IMG/VR virus record: IMGVR_UViG_3300024259_000042
Coordinates: 1 to 55,789 of that record
Direction: 5' to 3' (one strand)
DNA from: a virus
Lineage: Duplodnaviria > Caudoviricetes
Length of the DNA: 55,789 bases
In this document: positions 1 to 55,789 of the stretch, in pieces
How positions within the stretch are numbered: position 1 is the stretch's first letter
Layout of the letters: each line of letters opens with the position of its first letter
Notes under the pieces: generated by a model
Told to the model about the DNA's origin: nothing
The model's input: only the letters and a program-made list of their open reading frames with translations
Databases searched by the model: none
Position numbers and translations under genes: made by a program

Positions 1-39
1 CTATTTGCTATATGCTCCCCGCTGCGTGACGATAAATCT

Positions 40-68
40 ATTATAACACATTTAAAGGAGAAGTAAAC
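40..68 (-). promoter_or_regulatory. T4-early-like/sigma70 promoter pointing out of the window
   Basis: Minus strand GTTTAC-N17-TATAAT with TGn extended -10; same design as the promoters at 14928, 18004 and 23409. Confidence 0.5.
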
Positions 69-84
69 AATATAAAAAATAAAT

Positions 85-675
85 ATGGCAGATTTTAAAA
101 TAGCATATAATATTACATTAGGACATGAAGGTGGTTACTCCCATGATCCAGTTGATGCAGGTGGAGAAACTTATAAAGGTGTTACCAGAAGATTTGAAAA
201 GAATTGGACTGGATGGATTATAATTGATGGTTATAGAAATGATCCTAATTTCCCTAAATGTCTTGACTCCGATGAAGAATTACAAGAAAAGGTAAAAGAA
301 GTTTATAAAAAGAATTATTGGGATGCGTTCTGGGGTGATAGAATATTTAATCAGTTTATAACAAATGAAATGTTTGATACTGGTGTGAATATGGGTACTG
401 GTAGAGCAATAAAATTTCTTCAAAAATCTTTAAACCTACTAAACAGAAATCAAAAAAATTATAAAGATATTGGTGAAGATGGTGTTATAGGTATGAAAAC
501 ATTGAATATATTAAACTTTTTCTTAACATATCATACAAGGGATATACCTTACTTATTAAAGATGATGAATTTATTTCAAGGAATGCATTATATTAATTAT
601 ATGAATAAAAGCAGTAGACAGGAAAGATTTGCCCGTGGATGGTTAAATAGGGTTAGTATAGATGCTAGATTATAG
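85..675 (+). CDS. Glycoside hydrolase family 108 endolysin with C-terminal peptidoglycan-binding region
   Basis: HEGGYSHDPVDAGGETYKGVT catalytic motif, FDTGVNMG, C-terminal FARGWLNR. Confidence 0.9.
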   Translation: MADFKIAYNITLGHEGGYSHDPVDAGGETYKGVTRRFEKNWTGWIIIDGYRNDPNFPKCLDSDEELQEKVKEVYKKNYWDAFWGDRIFNQFITNEMFDTGVNMGTGRAIKFLQKSLNLLNRNQKNYKDIGEDGVIGMKTLNILNFFLTYHTRDIPYLLKMMNLFQGMHYINYMNKSSRQERFARGWLNRVSIDARL

Positions 676-952
676 AAAACTTCATGAAGATTCTGATAAA
701 AGACAGGGTAATGAAACACATGAAATAAATATAAATATAACAAGAGCATATGAATTTTTAAAGAAAACTTTTAAGAAAAAACCTAAGAAAGATTATGAAT
801 GGATATATGAATGTCAGTTACATCCATTATATAGAGATACTGATAAGTTTTGTATTCCTGATTTAGGGTTCAGATCAGAGCCTTATTGTAAGCATGGATA
901 TAGATTGATAAGGGTAGATAAAAACAGTGAAAAACAAGGAGGTGAATGGTAA
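662..952 (+). CDS. Hypothetical protein
   Basis: Coupled ORF between the endolysin and the next gene. Confidence 0.5.
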   Translation: MLDYRKLHEDSDKRQGNETHEININITRAYEFLKKTFKKKPKKDYEWIYECQLHPLYRDTDKFCIPDLGFRSEPYCKHGYRLIRVDKNSEKQGGEW

Positions 953-1179
953 TGGAATTTAAAGGATTGGTGCTAGATACTTTTGTAATGCCTTTTGTTA
1001 TTAATTTTATGAGTGAATTATTGACAAAAGAAAATTTTGCCCTTTATGGGGATAAATTATTTGACTTCATTGAGGAAATGGTGAAGAATAGTGAAACTAA
1101 ATGGGACGATAAAACAGTATTGCCTTTACTTGAAATGATAAGGGTGGCTACTGAAGTTCCTGATTTACCAGATAAATAA
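946..1179 (+). CDS. Small protein, possibly lysis-associated
   Basis: GGAGG SD; amphipathic, SETKWDD motif; lies between endolysin and hairpin. Confidence 0.5.
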   Translation: MVMEFKGLVLDTFVMPFVINFMSELLTKENFALYGDKLFDFIEEMVKNSETKWDDKTVLPLLEMIRVATEVPDLPDK

Positions 1180-1189
1180 TTAAGAGAAG

Positions 1190-1220
1190 ATTATACCAGG
1201 ATATCCTGGTATAATTTTTT
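1190..1220 (+). terminator. Perfect 26-bp palindrome followed by T-run (intrinsic terminator or operator)
   Basis: ATTATACCAGGATATCCTGGTATAAT then TTTTT, directly after the lysis genes. Confidence 0.6.
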
Positions 1221-1273
1221 AAGGATGAATCCTATTATTCATTTTTAAAGAATTATATCAAGGGAGAAATATA

Positions 1274-1651
1274 ATGAGATTGCAAAGATTTTTAAATGAA
1301 GAGGATATGATTAAAAAGGCATTAGCTATTGATGAACCTGAAGTTAATAACGAATATACAGAAGAGGAGATTGCAGCTAATAAGGAAATACTTCAAATTG
1401 CTATAGGTAAACAAACAGAAATTTTAAGTAAATTAAGAAAAGGTAGTAATAATGATGATCAATTAGATGCTGCTCGTGCTATAATGGCAGATTTAAAAGA
1501 TAAAGAAGAGAAATGGGATAATCCTGAAAAGGAAACAAAATCCCAAGGACCAAATCCTCCAGAAGCTATGGGTGGAGGAATGGAAGAGGAACCTGCAGAG
1601 GAACCACCCAAAGAAGAGGAAGAAGAGGAACCTGAAGAAGAAGAAAAATAA
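1274..1651 (+). CDS. Acidic protein with capsid-targeting-like N-terminal tag
   Basis: Starts MRLQRFLNE; Glu/Pro-rich tail. Confidence 0.7.
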   Translation: MRLQRFLNEEDMIKKALAIDEPEVNNEYTEEEIAANKEILQIAIGKQTEILSKLRKGSNNDDQLDAARAIMADLKDKEEKWDNPEKETKSQGPNPPEAMGGGMEEEPAEEPPKEEEEEEPEEEEK

Positions 1652-1669
1652 ATTTAAAGGAGAAGAATT

Positions 1670-1876
1670 ATGGACAGAATTGATGAATTACTCGAAAAGT
1701 ATTTAGATGAGAAGATTGGTGGACCAAAGAAGAAAAGAAAAAAAATGAAAGGTAAAGCCTTAAAGAAATCCAGACTTTATGCTAAGAAAAACAAGAAGGC
1801 TATTGCTAAGAAAGCAGCAAAGTATCGTAAGAAAAATAAGAATAAGTTAGCCGCAGCCGCAAAGAAGAGAAAATAA
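1670..1876 (+). CDS. Small Lys/Ala-rich basic protein, likely DNA-binding internal protein
   Basis: AGGAG SD; MDRIDELLEKYLDE tag variant followed by a very basic helix. Confidence 0.65.
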   Translation: MDRIDELLEKYLDEKIGGPKKKRKKMKGKALKKSRLYAKKNKKAIAKKAAKYRKKNKNKLAAAAKKRK

Positions 1877-1995
1877 TGAGATTAACAGAACATGTGCATA
1901 TATGCTGGTTTGGTGACAGTAGATGGGATAAAACCCTATACAAATGTGAAGTATTTTATAGATTAGGACACATAGGTATTATAAGGAAATTATGA
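1876..1995 (+). CDS. Possible 39-aa peptide (MRLTEHVHIC...)
   Basis: TAATG and ATGA overlaps with both neighbours; below the ORF-track cutoff. Confidence 0.3.
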   Translation: MRLTEHVHICWFGDSRWDKTLYKCEVFYRLGHIGIIRKL

Positions 1996-2426
1996 GACTT
2001 CAAAAGTATATAAATGAAGAATATTATACTAGATTTAGAGGCTTTAATGGTAAGTCTTTTGAAATCTTTAAGAATCCTTCAGCTAAAGAATTAAAAAGTA
2101 TTTCAAGAAATGAAGTTGGAAATAAATATGATTTAAGATTTATTGCTGATAATACTACTAAAGATACATATATGTGGTTATGGGACGCTATTAACCATGA
2201 TAATATGATTAAAAAGCATTTAAGTAAAGAATTTAAAGGTAAAAAATATGAGGATCCTTCATTATTTTTAGGTACTTCAGATGATAAAGGTAATGATACT
2301 TTAGAATGGTTTATGCATAATGAACTTGATTTAGAATATATTGATGGAATTACCAGTATAAGTTGGAATTGGGCTAAACCCTTTCAAATAATGAAATATT
2401 TAAAAAAGTTGAATATAATAAAATGA
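1992..2426 (+). CDS. Tagged protein, 'NPS-RFIAD-W' paralogue family
   Basis: MRLQKYINE; EIFKNPS...RFIAD...YMWLWDAINH. Confidence 0.7.
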   Translation: MRLQKYINEEYYTRFRGFNGKSFEIFKNPSAKELKSISRNEVGNKYDLRFIADNTTKDTYMWLWDAINHDNMIKKHLSKEFKGKKYEDPSLFLGTSDDKGNDTLEWFMHNELDLEYIDGITSISWNWAKPFQIMKYLKKLNIIK

Positions 2427-3934
2427 GATTAAAACGATATATTAATGAGTATGATATACCATTATTATTAGAAAAAATTAATAAAAAAGAAATTACATCT
2501 ATGCTTAATAGTAATGATGTTCTTATTGGTGCGGAATTTGAGTTTATTGTTGATGATGCTGGTATTTCCGATGAATTACAAAGAATGTATGATAATGCTG
2601 TAAATGATCTTGAAAATTATAATGATAATGTTGAGAATTATCGTGAGGAATATGAAGAAATTAATGATAAAAGAGATAAACTTGAAGATGATGTTACTAA
2701 ACTTGAAGATGAAATAGATAGATTATCAACACTTGATTATGATGAAGATGAAGAATTATTAGACAATCTTGAAACAGAAAAGGAAGAAAAAGAAACTGAA
2801 TTAAAAGAAACTGAAACTGAATTAGAAGAATTATATCCACCTTCAATAGGAAGTGATTATGAAGATTATATGCATCAGATTGGATGGGATTCATATGTTG
2901 ATCCTGGACAAGAAGTTGATGAACCACCACATCCAGAAGATGCAAATGATACTAGTGAAATGGAGCCAGAACAAATAGAACAATGGATTGATAATGTTAA
3001 CCCAAGACCACCATTTACAGATTGGGAAGTAGGTGAATATGGTTATTCATCTCCAAGACCAGGTGATACTACATGGGGAGTTGAACCTGATTCATCATTA
3101 AATACAGGTGGTATTGAAATAAAATCTCCTCCATTACCTTTAAAAGAGTTTAAAAATATATGTAAACAAATGTTTGATTGGATTAAAGTGGTGGGTACTA
3201 CTGATAGTTCTTGTGGTTTTCATATTCATATGTCATTAAAGAATGTAAAGGATTTGAAATCCGAACTTGATTTGATGAAGCTTGTTCTTTTTACTGATGA
3301 ACAATATATTTTTCAACATTTTAAAGAAAGAAAAAATAATACATATACACAATCTATGAAAGAAAAGATAAAAGGGGGTACCCTTGAACTTAGTGATTGG
3401 TCCGCATTTATAGATACTAAAAAATTAAAAAGAATAGCAACCTCCGATCATTATAGTGGTATTAGTTTAGATGGTTTAAGTGATAATAAACAACATATAG
3501 AGTATAGATATCTAGGTGGTACTGATTATCATAGAAAATGGAATAAAGTTCAAGTTATTATTGCACAATATGCTTATAATCTTAATCTCGCCTGTAATAC
3601 ATCGTTTAAACATAAAGAATATATTTTAAAAACTCAAAGATTATTTAGAAAGGTTGAGAGTAATATAATGAGTGAGATATATAGAGTTATAGACAATATG
3701 ATTATATTGAATGATAAATTGATAGAAGATAATAAAGGTAGTGAAAAAGCTGGTAAATGGTTGAGAAAATTAAGAAAGACTGTAAATATTAGTGTTATAA
3801 ATAAAAAATGGACAAATTGGTCTAATTTTGTTTTACATGATATTATGGGTAAATGGTTGAAAATAATGGGATGGAAAGATTTTGGTATGGAAATAGATGA
3901 TTATAGTTTAATGAATGATAGATGGACTAAATAA
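2423..3934 (+). CDS. Putative amidoligase (COOH-NH2 ligase type 2) with acidic coiled-coil insert; tagged
   Basis: GAEFEF, VEPDSSL, GIEIKSP, SCGFHIHMS, IEYR motifs; starts MRLKRYINE. Confidence 0.75.
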   Translation: MRLKRYINEYDIPLLLEKINKKEITSMLNSNDVLIGAEFEFIVDDAGISDELQRMYDNAVNDLENYNDNVENYREEYEEINDKRDKLEDDVTKLEDEIDRLSTLDYDEDEELLDNLETEKEEKETELKETETELEELYPPSIGSDYEDYMHQIGWDSYVDPGQEVDEPPHPEDANDTSEMEPEQIEQWIDNVNPRPPFTDWEVGEYGYSSPRPGDTTWGVEPDSSLNTGGIEIKSPPLPLKEFKNICKQMFDWIKVVGTTDSSCGFHIHMSLKNVKDLKSELDLMKLVLFTDEQYIFQHFKERKNNTYTQSMKEKIKGGTLELSDWSAFIDTKKLKRIATSDHYSGISLDGLSDNKQHIEYRYLGGTDYHRKWNKVQVIIAQYAYNLNLACNTSFKHKEYILKTQRLFRKVESNIMSEIYRVIDNMIILNDKLIEDNKGSEKAGKWLRKLRKTVNISVINKKWTNWSNFVLHDIMGKWLKIMGWKDFGMEIDDYSLMNDRWTK

Positions 3935-4233
3935 TGAGATGTTTTCAAACAACATATGATATGGATGATTTTGTTTATCTTAAAGGTGACGGTGAGCCAA
4001 AGATAAGAAGGAGTAGAATTAAAGGTATAAAAATAATTATAGGAAAACCTTATAAAACATTTGATGAAGAATTTGGTATGATTATTCACCATTCTGGAGT
4101 AGAAGTATATTATTTTGTAAATGTTAGAAGTGATGAGAATCATGTATATAGAGATTGGCGTAAAGAAGAGGAGTTATATAAAAGGAAAGAGGATATAAGT
4201 AAAGATAATGAGATTCCACAATTACATAAATGA
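3934..4233 (+). CDS. Hypothetical protein
   Basis: TAATG-coupled ORF. Confidence 0.55.
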   Translation: MRCFQTTYDMDDFVYLKGDGEPKIRRSRIKGIKIIIGKPYKTFDEEFGMIIHHSGVEVYYFVNVRSDENHVYRDWRKEEELYKRKEDISKDNEIPQLHK

Positions 4234-5629
4234 ACAAGCATTGAAGGGTTGGAAAGACTATGTTAAATCCAATAAAATGCTTAAAGCCTCTATAAAAATC
4301 CTTGATAAGATTGAAAAGAAAGGATATAAAGCATGGGTGGTTGGAGGAAGTGTTAGGGATATTATCATAGGTAAAGAGCCTCATGATGTTGATATTGCCA
4401 CCACCTGTCCAATGGATGTCCTAGATAAAATATGGAAGACCTATGATATAGGTTCCTCTAAAGATTTTGGTATTGTTACTGTCAAAGAAAGTGGATATGA
4501 TTTTGAGATTGCACAACTTAGAGGGGAATCCAAGTATGATGGTCGTAAACCTGAATCAGTTAAGTTTAATGTTCAGTTGAAGGATGATTTAGGTAGAAGA
4601 GACTTGACAGTGAATGCTATGGCTATTGATAAGAATGGTAACATTATTGATAAGTTCAATGGTCAAAAAGCAATGAAAGATAAAGTATTGAAAACAGTAG
4701 GTAATCCATATGACAGGTTCTCGGAAGATTTTTTACGGATCATGCGTGTTGCACGATTTGCTGCTAAGCTTGGTTTTGACATTGATAAAGATACTAAGAA
4801 GGCTGCAACAAAGTTATCAGGCAATATCACTAAACTTTCACCAGAACGAATTAAAGAAGAAATACTGAAATCCGCTGGTCAGTCAGGAGATAAGTTCGCT
4901 AAGTATATCCTTTTACTTGATCAATTGAAGATACTTAAACATATATTACCTGAATTAAAACAGTTACAATATAGTAAAGAGAATCCAACGCATCATCCTG
5001 AAACTGTTGGGAAAGGTGGCTCTCCATTTGCTCATACTATTGAAGCATTGAAAGCAAGTAAGACAAAGGATCCATTGAAGAACTTGGCTATACTGTTACA
5101 TGATGTTGGTAAGGGTACATCGTTTAGTGATTCTACACCTGGTAAATCTTTTACATATTATGGACATGATAAGGATGCTATCAAACTTATTGAAACCATT
5201 GCTAAGAGACTAAAGATGTCTAATAGTGAAAAGGAAGCATTGTTATATACTGCTACACAACATATGAAACTAAACATATTGAAAGACATGAAACCATCTA
5301 AAATCTTTAAAATAGTCAATAATGATAATTGGGATATTCTTGTGGTAGTAGCCAAAGCGGATGAAATGAGTAGGGGTGAGACTTTTAAAACAGAAAAAGA
5401 ATTTGATGAGATGATTAAATATGCTGAAGATATAAAAAACAAATGGAGTTCTAAAAAAGTAAAAGAAATATTTTCAAAACAGGTTAATGGTAAACATATA
5501 ATGGAGTTATTAAATATAGGACCATCCAAAAAGGTTGGTAAAGTAAAGAAGAAAACGATTGAATGGATAATAAATACAGGTGAAACAAACCAAAAAAATA
5601 TAGATTCTTATATAATGGAATTTAAATAG
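4208..5629 (+). CDS. cca: Class II tRNA nucleotidyltransferase (CCA-adding/poly(A) polymerase family) with HD domain; tagged
   Basis: VGGSVRD-DVDIAT, RRDLTVNAMA, EDFLRIMRVARF, LLHDVGK; starts MRFHNYINE. Confidence 0.9.
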   Translation: MRFHNYINEQALKGWKDYVKSNKMLKASIKILDKIEKKGYKAWVVGGSVRDIIIGKEPHDVDIATTCPMDVLDKIWKTYDIGSSKDFGIVTVKESGYDFEIAQLRGESKYDGRKPESVKFNVQLKDDLGRRDLTVNAMAIDKNGNIIDKFNGQKAMKDKVLKTVGNPYDRFSEDFLRIMRVARFAAKLGFDIDKDTKKAATKLSGNITKLSPERIKEEILKSAGQSGDKFAKYILLLDQLKILKHILPELKQLQYSKENPTHHPETVGKGGSPFAHTIEALKASKTKDPLKNLAILLHDVGKGTSFSDSTPGKSFTYYGHDKDAIKLIETIAKRLKMSNSEKEALLYTATQHMKLNILKDMKPSKIFKIVNNDNWDILVVVAKADEMSRGETFKTEKEFDEMIKYAEDIKNKWSSKKVKEIFSKQVNGKHIMELLNIGPSKKVGKVKKKTIEWIINTGETNQKNIDSYIMEFK

Positions 5630-5718
5630 GAGGACAGGGCTTGATCACCTTGGTTGGATGCCTTCAACATCTGACCTTACTCCTAACAAAATAAAAACCT
5701 TTGAAGGAGGTAGTTATG
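5623..5718 (+). promoter_or_regulatory. Structured RNA leader, copy 1 (three-way junction plus RBS pseudoknot)
   Basis: Homologous to 44065-44156 with compensatory changes; loop CCTTCAA (5661-5667) complements TTGAAGG (5701-5707) at the SD. Confidence 0.7.
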
Positions 5719-6639
5719 AAGATATGTTGGGATAATTTAGAAAATTTGAAACTAACTAGAAATGGTTACTTTAGAGATATTGTAAAACGAACTATATTTA
5801 GATATGTTGATGAATGTAAGACATGTAAAGAACCATTCTTAACGAGAACTAACACTAAAGGTATATACTGTTGTAACTGTTGTAAAAGGCTTACAGAAGA
5901 ATCTAAAAGGAAAGTAGGCGATTCACATAAAGGTAAAAGGTTATCAGAAGAACATAAGAAAAAAATAAGTGATGGCAATAAAGGAAGAAAATCATCAAAA
6001 TCAACAAGAGAGAAAATTAGAAAGTCAAAAATTGGTGAGAATAATCCTATGTATGGTAGGTATGGAAGAAAATCTGGTAATTGGAAAGGTGGATATACAT
6101 CTAAAAACATACCTACTTATGATACATATGCAACTCAATTAAAATGGACAGAGGAAGTTAGAAGAAATGAAAAGGACCCTAATATATTAGAAGTGAAATG
6201 CTTTAAATGTACTGAATGGTTTATACCAAAAGCATATGATGTATATAACAGAATACAATATTTAAAAGGTAATGATTTGTATTATGAAAATAGGTTTTAT
6301 TGTTCTAATGGGTGTAAACATACTTGTTCTGTATTTCGTAAATCTTATAATACTATAATGAAAGAAGATTCAATTAGAGCTGGCAGACTTACATGGTTAG
6401 AACTCAAACGGGAGATTCAACCCGAATTGAGACAAATGGTATTAGATCGTGATGAATATCAATGTGTTAAGTGTAGTTCAGATGAAAATCTTCAATGTCA
6501 TCATATCATGCCGGTTGTAGTAGAACCTCTACTAAGTGCGGATGTTGATAACTGTATAACATTATGCAAAGATTGTCATAAAGAAGCTCATAAACAAGAT
6601 GGATGTAGATATGGTCAGTTAAGAATAGAGGAGTGTTGA
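5716..6639 (+). CDS. HNH homing endonuclease with NUMOD3-like repeats and Zn-binding Cys motifs
   Basis: LSEEHKKKIS/GENNPMYG; RDEYQCVKC...CHHI...NCITLCKDCHKEAH; ATG at 5716 follows GGAGG. Confidence 0.85.
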   Translation: MKICWDNLENLKLTRNGYFRDIVKRTIFRYVDECKTCKEPFLTRTNTKGIYCCNCCKRLTEESKRKVGDSHKGKRLSEEHKKKISDGNKGRKSSKSTREKIRKSKIGENNPMYGRYGRKSGNWKGGYTSKNIPTYDTYATQLKWTEEVRRNEKDPNILEVKCFKCTEWFIPKAYDVYNRIQYLKGNDLYYENRFYCSNGCKHTCSVFRKSYNTIMKEDSIRAGRLTWLELKREIQPELRQMVLDRDEYQCVKCSSDENLQCHHIMPVVVEPLLSADVDNCITLCKDCHKEAHKQDGCRYGQLRIEEC

Positions 6640-6640
6640 T

Positions 6641-6850
6641 ATGTCTAATTTAAAAAAATATTTAAATGAAAGAAAAGAAACTTTAGAATCTGTTGCAGAA
6701 TATGTAAATTCAGAAGGATTAGGATATGCTATACAAAGTGGTTTAAATTGGAAAGATATGGAAGATAAAAAATTAGCAAAATATTGGAAAATCGCAGAAA
6801 ATGCTATGAATGAAATAACAAATATTTTAGGAGATTCTTTAGAATATTAA
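6641..6850 (+). CDS. Small tagged protein
   Basis: Starts MSNLKKYLNE. Confidence 0.6.
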   Translation: MSNLKKYLNERKETLESVAEYVNSEGLGYAIQSGLNWKDMEDKKLAKYWKIAENAMNEITNILGDSLEY

Positions 6851-6864
6851 AGGAGTATAAAGTT

Positions 6865-7122
6865 ATGTTATGGATAACACTAATAATTCAATTGATACCA
6901 GTTATAATGAAACTTATAGAGATTGCTGAGAAACTTTGGGTGGATGATGAAGGTGCTGGATCATCAAAGAAGAATATGGTAATGGTAGCTTCAAAGGAAA
7001 TGGTAATAGCTAAAAGTGATGAAGAAACCTGGGATAAAATAGAGGGAGCGGTTGGTGATATAGTTGATGCTTCCTGTAGAGTTGTAGTTCCTAATAAAGG
7101 TGAGGAAGTATATGCGGCTTAA
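6865..7122 (+). CDS. Small protein with hydrophobic N-terminus
   Basis: AGGAG SD; hydrophobic first 20 aa. Confidence 0.55.
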   Translation: MLWITLIIQLIPVIMKLIEIAEKLWVDDEGAGSSKKNMVMVASKEMVIAKSDEETWDKIEGAVGDIVDASCRVVVPNKGEEVYAA

Positions 7123-7543
7123 ACAATACATAGTAAATGAACTCTTTGATACAGATGTTCTCATTAATACATCTATGAAAAGATATGATAAGCATTTATA
7201 TCGTTTTGGTATTGATGGTTTGCAATATAGATTTGATGCTATTTTTGATGAAGATGAAGGATGGCAAATATTTTTTGGTATAGAAAAAGGTAAAAAAATG
7301 GATGTTAGTATAACTAATACAGGCAATCAAAATAAAGTATTTGCTGCCGTTTTAAAATGTCTTAAAATATTCTTAAATAAAGTAAAACCAGATAGAATAT
7401 TCTTTACAGCAAAAGAACCTAGTAGACAAAAATTATATGATAGGATGTCTAAATTATTAACTAAAATGTTTCCATATAAAATAGATAGACAGGATATACA
7501 TAGATTTGATAAAAGTAAGTTTTATGGTTTTACGAGGTCATAA
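7112..7543 (+). CDS. Tagged protein, 'ELFDT' paralogue family
   Basis: MRLKQYIVNELFDT; ITNTGN..VFAAV; FTAKEPSRQKLY. Confidence 0.75.
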   Translation: MRLKQYIVNELFDTDVLINTSMKRYDKHLYRFGIDGLQYRFDAIFDEDEGWQIFFGIEKGKKMDVSITNTGNQNKVFAAVLKCLKIFLNKVKPDRIFFTAKEPSRQKLYDRMSKLLTKMFPYKIDRQDIHRFDKSKFYGFTRS

Positions 7544-7989
7544 TGAGACTTAAACAATACATAACAGAACTTTATATGAAGGATAGAGGTAAGAAATCTA
7601 TTGAGATACTTGAAAATCCCTCTAAAAAAGAAGTGAGTGATGTCATTAGAAATAGTAAAGGTGATAGTGTTAAATTCATTGCCTATAAGAAGGATATATA
7701 TTTATGGGATGCTTATTCTTCTATATTACATGATGATGTTTGGGTAAAACAAGGTAGAGACTTGGAGGATGATATAGCGGATACTATTATATTTCCAGGT
7801 TATGCTATTTGGAAGGGTGGTAAACTTGTAATGAATCAGGTTTCAGTATATTTAGAGGATCATTTATTAGATTGGGATAACGAAAAGGTATATACTGATA
7901 GATTGGATGCTTTTGAAAAGAAATTCAAATGGCTTAACACTTTCATAGACACATCATTTTTAAGAAGATCCATTGAGAGAAATTTCTAA
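7543..7989 (+). CDS. Tagged protein, 'NPS-RFIAD-W' family
   Basis: MRLKQYITE; EILENPS...KFIA...YLWDA...LHDDVW. Confidence 0.7.
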   Translation: MRLKQYITELYMKDRGKKSIEILENPSKKEVSDVIRNSKGDSVKFIAYKKDIYLWDAYSSILHDDVWVKQGRDLEDDIADTIIFPGYAIWKGGKLVMNQVSVYLEDHLLDWDNEKVYTDRLDAFEKKFKWLNTFIDTSFLRRSIERNF

Positions 7990-8465
7990 TGAGACTACAA
8001 CAATACATGATAACTGAACTCTTTGATACTAAGGTGCCTATTAAACTTAAAGAAAGGGATAAAAATCCATTTGGCGAAACATACTACTATGAATTCCTTA
8101 TAGATGATTATAAATATACATTCATTGGTGAATTCTTTAAGTATCCTGATAAGGAAGAATATAAAGAATCTTCAGTATTAACAGTAGAATTTCACCAAGC
8201 AGGTTTTTATGAAATAACTGATGCTGGTGACGCATTTAAAGTATTTTCTGCTGTGAAATCTTGCCTAATGGATTTATTGAAGAAATTACCTGAAAAACCT
8301 GATTCAATTTCTTTTAGTGGTACTGATAGTGAACCAAGTAGAATTAAATTATATGATAGATTTGCAAAGGTAATTCCAAGAATACTAAAGGGATATAAAT
8401 TTATAGGCAAAGAACATGAATTAGATGGTAAAAGTTATAAATTTAGAAGTAAAAAGAGGAGGTAA
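7989..8465 (+). CDS. Tagged protein, 'ELFDT' family
   Basis: MRLQQYMITELFDT; ITDAGDAFKVFSAV; EPSRIKLY. Confidence 0.75.
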   Translation: MRLQQYMITELFDTKVPIKLKERDKNPFGETYYYEFLIDDYKYTFIGEFFKYPDKEEYKESSVLTVEFHQAGFYEITDAGDAFKVFSAVKSCLMDLLKKLPEKPDSISFSGTDSEPSRIKLYDRFAKVIPRILKGYKFIGKEHELDGKSYKFRSKKRR

Positions 8466-8470
8466 AGGTT

Positions 8471-8959
8471 ATGAAAATGTTATGGTTTTTAATTATTTCG
8501 TTGTTTCTGATGGTAGGTAATGTTAATGCAACTTACATAGATGATTTCAAAGGTAATGATAAAGACAATGTGGTTGACCAACTCCTTATAGATAATAATT
8601 GGACAAATATAACCCTTGGAAGTTTAGAATTACTTGGTAAATCAGATGAAGGTATTAATGTCGTTTTAAATGAGACAGATGGCACCTGGTCCTTAGATCC
8701 TTCAAATCAATTGAATATAAATGATATTGGATTCATATCAGTTAAAGCTGGTAATAATAGTTATGTATTCAGATCAAATGATTTCAATTATCTTTTTGGT
8801 ATTGACGGTTCCCCTGTGTTTACAAAGGATGTATCACATATAAGTTTTTGGAAAGGTGGAGGATATGAGGGTCCAGGTGGACAAGTACCTGAACCAATAA
8901 CATTATTCTTATTAGGATCAGGTTTACTATATATGAGTATTAGAAGGAAAATTAAATGA
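8471..8959 (+). CDS. Secreted PEP-CTERM sorting-domain protein
   Basis: Signal peptide ending VNA; C-terminal VPEP + hydrophobic helix + RRKIK. Confidence 0.85.
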   Translation: MKMLWFLIISLFLMVGNVNATYIDDFKGNDKDNVVDQLLIDNNWTNITLGSLELLGKSDEGINVVLNETDGTWSLDPSNQLNINDIGFISVKAGNNSYVFRSNDFNYLFGIDGSPVFTKDVSHISFWKGGGYEGPGGQVPEPITLFLLGSGLLYMSIRRKIK

Positions 8960-9636
8960 GACTAGAGAAATATATAAATGAGATAACCAAGGTATCCGAT
9001 AGTTATACCAATAAAATAGTGGATGCTGGACTCATTAACTATAAGAATATCATGAAAAAGATCAAGATTAAAGCCTGGCCCATACAGTTGGCAGCCCTTG
9101 CATCTGCTTTTAAAGACTTCAATATAACCTTCATGATAAAAGATTACAAATGGATGAACAAATTCTTTAAGATTGATCAAGATGATATAGGCTCAACAAC
9201 AAAAGTCCAAGGTACACCTATACAAATAATACTCAAGAAAAAAGAATTGAAGAATATAACATCTGGTTTCATAAAGAAAAAAATATCTAAAGTTCTTACA
9301 CATGAGCTGGTGCATAGAAAACAATTTACTTCTATGGATCCAGAATTTATGAAATATTATAGCCTTAAAAATGCTGATATAACACAATATTTTTCACGAA
9401 AAGAGGAAATTGAAGCATACGCAAGGGATGCTATAAATGAATTAAAAGATGGTAAATCTGATATTGTGGATTCTTATTTTTATTGGATTAAGGGTATGTC
9501 TATGGAATTATGGAAAAGATTTCTAAAGAAATTATATCAATATCAGGATCTATATGGTGATGATATATCCAAGAAGAATTTAATAAAACAACTACCTGAA
9601 TTGGGAACTGAGGAGGAGGATGAGGATGAAATTTAA
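8956..9636 (+). CDS. Tagged HExxH (zincin-like) protein
   Basis: MRLEKYINE; THELVHRKQ and downstream EIEAYA. Confidence 0.65.
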   Translation: MRLEKYINEITKVSDSYTNKIVDAGLINYKNIMKKIKIKAWPIQLAALASAFKDFNITFMIKDYKWMNKFFKIDQDDIGSTTKVQGTPIQIILKKKELKNITSGFIKKKISKVLTHELVHRKQFTSMDPEFMKYYSLKNADITQYFSRKEEIEAYARDAINELKDGKSDIVDSYFYWIKGMSMELWKRFLKKLYQYQDLYGDDISKKNLIKQLPELGTEEEDEDEI

Positions 9637-9937
9637 AGACTTTGTAATAAATGAGGAAAGACTTGGGAAGAATGATAAGAAGTGGTTGAAGGATTATATT
9701 AAGAATCCTAAGAATGATACCTTTACAATACAATCCTTTAAGAATAAGTCTGAAGTGGATGTTAAGAAGATAAAGGATGGTGTTCAATTTCAATATGATT
9801 TAGATAATTATGAATTAACTAATGAATTGGTTGATTTAGTTGACAGTATGGGTGGATATAAGTTTAGCACAAAAAGTGAGAAAAGTATTAATGCTATGAA
9901 TTTTAAAGTTACATTAAAAACCCCTAAAGGAAGATAG
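9626..9937 (+). CDS. Small tagged protein
   Basis: MKFKDFVINE after GGAGG. Confidence 0.6.
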   Translation: MKFKDFVINEERLGKNDKKWLKDYIKNPKNDTFTIQSFKNKSEVDVKKIKDGVQFQYDLDNYELTNELVDLVDSMGGYKFSTKSEKSINAMNFKVTLKTPKGR

Positions 9938-10348
9938 ATGCGACTGCAACACTATATAACTGAACTATTTGATACTAAAGTTGATATAAAAATAGTAAAA
10001 CAAAATCCTTCTATGTGTATATATGAATTCACTATAAAGGAATTAAAATATTCCTTTAAAGCTGATAAATATAGAGGAACATGGGAAATATTATTCGTAA
10101 GTGATGTGGGAATAAGTATAACTGGAACAGGTAATGCTATACAAGTCTTTGCAGCAATTGCTAAATGTTTAGATATATTTTTAAAGAAATATAAACCCAT
10201 GGTGTTTTGGTTTAGTGCAAAAGAACCAAGTAGAAAGAAATTATATTTAAAAATGTCCAAACTTATTACAAAGAAATATTCTTATAAATTTAAAACTGAA
10301 AGTGAAGATATAGAAGATGACGAAATATATGTATTTAAGAGGAACTAA
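9938..10348 (+). CDS. Tagged protein, 'ELFDT' family
   Basis: MRLQHYITELFDT; ITGTGNAIQVFAAI; FSAKEPSRKKLY. Confidence 0.75.
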   Translation: MRLQHYITELFDTKVDIKIVKQNPSMCIYEFTIKELKYSFKADKYRGTWEILFVSDVGISITGTGNAIQVFAAIAKCLDIFLKKYKPMVFWFSAKEPSRKKLYLKMSKLITKKYSYKFKTESEDIEDDEIYVFKRN

Positions 10349-10681
10349 ATGAGTTTAACATATACAGCTAAAGGAACACCTGTAATGAAGATTGGAAAGT
10401 TTCAATTATCCCTTACCTCTACTGATGGAAGTAGTGATAAATGGAAGTGGTTAAGTGTATCTAATGGTAAGAACAAAGATATAGCTCCTTTAACTCTTTT
10501 AGGTTTGAAGCAAAAAGTTGTTCCTTTGAAAACTAGATATAAAATGCAAAAGGTCTTAAAGAAGTATATTAAAGATGGATATATCTATAAGAAGGATGTT
10601 GATAAATTATATAATGATTTAAAGATAATAGATGAAAGTATTACAACCCGTATAGACAATTTAATGGATTTATTATTATAA
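10349..10681 (+). CDS. Hypothetical protein
   Basis: GAGG SD, adjacent ORF. Confidence 0.55.
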   Translation: MSLTYTAKGTPVMKIGKFQLSLTSTDGSSDKWKWLSVSNGKNKDIAPLTLLGLKQKVVPLKTRYKMQKVLKKYIKDGYIYKKDVDKLYNDLKIIDESITTRIDNLMDLLL

Positions 10682-10983
10682 TGTCCGAGGGATCGTCTAT
10701 AACAGGACTGACAGATGTATGGGATAGTAAAAAATTTAAACCACTTGAAGTCTTTATAAATCCTTCTAGGAGTGTATTAAAAGAAATAGCACCTCATGTT
10801 AGATGTGTAATTGATGATAAAAGTAAAACACTTTATGCATGGGATGGTACAAGTGCATTACATTATGATGTATGGAAAAATATACTAAAGAAAGAGCTTA
10901 AAGATAAACGAAAATATGATGATGTTACATTAAGACGTAGTAATTACGAACACGGTGATCGCTATCCTGATCCTAATAGATAA
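10681..10983 (+). CDS. 'NPS-RFIAD-W' family member, untagged and apparently truncated
   Basis: EVFINPS...RCVID...LYAWDGTSALHYDVW; shorter than its paralogues. Confidence 0.5.
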   Translation: MSEGSSITGLTDVWDSKKFKPLEVFINPSRSVLKEIAPHVRCVIDDKSKTLYAWDGTSALHYDVWKNILKKELKDKRKYDDVTLRRSNYEHGDRYPDPNR

Positions 10984-10994
10984 AAGGAAACATT

Positions 10995-11408
10995 ATGAGA
11001 CTACAACAATACATAACTGAACTATTTGATACTAAGGTTGATATAAAAGTAGAGAAGCAAACCATGTCGGCTGATATATACACTTTTGTTATAGATGATA
11101 TAGAATATTCATTCCATGCTAGAAATGAAAAAGGAACATGGGAAATAGCATTTTCACAATATGAAGGAATTGGTATAACTGGGAGTGGAAATGCACCACA
11201 AGTATTTGCAGCAATAAGTAAATGTTTAGATATGTTTTTAAAGAAATATAAGCCTATGGAGTTTTGGTTTAGTGCAAAAGAACCAAGTAGAAGAAAATTA
11301 TATAAGAGATTTGCTAAACTTATAACAAGAAAGTATCGCGCATATGATTTCAGAATGGACAAGGCTTATGACGGTGATGATGTCTTTATATTTTCAGATA
11401 AATCATAG
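10995..11408 (+). CDS. Tagged protein, 'ELFDT' family
   Basis: MRLQQYITELFDT; close paralogue of 9938-10348. Confidence 0.75.
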   Translation: MRLQQYITELFDTKVDIKVEKQTMSADIYTFVIDDIEYSFHARNEKGTWEIAFSQYEGIGITGSGNAPQVFAAISKCLDMFLKKYKPMEFWFSAKEPSRRKLYKRFAKLITRKYRAYDFRMDKAYDGDDVFIFSDKS

Positions 11409-12851
11409 TTCTATCTGATTACCCTCCTCCAATACTATTTCATCAGTTTCAAACCCTTCCACTCCATAATAACGAAACCTTACATTACCATGTTTACCCA
11501 AGTATTTAGTATGATCATGTATATCATATATTACAGCACCTTCCTTTTTATTAGCATGTTTCCTCAATGCCCTACCTATACTCTGTAACACTCTGATCTT
11601 ACTCTTAAATGGAGAACCAAATACAATATACTTCAAATTAGGTATGTTAATACCTTGTGCAAAGATACCATAGGTAGCAATCAATATAATATCCTTCCTC
11701 TTTAAACAAGCCTTACGCCATTTCTCTCGTTCCTCTATACTATCCCTACCAGATAAAAATACTATCTCCTTCTTGGTCACCCCTTGTAACCAATTCTTTA
11801 AATAATCTCCCTCCTTCTCAACCTTACCCACCAATATAAGAACATTATGATCCAATTTATTAACAACCTTCTTAATAACATTCAGTCTGTATTGATTAGT
11901 GAATACCAAATCCTTTACTTCATCATATGTACCCTCCAATACCTCCTGATACTCTATGTTAATAACCTTTACATTACATTTACTTATATAACCCTTCTCA
12001 GCAAGAAAACCTGAGCTGTAATTTGCTATAACAGGACCAAGATATGATTGGGTGTTCAGATTATCTAATTTTCCAGCATGTAGGGTTCCTGTAAATCCCA
12101 GTCTATAATCAGCATTGATTGACTTTACAAGGATTTTCTTCAAAGATAGTGCTTTTACAGAATGACATTCATCACATATTATACAATTATATAGTTTTAA
12201 TTTACTTGTATTTTTAATTAGTGTTTGCCAGGTTGATACCACAATATCTTTATCCCATTCCTTGGCCTTAGCATGGACCTTACCTACAGAATATTTCATA
12301 TCATATTCTTTCATATCATTATAAAATTGTTCTACTAAAGATTTATTAGGAACAATAATTATACACTGTTTTGCTTTTTTATTTTCCAATAATGTTTTTA
12401 GTATGTAAGCAATAATAAGGGATTTACCAGAAGCGGTTGCAGACCTAATGATACCTTTAGTATATTGTAGTGATTTTATTATGCAATCTTTTTGATAAGG
12501 ATATGGTTTCAAGGAAAGATTTTGTTTAATTTTTAAAGAAGAACCCTTAAACAAAGACTTTACACTATCATCAATTCTTAATATTACTCTCGGAAAGGAT
12601 ATTTTATTAATTCTTATTAACTCTGTTAGTAATCCATATGGTAAAAAACCATTGTTTTTTATTAAACAAATTTTACCGTCCCATCCTCCTGATTTATAGG
12701 CGGACATCCAATTATAACCATCAACTAAATAAGTAAATTCTTTTTTAAGAAGTTTTATATAATCCTCATCATCGGATTGTATTTGAATATGTAATTGATC
12801 ACCTTTTATTATATTTACTATATTATCCATCATATTGTTATATGTTTCCAC
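11403..12851 (-). CDS. uvsW: UvsW-like SF2 DNA helicase
   Basis: SATASGKS, DECH, GFTGT, LQSIGRALR; WDGKI N-terminal motif; next to UvsY. Confidence 0.9.
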   Translation of the reverse strand: METYNNMMDNIVNIIKGDQLHIQIQSDDEDYIKLLKKEFTYLVDGYNWMSAYKSGGWDGKICLIKNNGFLPYGLLTELIRINKISFPRVILRIDDSVKSLFKGSSLKIKQNLSLKPYPYQKDCIIKSLQYTKGIIRSATASGKSLIIAYILKTLLENKKAKQCIIIVPNKSLVEQFYNDMKEYDMKYSVGKVHAKAKEWDKDIVVSTWQTLIKNTSKLKLYNCIICDECHSVKALSLKKILVKSINADYRLGFTGTLHAGKLDNLNTQSYLGPVIANYSSGFLAEKGYISKCNVKVINIEYQEVLEGTYDEVKDLVFTNQYRLNVIKKVVNKLDHNVLILVGKVEKEGDYLKNWLQGVTKKEIVFLSGRDSIEEREKWRKACLKRKDIILIATYGIFAQGINIPNLKYIVFGSPFKSKIRVLQSIGRALRKHANKKEGAVIYDIHDHTKYLGKHGNVRFRYYGVEGFETDEIVLEEGNQIEL

Positions 12852-13477
12852 CGTTTATCGTTTTTTATATTATATATTACACATCTATTTACATTATATA
12901 TTTTAGCTATATCTATACCTTTTTCTCCTCTCTGTAATCTTTTCTTTATATCAATAATATTTTCATTTGTAAATTTTGCATTAGGATTATTTTCACCTTT
13001 GTTCATTTTACTCATTCGTTTACTCTGCATATCAACAAATTCAGGATTTTTCCATTGTTTTTCCATTTGGTTTTTTGATTGCACGGTTTTTATTTTTCTA
13101 TATTCATCGTTTTCCCATGTCCTTTTAATACTTTTACTGTTTGCTTTAGACATCTTCTTTTTAAATTCAGGATCTTTCCATTGTTTCTTTAAATCATCAC
13201 TGTTAAATCCTTGACCTCCAACTGTTAAATTATAATATTTTTTACTTTGTATTATATGGTTGGTTATTAATTTATTTTCATATCTATAGGACTCTTCTTC
13301 ACTACCAACAATAATAAGTATCTTTCTACCGAAATTTTTTCTACCATACATTTTGATATCCTCAAGTAATATCTTTCCGGATCCTAAATATCCATCGTCA
13401 ATATTAGTGGTAGAATGCTTACCAATATATTTTTTACCGTTTATTAAATTAGTGGTTTCATACACGAAATGTATCAT
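12830..13477 (-). CDS. GIY-YIG (Seg-like) homing endonuclease
   Basis: FVYETTNLINGKKYIGKH, YLGSG, YYNL..GG; start likely 13477 (TAATG overlap). Confidence 0.85.
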   Translation of the reverse strand: MIHFVYETTNLINGKKYIGKHSTTNIDDGYLGSGKILLEDIKMYGRKNFGRKILIIVGSEEESYRYENKLITNHIIQSKKYYNLTVGGQGFNSDDLKKQWKDPEFKKKMSKANSKSIKRTWENDEYRKIKTVQSKNQMEKQWKNPEFVDMQSKRMSKMNKGENNPNAKFTNENIIDIKKRLQRGEKGIDIAKIYNVNRCVIYNIKNDKRWKHITI

Positions 13478-13890
13478 TATAACCCCATCCTTTCGTTTTG
13501 TCCAAACTCTTTCATGTTCCATTTAACATCCTTCAATCCTTTGAAGCACATTTCAAAAAACTCCACTCTAATCATTTGATTCCTCATTAACTGTCGCATC
13601 TTCTTAATATATGGATCCTTTGGTAAATAATATTTCTCAATTTCAGTTTTCGTCAATGCTTTATCCTGTTCAAACCTAAAATGGTCATACCTCTTACCCA
13701 TCAATGCTTCCATTTTCTCCTCCATTTCCTCATATAACATTCTTTCCATGTTATATAAGTCTTGGTATTTGAGTGTAAGGAAAGTATTATCCTTCAATTT
13801 CTCCTGTAAATCCAACTCGTTAAAGGAAACCATTTCTAGGATTGGGTGTTCTTCCATCAATTTTTCTTGTATTATCTCACGTTCAGTCAT
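13477..13890 (-). CDS. uvsY: UvsY-like recombination mediator
   Basis: Helical 137 aa; LTKTEIEKYYLPKD and C-terminal WNMK pattern; upstream of uvsW. Confidence 0.7.
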   Translation of the reverse strand: MTEREIIQEKLMEEHPILEMVSFNELDLQEKLKDNTFLTLKYQDLYNMERMLYEEMEEKMEALMGKRYDHFRFEQDKALTKTEIEKYYLPKDPYIKKMRQLMRNQMIRVEFFEMCFKGLKDVKWNMKEFGQNERMGL

Positions 13891-13899
13891 ACAGTTTCC

Positions 13900-14871
13900 T
13901 TATAGTTTTGTATATTGTCTATTTATTAACTCATATGCTTCTATAAAGGATGATTTTTCATTATCTATCCAACTAAAACCATGTTTCATAGCCTTAACAA
14001 CAGATTCTTTAAGTTCCTCTCCTCCTATTCTTTCAACAATATAATGTAGAACATCATAATCTGGTGTATCTGGTTGTTGACGGGACGTGATTTTAAAGTT
14101 ATTAATACCTAATGTTTTTAAATATTCTATATGTTTATTACTAATCTCTAATGATGTTGTATGTTTTAGAAAATCTTTTGGTGGTAACATATTTATAACC
14201 CTTTTATGTAATTGCTCCTCACACCAAAGTTTACCCATATCTTGATAGAAATTGGTATTTTTAACCCAATAATTTCTATTGGCTTCACTGACCCTTTTGT
14301 AATGTTCACTTCTGAATTGACAATCATGTAAGCACTTTTCGTTGGCAAATATTTCAAGTTTTTCAGGTCCTATTTGTTTAATAACATCTTCATTATAGTT
14401 CCATTCAGCCAATAGTACCATTACATCATATAAGTTTTTACGTTTTAAATAATAATCAACATTTGTATTATAGTGGGTACAAGAAAGAACCCGTTTATAT
14501 TTTGGATATTTTTCCCTTACATATTCAGCAAAGGTATCATTCAGTATAATTACACCGTTTAAATCATTATGGAATTTATCTAATATGAAATTTCCATCCT
14601 CATCGTTAATGTCTATTTCATGATTAGAGAATGTAAAATAAAAAGATATACCCCTCATGTTCAATGCTGTTATATAATCCACGAATTTATAAGGCTCTAA
14701 AAGAGGAGGCATATCTAACATTGATCTACCACCACTCCATTTAAGCATATAATTACTATCATATATACCAAACTGTATTCTATCCTGATAGCCAAATTTA
14801 TTTAATAAATTGTCAATCTCTATAATTGACGAAGCATTCATAATACCGCCAATCTTCCAATTTTCTTTCAT
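13900..14871 (-). CDS. Peptidase U32-like (Fe-S) family protein
   Basis: WSGGR, LEIFANEKCLHDC...HY, later C, GINNFKITSR. Confidence 0.6.
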   Translation of the reverse strand: MKENWKIGGIMNASSIIEIDNLLNKFGYQDRIQFGIYDSNYMLKWSGGRSMLDMPPLLEPYKFVDYITALNMRGISFYFTFSNHEIDINDEDGNFILDKFHNDLNGVIILNDTFAEYVREKYPKYKRVLSCTHYNTNVDYYLKRKNLYDVMVLLAEWNYNEDVIKQIGPEKLEIFANEKCLHDCQFRSEHYKRVSEANRNYWVKNTNFYQDMGKLWCEEQLHKRVINMLPPKDFLKHTTSLEISNKHIEYLKTLGINNFKITSRQQPDTPDYDVLHYIVERIGGEELKESVVKAMKHGFSWIDNEKSSFIEAYELINRQYTKL

Positions 14872-14894
14872 TTGAACCTCCCTTTGTTTCTATT

Positions 14895-14956
14895 ATTCTA
14901 TCATACTAAATATAAAAAGTAAACATATTTACATTTCCAAGTTCCTGTGATATAAT
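14895..14956. promoter_or_regulatory. Divergent early promoter pair
   Basis: Plus: TTTACA(14928)-N17-TATAAT(14951). Minus: TTTACT(14923-14918)-N17-TAGAAT(14900-14895). Both have TGn. Confidence 0.75.
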
Positions 14957-14983
14957 GATACTATCTATTGAAAGGAGTTTATT

Positions 14984-15355
14984 ATGAAATTTGAGAATTA
15001 TGTGGTTGTCAAGGAGAATGGTAAGTGGATGGTTGGTAAGATCAAAGGATATAAGTTTACACCTTATCAGGATGTTAAGAAACTATCCGATGTTAAGGAT
15101 GTTAGTTCCTATATATCCCTTACACAATATATAAAGAAAAATAAATTTAAACCATCCTTAGCCAAGTTATTATTGAAGAAAACAGGATTACAAAGTATTT
15201 ATATATTAAGTAAACCTGCTTATCTGGATGAGGATGAATGGGATAATTACTGGTGGCACGACTATTGTAAAAAGTGTAGGTTATGTGCAAACAAATGTAA
15301 ACAAAGTCATTTTGCTGAGATTGTGGTATGTCCAGATTATAAAAGGAAGGAATAA
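14984..15355 (+). CDS. Hypothetical protein with C-terminal Cys cluster
   Basis: AGGAG SD; CKKCRLCANKCKQS...CPDY. Confidence 0.65.
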   Translation: MKFENYVVVKENGKWMVGKIKGYKFTPYQDVKKLSDVKDVSSYISLTQYIKKNKFKPSLAKLLLKKTGLQSIYILSKPAYLDEDEWDNYWWHDYCKKCRLCANKCKQSHFAEIVVCPDYKRKE

Positions 15356-15585
15356 TGAGTCAAGAACTAGCAGGATCAGTATTATGTATGAGTGGTGAAA
15401 GACATGTAAGTGTTAATGGTTTTGATTATTATTTTGATAAAGAAGGAGAACTTCATAGAACTGATGGTCCGGCAGTTTCAAATGGTGTTGGTGGGGAATC
15501 ATACTGGTTGCATGGTAAAATGGTAGAAAAGGGGGATATTAGATTGTTAAACAATAACGATATAGAGGAATTATTTACATTATGA
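15355..15585 (+). CDS. Small LHRxDGPA-motif protein
   Basis: LHRTDGPAV...YWLHGK. Confidence 0.6.
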   Translation: MSQELAGSVLCMSGERHVSVNGFDYYFDKEGELHRTDGPAVSNGVGGESYWLHGKMVEKGDIRLLNNNDIEELFTL

Positions 15586-16967
15586 CAGAAAGATTAGATA
15601 GTGATTTCCTTGAGAAATTAATAATCAAAGGAATGTTAATAGATAAAAGGTACCTTGCCATTGTATCCTCTGTATTTGAACCTGAATATTTTGACAATTC
15701 CTCCGCATCCTCTATATTTGAATATACAGCAGGTTATTTAGAAGAGTATAACAGTATACCAGAGGAACAAGCAATTATCAACACTATGAAAGAGAATGAT
15801 AGACAGGAAATAAAAGATTTCTTCTCCGATGTCCATGCTGTTGATTTTGATATAACTAAATCTTATGATTATCTATTCACTGAAACTAACAAATATCTTA
15901 AAGAACAAGCAATTAAAAAAGCAATCATCTCATCAGTTGATATCATTGATCAAAAATCTGATCCTGAAGCCATTAGGGAAAAGATAGAGGCAGCCCTATC
16001 AAAGGATTTGAAGGTTGATCTTGGATTGAAATATTTTGAAGATTTAGGTGAAAGATTAAGAAGAGTATTTACAACAAGTACCATAAGGGTTCCCACATAC
16101 TTTCCTGTGTTTGATGAATTTATTGCTGGGGGTTTCCCACCCTTTACACTTTCAGTATTAGTGGCAAGGATTCATGGGTTTAAGAGTAATACACTTGCTA
16201 ATATAGCAGCAAGACAGGTGATGCATGGTAAAAATGTTGTATTAATGACACTAGAAATGGCACAGGACGCATTTGCTCAACGATTTGATAGTATTTTATC
16301 CCTTATGGATATCAATCGAATGTATATGTCAGATGAAAATAAAAGAAGATTGATGAAAAACCTTATAGAGATAAAGAAGAATGAGAATAGAGGAGAACTA
16401 TTTATTAAACAATTCCCCACGGGGGACGCTTCAGTGCGTGAGTTTAAGACATACCTAAGGGAATTAGAGATAAGAGGTGTAAAGCCCGATATATTAATGG
16501 CTGATTATATTAACCTTATGAAGGCAGCATCCAAAACAGGTGAGGGTATGTATTCATCTATTAAGAGAATTAGTGAGGAATTAAGATCATTGTCATTTGA
16601 GTTTGAAGTGCCTGTTGTATCAGTAAGTCAATTGAACAGAGAAGGTTCATTTGTAGGATTTGCAGAACTGGACTTCACATATATTGCGGAATCATTGGGA
16701 CTAGCAGCAACATCCGATTTTATGTCAATTTTAGGAACTAATGATGATGATATGGTGTATGAAAGTGAACTATGTGGAAAGATTGTGAAAAACAGATTAG
16801 GAGGTAGGGTAGGGGAGAACTTTACTATGTATTATGATAGCAGAACCTTAAAGATGTATGATGAAAGTGAAATGGATGTATGGTTAAATGATGCAGTTAT
16901 AACAGGTGATGAAAGGAACTTCTTTGAAGCTCCTGATAATAATAGGAGGAATAGGAATGGTTCTTAA
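15582..16967 (+). CDS. 41: Replicative DnaB-like helicase (T4 gp41-like)
   Basis: TLEMA, ADYINLM, VSQLNR, IAESLG, KNRLGG; Walker A reads ARIHGFKS. Confidence 0.88.
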   Translation: MTERLDSDFLEKLIIKGMLIDKRYLAIVSSVFEPEYFDNSSASSIFEYTAGYLEEYNSIPEEQAIINTMKENDRQEIKDFFSDVHAVDFDITKSYDYLFTETNKYLKEQAIKKAIISSVDIIDQKSDPEAIREKIEAALSKDLKVDLGLKYFEDLGERLRRVFTTSTIRVPTYFPVFDEFIAGGFPPFTLSVLVARIHGFKSNTLANIAARQVMHGKNVVLMTLEMAQDAFAQRFDSILSLMDINRMYMSDENKRRLMKNLIEIKKNENRGELFIKQFPTGDASVREFKTYLRELEIRGVKPDILMADYINLMKAASKTGEGMYSSIKRISEELRSLSFEFEVPVVSVSQLNREGSFVGFAELDFTYIAESLGLAATSDFMSILGTNDDDMVYESELCGKIVKNRLGGRVGENFTMYYDSRTLKMYDESEMDVWLNDAVITGDERNFFEAPDNNRRNRNGS

Positions 16968-17121
16968 TTGGAGGAAGATATTAGGATGGTGTATATTAAT
17001 ACCATTTATATTACTTATGTCATATGTTTTGTTTATGGTGATTATTGTTAAACCAATAGTTCTGGTCGGAATAGCAGGTGCAGGTATTTTCACACTTGGT
17101 ATACATTTAGTAGTAAGTTAA
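16957..17121 (+). CDS. Small membrane protein
   Basis: Two hydrophobic segments; start uncertain (16906 or 16957). Confidence 0.45.
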   Translation: MVLNWRKILGWCILIPFILLMSYVLFMVIIVKPIVLVGIAGAGIFTLGIHLVVS

Positions 17122-17132
17122 GGAGGAGTGAA

Positions 17133-17357
17133 ATGGCAACAATTAGAGATATACTGATACATAATAAGGTTTATTCAATGGATTTGGAATTAGCCTTATT
17201 GAGACACCTTGATGGGTTAAGACAGAATCCAACTAAGCATTATATATGTCCAACCTGTCAAAGATTTGTAAAGGAAGGATTAGATAAATGTGATGATAAT
17301 TATAGACATTTTGGTAGAATAAATACATATCGTGGAGAAGGAGGAAATCCATTTTAA
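17133..17357 (+). CDS. Hypothetical protein
   Basis: GGAGGAG SD; CPTC. Confidence 0.6.
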   Translation: MATIRDILIHNKVYSMDLELALLRHLDGLRQNPTKHYICPTCQRFVKEGLDKCDDNYRHFGRINTYRGEGGNPF

Positions 17358-18001
17358 TGAAAATACAAGATACAGAAATAATGTTTAGTAGTAATGAGAA
17401 TGAACCTGATATGGAATTTGATACAACATTAGAGTTTCGGAGTTTTTGGGATAGAGTTAGATTTGCCTATAATATATTGAAAGAAGATATTCAATTTAAT
17501 TCAAGTTTCAATTTTCCTGATGATAATGCGGTTAAGGATGCCATTGATATACTTAATGAAAAACTATCCATAGATTCCTTTAATGTTTCAAAATCCTTAG
17601 ATAATGCTATATTACCAACCAAAGCACATAAGAATGATGTTGGGTATGACTTACATACACCTATTGATTTTGTATTAAATCCTGGTGAAATGAAGAGAAT
17701 TGACTTTGGATTAATAATAGAGATTAAACCTGGATATGAGATACAAGTAAGGAATCGTTCAAGTGTGGTATGGAAATATAATACTATGATGTCATTAGGA
17801 ACAGGTACCATTGATTGTGATTATAGAGGTCATATAATGGCACCCTTTTATAACTTTGGAGTAGAACAAATGAGATTTCAAAGGGGTGATAGACTAGCAC
17901 AGATGGTTATTAAGAAAACAGAGGATATCACATTAAAAGAAGGATTGGTGAATATGACTACTGAACGAGGGACTGGAGGGTTTGGAAGTTCTGGTAAATA
18001 A
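17357..18001 (+). CDS. dut: Trimeric dUTPase with about 70-aa N-terminal extension
   Basis: GYDL, RSS, GTIDCDYRG, RLAQM, RGTGGFGSSG. Confidence 0.92.
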   Translation: MKIQDTEIMFSSNENEPDMEFDTTLEFRSFWDRVRFAYNILKEDIQFNSSFNFPDDNAVKDAIDILNEKLSIDSFNVSKSLDNAILPTKAHKNDVGYDLHTPIDFVLNPGEMKRIDFGLIIEIKPGYEIQVRNRSSVVWKYNTMMSLGTGTIDCDYRGHIMAPFYNFGVEQMRFQRGDRLAQMVIKKTEDITLKEGLVNMTTERGTGGFGSSGK

Positions 18002-18003
18002 TA

Positions 18004-18032
18004 TTTACATATTAGTGATTATATAGTATAAT
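18004..18032 (+). promoter_or_regulatory. Early promoter
   Basis: TTTACA-N17-TATAAT. Confidence 0.7.
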
Positions 18033-18045
18033 AGGAGAGTATAAC

Positions 18046-18489
18046 ATGATAGGAAAGGAGTTAAAACAAATAAAGTTCCATGGATATAAGCATCCATTAT
18101 CTAATTTTTATGAATCTGATTTTCGTATAGGTACATTCATTTATCCAACAGTTGAACATTATTATCAATCACAAAAAAGTGAAGATTCCTATGAACGAAT
18201 GGATATCTTAATGGCTGATACACCTAAAGATGCAAAAATAATGGGTAGAGATATTGAAGTGCCAAGAGTGGATTGGGAAGATAGAAGATTAGTATATATG
18301 TGGAAAGGGTTACATGCTAAGTTTACACAGAATATGGAATTAAAGAAATATTTATTGGATACTGATCCTGCTGAACTTATAGAGGATAGTCCTTGGGATT
18401 CTTATTGGGGCAGAGGTAAGGATTGGGATGGAGAGAATAAGTTAGGTAAAATGTTAATGAAGTTACGAAAGGATATTGGTGATGAGTGA
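18046..18489 (+). CDS. NADAR (YbiA/DUF1768) family hydrolase
   Basis: LSNFY, PTVEHYYQSQK, AKFTQN..LK..LL.T, EDSPWDSYWG, GENKLGKMLM. Confidence 0.92.
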   Translation: MIGKELKQIKFHGYKHPLSNFYESDFRIGTFIYPTVEHYYQSQKSEDSYERMDILMADTPKDAKIMGRDIEVPRVDWEDRRLVYMWKGLHAKFTQNMELKKYLLDTDPAELIEDSPWDSYWGRGKDWDGENKLGKMLMKLRKDIGDE

Positions 18490-19741
18490 AAGAATACCTA
18501 GTATAGAGGAACAAGATCATGATTATAAGAAATGGATATTAGATCAAGAATTCTCTAATATAGATGATGATAAGGTCAAATATACTATAATAGAGGAATT
18601 AAAGATACTTTCTCAAATGGATGTTAAAGAATACACATTATGGCAGAAGTATAATGAATTAAAAATAAAATATCCTATTGTTGATAACACTAATCTTTTC
18701 TTTCAGGGTGATAACACTAATTATTATCCTAAGTTAAATGAGTTAAAGAATAATATATGGATACCTGAATCCCCTGAAGATTATCTGAAATTGGAACCTG
18801 AACTCATATTAGCTAATGAACCATCACTTGTTAAGACTTGGAATACTTTAAGAGTGTTTATACATACCCAGCGTAATAATCCTAACATTGGCAGAAATAT
18901 GTTTTTTATAGTAAAGGATAAAATTACTGGGAAATTCTTAGGTCTTGTTTGTATTACAGGAGATTTTCTTGATTTAACTGTAAGGGATAAGTATATTGGA
19001 TGGACAAGAGAACAACGAACTGATGGTGGACGATTAAAATATACTTGTATAGGATCAACAATAGTGCCAACACAACCATTAGGATTTAATTTTGTTGGAG
19101 GTAAACTATTGGCATTGTTGGCTATTTCAAATGTTATTGAGGAACAATACAAAAAGAAATATGGAAATATAATAGCAGGTATAACCACAACAAGTTTATA
19201 TAGTTCATTTTCACAATATCAAAATTTAAGTTATTGGAATAAAAGGGGACACTCGGCGGGTTCCATTAGGTTTGAACCTTCCAAAAAAACTGTCCAACTG
19301 ATTAAAGATTGGATGAGATATAAACACCCTCGTAAGTATTGGGAATGGTGGGTTGCAACCCGTAAGAAAGGTTTAGAAAAAGGTAGTATGCCTTTAAAGA
19401 GAGATTATAAACAAAGAGCTTTATCATTCACATATAGTCAAATGAAGATACCTAAGGAATATATATCAACTAGTCACCAAAGAGGTATATACTTTTGTAG
19501 GTTATATGAGAATACCAATGAATTCCTTAGAGAGGAGATTGAAGAAAATAAACTTATAAAGAGATTTGATAATAGTGTGGAAGCATTGACTGATATATGG
19601 AAGGAGAAATATGCTAAGAAACGAATAACTAAGATGTTGAAGGAGGGTAAATATAATAAAAATACCCTATTTTATAATGATATGATTGGTAAATCCTGGG
19701 AAGAATGTAAAGAAATGTATTTAAGGGAGGTAGGTCGATGA
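18482..19741 (+). CDS. DUF4338/DruA-like protein
   Basis: RDKYIGW, PTQPLGFNFVGGKLLALLA, ITTTSLY, SQY. Confidence 0.6.
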   Translation: MSERIPSIEEQDHDYKKWILDQEFSNIDDDKVKYTIIEELKILSQMDVKEYTLWQKYNELKIKYPIVDNTNLFFQGDNTNYYPKLNELKNNIWIPESPEDYLKLEPELILANEPSLVKTWNTLRVFIHTQRNNPNIGRNMFFIVKDKITGKFLGLVCITGDFLDLTVRDKYIGWTREQRTDGGRLKYTCIGSTIVPTQPLGFNFVGGKLLALLAISNVIEEQYKKKYGNIIAGITTTSLYSSFSQYQNLSYWNKRGHSAGSIRFEPSKKTVQLIKDWMRYKHPRKYWEWWVATRKKGLEKGSMPLKRDYKQRALSFTYSQMKIPKEYISTSHQRGIYFCRLYENTNEFLREEIEENKLIKRFDNSVEALTDIWKEKYAKKRITKMLKEGKYNKNTLFYNDMIGKSWEECKEMYLREVGR

Positions 19742-20268
19742 AATCAAAAGGATTGAAAAGAGAGAATATTTTAAACTCAATCATAGCAACACTTAAACAT
19801 AATGATATTTATAATACAATTGATTACAGAAATCAGAAGGAAGATAAGATCAAACAATTTTTGTATCCTCATTTACTGGATACTGTTACAAATTTATATA
19901 AAAAGCATAGTGATATTAGTGATAAAACTGCAAGAAAAAATGCTAAAGAAAGTTTGTTATGGGAGGGTAATGTTAATACCACTGTATCTAATAGACTGTT
20001 TATGGGCACTAACCATAGACCCGATTTTGTTGTGGAATTCAAAGGGTTAAGTATTGCTATTGAAATTAAGAGGGGTAGTAAGGGTTCAAGTCTAAGGGAA
20101 TCCATTGGTCAATCTCAAGTCTATAGTAATCTATATGATTTCACAATCTCTTTATTTATTGATACAAGTAAGGATAAGAGAATTCTAAATGCTAGCACAA
20201 GTAATGAGGAGAAAAAATTCATTAAAAAGTTATGGGCTAAGAATAATGTGAGGTTTGAGGTTGTGTAA
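19738..20268 (+). CDS. PD-(D/E)xK restriction-endonuclease-like nuclease
   Basis: HRPDFVV...AIEIKRG...IGQSQVY. Confidence 0.65.
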   Translation: MKSKGLKRENILNSIIATLKHNDIYNTIDYRNQKEDKIKQFLYPHLLDTVTNLYKKHSDISDKTARKNAKESLLWEGNVNTTVSNRLFMGTNHRPDFVVEFKGLSIAIEIKRGSKGSSLRESIGQSQVYSNLYDFTISLFIDTSKDKRILNASTSNEEKKFIKKLWAKNNVRFEVV

Positions 20269-20567
20269 TGAAATTAAGACTGAAAACCATAGAAGCATTG
20301 AAGAAGGAATTTGACTGTTCTGTTCATGGTTGGGGAATGAGACTGAAAAATTGTAATGGTATAGGTATTGTTAATGAAATGTATTGGATGTTTGATGGTA
20401 AAGAAAGATATGTTGAAGCTGACGATAGAGGAAACTCTTGGTATATACTTATAAGACATGATAAAACACGAAATAAAGATGAATGGCAAATCCATAAAAA
20501 GTGGATAGACAATTCCATACCTATATGTTATACTGAGATTGATAATATGTTTAAGGAACCACTATGA
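20268..20567 (+). CDS. Hypothetical protein, tandem paralogue A
   Basis: Shares termini with 20564-20857. Confidence 0.65.
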   Translation: MKLRLKTIEALKKEFDCSVHGWGMRLKNCNGIGIVNEMYWMFDGKERYVEADDRGNSWYILIRHDKTRNKDEWQIHKKWIDNSIPICYTEIDNMFKEPL

Positions 20568-20857
20568 AAATGAGATTTAAAACAATTAAAGCATTGAAAA
20601 AGGAATTAGGTATACGAGAAGAGTATTCTGGTATTTTGGTTTTTAAAGGTCAGGATTATGGTATAATTAATGAAATGCTTTGGTTATTTAATGGAGAAGA
20701 ACATGAAGTGGAAATCCTCGGAAATGGTCCAGTTGGTTACATGGAAATATTTATAAGATCATCTGGTGATACATACCATTTTCATAAGAATTGGATAGAC
20801 AACTCACCACAAGTATGTTATAATGATATAGATACTTTGTTTAAGGAACCACTATAA
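20564..20857 (+). CDS. Hypothetical protein, tandem paralogue B
   Basis: KTI.ALKKE, GI.NEM.W.F.G, HK.WIDNS...CY..ID..FKEPL shared with paralogue A. Confidence 0.65.
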   Translation: MKMRFKTIKALKKELGIREEYSGILVFKGQDYGIINEMLWLFNGEEHEVEILGNGPVGYMEIFIRSSGDTYHFHKNWIDNSPQVCYNDIDTLFKEPL

Positions 20858-20869
20858 GGAGGCTATAGA

Positions 20870-23404
20870 TTGTTTATAAATTCATTTTACGAATCCAAGA
20901 ACTCCATTATGCATATTTGGGGTCAGAAGGATAATGAGAATTACCACACTAAAACTCCTTGGACTCCTTATGTGTATATTGAGGCACCCACAGGTAAAGT
21001 TCATACCATAGAAGGAAAGTCAGCCACAAAAAGAGAATTTCCTAACTATAATGATTACTATGGTTTCTGTAAGAATTTCCATGATAATATATTAGAAGAT
21101 AAGGTAAGACCTGAAATACAATACCTTACTGAGAAATATCATGACATTCCCGATAAGGACATACCCACCCCTAAACTTAAAATATATTATATAGATATCG
21201 AAGTTCATAGTGAGAAGGGGTTTCCTCATGCTTATTTGGCTGAACATCCTGTATGTTTAATAACAATAAGGAACAGTCTTAACAGTAAAAACATAACATT
21301 TGGAGAGAAGGAATACAATGGTGATAGTGACACCATATACATACAATGTAAAGATGAAAAGGAATTATTAAGAAAGTTCTTTAGTTATATGAACAAGTAT
21401 CCACCTGATGTCTTTTCTGGATGGAATGTATGGGGATTTGATATACCATACTTGATTAATCGGGATAAGAAGATTAATAAAGGTAAGTATTACAAGGGTT
21501 TATCACCTATCAATATCGTAAGAACCTGGAACAGTAAAAAGGATAATAGTTTAAATGTTGATATAGCAGGTGTTGTTATACTTGACTATATGGATATATA
21601 TAAGTGGTATAGCCCTAACAATCTTGAACGATACAGTTTAGAATATGTTTCACAGTTTGAATTGGGTGAAGGAAAGTTAGATTATTCAGAGGATGCGGAG
21701 GATTTAAGGGAATTATATTACACTAATTGGGATAAGTATGTTGATTATAATATAATAGATTGTAAGAGGGTACATGACCTGGGTATAAAGCTAGGATATA
21801 TTAGACTTATCCAATCAATCTCATTATTAACAAGAGTTCCCATGCGTTATTACAATACAATGACTAATTTAATAGAAGGGTTACTATTAGTTCATTACAG
21901 AAGGAATAATTTATGTGCTCCCCAACTGATAGGGGGTACACAAGAGAAATTTGAAGCTGCATATGTAAAGGAACCACAAAAAGGAATGTGGAAGTGGTTA
22001 TTTTCTGTTGATATTCAAAGTTCATATCCTAGTCATATCATCACATTAAATATGAGTACGGAGACCTACTACGGTAGGATAATGAACTTAACAGAAGATA
22101 GAATTATTGAATGTATGAAAACCCAAGAATATCCACCTTTTAGACTGTTAAAGAATACTGGCCCTGTTAATATAAAGGGTAAGAGTTTAGAAGGTTTTAA
22201 TAAAGCAATGAAAAGGAAATTATTTTCTATTGCTCCTTGTGGTACATTATTCATTAATGGTAAAAATGGTGTTATATCAACTGTTGAGAGAAATATATTT
22301 GAGAAACGAATTGAGATTAAGAAATTAAAAAGTCAATCAGAGGGAGAGGAAAAGCAACGATATCATACATTTCAATGGGCATTAAAGATTCTATTAAATG
22401 CGGTCTTTGGTATAACGGCAGTTCCCTATTCCAGGTATTTTAATGTTGATATAGCAGAAGCAATAACAAGTTGTGGCAGATATACTATTAAATCTGGTGT
22501 GAAATACACTAATGAATTAATGAATGAGTCTGCTGGTACTGATAAGGATTATGTTATATATGGTGATACTGATAGTTGTTATATTGCAGTTGATGAATGG
22601 ATGAATGATGTATCAGAAGAATGGAAAGATAAGGATGATGCTGGTAAGATTGAATTGATTAAAGAAACCTCTGATAGAGTATTACACTATATAAATGAAG
22701 AGACTTATAATACTGTTCAATTAGAAATGTATAACTCAATCGTAGAGGATTTTCGTATAAAGTTTGCTAAGGAGAAGATTGCCAAGTCAGGGTTATTTGT
22801 AGCAAAGAAGAAATATTGCACAAGATCATTATGGATTGAAGGGGATTATGTTGATAAGATTTCTATAACTGGCTTGGAGGTAGTAAGGGGTGATAGTAGT
22901 GAAGCAATTAGACATCGTTTAAAGGATATTATGTATATGATTCTAAAGGACTTACCTGAGGATGATATACAAAAGAAGATTGGTAAATATAAGAAGGAAT
23001 TGATGAAGGTACATCCAATGGATCTAGCCGCTAATATAGGTGTATCAAATATTTACAAATGGATATCTAAGGATGGAAACGCTATTAAAGGTACACCATG
23101 GCATGTTAAAGGTGTTATCAATTATACGAAACTGTTAAAGACATTAGACATAGAAGATAAATATGAAGAAATAACTGAAGGTGCCAAGGTAAAGGTAGTG
23201 TATATAAAGCCTAATCCATATAACATGGAAACAATTTCCTTTTACAAATGGCCTAAAGAGTTTGAAGATGTCATACAAGTGGATATGAGTAAAATGATTG
23301 ACAAATTCTTTTTGAATAAGGTTGGCATACTATTAGAACCCATGAATAAAATGTATATGTTATCAATGGAATCAGAGGAAGTACTGGGACTATTCTTTTC
23401 ATAG
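20870..23404 (+). CDS. 43: Family B DNA polymerase (T4 gp43-like)
   Basis: Exonuclease DIE, GWN..GFDIPY, YN..D; polymerase D..S.YPS, K...N..FG, YGDTDS, KKKY; TTG start after GGAGG. Confidence 0.95.
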   Translation: MFINSFYESKNSIMHIWGQKDNENYHTKTPWTPYVYIEAPTGKVHTIEGKSATKREFPNYNDYYGFCKNFHDNILEDKVRPEIQYLTEKYHDIPDKDIPTPKLKIYYIDIEVHSEKGFPHAYLAEHPVCLITIRNSLNSKNITFGEKEYNGDSDTIYIQCKDEKELLRKFFSYMNKYPPDVFSGWNVWGFDIPYLINRDKKINKGKYYKGLSPINIVRTWNSKKDNSLNVDIAGVVILDYMDIYKWYSPNNLERYSLEYVSQFELGEGKLDYSEDAEDLRELYYTNWDKYVDYNIIDCKRVHDLGIKLGYIRLIQSISLLTRVPMRYYNTMTNLIEGLLLVHYRRNNLCAPQLIGGTQEKFEAAYVKEPQKGMWKWLFSVDIQSSYPSHIITLNMSTETYYGRIMNLTEDRIIECMKTQEYPPFRLLKNTGPVNIKGKSLEGFNKAMKRKLFSIAPCGTLFINGKNGVISTVERNIFEKRIEIKKLKSQSEGEEKQRYHTFQWALKILLNAVFGITAVPYSRYFNVDIAEAITSCGRYTIKSGVKYTNELMNESAGTDKDYVIYGDTDSCYIAVDEWMNDVSEEWKDKDDAGKIELIKETSDRVLHYINEETYNTVQLEMYNSIVEDFRIKFAKEKIAKSGLFVAKKKYCTRSLWIEGDYVDKISITGLEVVRGDSSEAIRHRLKDIMYMILKDLPEDDIQKKIGKYKKELMKVHPMDLAANIGVSNIYKWISKDGNAIKGTPWHVKGVINYTKLLKTLDIEDKYEEITEGAKVKVVYIKPNPYNMETISFYKWPKEFEDVIQVDMSKMIDKFFLNKVGILLEPMNKMYMLSMESEEVLGLFFS

Positions 23405-23408
23405 AATG

Positions 23409-23437
23409 TTTACATATGGATATTAATGTGTTATAAT
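23409..23437 (+). promoter_or_regulatory. Early promoter
   Basis: TTTACA-N17-TATAAT with TGn. Confidence 0.75.
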
Positions 23438-23473
23438 AAAGGACAAATAAACCATTGTGAAAGGAAATAATAC

Positions 23474-24055
23474 ATGAAAAAGAGTGATGTTCTACTGGCA
23501 TTGGATAAGGATAAAGGTAAGGATAATAATCTTTCAACGAATGATAAGGATAGATTTATCTACTTGAGTGGATTCATTGAGGAAGAAAAAGCAAAGGATA
23601 TTATTGAACGATTACTTGAGTTACAGAATAATGATCCTTTGGATGAAATCACTATAATCATCAACTGTATGGGCGGTGAAATCTATTCTATGTTTGCCAT
23701 TACTGATATGATGGATATTATGCATGCACCTATTAGAACTGTTTGTTTAGGTACCGCAATGTCTGCTGCGCAATTCATTTTTACTTGTGGTACACCAGGT
23801 AAACGATATATGACTAAACATTCAAGTCTTATGATGCATCAAGTAAGTGGTGCTGCTGGTGGAACTGTTAAAGATGTTGATACACAAGTGGATGAAATGA
23901 GATATCTTCAAAAAGAAATGATTAAGGAAATTTCAAATAGAAGTGAACTTACAGTTGAAGAGATTAAAAAGTTTATTGATAGGGATTTTTATATAAGACC
24001 TGAACAGGCTATTGAGTTTGGTCTATGTGATGGTATTATAGGAAGGTTAATCTAA
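23474..24055 (+). CDS. clpP: ClpP-family protease subunit
   Basis: INCMGG, GTAMSAA (Ser), MMHQ (His), RDFY..PEQAIEFGL.D (Asp). Confidence 0.9.
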   Translation: MKKSDVLLALDKDKGKDNNLSTNDKDRFIYLSGFIEEEKAKDIIERLLELQNNDPLDEITIIINCMGGEIYSMFAITDMMDIMHAPIRTVCLGTAMSAAQFIFTCGTPGKRYMTKHSSLMMHQVSGAAGGTVKDVDTQVDEMRYLQKEMIKEISNRSELTVEEIKKFIDRDFYIRPEQAIEFGLCDGIIGRLI

Positions 24056-24258
24056 TGTTAGTTATTAAACCGTTTGTTAATTATAGAAGTATTGATGATG
24101 AAATCTGGATCCATAATACTGGATTAGAGACTAATGATATTTATGAATATAAAATTAGAAAACCAGAAGGTTATGAGCATCTTGTTATATATCATAAAAG
24201 AACTGATGGATGGAGAGTTTTAACTGAAAAAGCATTAAGGATATTGAACAATGGATAA
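24055..24258 (+). CDS. Hypothetical protein
   Basis: TAATG-coupled ORF. Confidence 0.55.
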   Translation: MLVIKPFVNYRSIDDEIWIHNTGLETNDIYEYKIRKPEGYEHLVIYHKRTDGWRVLTEKALRILNNG

Positions 24259-24652
24259 TGATAACTTGAGAAAAATGTTTCATTTATTATGTAATGGAAA
24301 TGAACTTAAAATTGAGAGTTTATTAACCTTATATGATGAGTATTATCATGCTGGATATGAAGAGGGCATTGATGCTGGCTATAAGAAATTAATGGAAGAG
24401 GAAAGATATGATGAAAATAATGAAGCCGGACAAGATGCTGCATATGATGAGGGTTTAGAGGAAGGAAGAGAAGAAGGCTTTAATAATGGTTATGAATCAG
24501 GATTAGATCAAGGATATCAAAATGGCTTGGAAGAGAGTCAAGATGGAATATTTAATAATGGCAAGGTAGAGGGATATGAGGAAGGACGAGAAGATGGATA
24601 TAATAATGGATATGAAGATGGACAAAGAGAAGCCGGAGAAATCAGTTTATAG
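24251..24652 (+). CDS. Acidic GxxxG-repeat protein
   Basis: Repeated GYEEG/GYNNG/GREEG. Confidence 0.6.
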   Translation: MDNDNLRKMFHLLCNGNELKIESLLTLYDEYYHAGYEEGIDAGYKKLMEEERYDENNEAGQDAAYDEGLEEGREEGFNNGYESGLDQGYQNGLEESQDGIFNNGKVEGYEEGREDGYNNGYEDGQREAGEISL

Positions 24653-24830
24653 TAATTTTATAAGGGATTGTATAAACAATAAACTTCCAATGGATAAAGT
24701 TATGAAAACTGAAATAGAGTTTTTACTTAAAACATATTCAATGGAAAGGTTTATAGATATAATGGTATATGATTTTATACCATCATTACATCATGAAGCC
24801 AATAGTATAAAGGAGAATAATGATAGATAA
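24609..24830 (+). CDS. Hypothetical protein
   Basis: Overlaps both neighbours; start uncertain. Confidence 0.4.
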   Translation, partial: DMKMDKEKPEKSVYSNFIRDCINNKLPMDKVMKTEIEFLLKTYSMERFIDIMVYDFIPSLHHEANSIKENNDR

Positions 24831-25416
24831 TACATATAAAGTAGCAATAATTATATTAATTATTATGGGATTACTTAGTGCTATAGGTTTAATCTATAGT
24901 GATTCACAACAACCAGAAAAAGTAATAGTAGATGAAGTGGTAAAGATTGAAGAAGTTAAAGAGGTTGAGAAGGTAGTTGAAGTTAAACAATTACCTAAAT
25001 CAAGTGAAACAGTATCTATGATAATGGGACTGAATCCTAAAGTAGATAAGCAAGTAGCTGGAATTATTGCTAGTTCAGTAGAGAAGTATTCTAAGCAATA
25101 TAGCTTGTCTATACCATTAGTACTAGCATTGATGAATAAAGAGAGTGGTTTCAGACCAATTGTAACAAGTAAAGCTCTTTGTGTTGGATTAATGCAAATC
25201 AATCCTAAATCACATCCAGAGAAGATAAAAGGATATAAACACAGTGAATTATATCATATTGATGTGAATGTTAGTATTGGATGTCAGATATTGAGGGAGT
25301 ATTTGGACAAAAAGAAAACCATTAAAGGTGCTCTCCAGAGTTATCTAGGAGCACACAATAATAGTTATATGATGGATATACTGTCTACTACGGTTGAATT
25401 AGGTATTAAGAACTAG
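24820..25416 (+). CDS. Membrane-anchored lytic transglycosylase (SLT domain)
   Basis: N-terminal TM; ALMNKESGF, GLMQIN, NVSIG..IL..YL. Confidence 0.85.
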   Translation: MIDNTYKVAIIILIIMGLLSAIGLIYSDSQQPEKVIVDEVVKIEEVKEVEKVVEVKQLPKSSETVSMIMGLNPKVDKQVAGIIASSVEKYSKQYSLSIPLVLALMNKESGFRPIVTSKALCVGLMQINPKSHPEKIKGYKHSELYHIDVNVSIGCQILREYLDKKKTIKGALQSYLGAHNNSYMMDILSTTVELGIKN

Positions 25417-25475
25417 GACATAATTAAAGAAAATAGATATAAGCAATATAAAATGAATGTTACTATGTATCTCAT

Positions 25476-25766
25476 TTAGTATTTTTTTTCAATAATAGCG
25501 TCAATAATAATTTCAATATTATGACCTAAACTTTCTTCACCCATTTTTTGAACCCAATAGTAAATCTGATATTTAACATCTTCCATTTCATTTTCAGTTA
25601 TATCATTAGACATACTTATAGCCTTTTTACCTATTGTATCAAAAAGATCAGCACGAAGTTTCTTGGTTTTAACCATATAACCTTTAACCATCTTTTTAAT
25701 GGAGGCTACATCAGAACTAACATTCCTTTCTTCATCTAATATATATTTACCCAGTTTACTTTTCAA
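25476..25766 (-). CDS. Small tagged protein
   Basis: MKSKLGKYILDE after GGAGG. Confidence 0.6.
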   Translation of the reverse strand: MKSKLGKYILDEERNVSSDVASIKKMVKGYMVKTKKLRADLFDTIGKKAISMSNDITENEMEDVKYQIYYWVQKMGEESLGHNIEIIIDAIIEKKY

Positions 25767-26196
25767 GTTCTTCCTCCTTCTTTTTATCTTGTTCAGTATC
25801 CACTACATCCCTTACATCTTCTTCATCACCATCTTTTGCTTCCTCTGGTTTCTCATCAAAAGGTTGCCCTTTAGCATGCGCTCTTGTTTGAGGAATAATA
25901 CTTGCTTTCTTACCTATAACCTGAACTATTTGTCTAAGAGCTAATACATATTCACCTTGTTCTTTCTCCATATTAGCAAGCATAAGACCGATTTTATATT
26001 GAAATGAAGGATTATCTTCTATTTTATCAATCTCAGATTCAATCATTTCAACGAAGGTATCCATATGATCGTCTAATTTGATTAATTCCTTTTTTAATAC
26101 AACCTTGGATTTCTTACGAGTAGCATCTTCTGCTTTAACCTTCTTCTTCTCATCATCCGTCATATCCATTTCATTCATAAAATCTTGTAATCTCAT
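25756..26196 (-). CDS. Tagged acidic helical protein
   Basis: MRLQDFMNE. Confidence 0.65.
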   Translation of the reverse strand: MRLQDFMNEMDMTDDEKKKVKAEDATRKKSKVVLKKELIKLDDHMDTFVEMIESEIDKIEDNPSFQYKIGLMLANMEKEQGEYVLALRQIVQVIGKKASIIPQTRAHAKGQPFDEKPEEAKDGDEEDVRDVVDTEQDKKKEEELEK

Positions 26197-26200
26197 TGTA

Positions 26201-26455
26201 TCATTCCCCTTTAAGAATATCTATTGTTGGTATAATCTCTTTAAACATAATATTCTTTTTAGTTTTCTTATTATATTTAACATTATAATTATCCTCTTTC
26301 AATTGAGTGATAATTACCTTAGTGTTATTTATATTAAACTGTAAACTTTTGCCTAAAGCAGCAACATCCTTTGCATTCCATCTATCAAAACATTGTGGAT
26401 CTATTGATCTTAAACCATTCATTATTTCTAACCCTACAGATTTTGGTATTTTCAT
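26201..26455 (-). CDS. Hypothetical protein
   Basis: AAGGAG SD before MKIPKSVG. Confidence 0.55.
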   Translation of the reverse strand: MKIPKSVGLEIMNGLRSIDPQCFDRWNAKDVAALGKSLQFNINNTKVIITQLKEDNYNVKYNKKTKKNIMFKEIIPTIDILKGE

Positions 26456-26465
26456 TAGTTTCTCC

Positions 26466-27770
26466 TTATATATCATCCCACAAGTCAGGTGAATCTCCTT
26501 CATCATGGAAATTACCCTTTCTATCACGACCACCTTTCCATTTGCCTAATATCCATTTACCACCTTGCCAGAGTCCACCATCAAAAACCCCACCTTCCCA
26601 TCTTCCATCCTTCCAAACACCACCTTTAAAGGTTCCATCTTCAAATGTTCCATCCCACCAGATTCCATCTTTCCACTCACCATCTTTCCACTCACCATCA
26701 AACCATTCACCTTTTTCCCATGTTCCATTATGCCATAAACCATTATCCCATTGACCATCTTGCCAGATGCCATCTTTCCAAACACCATAATACCAATTAC
26801 CATTCACCCATGTACCATTATGCCAGATACCTTCATCCCAAGTGCCATCATGCCAGATACCTTGAAAATGTTCACCATCTTCCCACTCACCATCATTCCA
26901 TTCACCATTTAACCAATTACCATTACGCCATCTACCATTGTTCCATATTCCTCGTATCCATTGACCATCTTTCCATACACCATCTTGCCAGACTCCATTC
27001 ATCCATGTTCCTTTATGCCATACACCATTCATCCACATTCCATCTAGCCATACACCATCACGCCATATACCATCTTGCCATTTTACGAATTCATCATTAG
27101 CGACATCATATACCGCATCAATGGTTTTTGCTTTATCAACAAATGAAGGTTTACGACCAAAATGTTTTTTATGTATTTCACTATATAACCTTTCCATTTT
27201 ACTATTATTTAATTTATTGATATTAAGGTCTGGTATATCATTAACAGCTTTATCATTAGAATCAAACATTTCATACATACCACTTGCATCAGGATATACA
27301 GCAACAGCATATTTGGTATCAGTACCTATAAGATATATAAGGGTTACGCCTCTATCTAATACATAATCATCCCAATATTGTTGGTCTTTTTGGTAGGCTG
27401 TGCACCATCTACCTTCACATCCACCTATATCCTTTGATGCTATGAATTTTGATGCTTCCCAAGATAAAGGTATATAAGCGTTATAATTTTTTGAAACATT
27501 TTTCAATTCTATATAATCCTTATTTTTCTTGAGTCCTTTGATGCCTTGCTTTTTAACACCTTTACTTATAGACCTTTTAGAACGATAATCTAATACTGAC
27601 TTGAAATCACTAAAAGTAAGTTTTTTATTATTCCAATCAATCATCGCTTCAAGTTTGGGATTATTAGAGGAGAATAGAGGCATAAGGATATCTTTCTCTT
27701 CCTTGGAAAGATTCTTTAATCTCTTTATAATATGGTCTTTCTTCTCTAGTAGGTAGTGTTGGAATCTCAT
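26466..27770 (-). CDS. Tagged protein with about 35 WxxGx pentapeptide repeats
   Basis: MRFQHYLLE; RWCTAY domain, then (W-x-D/N-G-x)n. Confidence 0.75.
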   Translation of the reverse strand: MRFQHYLLEKKDHIIKRLKNLSKEEKDILMPLFSSNNPKLEAMIDWNNKKLTFSDFKSVLDYRSKRSISKGVKKQGIKGLKKNKDYIELKNVSKNYNAYIPLSWEASKFIASKDIGGCEGRWCTAYQKDQQYWDDYVLDRGVTLIYLIGTDTKYAVAVYPDASGMYEMFDSNDKAVNDIPDLNINKLNNSKMERLYSEIHKKHFGRKPSFVDKAKTIDAVYDVANDEFVKWQDGIWRDGVWLDGMWMNGVWHKGTWMNGVWQDGVWKDGQWIRGIWNNGRWRNGNWLNGEWNDGEWEDGEHFQGIWHDGTWDEGIWHNGTWVNGNWYYGVWKDGIWQDGQWDNGLWHNGTWEKGEWFDGEWKDGEWKDGIWWDGTFEDGTFKGGVWKDGRWEGGVFDGGLWQGGKWILGKWKGGRDRKGNFHDEGDSPDLWDDI

Positions 27771-28031
27771 TTATTTCCAGCCTTTTAATTCTTTATCTAA
27801 TACTCCTTCAACCCATTTCTTTGCTTCAATTCTTTTTGGATCATTTGAATTGCCAAAGAATGTATTAGCTAAATCTGTACGAATTACTTCACTGCTATGT
27901 CCATATTCTTTTCCGCCTTTTACAACAGCTTTTACTAAAAGTTTTATAGCAGTTCTTTTGATGATACCTAAACCACCCTTATCTTTACCTTCACTAACCA
28001 AATACTTATCAATCTTTTCATTAATATCCAT
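27771..28031 (-). CDS. Small protein with tag variant
   Basis: MDINEKIDKYLVSE. Confidence 0.6.
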   Translation of the reverse strand: MDINEKIDKYLVSEGKDKGGLGIIKRTAIKLLVKAVVKGGKEYGHSSEVIRTDLANTFFGNSNDPKRIEAKKWVEGVLDKELKGWK

Positions 28032-28035
28032 TTTA

Positions 28036-29457
28036 TTAATCCTCCAATTCCTTATCCATCATTTGTTTAACTATTTCATATTGAATGTCTCGCATGAAAT
28101 CAGTGAATCCTTTACCATAAAAGTTCAATCCACTCACATTAGTTATATCTTTATGACCACCTGATTGACTCATCACTAAATCCCATAAATTGATACTTAC
28201 CTTCTTCAGTATTGCCTTCTGTTTCTTTGATAAGTATTTATATGGTTTATTAGTTATATCTTCAATCATACCTTGCCACTTATCACTACCATCAAGTCCT
28301 TTCAGTTTACCCTTAAATAATGCAAGGAGATCCTTGAAGGTAAATCCCATTGAATCCTTATCAAAAGACTTATCATTCTCAAAGGTCCACTTGATGTAAT
28401 CCAGTGTTACATTAATTTTCTTCATCTTACCTTTGAATTTAGGCATAACTTTCTTCATTACTATATCACCTAAATGGTAGGGGTTCTTACCTTTAAAGGG
28501 ATTTTTACTTAATTGAACTAAACCCATAGGCCAAACTATTGTATAGAAGTCGGAAGTTGGATGGTTTTTAAATGGTGTATATCTATCATAAAGATTTCCT
28601 CTACCCATTGCTCCTCCACCATATTGAACAATAGTGGTACCTATAAGAGTTGAAGAACCACTTTTTAATTTATATACATCCTTGGGTCCTCCTTGCTTTA
28701 ATATCTTACCTTTGACTTGTTCAGTATATTTTCCTTGTTCTATCTCTAATTGTTCTGGTGGTCTATAACCAGACTTTTCAGCCAATTTAATAGTTGTATT
28801 ATATATAGACATTAAAGAAGGCTTTGCTTGCATTACTAATTGTTCAAGGAAACCTTTTTTATTCTTATGTGCTAATACTAACTTATTGGTGGCAAACCCC
28901 ATCATTTGATGATTAACCTTACCACTCTTCCTCTTATCAACCTTGAATACAGCCCTCATTATATCATCAGGTGTTAAGCCTTGTGAACCAAAATCAGCGG
29001 AATCAACTGTTGATATAATCTTAGCATCCTTTGGAGGAAATAGGTCGGAGGGTGATAATACTTGTGATATATAAGCAGCATTGGATGGTGTCTTAACGAA
29101 TGAGGTTGAGGTACCTTTTTCAACACCTATCTGACCTTCATGGTGATCAGTATGAATATTCATTACTGGCTTCCCGTGTGCGAAATCAACCAATACAGCT
29201 AAAACTTTATTTTTAGGCTTGGGTACAGCATACTCTTCACCACCATATTGTATGGGATGAGCTGCAATGGTCTTAATACCATAATTTCTTAGATAGGTTT
29301 TCATACCTATAGCAGAGGTTATGCCATCAAGGTCTTTGTGGAAATAGATTTCAGCCTTTTTATATTCTTTAGCTAACTTAGTTATATTGCGGAGACCTGA
29401 CTCATCAAGTCTATGCTCTATTGCTTCTATTTCATTAATTTTATCTAAAATGTTCAT
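28036..29457 (-). CDS. DHH-family phosphoesterase
   Basis: FHKDLDG, LVDFAH, TDHH, C-terminal SGGH. Confidence 0.75.
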   Translation of the reverse strand: MNILDKINEIEAIEHRLDESGLRNITKLAKEYKKAEIYFHKDLDGITSAIGMKTYLRNYGIKTIAAHPIQYGGEEYAVPKPKNKVLAVLVDFAHGKPVMNIHTDHHEGQIGVEKGTSTSFVKTPSNAAYISQVLSPSDLFPPKDAKIISTVDSADFGSQGLTPDDIMRAVFKVDKRKSGKVNHQMMGFATNKLVLAHKNKKGFLEQLVMQAKPSLMSIYNTTIKLAEKSGYRPPEQLEIEQGKYTEQVKGKILKQGGPKDVYKLKSGSSTLIGTTIVQYGGGAMGRGNLYDRYTPFKNHPTSDFYTIVWPMGLVQLSKNPFKGKNPYHLGDIVMKKVMPKFKGKMKKINVTLDYIKWTFENDKSFDKDSMGFTFKDLLALFKGKLKGLDGSDKWQGMIEDITNKPYKYLSKKQKAILKKVSINLWDLVMSQSGGHKDITNVSGLNFYGKGFTDFMRDIQYEIVKQMMDKELED

Positions 29458-29458
29458 A

Positions 29459-29704
29459 TTACCTCTTCTGTTTCATAAATTTTGTTAATTCAGTTTCAAT
29501 ATTATATACTGCTGCTTCGGCATTTAAAATGGCTTGATCCAATTTATATGATATTTTTTTATCTTCAGATTTAATGTATGATTGTATTGACTTTTTAAAC
29601 TTATCAATCTCCATTATTAAATTGACTTTTGTCCAATGGAAATTCTTTAAGACATTGACTATTACCTCATCTAAATGTTTATCTATTTTCTCTTCAATTC
29701 GCAT
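29459..29704 (-). CDS. Small protein with tag variant
   Basis: MRIEEKIDKHLDE. Confidence 0.6.
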   Translation of the reverse strand: MRIEEKIDKHLDEVIVNVLKNFHWTKVNLIMEIDKFKKSIQSYIKSEDKKISYKLDQAILNAEAAVYNIETELTKFMKQKR

Positions 29705-29705
29705 G

Positions 29706-30209
29706 TTAATCCTCCAAGGTCATTCCAAACTTTGATTTAGGTTTAACTTTAACAACCTTCTTAGGTTCTTCTTTGACTGTAGTTTCCAATATATTCTTAA
29801 CTGATATAGACATCTTTTCCTTTTCTTCTATTGTAGTTGTTTCAGTAACAGTAGCTTCCACCGCAACAGGTACTTCAACATTAATAGTATCTTCCCAAGG
29901 AACCATATAAGTATCACCAGCAATAATCTCTAATTTAGCTTTCAATACACTACCATCCATTAGTTCTTTTTTAATGAATTCATCCAAAGGTGGTATTACA
30001 GCCTCTACAGTATTATCTGTATTAATCTTAACTGGTAAACCATATTCGATATTATTAACAGTAGCAATGGATTTCACTTCTGCTTCTGACATATTTGCTT
30101 GAAAAGGTCTAATCTTCAATTTACCTTTCAATTCTGCTAGATCAGTACCAGCAATTGCTATATCAAACTTAATAGATTTTTTTTCATTGGTACTCATTTT
30201 TAAAGCCAT
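29706..30209 (-). CDS. Hypothetical, probably virion-associated protein
   Basis: AGGAG SD; beta-rich; downstream of a late promoter. Confidence 0.6.
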   Translation of the reverse strand: MALKMSTNEKKSIKFDIAIAGTDLAELKGKLKIRPFQANMSEAEVKSIATVNNIEYGLPVKINTDNTVEAVIPPLDEFIKKELMDGSVLKAKLEIIAGDTYMVPWEDTINVEVPVAVEATVTETTTIEEKEKMSISVKNILETTVKEEPKKVVKVKPKSKFGMTLED

Positions 30210-30210
30210 A

Positions 30211-30417
30211 TTATTTCTCCTGTATTCCTATTACTGTAACTCGTTTAGGCCCCACGTTATGATATTTAACTCTTGATACTGTTATTAAAGGTTTTCTAGG
30301 TTGCACTTGTGTAAATCCACCACCCGCAGCACCGCCTACAATAGTGGTTGTATCACCACTAGAACTTCCTGATGGTCCACAAAACTTCCCTCCTGTGGCT
30401 ATACATATACTCCCCAT
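30211..30417 (-). CDS. Small Gly-rich protein
   Basis: Follows TATAAATA and AAGGA. Confidence 0.55.
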   Translation of the reverse strand: MGSICIATGGKFCGPSGSSSGDTTTIVGGAAGGGFTQVQPRKPLITVSRVKYHNVGPKRVTVIGIQEK

Positions 30418-30430
30418 AAAATTATATCCT

Positions 30431-30438
30431 TATTTATA
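30431..30438 (-). promoter_or_regulatory. T4-type late promoter
   Basis: Intergenic TATAAATA on the minus strand. Confidence 0.6.
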
Positions 30439-30442
30439 TATT

Positions 30443-31024
30443 TTAATCGGCTATAACAATTCTTATACTAACTGTATCAACTGGCATCCAAACCCTTAAA
30501 AGTGTTGAACTTACAGCACTTACTTGATATGGTAAGATAGCTTCATTATTATCATTATCATAACATTGATAATGGACGAATTGAGTTCCTATGGATGCTG
30601 TATTAACATCTCCATAATATAGTTCACTACCTGAAGCAGACCAAGAATTTACAACAGTTGAAAGACCTACAAATGATGTTCCTGAACTTCCAGAGGTTCC
30701 ACTGCTTCCTGAAGTTCCAGAGGTTCCTGATGTCCCGGAACTTCCTGATGTTCCACTGGTTCCAGAAGTTCCGCTTGTACCTGAACTTCCTGAACTACCA
30801 GAGGTTCCTGTTGTACCAGATGTTCCTGAAGTACCGGAGGTTCCACTGCTTCCTGAACTACCAGAACTACCCGATGTCCCGGAACTTCCAGAGGTTCCCG
30901 AACCCGCACCCTCAATAGTAACATTAGATATAGTATAACCGCCAAAATCAACATTATCATCAATCTCTATATCGGATATCCTATCAACTACCCTGCCTGT
31001 TGTCATGATGCCACCTGTTGCCAA
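30443..31024 (-). CDS. Short fibre-like protein with (G-T/S-S)25 triplet repeat
   Basis: 25 Gly-X-Y triplets at 30674-30898. Confidence 0.7.
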   Translation of the reverse strand: MATGGIMTTGRVVDRISDIEIDDNVDFGGYTISNVTIEGAGSGTSGSSGTSGSSGSSGSSGTSGTSGTSGTTGTSGSSGSSGTSGTSGTSGTSGSSGTSGTSGTSGSSGTSGSSGTSFVGLSTVVNSWSASGSELYYGDVNTASIGTQFVHYQCYDNDNNEAILPYQVSAVSSTLLRVWMPVDTVSIRIVIAD

Positions 31025-32199
31025 GAACTAAACTTACCGGCACCATCTCCAGCAGAAGTTATAGTATATGTACTAATAACATCATCTGTTGTTCCCACAC
31101 TTGCAGCAGCAGAATATATCCTTACCCTCAGAGATGTCAAATTATCATCACTATCATATCCAGGGTTGTCCATATAAATGTTCTCATGTACTAATCCTAA
31201 TATCTTTTCAACATCTGTGTTAATATCAGTTATGAACTTGAACGCATTACCATTAAAATCTTCACTAGCCCATGCCCTATTATCATCTCCTGTATCCCAC
31301 AATATGGAACCATGCCAATCATCATCAAATGTTATATTAGCACCATAACATCCACCACTTGTTCCTATCGTATATACACCTGTTTCTGTTCTTGCTCTAT
31401 ATTCCCCACCATCAGCATTAAGTAATGTATAACCAACTGTTGATAAACTAGACTTACCATTACCAAAATTAACAGTCCTTACTAAAGCACCAGATGTTGT
31501 GGTTGTTTCTGTACTTGCCGTTACGGAAGAACTATATATACTTGATAATAACCATCCTGTAGATAGTTCAGTATCATGGTCACTTGCTATTTCATCCCAG
31601 ACATCATCAGTTATTTCCGCAGAAGTAGGTAAACCACTTACATCTGCTTTATATTGATCAGGATTGTCAAGGTCTGCTTGTATTGTATTTAACCTTGTGT
31701 TATATTCACCACTTGGAGCAAGACTTGATACATCTGCTTTATATTGATCAGGATTATCTAAATCTGCTTGAACAGTTACTACTTGAGCAGATGTAGCTAA
31801 TGTGGTTGTATCTGCTTTATACTGGTCAGGATTATCAAGGTCTGTTTGTATTGCATCAATCTTAGCTTCTTGCGCAGCAGTCAATCCACTACCTGAAGAA
31901 GCATCTGTGGATACTGAAAAATCTTCAATTAAATTAGTAGCAAACAGGTCAGTATCACTTATATTCCACTTTAATACATAATTACCAATACTTTGATCTG
32001 TCCAATCAGTACTTACATCCAATTCATCATAATAACAATTGAAAGTATCATTCCAAGTGGCTGTTTGTGCTGATACAGAACAAGTTGTTAGGTCGGATTC
32101 ATATATGTCATATGTAACTGTAGCATCTTCATCATATGTATTATCGGACTTAATAAGTTGGATCGAAATTGGTATGTTTTTACCTTTAATAAATTGCAT
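31003..32199 (-). CDS. Probable virion structural protein with three DLDNPDQYKAD repeats
   Basis: Acidic, Ser/Thr-rich; AEITDDVWDE motif; repeats at about 31640-31850. Confidence 0.65.
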   Translation of the reverse strand: MQFIKGKNIPISIQLIKSDNTYDEDATVTYDIYESDLTTCSVSAQTATWNDTFNCYYDELDVSTDWTDQSIGNYVLKWNISDTDLFATNLIEDFSVSTDASSGSGLTAAQEAKIDAIQTDLDNPDQYKADTTTLATSAQVVTVQADLDNPDQYKADVSSLAPSGEYNTRLNTIQADLDNPDQYKADVSGLPTSAEITDDVWDEIASDHDTELSTGWLLSSIYSSSVTASTETTTTSGALVRTVNFGNGKSSLSTVGYTLLNADGGEYRARTETGVYTIGTSGGCYGANITFDDDWHGSILWDTGDDNRAWASEDFNGNAFKFITDINTDVEKILGLVHENIYMDNPGYDSDDNLTSLRVRIYSAAASVGTTDDVISTYTITSAGDGAGKFSSWQQVAS

Positions 32200-32209
32200 T
32201 GATTATTCC

Positions 32210-33001
32210 CTATTCTATACAAATATTTAATTGGTTATATTGGCATCCATCTTTTTGGTGCACTTTTTTATGACAATCTATGCAAAGTGTGATACAATTA
32301 TCAATATCTGTTGATTCTAATGGATTGGTCGAAACTGGATAAATGTGGTGACAATGTAAAGGCTCTTCCGAACCACATTTAACACATTTATATCCATCCC
32401 TTTCCAACACCAATTTCCTTAATTCTGATTGTACTTCTCTTGTTAGTTCTAGCCAAGGTAATCTTCCTGCTCTTATTGCATCTTCCTTTATAAGTGTTTC
32501 GGGTGTTTTACCAAATATTGAGCAAGAGTTTTTACATTTCTTGGAACAATAAAAATGAGATTCACTATTATAATTACCTTTGATATGTTGTATTCTACCA
32601 TTTACATTATTCAAAGAAGGAATATACCATTCATTACATTTGAAACATTTTACTTCAAGTATATTTGAGTCCTGTTCACTTCTTCTAACTTCTTCTGTCC
32701 ATTCTATTTGGTGTGCAAATGTATTATACATTGGAATATCTTTCTTATTATAACCACCTTTCCATTGAGGATGATTTTTTCCTATAGTTTTTCCTTTACG
32801 ACCAATACTCATCTTTTCTTTTGATTTATCTGTATGTTTGACTATAACTACATTATGTCCTCTAATATATACATTCCACTTATTTTTATGTTTATTCCAT
32901 TTAACATATTCACCACAACCACAATTACATAGTAGTTGATGTTTTTTCAATTCATTAATTTCTTCTTTTGTTCTTCTATTCCTTTTTTGTATGAATTGCA
33001 T
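32210..33001 (-). CDS. HNH homing endonuclease, paralogue of 5716-6639
   Basis: CNCGCGE, HTDKSKEKMS; shared WTEEVRR, EVKCFKC, IRAGRL.WLEL.RE, CHHI, DNCITLC. Confidence 0.85.
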   Translation of the reverse strand: MQFIQKRNRRTKEEINELKKHQLLCNCGCGEYVKWNKHKNKWNVYIRGHNVVIVKHTDKSKEKMSIGRKGKTIGKNHPQWKGGYNKKDIPMYNTFAHQIEWTEEVRRSEQDSNILEVKCFKCNEWYIPSLNNVNGRIQHIKGNYNSESHFYCSKKCKNSCSIFGKTPETLIKEDAIRAGRLPWLELTREVQSELRKLVLERDGYKCVKCGSEEPLHCHHIYPVSTNPLESTDIDNCITLCIDCHKKVHQKDGCQYNQLNICIE

Positions 33002-33026
33002 TTAAATTTCCTTTATATTAATGTAG

Positions 33027-34139
33027 TCAGTTTAAACTTCCATTTCTATATTCTAATTTACATCCTGCTGATATTCTTAATCTCAATAATCCACTCAAAT
33101 TATCAGTTACTAAAAAACTTATCTCATCTTCATCTTCACCTTTTAATAATAAAGGTTCTGTATGAACAGCTTCTAATGTAACCCATGTGTTTGTACCATC
33201 ACTACCACTACCTGTTATGCTTGTATTAGGTAATTGTAAAAAATCTAACAAATTTAAAATATTAACACTAAAAATAGTTTTATTACTTATCACTCTTCTA
33301 TAAATAATACCAGAGGTCAATGAAACATCAAGAAAACTATCATAAGGTATTTTTGGCATTGAAGCATTTCCTAATGTGCTGTCATAAGCATCCGCAAAAG
33401 ATATGGTATATGAATAAATATGAAGCCATGTACCGAGATTAGGTTGTATAGAGAATTTAATAGGTGTTCCTGTTTGTTCTAATTGAATAGTATCTAAATA
33501 GAATTTAGGAGATTTAGCTTCAGCGGCAATTATTCGTATTCTAAAGGCATCAAGTATTGTACTTGCGTATAAGTCACCAAAATCTGTTAATGGTATAAGT
33601 ATTTGATGCCATGTGTCAAATGTATTCCAAGAGAAATAATCTTGTAAATATGCAGTAGTTCCGACTTGAGTATTAGTATCAGTATCCCAACCATAAATTG
33701 ATATACTATCACCATTTTTCCAATCCTTATCAACATTTATCCACATAGTCAAACTTACATAATTACTACAATTTACATCACTACCTTTAGCTAATTGAAA
33801 TACATCATTTACAGGAGAATTATCAACCTTGATACTTTGATCATCTTCATAACTTCGATCACTACTATTGAAAGTAGTTTTGCCACCACCAACAATATCA
33901 GATGCAGTCCATAAACTTGAATCTATTCCATCATGAATCTTATCCGGTGTACCTCCGGCAGCAGCATTTTGATTCATATCAGTACCATATACATCACTTG
34001 TAAAGAATTTAATCTCATTTTTATATGATTTCAATGGTCTGGTAGCTACTACTAATCCATGAGGTTCATGATCGGTTGAACCATGATCAACAACGGCTCC
34101 AATTCCAGTTGATGGATCAATTATATGTGATTTTATCAT
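33027..34139 (-). CDS. Probable structural protein with beta-sandwich insert
   Basis: N-terminus loosely related to the three upstream paralogues; Trp/Thr/Ser-rich. Confidence 0.6.
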   Translation of the reverse strand: MIKSHIIDPSTGIGAVVDHGSTDHEPHGLVVATRPLKSYKNEIKFFTSDVYGTDMNQNAAAGGTPDKIHDGIDSSLWTASDIVGGGKTTFNSSDRSYEDDQSIKVDNSPVNDVFQLAKGSDVNCSNYVSLTMWINVDKDWKNGDSISIYGWDTDTNTQVGTTAYLQDYFSWNTFDTWHQILIPLTDFGDLYASTILDAFRIRIIAAEAKSPKFYLDTIQLEQTGTPIKFSIQPNLGTWLHIYSYTISFADAYDSTLGNASMPKIPYDSFLDVSLTSGIIYRRVISNKTIFSVNILNLLDFLQLPNTSITGSGSDGTNTWVTLEAVHTEPLLLKGEDEDEISFLVTDNLSGLLRLRISAGCKLEYRNGSLN

Positions 34140-34141
34140 TA

Positions 34142-34696
34142 TTAAATCAACCTATGAAATGAGATTCCCATTCCTATCATAACAGCAATACCACCTGTAG
34201 TTACATAACCTGTAATAGTTTTATTTTTAGGAATTATGAAACCTGATAATGGTGCAATTCTAACACTTGTATCACCGCCATTCAAATACATAGACATAAC
34301 TGCACTACCACCAGCAAGTCCTGTAATATCAACACCATACAATGCAGTTACATCAGCTTCATTACCACTTCCAGCATTTCTATTTACAGGTGTTCCAGTT
34401 GATCCACCTATAGGAGTTCCAGTATCACCTAACTTAAAAGTAATGGTTTCATTTGTTGCTGCTCTCAACATAAATTCAGACACTATCATATCAACATCAT
34501 TATTATTTTTCAAATATAAGAAACAATCACCTGCGCCAGTAGGAGTCACTGATACTCCATAACTATATGATTGTCCATTATGATGATTAATCTCATGTTC
34601 TCTTGTTTGCATTGTTGAAGCTACTAATAATCTATTTTCACTATCAACAGCAGCAGCATAACCATTACCTGATCCACCCTCTATTTGTATTCCCAT
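34142..34696 (-). CDS. Probable structural protein, tandem paralogue family
   Basis: IEGGSGNGYAAAVDSENRL; LYLKNN; PVNRNAGS; IIPKN. Confidence 0.65.
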   Translation of the reverse strand: MGIQIEGGSGNGYAAAVDSENRLLVASTMQTREHEINHHNGQSYSYGVSVTPTGAGDCFLYLKNNNDVDMIVSEFMLRAATNETITFKLGDTGTPIGGSTGTPVNRNAGSGNEADVTALYGVDITGLAGGSAVMSMYLNGGDTSVRIAPLSGFIIPKNKTITGYVTTGGIAVMIGMGISFHRLI

Positions 34697-34699
34697 AAT

Positions 34700-35281
34700 T
34701 TAACTCCCTATTATAAATGATATTCTTGCATATATTGTTCCACCTGTTCTATCTCCAACATATGATACTTCCATTGTTTGATTAGGTGGTATAATAAGTG
34801 CACCTTCTTTATTAAATGTATTCATATCACCATCTGATTTGGTATACCATCTATCAATTTCTTGTGCTGTTCCTGCTAATGTTGGTCCACTTTGATATGC
34901 TGTTACTTCTGCTGTATTACCACTTCCCCCGAAAACATTTACAGGTGTTGCTGTACTTCCACCACTTGCATATGTTCTAGTCAATCCAACAGTGAAATAA
35001 TTAGATGTATTAGGAAAACTTGTTCCACCAGTAGCACCAACAACTTGATGTCTCAAATATGTAATTACCATGTTACTATTTGATGATGTATTTTTCATAT
35101 GTAATACAGTAACAGTACCAGAACTTAATGTAGCTGTACCTATAATTTGATATGCTTGTTCTTCATGTTCACTGACAACATGTTGAATTGATGCACTTTT
35201 TGAATATGTTCGTAAACGATTGTCACTATCAACCTTTGCTTTGTATCCTTTACCTTTTCCATCTAATATCATATCTGGCAT
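34700..35281 (-). CDS. Probable structural protein, tandem paralogue family
   Basis: MPDMILDGKGKGYKAKVDSDNRL; LHMKNT; PVN; IIPPN. Confidence 0.65.
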   Translation of the reverse strand: MPDMILDGKGKGYKAKVDSDNRLRTYSKSASIQHVVSEHEEQAYQIIGTATLSSGTVTVLHMKNTSSNSNMVITYLRHQVVGATGGTSFPNTSNYFTVGLTRTYASGGSTATPVNVFGGSGNTAEVTAYQSGPTLAGTAQEIDRWYTKSDGDMNTFNKEGALIIPPNQTMEVSYVGDRTGGTIYARISFIIGS

Positions 35282-35295
35282 TATATACTATCTCC

Positions 35296-35874
35296 CTATA
35301 CTAATTCGGCATTAAAGTAATAAAATGCTATATTTATTGAGACAATCATACTTGTATTACCAGTTGGTGCAGCAATAGTTATAGCATGATTACCATTTGC
35401 AGGAAGAACCATTTTACCTTCCTCTAAAGCAGCAGAAGTTTTATCAGTAACATAGGCAGTCCACCATTCGGTTCCTGAAATAGATGTTAAACTTTTCTTA
35501 AATGTACCTTCAGCAGTTTGTGCTGATCCATAATATGTACAATTTGGTACAATATCTGTTCCACCTGTTATTGTGCAATCTTTGTAATATCGTAAGATTC
35601 CATCTGCGCCTGAACCATCAGTAGATGTCCATAAATCATAAAACACTCTATCAATCACTAATACTTTATCAGAATTAGTATTTTTGATATAGATGATACC
35701 AGTTTCAACTGCATCAGTTAAGGTTATTCTACCTGTAGTTGCTTCAAAATAATTTTCATCTAATGCACTTTTCATTCTTTGTTCAACTGAAACGGCTCTT
35801 GTTACTAACTGTCCATCAGTATTTACATGAGCAAGATTGCTAGTACCACGCCCATCCTTTATCATATCTGGCAT
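35296..35874 (-). CDS. Probable structural protein, tandem paralogue family
   Basis: MPDMIKDGRGTSNLAHVNTDGQL; IYIKNT; VLPAN. Confidence 0.65.
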   Translation of the reverse strand: MPDMIKDGRGTSNLAHVNTDGQLVTRAVSVEQRMKSALDENYFEATTGRITLTDAVETGIIYIKNTNSDKVLVIDRVFYDLWTSTDGSGADGILRYYKDCTITGGTDIVPNCTYYGSAQTAEGTFKKSLTSISGTEWWTAYVTDKTSAALEEGKMVLPANGNHAITIAAPTGNTSMIVSINIAFYYFNAELV

Positions 35875-36050
35875 TATACTTCTACCTCCGTATTCTCTAT
35901 AACAGTATCAGTCATTATCATATTATGAAGGTTAGCTTTTTTCAATTCCTTCAACATATCAGTAAGCAATGCTTGTGTATCCCAATCACTTACAATAGCT
36001 TCTTGTTGTCCTCCATCTGTTACAGTTGGTATGTTACTATAAACTATCAT
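35874..36050 (-). CDS. 58-aa protein missed by the ORF track (MIVYSNIPTV...LKELKKANLH...EVEV)
   Basis: Fills the gap exactly with ATGA and TAATG overlaps; AAGGA SD. Confidence 0.6.
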   Translation of the reverse strand: MIVYSNIPTVTDGGQQEAIVSDWDTQALLTDMLKELKKANLHNMIMTDTVIENTEVEV

Positions 36051-36436
36051 TTTTTTATCCTTATAGCATTTATACTATTTTTAACAATAACCAAATCATC
36101 ATTTAATCTATTTATTTTATATTTTGTTTTTATATCAGTTGGACAACCTGTTAATTTTTCTTCTAACATCCATAAATATTGTTCTAAGGATAATTTTCTA
36201 ACATCTAATATTTCTAATCTTGTTTTATCACCAGAATTATTTATTATACTTACTATAGAATTCTTTTCATATTGAAATTTACTTTCAGTAAGAAATATTT
36301 GCATTAAGTAATAGGTGGCTATAACACCAACCACAATAAAAATAAGTGCCATTAATGTCTTTTTATTAAATATATCATTTAAAGCACCCCACAATCCATT
36401 CACTTCTCTTTTATTAATAGTCATTGTATTATGCAT
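36047..36436 (-). CDS. Single-TM membrane protein
   Basis: Hydrophobic LMALIFIVVGVIATYYLM. Confidence 0.6.
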   Translation of the reverse strand: MHNTMTINKREVNGLWGALNDIFNKKTLMALIFIVVGVIATYYLMQIFLTESKFQYEKNSIVSIINNSGDKTRLEILDVRKLSLEQYLWMLEEKLTGCPTDIKTKYKINRLNDDLVIVKNSINAIRIKK

Positions 36437-37127
36437 TCCTTTTGTTACCTATTGCATCACCATATGATTTCGTTAAAGGTAATAATTTCTTTAATGGTAA
36501 ATCAATCATAAGTGCATTAACTTGAATACTAGGATCAATTAGCATGGCAGATAAGAACCTATGATGTCCATCTATGATATATTTATCTTTACTAATTATA
36601 AAGAAGGACTTATTTTTGATGAAATTCATACTACCTTTAACTCCATTCTCTATGGTTGAACCCATTGATTTATCAAAATATATTTGCTTCTGTATAGGCT
36701 TCAATTCATTAACCTTTACCTTAGTAATATTAACATCAATTTGATCATCTTTTATAGATCCATCCTTTAAGCCATTCTCTAAGAAGGATTGAGCTGATAA
36801 TCCACTCAACCCCTCTGGAAATGGATTCTTTACACTTGTTTCATCAGCAAATGGTTTATTGATGTCAATATTACCTTTCTTCAATCTTGCTTGTAGCTTA
36901 CGAACATCTTCAGTTTCAATTACAGGCATATCAACTCTTTTAGTCCATCCCTTTTTAGCTTTATCTTTGGCGGCTTCAAAATGTTCCTCAAATCCAGGAA
37001 TATCTGAAATATCAAAATTCTTTTTACTGGCAAAATCTAATGCCTGCTTGATATTCATCTTATGGATTTCCATCTTACCGGATTCTTCACCACCTGCCTC
37101 ATCTATGATATATTGTTGAAATCTCAT
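36429..37127 (-). CDS. Tagged ParB/Sulfiredoxin-like domain protein
   Basis: MRFQQYIIDE; LKPIQKQIY, IISKDKYIIDGHHR. Confidence 0.7.
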   Translation of the reverse strand: MRFQQYIIDEAGGEESGKMEIHKMNIKQALDFASKKNFDISDIPGFEEHFEAAKDKAKKGWTKRVDMPVIETEDVRKLQARLKKGNIDINKPFADETSVKNPFPEGLSGLSAQSFLENGLKDGSIKDDQIDVNITKVKVNELKPIQKQIYFDKSMGSTIENGVKGSMNFIKNKSFFIISKDKYIIDGHHRFLSAMLIDPSIQVNALMIDLPLKKLLPLTKSYGDAIGNKRNA

Positions 37128-37270
37128 TATCCGCAACCTCCCCCACAACCACCGCAACTACCTTTATCATCTTCACAATCGCAATCATCTTCAGTTATAA
37201 TAGTTTCTTCAGTTACAGTATATTCCCTTTCAATATCTTCTAATAGATCATTAATATCAGTCATTTTCAT
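37127..37270 (-). CDS. Small acidic peptide with Cys/Gly tail
   Basis: GAGG SD; ends DCDCEDDKGSCGGCGGGCG; TAATG overlap. Confidence 0.45.
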   Translation of the reverse strand: MKMTDINDLLEDIEREYTVTEETIITEDDCDCEDDKGSCGGCGGGCG

Positions 37271-37538
37271 TTTCTTCCACCTCCTCTTCATCATCCTCCA
37301 CATTCTTTTTCTTTTTTTTAGGTTTACCAATTAAATCAACTTCACCTTGTGCTTTATTAACAGCAATATCTCCTACACAAGTAGAATCACCTATAGTAAA
37401 TAATTCCAATTTTTTCATTAAATTATTTGTAGAAGATTCCTCCAATTGAAGAAGGATATTCTTATCAACCTTAGTATGCATCTTTGCTCTTTTAGTGAAT
37501 ATATTCTTTTTCATACTACCATGGCCCCCATGTCTCAT
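37257..37538 (-). CDS. Hypothetical protein
   Basis: ORF in operon; start uncertain. Confidence 0.45.
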   Translation of the reverse strand: MRHGGHGSMKKNIFTKRAKMHTKVDKNILLQLEESSTNNLMKKLELFTIGDSTCVGDIAVNKAQGEVDLIGKPKKKKKNVEDDEEEVEENEND

Positions 37539-37935
37539 TTAATGCTATAGATTTTCTTGCTTCTTCAAATTTAAATCGTTTCTTAACCTTTGGTAAATAT
37601 ACTTTATAGTATTCTTCTTTATCATAAAACATATCAAATACTGCTTCATATACTATTTTACCTTTTTCAGACCAAGCATGCTCATAATTACTACCTTCAT
37701 GTGGTCCTAATGGTGGATTTAATATACCATGACATAGTGACCATCCTTTGTTATATAATACAAACTCTCCAGATAGCATATAACATTCACCTTGTCTTTG
37801 TTTTAATGTATTTATATTAACACCTGATGGTTTCTTTAATGGTTTCATTGTAAGAGCCATCATTTTTCTTTGAAATAGATCCTGTCCCTCAGGTGGAAAC
37901 ATTTTCTTTAGGTCTTCCATTTCTTTTTTATTCAT
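37516..37935 (-). CDS. Hypothetical protein (Cys/His motifs)
   Basis: GECY...LCHG...EHAWSE...VYE pattern. Confidence 0.6.
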   Translation of the reverse strand: MNKKEMEDLKKMFPPEGQDLFQRKMMALTMKPLKKPSGVNINTLKQRQGECYMLSGEFVLYNKGWSLCHGILNPPLGPHEGSNYEHAWSEKGKIVYEAVFDMFYDKEEYYKVYLPKVKKRFKFEEARKSIALNETWGPW

Positions 37936-38366
37936 TAAAACCCATCCTCATAATAATCACCTGATTTCAATAATCCTATAAAATGTTTAATATCTATATA
38001 ACTATTAGCCCATAAGAATTTATTCAATACATTCTTAATAACCTCTTCATATTCTCTATTATTATATCTTATATATGTCATTACTTCATCTGAATTAACC
38101 ATTGACCATTTACCTTTAACTCTTTGAGCCATTCCAAATAAAGTTTTACCAGTTATATGAAGTTTATTATAAACTGTTTGATGTATTGCTTTTGAAGCAT
38201 CCCATACATATACATTCTTTTTTGAACCATCTAATATAAATCTTCCATACATAGATGCTTTAAGAAGTTTATTTATTTCACTTGTAGATGGATTCTTTAA
38301 AACCTCATATTTATTACCTATATAAGTTTCCATCCATTCTTCATTTATGTATTGTTTAAATCTCAT
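37935..38366 (-). CDS. Tagged protein, 'NPS-RFIAD-W' family
   Basis: MRFKQYINE; EVLKNPS...RFILD...YVWDA..AIH. Confidence 0.7.
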   Translation of the reverse strand: MRFKQYINEEWMETYIGNKYEVLKNPSTSEINKLLKASMYGRFILDGSKKNVYVWDASKAIHQTVYNKLHITGKTLFGMAQRVKGKWSMVNSDEVMTYIRYNNREYEEVIKNVLNKFLWANSYIDIKHFIGLLKSGDYYEDGF

Positions 38367-38920
38367 TATGATACTAATCCTTGTAAAGACCTTTCAAATT
38401 TAGCTAATGCTTGTAATTCTGCATCTGTATCACCCATACGTTTTAAAGTTATTTTCATATCCTTTAGAGTATTTGATATATATTCAGCATCCTTTAACCA
38501 ATTGGTATAGGATGTTACTTCAATACCAAAAGCTGATTGAAATATATGTCTTATATGTGAGGATACACCAACAGTAGATTTATCTATTTGTAACAACATG
38601 TTAGTTACATCTTTTTTCTTAATTCTTTTAAATACTTGTTTGGCATCTTGTGTGAGTTCCTTTCTGGAGGCATTATCTTTTATATCAGTAAGCATGAATA
38701 GAGCAGCATATCTTAATAAATCTTCCACACCTGTATTGATACCTTTAAAATAGTCAACTAAAGACTTTGATCTTTTAACTTTAAATCCTATTTTTTTACC
38801 AGCTTGTGACAATTTCTTTAATGTATCATCCTTTAATTCATTTAGTTCTAATGATTCACATAAAACTAAATAATCCTTTAAAAAGGAAGATTTATCATTT
38901 AAATAATTCTCAAATCTCAT
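38366..38920 (-). CDS. Tagged helical protein
   Basis: MRFENYLND (start 38920, TAATG overlap). Confidence 0.65.
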   Translation of the reverse strand: MRFENYLNDKSSFLKDYLVLCESLELNELKDDTLKKLSQAGKKIGFKVKRSKSLVDYFKGINTGVEDLLRYAALFMLTDIKDNASRKELTQDAKQVFKRIKKKDVTNMLLQIDKSTVGVSSHIRHIFQSAFGIEVTSYTNWLKDAEYISNTLKDMKITLKRMGDTDAELQALAKFERSLQGLVS

Positions 38921-39420
38921 TACGAATGTCTCCTTAACCATTTTGTTATATTTATATATCTATTCAGCCATTTAAAGTTTTCTGAAATTTTATTAAAATC
39001 CACTGTACCATAATTCTTATCATCATAACTTACACCATTTGGGTTAGGTTTAGATAATTTTATTTGTTGATTGTTCATACCACTCAGTTCATCACTTGAA
39101 TCCATTACCCATTTAGAGCCTTGTTTTTCAGCAACACCCCAGATCAATTCATTAGTAGCCATTAAATCCATGTCTTCCCTGTTTTTCCCAACAAATTTTT
39201 TCTTATACCATACATCACTATGAAGTGCCGCATCAGCATCCCAAACCCATAAATCTTCATCATCATAATCAGCAATGAATCTTATTGGATCACCGTTGGC
39301 AGCATCTTGTAAGTCTTTTAATTCAATAGGTTGACCAAACAATTCAAAAGTATCCCTACTTCTACCTATTCTAGGCATTCTGGATATATATTCTTCATTT
39401 ATATATTTTAATAATCTCAT
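38920..39420 (-). CDS. Tagged protein, 'NPS-RFIAD-W' family
   Basis: MRLLKYINE; IRFIAD...WVWDADAALHSDVW...WGVAEK. Confidence 0.7.
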   Translation of the reverse strand: MRLLKYINEEYISRMPRIGRSRDTFELFGQPIELKDLQDAANGDPIRFIADYDDEDLWVWDADAALHSDVWYKKKFVGKNREDMDLMATNELIWGVAEKQGSKWVMDSSDELSGMNNQQIKLSKPNPNGVSYDDKNYGTVDFNKISENFKWLNRYINITKWLRRHS

Positions 39421-40001
39421 TATTCTTTTTCCATATGATCATCAAGTTTCTTATTTAATTTATTTATTAGTTCTTTAATTTGATCAGGTTTTGTTAATAG
39501 TTGGTTATGATCCTTATTAAATATAACCATTTCATTATTAATCATAGTCTCAATAGAATGACTTACAATAAAATATGCTCCACCCATCAAACCAGCAGCA
39601 ATAACTACAACATATATCATTTTTGTTACTTTTTTAGATACAGAATCAACCGTATCTTTAATCTCAGTCAATAAAACTTTAGAATCTTTAATCTTAGTTC
39701 TCGCAGGTGTACTAGTTTTTTCATGTGTATCCAAATCTGTATGAATAACTTCCAATTTATCCTTAATATCCCTCATACCACCAGCAGGATTCACAGTTAA
39801 GATTTGTTTATCATGTTCATCCAACGCAGATTGCAACTCTCTTATTAAATCTTCAATTTCTTGATGACTAGGTGAGGAAGCACTATCCAATAAACTTCTA
39901 ACCACAGAAGATAAATCCTCTATTTGTTTATCTGTCTTATCACAAGAAGATTTGACTTGATCAAATAATTTCATGACAATTTGTATATTATTATTATCCA
40001 T
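39420..40001 (-). CDS. Coiled-coil protein with one TM helix
   Basis: MIYVVVIAAGLMGGAYFIV. Confidence 0.65.
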   Translation of the reverse strand: MDNNNIQIVMKLFDQVKSSCDKTDKQIEDLSSVVRSLLDSASSPSHQEIEDLIRELQSALDEHDKQILTVNPAGGMRDIKDKLEVIHTDLDTHEKTSTPARTKIKDSKVLLTEIKDTVDSVSKKVTKMIYVVVIAAGLMGGAYFIVSHSIETMINNEMVIFNKDHNQLLTKPDQIKELINKLNKKLDDHMEKE

Positions 40002-40010
40002 ATATCCTTT

Positions 40011-40418
40011 TTAGTTACAGTCAGCTATAGAGTTCAATGTTATTAATAGTAATTGGAGATCAATTGGTTTAGAATATAATGCGACAATACCTAATTTATT
40101 TGCTTTTACTTTAATATCAGGTGATGAATATCCACTAACAACTATTGTTTTACATGGAATTAAATGAGTTTCTATTATATCAAATCCTTCAAATTTATTA
40201 ACCTTTGTAAGTCCTTCTTCTGATGATGAAGGTACACATAAATCTACTATAAAGCAATCCCAATAATCAACACCTTTCTCATCTATTGCTTTTTTAGCAG
40301 AATATATATCATTAAAACAATCAACGTCATATTTACGTTCATATGTTTCCAAGAATCTTTTGTATATATCACATAATTCTGCCATATCTTCTAATATTAA
40401 TACTTTTTTATTTCCCAT
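40011..40418 (-). CDS. Single-domain response-regulator receiver (CheY-like)
   Basis: VLILED, FIVDL.VP (phosphoacceptor Asp), VVSG, YSKP. Confidence 0.85.
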   Translation of the reverse strand: MGNKKVLILEDMAELCDIYKRFLETYERKYDVDCFNDIYSAKKAIDEKGVDYWDCFIVDLCVPSSSEEGLTKVNKFEGFDIIETHLIPCKTIVVSGYSSPDIKVKANKLGIVALYSKPIDLQLLLITLNSIADCN

Positions 40419-40885
40419 TATACCATTGCTCCATTTATATCTAAATTGAGCATTTCATACATTTCTTTATTGTTCTGTTCTAACTTTAATGCTCGTATAT
40501 CTTGTTCCTTCTTCCACGCATCTATCTTTCCATCTATTATCTTTGATACTTCATTACCCTTTATTCTCCTTTCAGTTATATCTGAAGCTATAACTAGGGT
40601 TCCTTCAAATAATGAATTACCTGTAAATATAGGCATACTGGAATATTGTAACCATATTTCATTATCATCCACTTGTATCTTCGTGGTTTTATCCTCCTCA
40701 TATCCTTCTATTTCTATGGGACATTTAATGTCACCATTTTTTCTCATTTTCTTAAAAAAATCAAATGCCAAGCTATTAGCAAAAATAAGATTGTTATATC
40801 TATCCTTTACCCATACTAAATGATTAATATCATCAATAACCTTTGATATATATTCACATCTTTCAAGTCCTTTTAATAGAGGCAT
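40418..40885 (-). CDS. PAS/PAC domain protein
   Basis: LVWVKDRYNNLIFAN; W.....PI......GTLVIASDITERR. Confidence 0.75.
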   Translation of the reverse strand: MPLLKGLERCEYISKVIDDINHLVWVKDRYNNLIFANSLAFDFFKKMRKNGDIKCPIEIEGYEEDKTTKIQVDDNEIWLQYSSMPIFTGNSLFEGTLVIASDITERRIKGNEVSKIIDGKIDAWKKEQDIRALKLEQNNKEMYEMLNLDINGAMV

Positions 40886-41557
40886 TTATTTAATCTCCTT
40901 TAGTTTTCCTGATGGTAGTACCAATAATCCATAGAAGGATATAATAGGTAATTGCTCATCATCTTGTATATTATGTTTATCTTTCACCCTGTCTAAAATT
41001 GTTTGAGGTATTGTATGCTTAATGGTAAGAAATTCTTTAATATTTGCTAAATGATCATCTATAAGTCTAACCCTTCTATAATCACCAGATTTCAAATACT
41101 TTAAGATTATTTTTTTCTTTTTTTGTGCTGTTGAGCCATCCTTTACATTTCCTGCTCTTTCAACATACATATTATCAATAGGTATATTATGGTCTCTGAA
41201 TGTATTTAGAAATTCTTTCTTATTATCGAAGTCAGTCCTAGCGGTTAAAATCATTATTTTTGATTCTCTTTTATCTATATTCTTAATCATTCGTTTTATT
41301 CTATTAACTGTTTGAGGTATTGGTATGGCTGTTTTTCTAAAGATTTCAGCACTTCTAAATTCACCAAAATTGAATTTTTCACCAGGTTCCAATTTATATG
41401 AATTAAATTCTTGGTTGGTTAACTTTTTAGTAATCTTATTATCCTTCAGAACATATATTTTTGAAAAGGTTTTAAATATAGTTTCATCCAAGTCAATGAA
41501 TGTTATACCTTTCCCATAATCAGATGATAATTCGTTTAAAAAATTCTGCAATCTCAT
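40886..41557 (-). CDS. Tagged HAD-family phosphatase (PNKP-phosphatase-like)
   Basis: MRLQNFLNE; DLDET, LTAR, K, IDD...N motifs. Confidence 0.75.
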   Translation of the reverse strand: MRLQNFLNELSSDYGKGITFIDLDETIFKTFSKIYVLKDNKITKKLTNQEFNSYKLEPGEKFNFGEFRSAEIFRKTAIPIPQTVNRIKRMIKNIDKRESKIMILTARTDFDNKKEFLNTFRDHNIPIDNMYVERAGNVKDGSTAQKKKKIILKYLKSGDYRRVRLIDDHLANIKEFLTIKHTIPQTILDRVKDKHNIQDDEQLPIISFYGLLVLPSGKLKEIK

Positions 41558-41591
41558 ATACTAAACTCCTTTAAATAATTTTCCTCAATAG

Positions 41592-41635
41592 TATTTATAT
41601 TTATTTGTCTAAATATATAAATAGATATATAAATA
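41592..41635. promoter_or_regulatory. Divergent T4-type late promoters
   Basis: TATAAATA on minus (41599-41592) and plus (41616-41623, 41628-41635) at the strand switch. Confidence 0.7.
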
Positions 41636-41650
41636 TAGTTGGAGGGAACT

Positions 41651-42190
41651 ATGACAAGATTAAAACAATATATGGTTGATGAATCTGCCGCATCTGGTGG
41701 TGTTCAAAAATACTTCAAAAAGTTAGTTAAAATGAAACCAGGTAAAGCTGAAAAACTTATGAAAAAAAGTTGGAGTGATTTGAGTACCATATTGAAATCA
41801 AGACTATTAGAAGATGATGCGGTAAAGATTATAAATAAACATCTTGGTACAAAGTTTAGACGTTTAATAGAAATTGATAAAGCTGCCATAGCATCACTTC
41901 CCTCTGTTAGAATGAATGAAGATTTAAAACATTATTGGGATTTTATTAAAGGTGAAGCATTTCCAGCTTTATCATTTTATCCCGCATTGACTGCTTGGAT
42001 GGAACTTGATAAATTAATAAGTTCTACTGGTGATTTCGATGGTACAAAATTTGGAGTATATGCTCTATTTTGGGTGATATTATTAAGTAGTAAGTTTTTA
42101 AATTTATGGAAAAAATGGAAAAAGAATAATCCTAAAGAATTTGAAAAGGAAGGTTCACGAAGAAATCCATTTGCTGTAGGTAAGAAATAA
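41651..42190 (+). CDS. Tagged protein with C-terminal hydrophobic helices
   Basis: MTRLKQYMVDE after GGAGG; FGVYALFWVILLSS. Confidence 0.65.
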   Translation: MTRLKQYMVDESAASGGVQKYFKKLVKMKPGKAEKLMKKSWSDLSTILKSRLLEDDAVKIINKHLGTKFRRLIEIDKAAIASLPSVRMNEDLKHYWDFIKGEAFPALSFYPALTAWMELDKLISSTGDFDGTKFGVYALFWVILLSSKFLNLWKKWKKNNPKEFEKEGSRRNPFAVGKK

Positions 42191-42387
42191 TGGACCTATT
42201 AGAACATTTAGATAAATATATTAAGCATTCAGATATAGTAGACACTGTTAATACTATAGGTATAATGGATATGAATGAAATTGTCGAATATATTGCCAAT
42301 GGTGGTGATAAGGATTTGATATTATCCAATGTGGATATAGATAAAAGAAAGGAAATTGAGGAATTGATAGAAGGAGGAATTTTATAA
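42190..42387 (+). CDS. Small protein, weak tag variant
   Basis: MDLLEHLDKYI; TAATG overlap. Confidence 0.55.
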   Translation: MDLLEHLDKYIKHSDIVDTVNTIGIMDMNEIVEYIANGGDKDLILSNVDIDKRKEIEELIEGGIL

Positions 42388-42602
42388 TGGCTGGTGAAAT
42401 ATTACAACAATTATCAACATTATTTGGTGGAGCTACAGATGATGGTATGTTCGGCACCAAACCAGTATTTGAAGAAGCGATGTTCGATAAGATGTTTCAT
42501 TTCATTGTATCTTTGAATCCTGAACAACTTTCAGAAGAACAAAAAGAAAATATCTTTAATATGCTTGAAGAAATAGAAATCGAATATGATGATATAGATT
42601 AA
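42387..42602 (+). CDS. Small acidic protein
   Basis: GGAGG SD. Confidence 0.55.
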   Translation: MAGEILQQLSTLFGGATDDGMFGTKPVFEEAMFDKMFHFIVSLNPEQLSEEQKENIFNMLEEIEIEYDDID

Positions 42603-42604
42603 TT

Positions 42605-43057
42605 ATGCATAATATAAAAGATGTAAGAGGTAAACAACAATATATACCTCGTGATCCTGTTAAGTATGTAGGTAAATACCCTATTATAATTAGAAGTTCC
42701 TATGAAAGGAAGTTCTTCCAATGGTGTGATGCTAATCCTAAGGTATTAGAATGGAGTTCTGAATCTATAGTTATACAATACTTTGACCCTGTTAAGAATA
42801 AAAGGAGAAGATATTATCCTGATGTATATATGCTGGTGAAGGGTAGAGAGAAAAACCAACAATTCGTAATTGAAATAAAACCATTTAAAGAGACCCATCC
42901 ACCTATAAATAGAGGAAAGAAAAAGAAGAAAACTCTATTATATGAAGAAAGAACATTTGCAACTAATAATGCTAAATGGAAGGCAGCTATCAACTGGTGC
43001 AGCAAAATGGGAATGGTATTTAAGATTATTACTGAAAGGGAATTGTTTGGGAAATAA
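42605..43057 (+). CDS. 4: Head completion nuclease (T4 gp4-like, TnsA-type)
   Basis: P.KY.G, RSSYERKFFQWCD.NP.V..WSSE, RRYYPD, IEIKP, N.AKW.AA, FKIITE. Confidence 0.9.
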   Translation: MHNIKDVRGKQQYIPRDPVKYVGKYPIIIRSSYERKFFQWCDANPKVLEWSSESIVIQYFDPVKNKRRRYYPDVYMLVKGREKNQQFVIEIKPFKETHPPINRGKKKKKTLLYEERTFATNNAKWKAAINWCSKMGMVFKIITERELFGK

Positions 43058-43068
43058 AGGATTGTTAT

Positions 43069-43602
43069 ATGAAATTTAATGAGTGGATGGAATGTGAATT
43101 AATATTTGAAATTACTATAAATATTAATGATCCTAATATTAAGAAATTGAAAAGAGGTCTATGGGAGATTAGGTTTAAAGGTGATATATACCATTTCATT
43201 GTAGATCCTTTAAGATTACTTGATGGTACTGGAGGATTTAAAATTGAATGGGGTTTACTTAAAGATAATGGTGAATTAAGTACAGATATTGTAGGCGGTA
43301 CAAAAAATATGGTAGGCCTTTTTAGTAAAATAGGTTCTTGTATGGCTTTATTTATAAGGTATGAAAAACCTAAAGCATTTGTAATGTATGCCCATAGAAA
43401 ATTAGCTAGAATATATGATACTATGTGGGGTAAGTATAACAAGACAGATGTTTTTGGTGGATATTTTCTTAGAGATAGGAAAAAGTATAAAAAACCTAAT
43501 GGTGAAGATATGTATGCCTATCATTATTATAAAAAAATTGATGATTATATGAATGAAAGTCAATGGATTGAAGTGTTAAAATTATTTGGTAGTGGAAAAT
43601 GA
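43069..43602 (+). CDS. Tagged protein, probable distant 'ELFDT' family member
   Basis: MKFNEWMECE; IVGGTKNMVGLFSKI..C...F......P. Confidence 0.55.
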   Translation: MKFNEWMECELIFEITININDPNIKKLKRGLWEIRFKGDIYHFIVDPLRLLDGTGGFKIEWGLLKDNGELSTDIVGGTKNMVGLFSKIGSCMALFIRYEKPKAFVMYAHRKLARIYDTMWGKYNKTDVFGGYFLRDRKKYKKPNGEDMYAYHYYKKIDDYMNESQWIEVLKLFGSGK

Positions 43603-44063
43603 TTGATTTATTAATAGAAAAATATCTAGGTAGAGCAGAAACAGGTATGGGTTGGAAAGAAAGTCCTGGTGGTGAAGTGTTTGTTAATCCATCTAATTCT
43701 GAACTCAATGATGCTGGTGGTTCTGATAAGATAGTAAGATTTATTGCTGATAGTAAAGCAAAAAAACTATATGTATGGTATTATAAGGGCGGATATCATC
43801 AAGATGTAGATGAAGAATTTGCAGGTAGTACAGAATCAGGTTTAGATGATTTTGATGCTCTATGGGGTGTTGCTAAAAAAGAAAAGGGAAAATGGTATTT
43901 TTTTGTAAGTGATTCACAAGGTTTTCCTACAGGTTCCATACATTCTGACAATATAAAAAAATGGACTGATAAATATAAATGGTTACAATCCAATTTTAAT
44001 GTTACAAGATGGTTTACAGATAGTGATTGGAGAAAGGAAATGAAAAGAGGTAAATGGGTATAA
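43599..44063 (+). CDS. 'NPS-RFIAD-W' family protein with tag variant
   Basis: MIDLLIEKYL; EVFVNPS..EL...VRFIAD...LYVW...H; LWGVAKK. Confidence 0.7.
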   Translation: MIDLLIEKYLGRAETGMGWKESPGGEVFVNPSNSELNDAGGSDKIVRFIADSKAKKLYVWYYKGGYHQDVDEEFAGSTESGLDDFDALWGVAKKEKGKWYFFVSDSQGFPTGSIHSDNIKKWTDKYKWLQSNFNVTRWFTDSDWRKEMKRGKWV

Positions 44064-44156
44064 ATAAATAGGAGGACAGGGGGTTGCTCCCTTGGTGGGA
44101 TACTTTATCTATTCTACCTTACTCCAAATAAATCTTGATAAAGGAGATTAATTATG
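44059..44156 (+). promoter_or_regulatory. Late promoter plus structured RNA leader, copy 2
   Basis: TATAAATA (44059-44066), then homologue of 5623-5718; loop CTTTATC (44103-44109) complements GATAAAG (44137-44143) at the SD. Confidence 0.7.
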
Positions 44157-44969
44157 ATAATATATAAAGCTACAAATAAAATTAATGGTAAATGTTATAT
44201 AGGTAAAACTACAAAAAATTTGAAAACTAGAAAAAAGCAACATATCCAAGATTCAAAAAAGAGTAAATATTATTTTCACAGAGCCATAAATAAATACGGT
44301 TCTGATAATTTTCAATGGGAAATAATAGAAAAATGTAAAAATGAGAGTAAATTATCAGAAAGGGAGGAATTTTGGATAGAAAAGAATGGTGATTATAATA
44401 TCATAAAAACATCAAGAGGTCCAGGATGCAATGGATATAAAAATAATCCGAGAATAGATGAAATTAAAGAAACTATAAGTAAAGGTGTATTAAAAGCTTT
44501 AGAAGATGATCCTTCTATAAGACAAAGAATAAGTGAAGGTAGAAAAAAAGCTATGTTGGAACCTGGTGTAAGAGAAAGATATAAAAAAGCGGCTAAAAAA
44601 AGATGTAATACAAAAGAATGGAAAGAAAAACAATCTATAATAGCTAAAAAACAAATGACGGATGAGAAAAAGAAGCTAATGTTAAATGGCCTTAAAAAGA
44701 AATATGCCGATAAACAATTTTTGGATTATTTGGATAAAAAACAGAGAGAACCTGGCGGAGCATATAGTAAGGAAGTAATCAGAAAGAGATCAAATAGTAA
44801 AGCTGAAGATTGGTTTATATGGAATGATAAAGGTGAGGAATATACAATAAAAAATCTGAGTAATTTTTGTAAAGAACATAATCTTTCAAATTCATCTATG
44901 AGTATGATTGCATCAGGAAAAAGAAATGTTCACAAAGGATGGAAATGTAGGAAATTGAATGGCTATTAG
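44154..44969 (+). CDS. GIY-YIG homing endonuclease
   Basis: IIYKATNKINGKCYIGKT, R...H, RAINKYG, ERE..WI, YN; C-terminal NL..FCKEH.L...HKGW. Confidence 0.88.
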   Translation: MIIYKATNKINGKCYIGKTTKNLKTRKKQHIQDSKKSKYYFHRAINKYGSDNFQWEIIEKCKNESKLSEREEFWIEKNGDYNIIKTSRGPGCNGYKNNPRIDEIKETISKGVLKALEDDPSIRQRISEGRKKAMLEPGVRERYKKAAKKRCNTKEWKEKQSIIAKKQMTDEKKKLMLNGLKKKYADKQFLDYLDKKQREPGGAYSKEVIRKRSNSKAEDWFIWNDKGEEYTIKNLSNFCKEHNLSNSSMSMIASGKRNVHKGWKCRKLNGY

Positions 44970-45471
44970 ACGAATCTATAGGAAGAAATTCCATGGTGTA
45001 ATGTTGAAGAGTGGCTATATCTATACCTTTAAATATCAAGCCTGGGCTAACGATCCTACCCCAGTTATAATTTTTATGTATAGCCTAGAAGGTAATCATC
45101 CTAACACAGGCCACCAGTTTCGTTTCCTACAAGCAATCAATTTTACCTATATTCCTAAATCAATGAGAAGGACATTTGCTAATGAATGGGCTAGAGTATT
45201 TGAAGCAACTAATGGTAATGTTAGATTTACTTGGGATATAGTTAAAAGAAGATATCCCTATCTGAAACATGCTGTAAGACGATACTTCATTAAGCCTAAC
45301 TATTATATAAGTAAATTACAAGAGATTCCATTTGAAGATATGGAGAAGGTAATAGTATCAACGTGGAGTAAAGATTTTAGTAAGAAAGTTAAGGTATCCT
45401 TATTACAAAAATTCCGTTCAGCTATGAGGGGTAGAAAAGAAATAAAAAGAAAAGCAAGAAGATGGATATAA
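44959..45471 (+). CDS. 2: DNA end-protector-like protein (T4 gp2-like)
   Basis: G.IYTFKY, D.TP.II, AINFTYIP..MR, A.RRY pattern; near gp4. Confidence 0.6.
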   Translation: MAIRRIYRKKFHGVMLKSGYIYTFKYQAWANDPTPVIIFMYSLEGNHPNTGHQFRFLQAINFTYIPKSMRRTFANEWARVFEATNGNVRFTWDIVKRRYPYLKHAVRRYFIKPNYYISKLQEIPFEDMEKVIVSTWSKDFSKKVKVSLLQKFRSAMRGRKEIKRKARRWI

Positions 45472-45506
45472 ATAGAGGAAGGAGATAACAATTATGGATA
45501 TAAATA
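45467..45506 (+). promoter_or_regulatory. Tandem late promoters
   Basis: TATAAATA at 45467-45474 and 45499-45506. Confidence 0.6.
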
Positions 45507-45531
45507 ATAAAACAGAAGGAGAAAAACCCAA

Positions 45532-45984
45532 ATGCCTACATATACAAATAGTTCCGCAGGTTTAGTTCAATTCGGTGATGTAACTTTTGGTGGTAATGAA
45601 GTTAAAGGATTATATAGTTACCTAGACCTTAGCAAAGAAACATCAGGATACATTAGTTTAACAAGTGCTACACCATATTTTAACCCAGCTAATTGGACCC
45701 ATTCACCTACTTCAGCAGAAGCTAGTATTACATTAGTGAGTTGGCAAGAAACTGAAGGTGTGGAAATATATAACACAAGTGCTAATCTTATCACTGTATT
45801 TTTAACTGAAACTGCTAATACACCAGGTATTGTTGTACCTGCTAATTCAGTAAGATATATATGGGGATTCAAAGGTGGAGTAAAAACAATTGCATTTACA
45901 TATAGTGGTGCGGTGAATGCTGGTGAGATGTATGTTACTGAATTAAGAAATAGGGATAATCTTAGTTTAAAAATGGTGAGTTAA
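45532..45984 (+). CDS. Probable virion structural protein
   Basis: MPTYTN start; Ser/Thr-rich beta protein; late promoter. Confidence 0.6.
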   Translation: MPTYTNSSAGLVQFGDVTFGGNEVKGLYSYLDLSKETSGYISLTSATPYFNPANWTHSPTSAEASITLVSWQETEGVEIYNTSANLITVFLTETANTPGIVVPANSVRYIWGFKGGVKTIAFTYSGAVNAGEMYVTELRNRDNLSLKMVS

Positions 45985-45985
45985 A

Positions 45986-46207
45986 ATGGCTAATGTTTTC
46001 CTCCAATTTCTTGAGGAAGATAACGGTAATCTAAGTGCTATGAGGTTACTTGTTTCATTGATACTAGTGGTTGTTTTATTTAATTGGACCTATATAACTA
46101 TATTGACGGGTAACTTTGTGGGTTTAAATGTTGCTGATATAATGTTAATACTGGGTCCTTTACTTGCTAAATCATATCAAAAAGGAAAAGAAGAGAATGT
46201 TGGATAA
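45986..46207 (+). CDS. Two-TM small membrane protein (holin candidate)
   Basis: GNLSAMRL then two hydrophobic helices and a charged C-terminus. Confidence 0.5.
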   Translation: MANVFLQFLEEDNGNLSAMRLLVSLILVVVLFNWTYITILTGNFVGLNVADIMLILGPLLAKSYQKGKEENVG

Positions 46208-46508
46208 TACTACACAAACACTGACACAAGGTGAATATAGAGCAATTACCATAACTGTATTAGATCAGGACAATACTGCGGTTATACCTACTAGTGCTTC
46301 CACATTTAAGGTTACTGATGCTAATGGCGTTGAGGTATTAACTGAAGCTAATGCAACTGTAAGTAGTAATGATATGACTGGTGTAATTACAACTGCTGTG
46401 ACTGGAACGGTGGGTAAATACTATTTGATATGGAAGATATATGATAGTGATGGTTATATTTATTATCATAAGACTTTGCTACAGGTTGTAAGTTTATTAG
46501 CAACATAA
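46197..46508 (+). CDS. Ig-like/baseplate-type structural protein
   Basis: QGE...ITITVLD...G.YYLIWKI beta-strand pattern. Confidence 0.55.
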   Translation: MLDNTTQTLTQGEYRAITITVLDQDNTAVIPTSASTFKVTDANGVEVLTEANATVSSNDMTGVITTAVTGTVGKYYLIWKIYDSDGYIYYHKTLLQVVSLLAT

Positions 46509-46511
46509 AAA

Positions 46512-46529
46512 TATAAATAGGTATAAATA
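46512..46529 (+). promoter_or_regulatory. Tandem late promoters
   Basis: TATAAATA at 46512-46519 and 46522-46529. Confidence 0.65.
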
Positions 46530-46534
46530 GATAT

Positions 46535-46651
46535 ATGAAAAAACTAAATATATATATTAGCTCAAGGAGATTAAGACCTTATAACAATAGTAAGAAACTG
46601 AATGTATATATTAGCTCAAGAAGGTTGAGACCTTATACAGAGAGGGGATAA
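46535..46651 (+). CDS. 38-aa basic peptide with internal duplication
   Basis: MKKLNIYISSRRLRPYNNSKKLNVYISSRRLRPYTERG; 4 of 5 differences between the 43-nt repeats are synonymous. Confidence 0.55.
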   Translation: MKKLNIYISSRRLRPYNNSKKLNVYISSRRLRPYTERG

Positions 46652-48622
46652 ATGGCAAAATTTAGTGTTTCCAATTTAGATAGTTTAACTGTAACTGGTG
46701 GAAGTATTACTGGTATTACAGATTTAGTTGTTGCTGATGGTGGTACTGGAGTAAGTACATTAACTGATGGAGGTATATTAGTTGGTAGTGGTGTAGGTCC
46801 AATTACTGCTCTTGGTGTTGCTGCTAATGGTGAGATTCCTATTGGAGATGGAACTACTGATCCTACTCTTGGAACAATTACTGCTGGAGATGGTATAGAC
46901 GTTACTAATGCTGCTGGAACTATTACGGTTGATACGGATTTGAAATCTGAGGGTGGTATTGTCATTGAAAGTGGTGAATTGGCAATGGATTTAGATGGTT
47001 CAAATATAACTGGGACATTAGCAGTTAGTGGTGGTGGAACCGGACTCACAGCCTCACCCATAACCGTGCCTTTGGGTGGCACAGGAGCCACGACATTAAC
47101 GGACCACGGGGTTGTCCTGGGTAGCGGGACTGCAGCTGTGAGTATTACGGATTCAGGTGCCAACGGTGAGGTGCTGGTGAGCAACGGAAGTGCGGCTGAC
47201 CCTGATTGGGAGTATCAGCCGAAACAAAATCTTTTAGGAAATAGTGGTTTCGGAGTTTGGAGTAATTCGGAGGATTTATACACTACTGCGGGGACTGCCG
47301 TTGGAGATGCTACGGTTGAAGATGCTACTGATTTGATTCTCAATGGTAATATGGGAAGCTGGCAAGGTGTTGACCCTGATTATCCTGTTGGGTGGTCTAT
47401 TAATGGAGCTGACGCTGGAGAAGTATCTGACGGTGGTGGGGTTATGCACCTCCATACGGATGCTGGAAATGAAGGAGTTGCTACAAACACCTATACTTTA
47501 ACAGCAGGTAAACTTTACGAATTTAGTGGTAGTTTTACAAGGGTGTCCGGAAATATTGTATTAAGAATACACACTGGTGCTGGAGGACTTCATGAAGCAG
47601 TAACTTTAACAGCTACAGATACAACCTTTTCATATGTGTTTGAAAATACATCCACAGGAGCTTCTGGTTACATAATAATCTGGTCATCTGGTGCAGCAGA
47701 ATGGAACATCGACAAAGTACAACTCCAAGAAGTCACCCCAGGGATTGTGAGTGCTACAAGCCTTGGACCAGATGGATGGTATGTTGAAACAGCAGCCGAT
47801 TGTTGGAGAGAACAATGGGATATGACAGCAAATCATTTTGGAGGAACTTATAATGTTTATGGTGGAAGTATATATTCTTTAAAAGTTACACCTAACGCCC
47901 AAAATGATAGAGTATTTTGTAAACTTGTAAACGGTAATTATAGTAGTCCTAATATGGCTGCAATGCAAGCAGGTAGAACCTTTACTTTTGGCGCCTGGGT
48001 TAAAGCATCAGTAGCTTCAGATGTAAAGTTAATGTTATATAATGATGTTGATGGTTATGTGTATTCAAATAATTATGGAATTTTAGATACATGGACATGG
48101 TTAGAAGTTACATCAACAATGAGTAGTACGAGTCCAACTCAAAATTTTTGGTCAGGATTTAGATTTTTAAATGCATCTCCAGGAACCACCTATATTTCAT
48201 CTCCGATGTTGGTCTTTGGATCAAGTATAGGAGAGGGGAACTATGTGCAACCTCCTGGTGAGTGGGTGTATTTGGATGACCAAACTGGAAGTAATTCTTT
48301 GATATATAATGCAGCATCAATAAACGAAGCCGCTGGGGCAATTGTTTATATCGAAACTCTTACAGAGGGTAGGATACCTAAAGGTATTAAATCTTTAAAT
48401 TTAAGACTTGGAGGGAGAACCGCTACAGCAGAAAAATATCTTAATTTTCGTATAGCAAGTGGTTCTAATCAAGGAGCACCAACATATGCTCAAGTTGCAG
48501 ATAAATATATCACACACAATTTTATTATACCATGTGATGCAAATGGAAATATAAATGTTATAACAAATAATGCTTGGACAGATGTAAGCTTGCGGGTTAT
48601 AGCCGTCCAAATAGCCTCATAA
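46652..48622 (+). CDS. Tail fibre/receptor-binding protein 1
   Basis: GGTG fibre repeats followed by carbohydrate-binding-like modules; paralogous to fibres 2 and 3. Confidence 0.75.
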   Translation: MAKFSVSNLDSLTVTGGSITGITDLVVADGGTGVSTLTDGGILVGSGVGPITALGVAANGEIPIGDGTTDPTLGTITAGDGIDVTNAAGTITVDTDLKSEGGIVIESGELAMDLDGSNITGTLAVSGGGTGLTASPITVPLGGTGATTLTDHGVVLGSGTAAVSITDSGANGEVLVSNGSAADPDWEYQPKQNLLGNSGFGVWSNSEDLYTTAGTAVGDATVEDATDLILNGNMGSWQGVDPDYPVGWSINGADAGEVSDGGGVMHLHTDAGNEGVATNTYTLTAGKLYEFSGSFTRVSGNIVLRIHTGAGGLHEAVTLTATDTTFSYVFENTSTGASGYIIIWSSGAAEWNIDKVQLQEVTPGIVSATSLGPDGWYVETAADCWREQWDMTANHFGGTYNVYGGSIYSLKVTPNAQNDRVFCKLVNGNYSSPNMAAMQAGRTFTFGAWVKASVASDVKLMLYNDVDGYVYSNNYGILDTWTWLEVTSTMSSTSPTQNFWSGFRFLNASPGTTYISSPMLVFGSSIGEGNYVQPPGEWVYLDDQTGSNSLIYNAASINEAAGAIVYIETLTEGRIPKGIKSLNLRLGGRTATAEKYLNFRIASGSNQGAPTYAQVADKYITHNFIIPCDANGNINVITNNAWTDVSLRVIAVQIAS

Positions 48623-48658
48623 CAAACATAAATATAAACATAAGGAGAATATAAAACA

Positions 48659-49531
48659 ATGGCAACAATAGTAAATAATGTTAAAGACATAGACGGAACA
48701 AAACAATGGGTCTATATCACCCTGACAGTGGATGGTGACACTTGTGCTTACGTTACCGTGCAACCGTGGAACACAGCTACACCTGTTCTTAATGGCACAG
48801 ACCTGCAAGCCTTCTGTGACAACAGAGAAGCCACCTATCAAGTTGAGGTATTAAAAGGTATGTACCCTAATGCTCGCTACCAAGATTCCGCTGGTGACAC
48901 AGAATTAGAGAAGTTTACCCAATGGATCACAGATGGGAATACCAACTCCGCATACTGTAAATCAGGTAGTCCTTATTGTACTATAGCAAGTGCAGAAGCA
49001 TATTGTGATGGAGCAGAAGGAAATGACCAAGCTACTTGTGAACTTAATGAAGGTATTTGGGTTCCAGCAGTTACTTCCCCAGCCACACAAGAAGCATGTG
49101 AAACAGCAGATGGTACCTGGGTTACAACTTTTGACACAGCAGAAAAAGCTGCCCTAGCCAATGGTCAATGGATTGCAGAAGAAGTAATCACTAAGGTTCC
49201 TTTTGAAGGTTCCCACACCTACACTGGTGATATGAGAACAAGGAAATTAGAGGAATTAAATACTGACCTTCAGACCTACCTTTATACTAAATACGATGTA
49301 GGTACTCAAATCTCCTTCCAAGCTATTGAAACAAGAGTAGATACACCAGAAGTAGTTAAGACTGCCCTAGGAACCTTATTTACATGGATTTCAGGAGTGA
49401 TGAATTATTACTATGCAAGAAAGATAGCAATAAGAGATGGTGAAGGATGGCAGGAAGAAACATGGGATTATACTACATTTGATGCAACTGATCCTGAAAT
49501 TTCACTTGAAGCATTGATGGGGCCACAATAA
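48659..49531 (+). CDS. Fibre companion (chaperone/adhesin-like) protein 1
   Basis: Directly after fibre 1; paralogue of 54482-55171; Cys/Trp mini-repeats. Confidence 0.6.
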   Translation: MATIVNNVKDIDGTKQWVYITLTVDGDTCAYVTVQPWNTATPVLNGTDLQAFCDNREATYQVEVLKGMYPNARYQDSAGDTELEKFTQWITDGNTNSAYCKSGSPYCTIASAEAYCDGAEGNDQATCELNEGIWVPAVTSPATQEACETADGTWVTTFDTAEKAALANGQWIAEEVITKVPFEGSHTYTGDMRTRKLEELNTDLQTYLYTKYDVGTQISFQAIETRVDTPEVVKTALGTLFTWISGVMNYYYARKIAIRDGEGWQEETWDYTTFDATDPEISLEALMGPQ

Positions 49532-49532
49532 G

Positions 49533-49540
49533 TATAAATA
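49533..49540 (+). promoter_or_regulatory. Late promoter
   Basis: TATAAATA. Confidence 0.6.
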
Positions 49541-49596
49541 AGGAAGTATACCAAGAAGATGTATGCAGGTATGAGGACAATTAAGAATAAAGAGGA

Positions 49597-52221
49597 GTGC
49601 TAATAGTGTCAATTATAAAAGAAACAAGCACAGGTGAAAATTACCTACAAAAGACAACTACAACTGCTGATAGTCCTGGACATTCTGCTGTTCAATTATA
49701 TGAGAGTCAGAATGGTAGTGAAGGTACTTCCAGTAATACAATATATACATTAACCTTAGGTACTTATGTAACTGGTAGTAATACATTAATGGTATTTATT
49801 AATGGACAGAAATGTGAAAGAATGGATAGTCCGTTAAATGCTACTCAATATAGTGAAACTAATAGTACCACAGTGACGTTTGGTGCTACCTTACAAGATG
49901 CTGATTTTGTAGAGTTTGTTGTTGCTGGTGCATATCTACTGGATGGTACTGATGTCAATGACTTAAAAAGGTTCTGGTATATCATTAGTGTTGATACCAA
50001 TGCCACAGTATTTGGTGGTTACTTAATTGATGCCTCTGGAGGTAATGTAACATTAACCTTACCTATTGCTCCAAGTGTTGGTGATTATGTTGGTGTATGT
50101 GACTATAGGGATCAAGCGGAGATTAATGTAATAACAGTTGCTAGGAATGGTAAGTTAATTGAAAGTGCTTCAGAGGATCTGGTGGTTGATGTTGCTGGTT
50201 CCAGTTTTGATTTAATCTATACTGATGCTGCAAGAGGTTGGCAAGTATTAAGTTTAACTGGTACAAGTGGTATTGCATTAACTGATATAGTGGATGATTT
50301 AACACCTCAACTGGGTGGGGATCTGGATGCTAATGGTAATGATATAACCATTGATAATCTAACTGCAAGTAAGCCAGTATTTACAGATGCTAGTAAGGTT
50401 CTGGTAAGTACAGGAACTTTAGGTGTGGATCAAGGTGGAACTGGTGCAACTACAGCCTCATCCGCTAGGGATAATATAGGATTAGGGGATTTAAGTACAT
50501 TAAATAGTCCACTACAAGTTGTTAGTGGTGGAACTGGTGCGGTTAGTTTAACTGATGGAGGGTTATTGTTAGGAAGTGGAACAGATGCTATAACCGCTCT
50601 TGGTGCTGCATCTAATGGTGAGATTCCAATAGGGGATGGAACAACTGATCCACAATTAGGGACAATAACTGCTGGTGAAGGTATTGATATAACTAATGGT
50701 GCAGGAAGTATCACTGTGGCTGGTGAGGATGCAAGTGCTACAAATAAAGGTGTAGTTGAACTAGCTACTGGAGCGGAAAGTCTTACAGGTACAAGTGGAA
50801 CATTATCAGTGACTCCGAGTGCTATGGACTATGTGCTGGACAATCGTAATCCTAATATGGTGAATTTATTAGGGAATAGTGGATTTGGGGTTTGGAGTAA
50901 TTCGGAGGATTTGTATACGACTGCTGGGACTGTGCCGAGTGTTGGTGATGGGTATGATTTAATAACTTATGGTAACATGGAAGCGGGTACAGGCGACCCT
51001 TGGCTACCTACTAATTGGACTAAATATGCTGGAACAGAAGGAACAGGTGAGTTAGCTGAAGATACAAGTGATAAGCATAGTGGATCTGCTTCCCTAAAAA
51101 TAAATGTGTCATCTGCTAGTGAGGGTATTAATAGCGAACCTGGAACTTATGAAGCAGGAAAACTTTATGAAATATCCGCATGGATAAAACGTACAAGTGG
51201 GACATTAGTTGTCGGTGTTTATGATAATGGAGTTATCCCAAGGGTAACTATATCGAGTGGATATGCAACATGGACACAATTGACATTTGTTCATGAAGCG
51301 TTAGATACATCATTCCTGGTTCAATTTGCATCTAGCGGAGGCGCAGCAGTATTTGGTATTGATGATGTCAGCGTCCACGAAGTCACCCCCGGCATCGTGA
51401 GCGGGACCGCTGGGCCGGATGGGTGGTATAAGTCTGCCGGGTTATATGTTTATAGAGAACATGATGGGGCTAATACTAAAGATGGCTCTTTTTATTCATT
51501 AAAAATCTACAATCCCACAGGTTCGGCAGAAACATTTCTATGGAATGGCGGTCAACTTGGAGTAAATGTAGATTTCTGCCGAAATTTAAATGGGAGAACA
51601 CTTGCCGCTGGAGCATGGGTTAAGGCTGACGGAGCTTCTAAAGTAAAATTGAAGCATCTAACGAATGGTGCTACATATGCAGATACATCTACACTAAATG
51701 TAGGAACTGATTATGAGTGGCTTGAGGGTAGTTTTGTGGTTGATACAGACGTTATAGACGTAAGGCCGTTTGCGCTAGACATTGCAGCTGGAGCTACCGC
51801 CTACATATCCCAGCCAATGCTGGTCTTCGGCTCAAGCATCGGGGAGGGGAACTTTTGCGCTCCGGTGGGGGAGGTGGTTTGGTTGGAGGATACAAATAAT
51901 TTCCCTACTGGATGGAACAACTCCAGCCTAACTACCGGGGATAGTTTTGGTCTAGAAGTCATTACTTCAGGACAATTACCGAAAGGAGTGGTTGCCTTTT
52001 TTGCCATGATAGAAGCAACCGCTGATGCTGCAAGCCGGTATCTATTCTTGAAAGCCACTGGTGTTACTGATAGGAGTTTACGAATAAGTAGTGCTGGAAA
52101 TGTAGCATGCTCTGCACAGGGGTGGGTAATTCTTGGCAGTAACGGTAATTTTATAGTGGAAACATCTGGAGCATGGACAACCGGATATATACGCATTGTG
52201 GCAGCCCAAGTATCCCCATAA
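49597..52221 (+). CDS. Tail fibre/receptor-binding protein 2
   Basis: TLTLP..P.VGD, TPQLGGDLDANG, GGTG repeats, KGVVELAT; start may be GTG 49606. Confidence 0.75.
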   Translation: MLIVSIIKETSTGENYLQKTTTTADSPGHSAVQLYESQNGSEGTSSNTIYTLTLGTYVTGSNTLMVFINGQKCERMDSPLNATQYSETNSTTVTFGATLQDADFVEFVVAGAYLLDGTDVNDLKRFWYIISVDTNATVFGGYLIDASGGNVTLTLPIAPSVGDYVGVCDYRDQAEINVITVARNGKLIESASEDLVVDVAGSSFDLIYTDAARGWQVLSLTGTSGIALTDIVDDLTPQLGGDLDANGNDITIDNLTASKPVFTDASKVLVSTGTLGVDQGGTGATTASSARDNIGLGDLSTLNSPLQVVSGGTGAVSLTDGGLLLGSGTDAITALGAASNGEIPIGDGTTDPQLGTITAGEGIDITNGAGSITVAGEDASATNKGVVELATGAESLTGTSGTLSVTPSAMDYVLDNRNPNMVNLLGNSGFGVWSNSEDLYTTAGTVPSVGDGYDLITYGNMEAGTGDPWLPTNWTKYAGTEGTGELAEDTSDKHSGSASLKINVSSASEGINSEPGTYEAGKLYEISAWIKRTSGTLVVGVYDNGVIPRVTISSGYATWTQLTFVHEALDTSFLVQFASSGGAAVFGIDDVSVHEVTPGIVSGTAGPDGWYKSAGLYVYREHDGANTKDGSFYSLKIYNPTGSAETFLWNGGQLGVNVDFCRNLNGRTLAAGAWVKADGASKVKLKHLTNGATYADTSTLNVGTDYEWLEGSFVVDTDVIDVRPFALDIAAGATAYISQPMLVFGSSIGEGNFCAPVGEVVWLEDTNNFPTGWNNSSLTTGDSFGLEVITSGQLPKGVVAFFAMIEATADAASRYLFLKATGVTDRSLRISSAGNVACSAQGWVILGSNGNFIVETSGAWTTGYIRIVAAQVSP

Positions 52222-52233
52222 GGAGAAACCAAA

Positions 52234-52341
52234 ATGATTATCAACAATGCAAAACTTGTCAATCGAACAGATGACCCGATTAAGCAGTGGGTTTATATCA
52301 CACTCACGGTTGATGAGGATGAATGTCGCACCACCAAATGA
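52234..52341 (+). pseudogene. Truncated fibre companion gene
   Basis: 35 aa MIINNAK...KQWVYITLTVD matches the N-terminus of 48659-49531; AAGGAG SD intact. Confidence 0.75.
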
Positions 52342-52392
52342 CCCAAAGATTATAAGCAATAGAAGTATAACAGTTTAAGGAGTATAATATAA

Positions 52393-54468
52393 ATGACAAA
52401 TTTATCAACTTTATATGCAGCAATAAATTTAGCAGGTGATACAACTCCGCAATTAGGTGGAAACCTTGATGCTAATGGAAATGATATTACTATTGATAAT
52501 TTAACAGCTAATAAACCTGTTGTTACTGATATTAATAAAACTTTAGTTAGCACAAATACTATCCCTGTTAGTTCAGGTGGTACTGGTGTTAGTACCTTAA
52601 CTGATGGAGGAATTCTACTAGGAAGTGGTACTGATAATATAACTGCAACTGCTGTATTAAGTGCAGGTGAAATGATTGTTGGAGATGGGAGTGGGGATCC
52701 AACTACACTAAGAAGTGGTCAAACTGATGAAATCTTGGTTGGAGGGGAAACAGTCCCTACTTGGACGGTAGCAACTGGAAGTGGTGCTCCTGTTAGAACA
52801 ACAAGCCCAACCCTGGTTGCACCTGCTATTGGAACTCCAGCAAGTGGTGTTCTTACTAATACTACTGGACTCCCTTTAACAACAGGGGTTACAGGAACTT
52901 TACCAGTGGAGAATGGAGGAACTGAAACCACAAGTTTAACGGATCACGGGGTAATGCTAGGAAGTGGGACTGCTGCTGTATCGGTTACTGATAGTGGATT
53001 GGATGGAGAGGTGCTAGTTTCTAATGGTTCTGCGGCTGATCCCGATTGGGAGTATATGCCGAAACAGAACCTTTTGACTAATAGTGGATTTGGGGTTTGG
53101 AGTAATTCGGAGGGGCTTTATGATCCGAGTACGGGGGCTGTGCCTGCTGCTGGGGATGCTACTGATTTAGTCACGAATGGTACAGCGTGGACAGGTGCTA
53201 CAGGAGCAACACCTCCAACTGGTTGGAATACAAATATTGCTGGAACATGGACTATATTTGATTCTGGAGATGGTGCTCCATATGATGTATGTTTGAAATT
53301 TGCAGTAAATTCTACTCCAGTGGCAGTGCCAACATTAAGAACAACTGTTACGACAGAAGTAGGAAAACTATATGAATACTCATTTGCATATAAACAAGGT
53401 GATGCAGCTGCATTGAACTGGACTATTGACGAAGGAGCTTATGGTGATGGAGATTATGGTTCCGGACAAGTAACAGATGCCACATGGACAACACATACAA
53501 CAATTTTTGAGGCCACCTCTACAACTTGTTATATATTTTTTCAAATTAATGATGCAGATGCAAACCAATATTGTTTACTTGATTCCGTTCAACTCCACGA
53601 AGTCACCCCCGGCATCGTGAGCGCCGCTAGCACTGGGCCGGATGGGTGGTTTAAAGATGGCGCTGACCTTGATATTTTCAGAATGCACAGTGATGGGAAC
53701 ACTGAAGATATTACAAAATTAGGTAGTTTTTATGCAGTAAAGTTAGTTCCAAGCTCTGCCACACAAAGTCTTATGTGGCAAGGCAATGGCAAGTATTCAT
53801 CCGTAAAAGCAATGGAGTTTGCTGGAAGAACGATAACAGTTGGTGCTTGGGTGAAAACTGCAACTGGAACCCATGCAAGATTGATGGTGTGGGCTTATGC
53901 TGTTGCAAATGTTTATAGTGATTATCATACTGGCGGAGGAGATTGGGAATGGTTAGAATATACCTATACTGTGCCTGACACTATTACTGGATTTGCTGTT
54001 GGTATAGTATTAACTCAATCATCTGGAACCGCCTACATCTCCCAGCCAATGCTGGTCTTCGGCTCAAGCATCGGGGAGGGGAATTATGTGGCTCCGGTGG
54101 GGGAGATTGTTTGGTTGGAGTCCCGTGTACGAATAGGTGCTGATATCACCCCGGCTTCAACTGATGATAAAACATTAAATATCGAAGCATTGTCGGAAGG
54201 CAAAATACCTAAAGCAGCTAAATCGTTACTATTGGATTTGCAAGTGACCAATTCAGCAGTCACAAATAACCAAGGCGTTGTATTAAGCAGAGGTTCTGCG
54301 TTAACCTATTCGTCTCTTGTTTGCAATCCTACAGTAGCTAATTTTACACAACGAGTTCTTGGGACAGTAGAATGTGATAGTAACGGTGATATTTATCAGA
54401 CAATCACTGAGACGGATGAAACATTGAGTACTTACTATGTATTTACTTATGCGGTCCAAGTCTCATAA
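52393..54468 (+). CDS. Tail fibre/receptor-binding protein 3
   Basis: TPQLGGNLDANG, GTPASGVLTN.TGLP, conserved blocks shared with fibres 1 and 2. Confidence 0.75.
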   Translation: MTNLSTLYAAINLAGDTTPQLGGNLDANGNDITIDNLTANKPVVTDINKTLVSTNTIPVSSGGTGVSTLTDGGILLGSGTDNITATAVLSAGEMIVGDGSGDPTTLRSGQTDEILVGGETVPTWTVATGSGAPVRTTSPTLVAPAIGTPASGVLTNTTGLPLTTGVTGTLPVENGGTETTSLTDHGVMLGSGTAAVSVTDSGLDGEVLVSNGSAADPDWEYMPKQNLLTNSGFGVWSNSEGLYDPSTGAVPAAGDATDLVTNGTAWTGATGATPPTGWNTNIAGTWTIFDSGDGAPYDVCLKFAVNSTPVAVPTLRTTVTTEVGKLYEYSFAYKQGDAAALNWTIDEGAYGDGDYGSGQVTDATWTTHTTIFEATSTTCYIFFQINDADANQYCLLDSVQLHEVTPGIVSAASTGPDGWFKDGADLDIFRMHSDGNTEDITKLGSFYAVKLVPSSATQSLMWQGNGKYSSVKAMEFAGRTITVGAWVKTATGTHARLMVWAYAVANVYSDYHTGGGDWEWLEYTYTVPDTITGFAVGIVLTQSSGTAYISQPMLVFGSSIGEGNYVAPVGEIVWLESRVRIGADITPASTDDKTLNIEALSEGKIPKAAKSLLLDLQVTNSAVTNNQGVVLSRGSALTYSSLVCNPTVANFTQRVLGTVECDSNGDIYQTITETDETLSTYYVFTYAVQVS

Positions 54469-54481
54469 AAGGAGGTAGAAA

Positions 54482-55171
54482 ATGAGCATAGAAATAAATG
54501 GAACAAGATACGTCAATGAAGAAATCCAACTCTGCTTCCTGACGATAACTTATGATGGAACGGATTATAAATACAACGCCAACACCCCTGTTCTTGAAGG
54601 GTCGGCACTGCAAGCGCATTGTGACAGTAAAGAACCTCAGTGGACGTACAGCATCGTGTACCAGGAATATCCCGGTGCAAGGTTTAAGCAGTTGGAAGGT
54701 AATTCTGATTTTGAGAAGCTGTTGGCATGGGTTTCAGCAGGAGCAACCAACACCGCCTACTGTTCAATAGCTGAACACGACACCGAGGAAACGTGCCTGG
54801 AAGCAGGGGGTAAGTGGACACCTGAACAAGTAATCCAAAAGGTTCCTTTCCAAGATTCCCACACCCATACAGGTGACATGAGAACCAGGAAGCTAGAAGA
54901 ACTAAACCAAGCAGTCCAAACCTATATCTATACTAAATATGACATAGGAACCCAAGCATCATTACAAGCAATTTACACTCAACCAGGAACACTACAAGCA
55001 GTTAAAGACCAGTTTGACCTACTGTTTACCTGGATTGCTTCAGTTATGAACTACTATTATACCAAAAAGGCAACAATAAGAGATACAGAAGAATGGGAAG
55101 CTACAACATGGGATTTTACCACTTTCAATGCAACTGATCCAGATGTTTCACTTGAATCCTATATGGGATAA
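54482..55171 (+). CDS. Fibre companion protein 3
   Basis: KVPF..SHT.TGDMRTRKLEELN, YTKYD.GTQ, WD.TTF.ATDP shared with 48659-49531. Confidence 0.6.
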   Translation: MSIEINGTRYVNEEIQLCFLTITYDGTDYKYNANTPVLEGSALQAHCDSKEPQWTYSIVYQEYPGARFKQLEGNSDFEKLLAWVSAGATNTAYCSIAEHDTEETCLEAGGKWTPEQVIQKVPFQDSHTHTGDMRTRKLEELNQAVQTYIYTKYDIGTQASLQAIYTQPGTLQAVKDQFDLLFTWIASVMNYYYTKKATIRDTEEWEATTWDFTTFNATDPDVSLESYMG

Positions 55172-55195
55172 ATAAATAGAAAGGAGTATAACAAT

Positions 55196-55789
55196 ATGAA
55201 AAAAATTCTTAAATATATTTTAATGATTACATTATGCTTATGTATGTATTCCATAGCAAATGCTGAAATAAAATATAAAGGAGTGATTTATCCACAAAAT
55301 GCAACCAATGGATATTTCTTGTATTACACTACTGCTGGTGGATTGGTTAATAGTCCTTTAAGTAGTGATGGGGTGAATGTTACTAATACTGGAACCTTTA
55401 CAAGCGGAACCTTAACCATTGGAAGTGGAAGCATTACAGATAGTTCAGGTAACATAACCTTTGTAAATGAGAATTTGGTGACTACTGGAACATTGGGTGC
55501 TGGTGCTTCAACACTTGGAGTAATCACGGAGAGTGGTAATGCGGTTCCTAATGCAACTGATGGACTGGACTTCTTTGCTGCTACCACAAGTGCTGAATTA
55601 TATGGGGTATTGAGTGATGAAACTGGAACGGGAGTTGCTGTGTTTGGAACTGCTCCTACATTCACTACTAAGATTACAACCCCTGAAGTTGAAAATACTG
55701 GTGCTGTTGTAATTGACAGTACGGGAGCGGGTGTAAATGTCACGACCCATAGTGATGCTACGGATGATTTCACGGTGAATACAACTGCT
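55196..55789 (+). CDS. Partial fibre-like protein with apparent signal peptide (runs off the window)
   Basis: AAGGAG SD; MKKILKYILMITLCLCMYSIANA-E; FAATTSAELYGVLSDETGTG fibre-type motif; no stop codon to the window end. Confidence 0.65.
   Translation, partial: MKKILKYILMITLCLCMYSIANAEIKYKGVIYPQNATNGYFLYYTTAGGLVNSPLSSDGVNVTNTGTFTSGTLTIGSGSITDSSGNITFVNENLVTTGTLGAGASTLGVITESGNAVPNATDGLDFFAATTSAELYGVLSDETGTGVAVFGTAPTFTTKITTPEVENTGAVVIDSTGAGVNVTTHSDATDDFTVNTTA

Follow-up and report, generated by a model that had tools for sequence, protein, structure and literature searches.

Two genes for homing-endonuclease-type proteins of unrelated families, carried on a 55,789-nucleotide stretch of DNA from an uncultured phage (the window, that is, the whole stretch that was analyzed), are each directly preceded by a leader of four helices and a loop-loop helix, which is not a single local stem-loop. 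This structured 5' leader, about 85–95 nt in length, would form part of free-standing homing-endonuclease cassettes in a clade of uncultured T4-like phages. By covariation, the loop of its third helix kisses the loop of its fourth. The Shine-Dalgarno (SD) sequence is thereby divided, its 5' half falling within the kissing helix and its 3' half within the stem of the fourth helix. Repression is predicted from this structure, and we consider it probable, at roughly three chances in four, that the leader acts as a portable translational lock for homing endonucleases.

Architecture of the two window copies

Copy 1 of the leader (5627-5711, plus strand) lies 5' of a gene whose 307-aa product is assigned by Pfam to the HNH + NUMOD3 homing-endonuclease type (5716-6639, plus strand); the ATG at 5716 stands 5 nt 3' of the SD. 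The three-way-junction core (5627-5685, plus strand) is apparent from the sequence, and the MFE fold contains the same three helices. P1 pairs TAGGAG (5627-5632) with CTCCTA (5680-5685) around the core GGAG (5629-5632) and CTCC (5680-5683), and is followed by J1/2, which is GA (5633-5634). P2 pairs CAGGG (5635-5639) with CCTTG (5648-5652) and closes a loop at 5640-5647, inside which lies the palindrome TGATCA (5642-5647). P3 pairs GTTGGATG (5653-5660) with CATCTGAC (5668-5675), its loop is CCTTCAA (5661-5667), and J3/1, CTTA (5676-5679), leads back to P1. An A-rich single-stranded linker, AACAAAATAAA (5686-5696), separates the core from hairpin P4 (5697-5711), in which the stem ACCT (5697-5700)/AGGT (5708-5711) carries the loop TTGAAGG (5701-5707). 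This loop is the complement of the P3 loop, its kissing partner, and the SD, GAAGGAGG (5703-5710), lies half in the P4 loop and half in the P4 stem. All of these elements are on the plus strand, and copy 1 scores 73.8 bits with the first of two covariance models (R1) and 83.0 bits over 5627-5721 with the second (R2).

Copy 2 (44069-44149, plus strand) precedes a gene for a 271-aa GIY-YIG homing-endonuclease-type protein (Pfam; 44154-44969, plus strand). Its three-way-junction core (44069-44127), again seen in the sequence and in the MFE fold, scores 69.4 bits with R1, and R2 gives 71.4 bits over 44069-44156. The elements follow in the same order on the plus strand: P1, GGAG (44071-44074)/CTCC (44122-44125); J1/2, GA (44075-44076); P2, 44077-44083/44088-44094 with the loop TTGC; P3, 44095-44102/44110-44117 with the loop CTTTATC (44103-44109); and J3/1, CTTA (44118-44121). 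Hairpin P4 (44131-44149) has the stem AATCTT (44131-44136)/GAGATT (44144-44149) and the loop GATAAAG (44137-44143), which pairs with the P3 loop; the SD, AAGGAG, spans the P4 loop and stem. A T4-type late-promoter word, TATAAATA (44059-44066, plus strand), is a putative promoter 4 nt 5' of P1. The 17-nt head TAAATAGGAGGACAGGG of copy 1 (5623-5639) recurs letter for letter at 44065-44081. Similarity begins abruptly at P1.

All the letters and coordinates that a preliminary description had given for both copies are present in the sequence. Its observation that the P3 stem, its loop and the loop's target differ in copy 2 and nevertheless pair is borne out, as is its placing of the two nucleases in unrelated families. 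Of the RBS-sequestering pseudoknot that it proposed, the SD-hiding pairing stands, and the structure proves larger: the supposed loop target is itself the loop of the fourth hairpin, P4, and the contact is a loop-loop kiss.

Copy collection and covariation

Pattern scans combined with R1 and R2 in uncultured phage and metagenome contigs, a search that the preliminary description had recommended, recovered 117 distinct leader copies, with strong covariation in P1, P2, P3, the loop-loop helix and P4. Most of the 117 came through patterns that fix the junction letters, so the conservation of the junction is partly a matter of construction; 16 distinct copies were recovered without the first pattern, and as read from the alignment 5 of these break the second. 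The family shares one layout: P1 has 4–5 bp, J1/2 is GA, P2 runs directly into P3 without any junction nucleotide, and J3/1 is C-U-N-A. An A-rich linker of 7–23 nt (mostly 9–16), its composition taken from 112 copies, leads on to P4.

Across the 117 distinct rows, pairing is kept in 96.0% of cells, against at most 52% in all slid controls (three on each side), and compensatory changes on both sides are seen at 18 of 22 nested pairs. This alignment was fitted to the model and is biased towards it; smaller alignments agree. A fifth P1 pair, outside the search patterns, also covaries (AU 35, GC 15, UA 8, GU 7; n = 86), in an alignment that was likewise fitted to the model and is biased towards it. 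At the base of P2 a G.U pair is kept in 115 of 117 rows, and since the opposite strand would have an A-C mismatch there, the fold belongs to the plus-strand transcript.

The P3 loop, of 6–7 nt, is complementary over its whole length to the P4 loop in 108 of 117 copies, through 74 different loop sequences (43 and 31 in the two loop-length classes). All four Watson-Crick pair types occur at loop positions 3–5 in both classes and at position 6 in one. Of the 26 distinct copies collected first, 25 have a P3 loop that pairs over its full length with a stretch at the SD; the chance controls gave 61 of 640 loops against the leaders of other copies and 323 of 5200 against shuffled leaders. In a gap-free alignment of 10 sequences the loop-loop helix is 100% paired, and 6 of its 7 pairs have changed on both sides. 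As for P4, at least four consecutive pairs flank the partner in 89 of 112 copies, a figure that drops to 4–12 of 112 once the 3' side has been slid. There are 101 distinct P4 stem/loop combinations, the outer pairs covary (for example ATATTCT/AGAATAT and CAATTT/GAATTG), and all five modelled P4 pairs have changed on both sides in the 117 rows. Both covariation and gene context indicate that the SD, directly 5' of the nuclease gene, is shared by the kissing helix and the stem of P4. To the extent that comparative sequence evidence can do so, they establish how the leader folds, that its loops kiss and that it is tied to nuclease genes.

Neither the leader region nor the 96-nt leader gave a real blastn match among GenBank phages, the HNH protein has only partial and distant matches in cultured relatives, and an R1 search of Bacillus phage SPBc2 returned no match. 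Cellular genomes (genome_contigs) gave 18 pattern matches, among which only one locus (L235, 33.9 bits) clearly passes R1. Three others (L227, L229 and L232) score below 28 bits and lack the kiss; these three, L180 and L222 were set aside as chance matches, in GC-rich and apparently coding sequence.

Downstream genes and genomic setting

The leaders precede 95 distinct proteins of at least 80 aa, in which Pfam recognizes NUMOD3 (37), HNH (28) and GIY-YIG (8), along with HNH_3, His-Me finger, DUF559 and MTES_1575 domains. Iterated searches assign 42 to the HNH type of the window, 10 to GIY-YIG, 9 to the His-Me/endonuclease VII type, 4 to the HNH_3 type and 3 to a PD-(D/E)XK-like type, and 8 of 10 Pfam-poor proteins match PHROG endonuclease families. 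Single-linkage clustering was tried as a count of protein families and was useless, 99 of 106 proteins being merged via shared modules. The downstream genes share no metabolic or transport theme and encode nucleases of several families. One leader common to at least four nuclease architectures is evidently portable. Within the reach of sequence analysis, the suggestion that a mobile cis-acting RNA masks the SD of homing endonuclease genes is upheld. Because unrelated nucleases share the leader, autoregulation by the nuclease, which the preliminary description had offered as an option, is unlikely; action as a switch or thermometer, which it also offered, is conjectural.

The leader is dispensable for some such nuclease genes. 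Two nuclease-type genes of the window, one HNH (32213-33001, minus strand) and one SegE-like (12833-13522, minus strand), lack it, and among loci fetched via the HNH protein it stands directly upstream in only 10 of 78. No conserved 3' cassette boundary was seen, the next genes beginning 1 nt after the nuclease genes or overlapping them, and a search via flanking proteins for empty-site alleles, from which the ends of the cassette could be set, yielded no usable relative. On the 5' side, an upstream stop codon lies 5–26 nt from P1 in 47 of 92 copies; this distance is not fixed, and a precise mechanism of coupling to the upstream ribosome is therefore unsupported. A leader peptide was also considered and rejected: the short frames that follow the 5' GGAGGA agree neither in frame nor in sequence from one window copy to the other. 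Among 25 loci with more than one copy, a loop is repeated in three, all apparently overlapping fetches of one contig; we do not claim orthogonality of loops within a genome, because this many loop types would give the same by chance. No tRNA or tmRNA was found in the window, and no terminator-like site was found.

Comparison with known RNAs

At gathering scores, cmscan against Rfam 15 gave no match across the whole window, in agreement with the initial impression that the leader is not a known family; the best two sub-threshold matches reached 21.4 of 47 bits and 16.7 of 47.2 bits. The best of all, for copy 2, was to preQ1-II (RF01054; 21.4 bits against a gathering score of 47, E 0.11 in a 131-nt search). 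The likeness consists of a hairpin loop that pairs with the AAAGG of the SD, in a cmscan alignment that spans the full model. However, copy 1 gives no match, the junction and P1 of the leader have no counterpart in preQ1-II, and the leader is not a member of that family. A sub-threshold match to GP20-a (RF02991) was inspected and rejected. The ribozyme and cobalamin models of Rfam were not listed for either window copy at E up to 10. A description of the leader was not found in the literature, and the published IMG/VR lists of candidate structured RNAs may include the motif.

In cobalamin riboswitches, the RBS hairpin has a loop that pairs with one in the structured domain upstream of it. The kissing platform of the leader is similar, but there is no match to the cobalamin aptamer and the regulated genes would be nucleases. 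The leader does have the generic architecture of a riboswitch, with a conserved, covarying junction and with P4 and the kiss as platform; the resemblance is one of architecture only.

Known control elements of homing endonucleases offer a second comparison. According to two papers (PMC2988022, PMC3014915), RNA structures that sequester the RBS limit translation of I-TevI, I-TevII, I-TevIII, T4 segB and mobE of Aeromonas phage Aeh1. Like these T-even-type hairpins, the leader is a cis structure at the SD, directly before a homing-endonuclease gene, and the likely purpose, a nuclease kept scarce, would be shared. Those hairpins are single, local and locus-specific, and a late or middle promoter lying within the structure provides a bypass (PMC2988022, PMC3014915). 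The leader is instead one portable four-helix fold with a loop-loop kiss of 6–7 bp, it precedes unrelated nuclease families, and an exact internal late-promoter word was found in 0 of 106 copies. With its four helices and loop-loop helix it differs from the simple T4 I-TevI-type hairpin, as had been proposed. The leader is, by these comparisons, apparently outside the catalogued RNA families and more elaborate than the T4 hairpins.

A predicted translational lock

Homing endonucleases need to be produced sparingly and at the right time. If the P3 loop kisses the P4 loop, as the covariation indicates, the whole SD would be buried in the kiss and the P4 stem, and the 30S subunit would thus find no free SD. 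Translation of the nuclease would be held low on every leader-bearing transcript, and such a lock, being self-contained, should work wherever the cassette lands. We infer both the translational repression and its purpose, that of keeping a DNA-cutting enzyme scarce. The predicted energies are -7.2 and -4.6 kcal/mol for the loop-loop duplex and -4.0 and -3.4 kcal/mol for P4 alone; with energies this modest, the lock could be leaky or conditional. As to transcription, an RNA-library contig identical to the window spans 43946-44267; it begins in the upstream gene, includes the leader and ends in the GIY-YIG gene. Identical contigs occur in five metatranscriptome runs; DNA carry-over is possible in such contigs, which are silent on starts, strand and level, and uncovered parts of the stretch carry no meaning.

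The control of free-standing homing endonucleases is named as an open area in a T4 review (PMC2988022). A single self-contained RNA lock that has more than 100 natural variants and would serve unrelated nuclease families looks like a control module travelling with selfish genes. Its 74 matched loop pairs amount to a natural mutate-and-rescue set for intramolecular kissing loops at a ribosome-binding site. The leader would add a well-supported family to RNA catalogues and help to annotate nuclease cassettes in uncultured phages, and the set could serve as orthogonal translational locks.

Alternative readings

A simple throttle does not explain the strongly conserved junction, as a plain hairpin would suffice to hide the SD. 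The junction letters (GA, C-G, A-U, G.U and C-U-N-A) are near-invariant while the stems vary freely, and this is one reason to entertain, tentatively, a regulated switch that would refine the lock. The junction would sense a small molecule, a protein of the phage or the host, or the RNA's own concentration through dimerization of P2 loops, and would set the P3-P4 kiss such that the nuclease is made only in a particular infected-cell state. The layout, in which a loop of the sensing domain forms a kiss with an RBS hairpin, is by analogy that of cobalamin riboswitches. The P2 apical loop contains a self-complementary word of at least 6 nt in 60 of 117 rows (compared with 4 of 117 for the P3 interior), and P2-loop palindromes were observed in 15 of 37 cases against a maximum of 14 of 37 in 1000 shuffles. 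On the other hand, the P2 palindrome is not present in every copy and is missing from window copy 2, and the roughly six conserved unpaired junction nucleotides are few for a ligand pocket. Moreover, the invariance of the junction is partly forced by the search patterns, the nuclease genes offer no hint of a ligand, and no Rfam riboswitch reaches threshold, preQ1-II being the best at 21.4 bits against 47. A new class of sensing RNA, in which the junction (G.U, C-U-N-A) binds an infected-cell signal or a phage protein, or in which DIS-like dimerization of P2 loops reads leader concentration, is rather unlikely. The signal would open or close the P3-P4 kiss, and selfish nucleases would be made only when homing can succeed. 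If true, this would be a new switch class, the first to serve homing endonucleases specifically, and its kissing-loop platform would stand apart from the cobalamin class.

We regard as unlikely a temporal bypass of the T4 type, in which a late promoter in the linker would give a short transcript that lacks the junction and the P4 5' strand and has its SD free late. T4 gene e and I-TevI provide the precedent for such a bypass by an internal late promoter. The phage has a gp43-like DNA polymerase and carries TATAAATA words 5' of several genes. Words within 2 mismatches of this sequence are weakly enriched in the linker plus partner (65% of 112 copies against 43% of shuffles), ending mostly 3–6 nt 5' of the P4 loop. 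However, the linker is simply A-rich; none of 106 copies has exact TATAAATA in it, and 17 of 106 have a word with at most 1 mismatch there. Words with at most 1 mismatch peak instead 6–8 nt 5' of P1 (28 of 106 copies, 10 of them exact there); late transcripts from such words would begin shortly 5' of P1 and include the entire lock.

It is very improbable that the leader is primarily an element of RNA processing or stability (a self-cleaving ribozyme, an RNase target at which the nuclease message is parted from that of the upstream gene, or a protective 5' stem) and that the SD pairing is secondary. Where a late-promoter word precedes it, P1 would lie 1–3 nt from the 5' end of the transcript, a position typical of protective 5' stems, and the A-rich linker would suit RNase E. 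Against this, no ribozyme family appears at E up to 10 for either copy, there is no terminator-like site, and the strongest and most varied covariation is in the pairing that hides the SD. Scarcely credible, finally, is a signal at the DNA level, with the head as a recombination or cassette boundary or a protein-binding palindrome for gene movement and the RNA fold incidental: similarity does start abruptly at P1, the leader travels with unrelated nuclease genes and P2 loops often carry restriction-site-like palindromes, but no conserved 3' boundary was seen, and five covarying helices together with a G.U pair possible on one strand only (115 of 117) have no explanation in a DNA duplex.

Architecture of the two leaders

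The two leaders of the window share an identical 17-nt head (5623-5639 and 44065-44081), and all the letters and coordinates assigned to them in the preliminary description are present in the sequence, on the + strand. Copy 1 is built of P1 (5627-5632/5680-5685), P2 (5635-5639/5648-5652) and P3 (5653-5660/5668-5675, closing the loop CCTTCAA at 5661-5667), with CTTA at 5676-5679; the complement of the P3 loop, TTGAAGG (5701-5707), lies within the Shine-Dalgarno sequence (SD) GAAGGAGG, and the downstream ATG is found at 5716. Copy 2 retains P1 and P2, and its P3 stem, its loop (CTTTATC, 44103-44109) and the loop complement (GATAAAG, 44137-44143) have all changed, as had been claimed. The three-helix junction is the minimum-energy fold of both copies (RNAfold). 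Pfam assigns the genes that follow to different families, HNH+NUMOD3 for copy 1 (5716-6639, +) and GIY-YIG for copy 2 (44154-44969, +), in agreement with the preliminary description. The first bases of copy 1 are overlapped by the stop codon TAG of a phage-encoded tRNA nucleotidyltransferase gene of the CCA-adding enzyme type (phrog_2244; 4208-5629, +), despite which ARAGORN found no tRNA genes in the window.

A family of leaders and its covariation

A first pattern, made of the conserved head and tail of the leader, was found at 12 loci in IMG/VR, and in all 8 of the 8 new sequences a changed P3 loop was accompanied by a changed stretch at the SD. Another 78 loci were fetched via the HNH protein, independently of the RNA patterns. 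Over 633 kb, R1, a covariance model limited to the junction core (58 positions, 17 pairs), matched 35 times with E no higher than 1, corresponding to 26 distinct sequences; only two of the 35 fall inside the window. With a looser second pattern, 28 viral, at least 118 metagenome and 18 genome loci were collected, among which R1 accepted at least 103 and 43 matches. De-duplication by exact sequence left at least 122 sequences, and the removal of five gave a working set of 117, in which near-identical copies are retained, IMG/VR and the metagenome collection being overlapping sources. The five, at loci L180, L222, L227, L229 and L232, lie in GC-rich sequence that is apparently coding and were rejected as chance matches. 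Since 5 of the 16 distinct R1-search copies recovered independently of the first pattern break the second one (alignment read by eye), the family is wider than this set. A sole match in genome_contigs passes both models (L235:5222-5316, -; 33.9 and 40.4 bits); its 63-kb contig, without a clear start codon after the leader, is placed in an archaeal MAG and probably represents a phage contig binned in error.

The leader had been proposed to be a covarying RNA, and models built from its copies (R1 and the full-length R2) indeed found relatives whose helices covary. In the 26-sequence alignment 96.8% of the cells are paired and both partners have changed in 12 of 17 pairs, and for the 117 distinct rows of the R2 alignment the values are 96.0% and 18 of 22; sliding the 3' partners of the 117 rows by 1-3 columns leaves no more than 52% paired. 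The fifth P1 pair, which lies outside the search patterns, also covaries (AU 35, GC 15, UA 8 and GU 7 of 86 rows, with 21 unpaired). All of these alignments were fitted to the model and are biased towards it. The junction, whose letters were fixed by the search patterns for most of the 117 copies, is near-invariant: the strand J1/2 reads GA, P2 opens with the pairs C-G, A-U and G.U (the wobble being retained in 115/117 rows), P2 and P3 abut without an intervening nucleotide, and J3/1 is C-U-N-A. On the opposite strand the conserved G.U of P2 would become an A-C mismatch, and the fold is therefore that of the + strand transcript.

Loop-loop pairing and the P4 hairpin

The pseudoknot of the preliminary description stands in that the P3 loop is complementary to a stretch overlapping the SD; what had been overlooked is a hairpin, P4 (5697-5711 in copy 1 and 44131-44149 in copy 2, +, from flank pairing), whose loop is the target of the P3 loop. 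All 6 or 7 nt of the P3 loop can pair with a stretch ending in the first SD bases in 108 of 117 copies. In most of the nine exceptions, either the loop is longer or wrongly assigned and pairing still spans 7-8 nt, or there is one mismatch (L129, L192, L171); three look decayed (L106:4151, L116:179, L201). The distinct P3 loops number 43 of 7 nt and 31 of 6 nt, and all four Watson-Crick pair types occur at loop positions 3-5 in both length classes and at position 6 in one. Among the first 26 sequences, the whole loop pairs with its own leader in 25, compared with 61/640 pairings against the leaders of other copies and 323/5200 against the shuffled own leader. In a gap-free MAFFT alignment of ten copies the loop-loop helix is fully (100%) paired, and both partners have changed in 6 of its 7 pairs.

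In the P4 stem, the 3' half of the SD (AGG, GAG) is engaged by a short pyrimidine word (CCU, UCU or CUU) immediately preceding the loop target, and the pairing extends into bases 3' of the SD. At least four consecutive pairs form in 89/112 copies, against 4-12/112 with the 3' side slid by 2-5 nt. When 5' flanks are combined with the 3' flanks of other copies, 48% still reach four pairs, because CCU/AGG is common to all copies; at five or more pairs, own flanks score 50% and swapped flanks 20%. The outer pairs covary (ACCT/AGGT, AATCTT/GAGATT, CAATTT/GAATTG, ATATTCT/AGAATAT; 101 distinct combinations), and in the 117 rows of R2 both partners have changed in each of the five modelled P4 pairs, 85.7% being paired. 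The SD is thus doubly hidden: the loop-loop helix takes up its 5' half, and the P4 stem its 3' half. For copies 1 and 2, respectively, the predicted energies are modest for the loop-loop duplex (-7.2 and -4.6 kcal/mol) and for P4 alone (-4.0 and -3.4 kcal/mol); those of the junction core are -18.1 and -20.5 kcal/mol.

Genes behind the leaders

The window, 55.8 kb from an uncultured virus, has an estimated completeness of 26%, and its gp43-type DNA polymerase shares ~30% identity with the enzymes of T4-like cyanophages and pelagiphages. The genes found behind leaders are almost exclusively of nuclease type. Several are decayed, with ATA for ATG (L022:649-738) or remnants of 11-31 aa (L041:2884-3007, L005:1196-1382), and L134, L100 and L143 are further cases. 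In this group intact leaders precede either a gene with ATA for ATG or a frame of 5-31 codons; the leader seems to outlast its nuclease gene. The leader is not universal, since it precedes only 2 of the 4 homing-endonuclease-type genes of the window and lies directly upstream in only 10 of the 78 HNH-protein-anchored loci; the sequence upstream of many close homologues of the HNH gene is unrelated. In the window the leader is absent before the HNH gene at 32213-33001 (-), where an ordinary SD sits in a plain spacer of 25 nt, and before the SegE-like GIY-YIG gene at 12833-13522 (-), which overlaps its neighbour. One 33-kb viral contig (L022, L050, L098, L103) carries at least six distinct leaders, located before HNH-type and HNH_3/NUMOD3-type genes, and their loop pairs differ except in one tandem duplicate.

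Relation to known RNAs

The leader has no matching family in Rfam 15, and full-text literature searches on homing endonuclease leaders and RNA structures found no description of it. T4 precedents for RNA control of homing endonuclease genes are described in PMC3014915 and PMC2988022. PMC10690425 reports over ten thousand candidate RNAs from IMG/VR; no mention of endonuclease leaders was found in its main text, and its supplements may contain the motif. Against this literature, the leader represents a known type of control in a new and far more elaborate form.

Proposed mechanism and alternatives

The best reading is that the leader is a self-contained translational lock, which would hide the SD on any transcript carrying it, whether read-through or its own. 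In the geometry that we envisage, P2 and P3 would stack coaxially, the conserved junction would fix the position of P1, and the 3' strand would plausibly be directed back along P3; the A-rich linker (mostly 9-16 nt) could then bring P4 within reach of the P3 loop. In most cases the end of the upstream gene lies 5-26 nt from P1, at no fixed spacing, and neither window leader contains terminator-like sites. An RNA-library contig identical to the window at 43946-44267 runs from the upstream gene through the leader to the nuclease start, DNA carry-over being possible for such a contig.

If the leader were a plain throttle, the near-invariant junction would go unexplained. Moreover, the P2 apical loop holds a self-complementary word of at least 6 nt in 60/117 rows (UGAUCA, UGGCCA, UAGCUA, GUCGAC, GUGCAC, CUGCAG, UGUACA), compared with 4/117 for the P3 interior, and 15 of 37 distinct P2 interiors contain such a word, whereas 1000 shuffles averaged 6.9 and never exceeded 14. 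The words are in a different register from the P2 stem; copy 1 has TGATCA at 5642-5647 and copy 2 has none. Retroviral dimerisation sites pair loop to loop, and by analogy these words could let leaders dimerise in the same way; they could instead be DNA palindromes. Because the junction and the P2-loop words are left unexplained by a plain throttle, we keep the idea that the leader is a regulated switch, as a rather unlikely refinement of the translational lock.

The T4 scheme, in which the lock would be bypassed from a late promoter lying within the structure, fits the leader poorly. The exact word TATAAATA occurs in the linker of none of 106 copies, and words with at most one mismatch peak 6-8 nt upstream of P1 (28/106 copies); under the T4 spacing rule, a promoter at that distance would initiate 1-3 nt ahead of P1, and its transcript would contain the complete lock. 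The word of copy 2 ends 4 nt before P1, so that its start might fall inside P1. Two-mismatch words show a weak excess in the linker (65% versus 43% in shuffles), for which reason this bypass is retained as an improbable option. Within the window, TATAAATA words, which look like T4-type late promoters, stand just upstream of genes at 41599 (-) and at 41616, 41628, 44059, 45467, 45499, 46512, 46522 and 49533 (+), and include a divergent pair around 41558-41638. The deepest RNA-library contigs lie at 45441-45774, right after two such words. A pair of imperfect direct repeats, each ~32 nt long (ATATATTAGCTCAAGGAGATTAAGACCTTATA and a variant of it), is located at about 46540-46650, before the gene at 46652.
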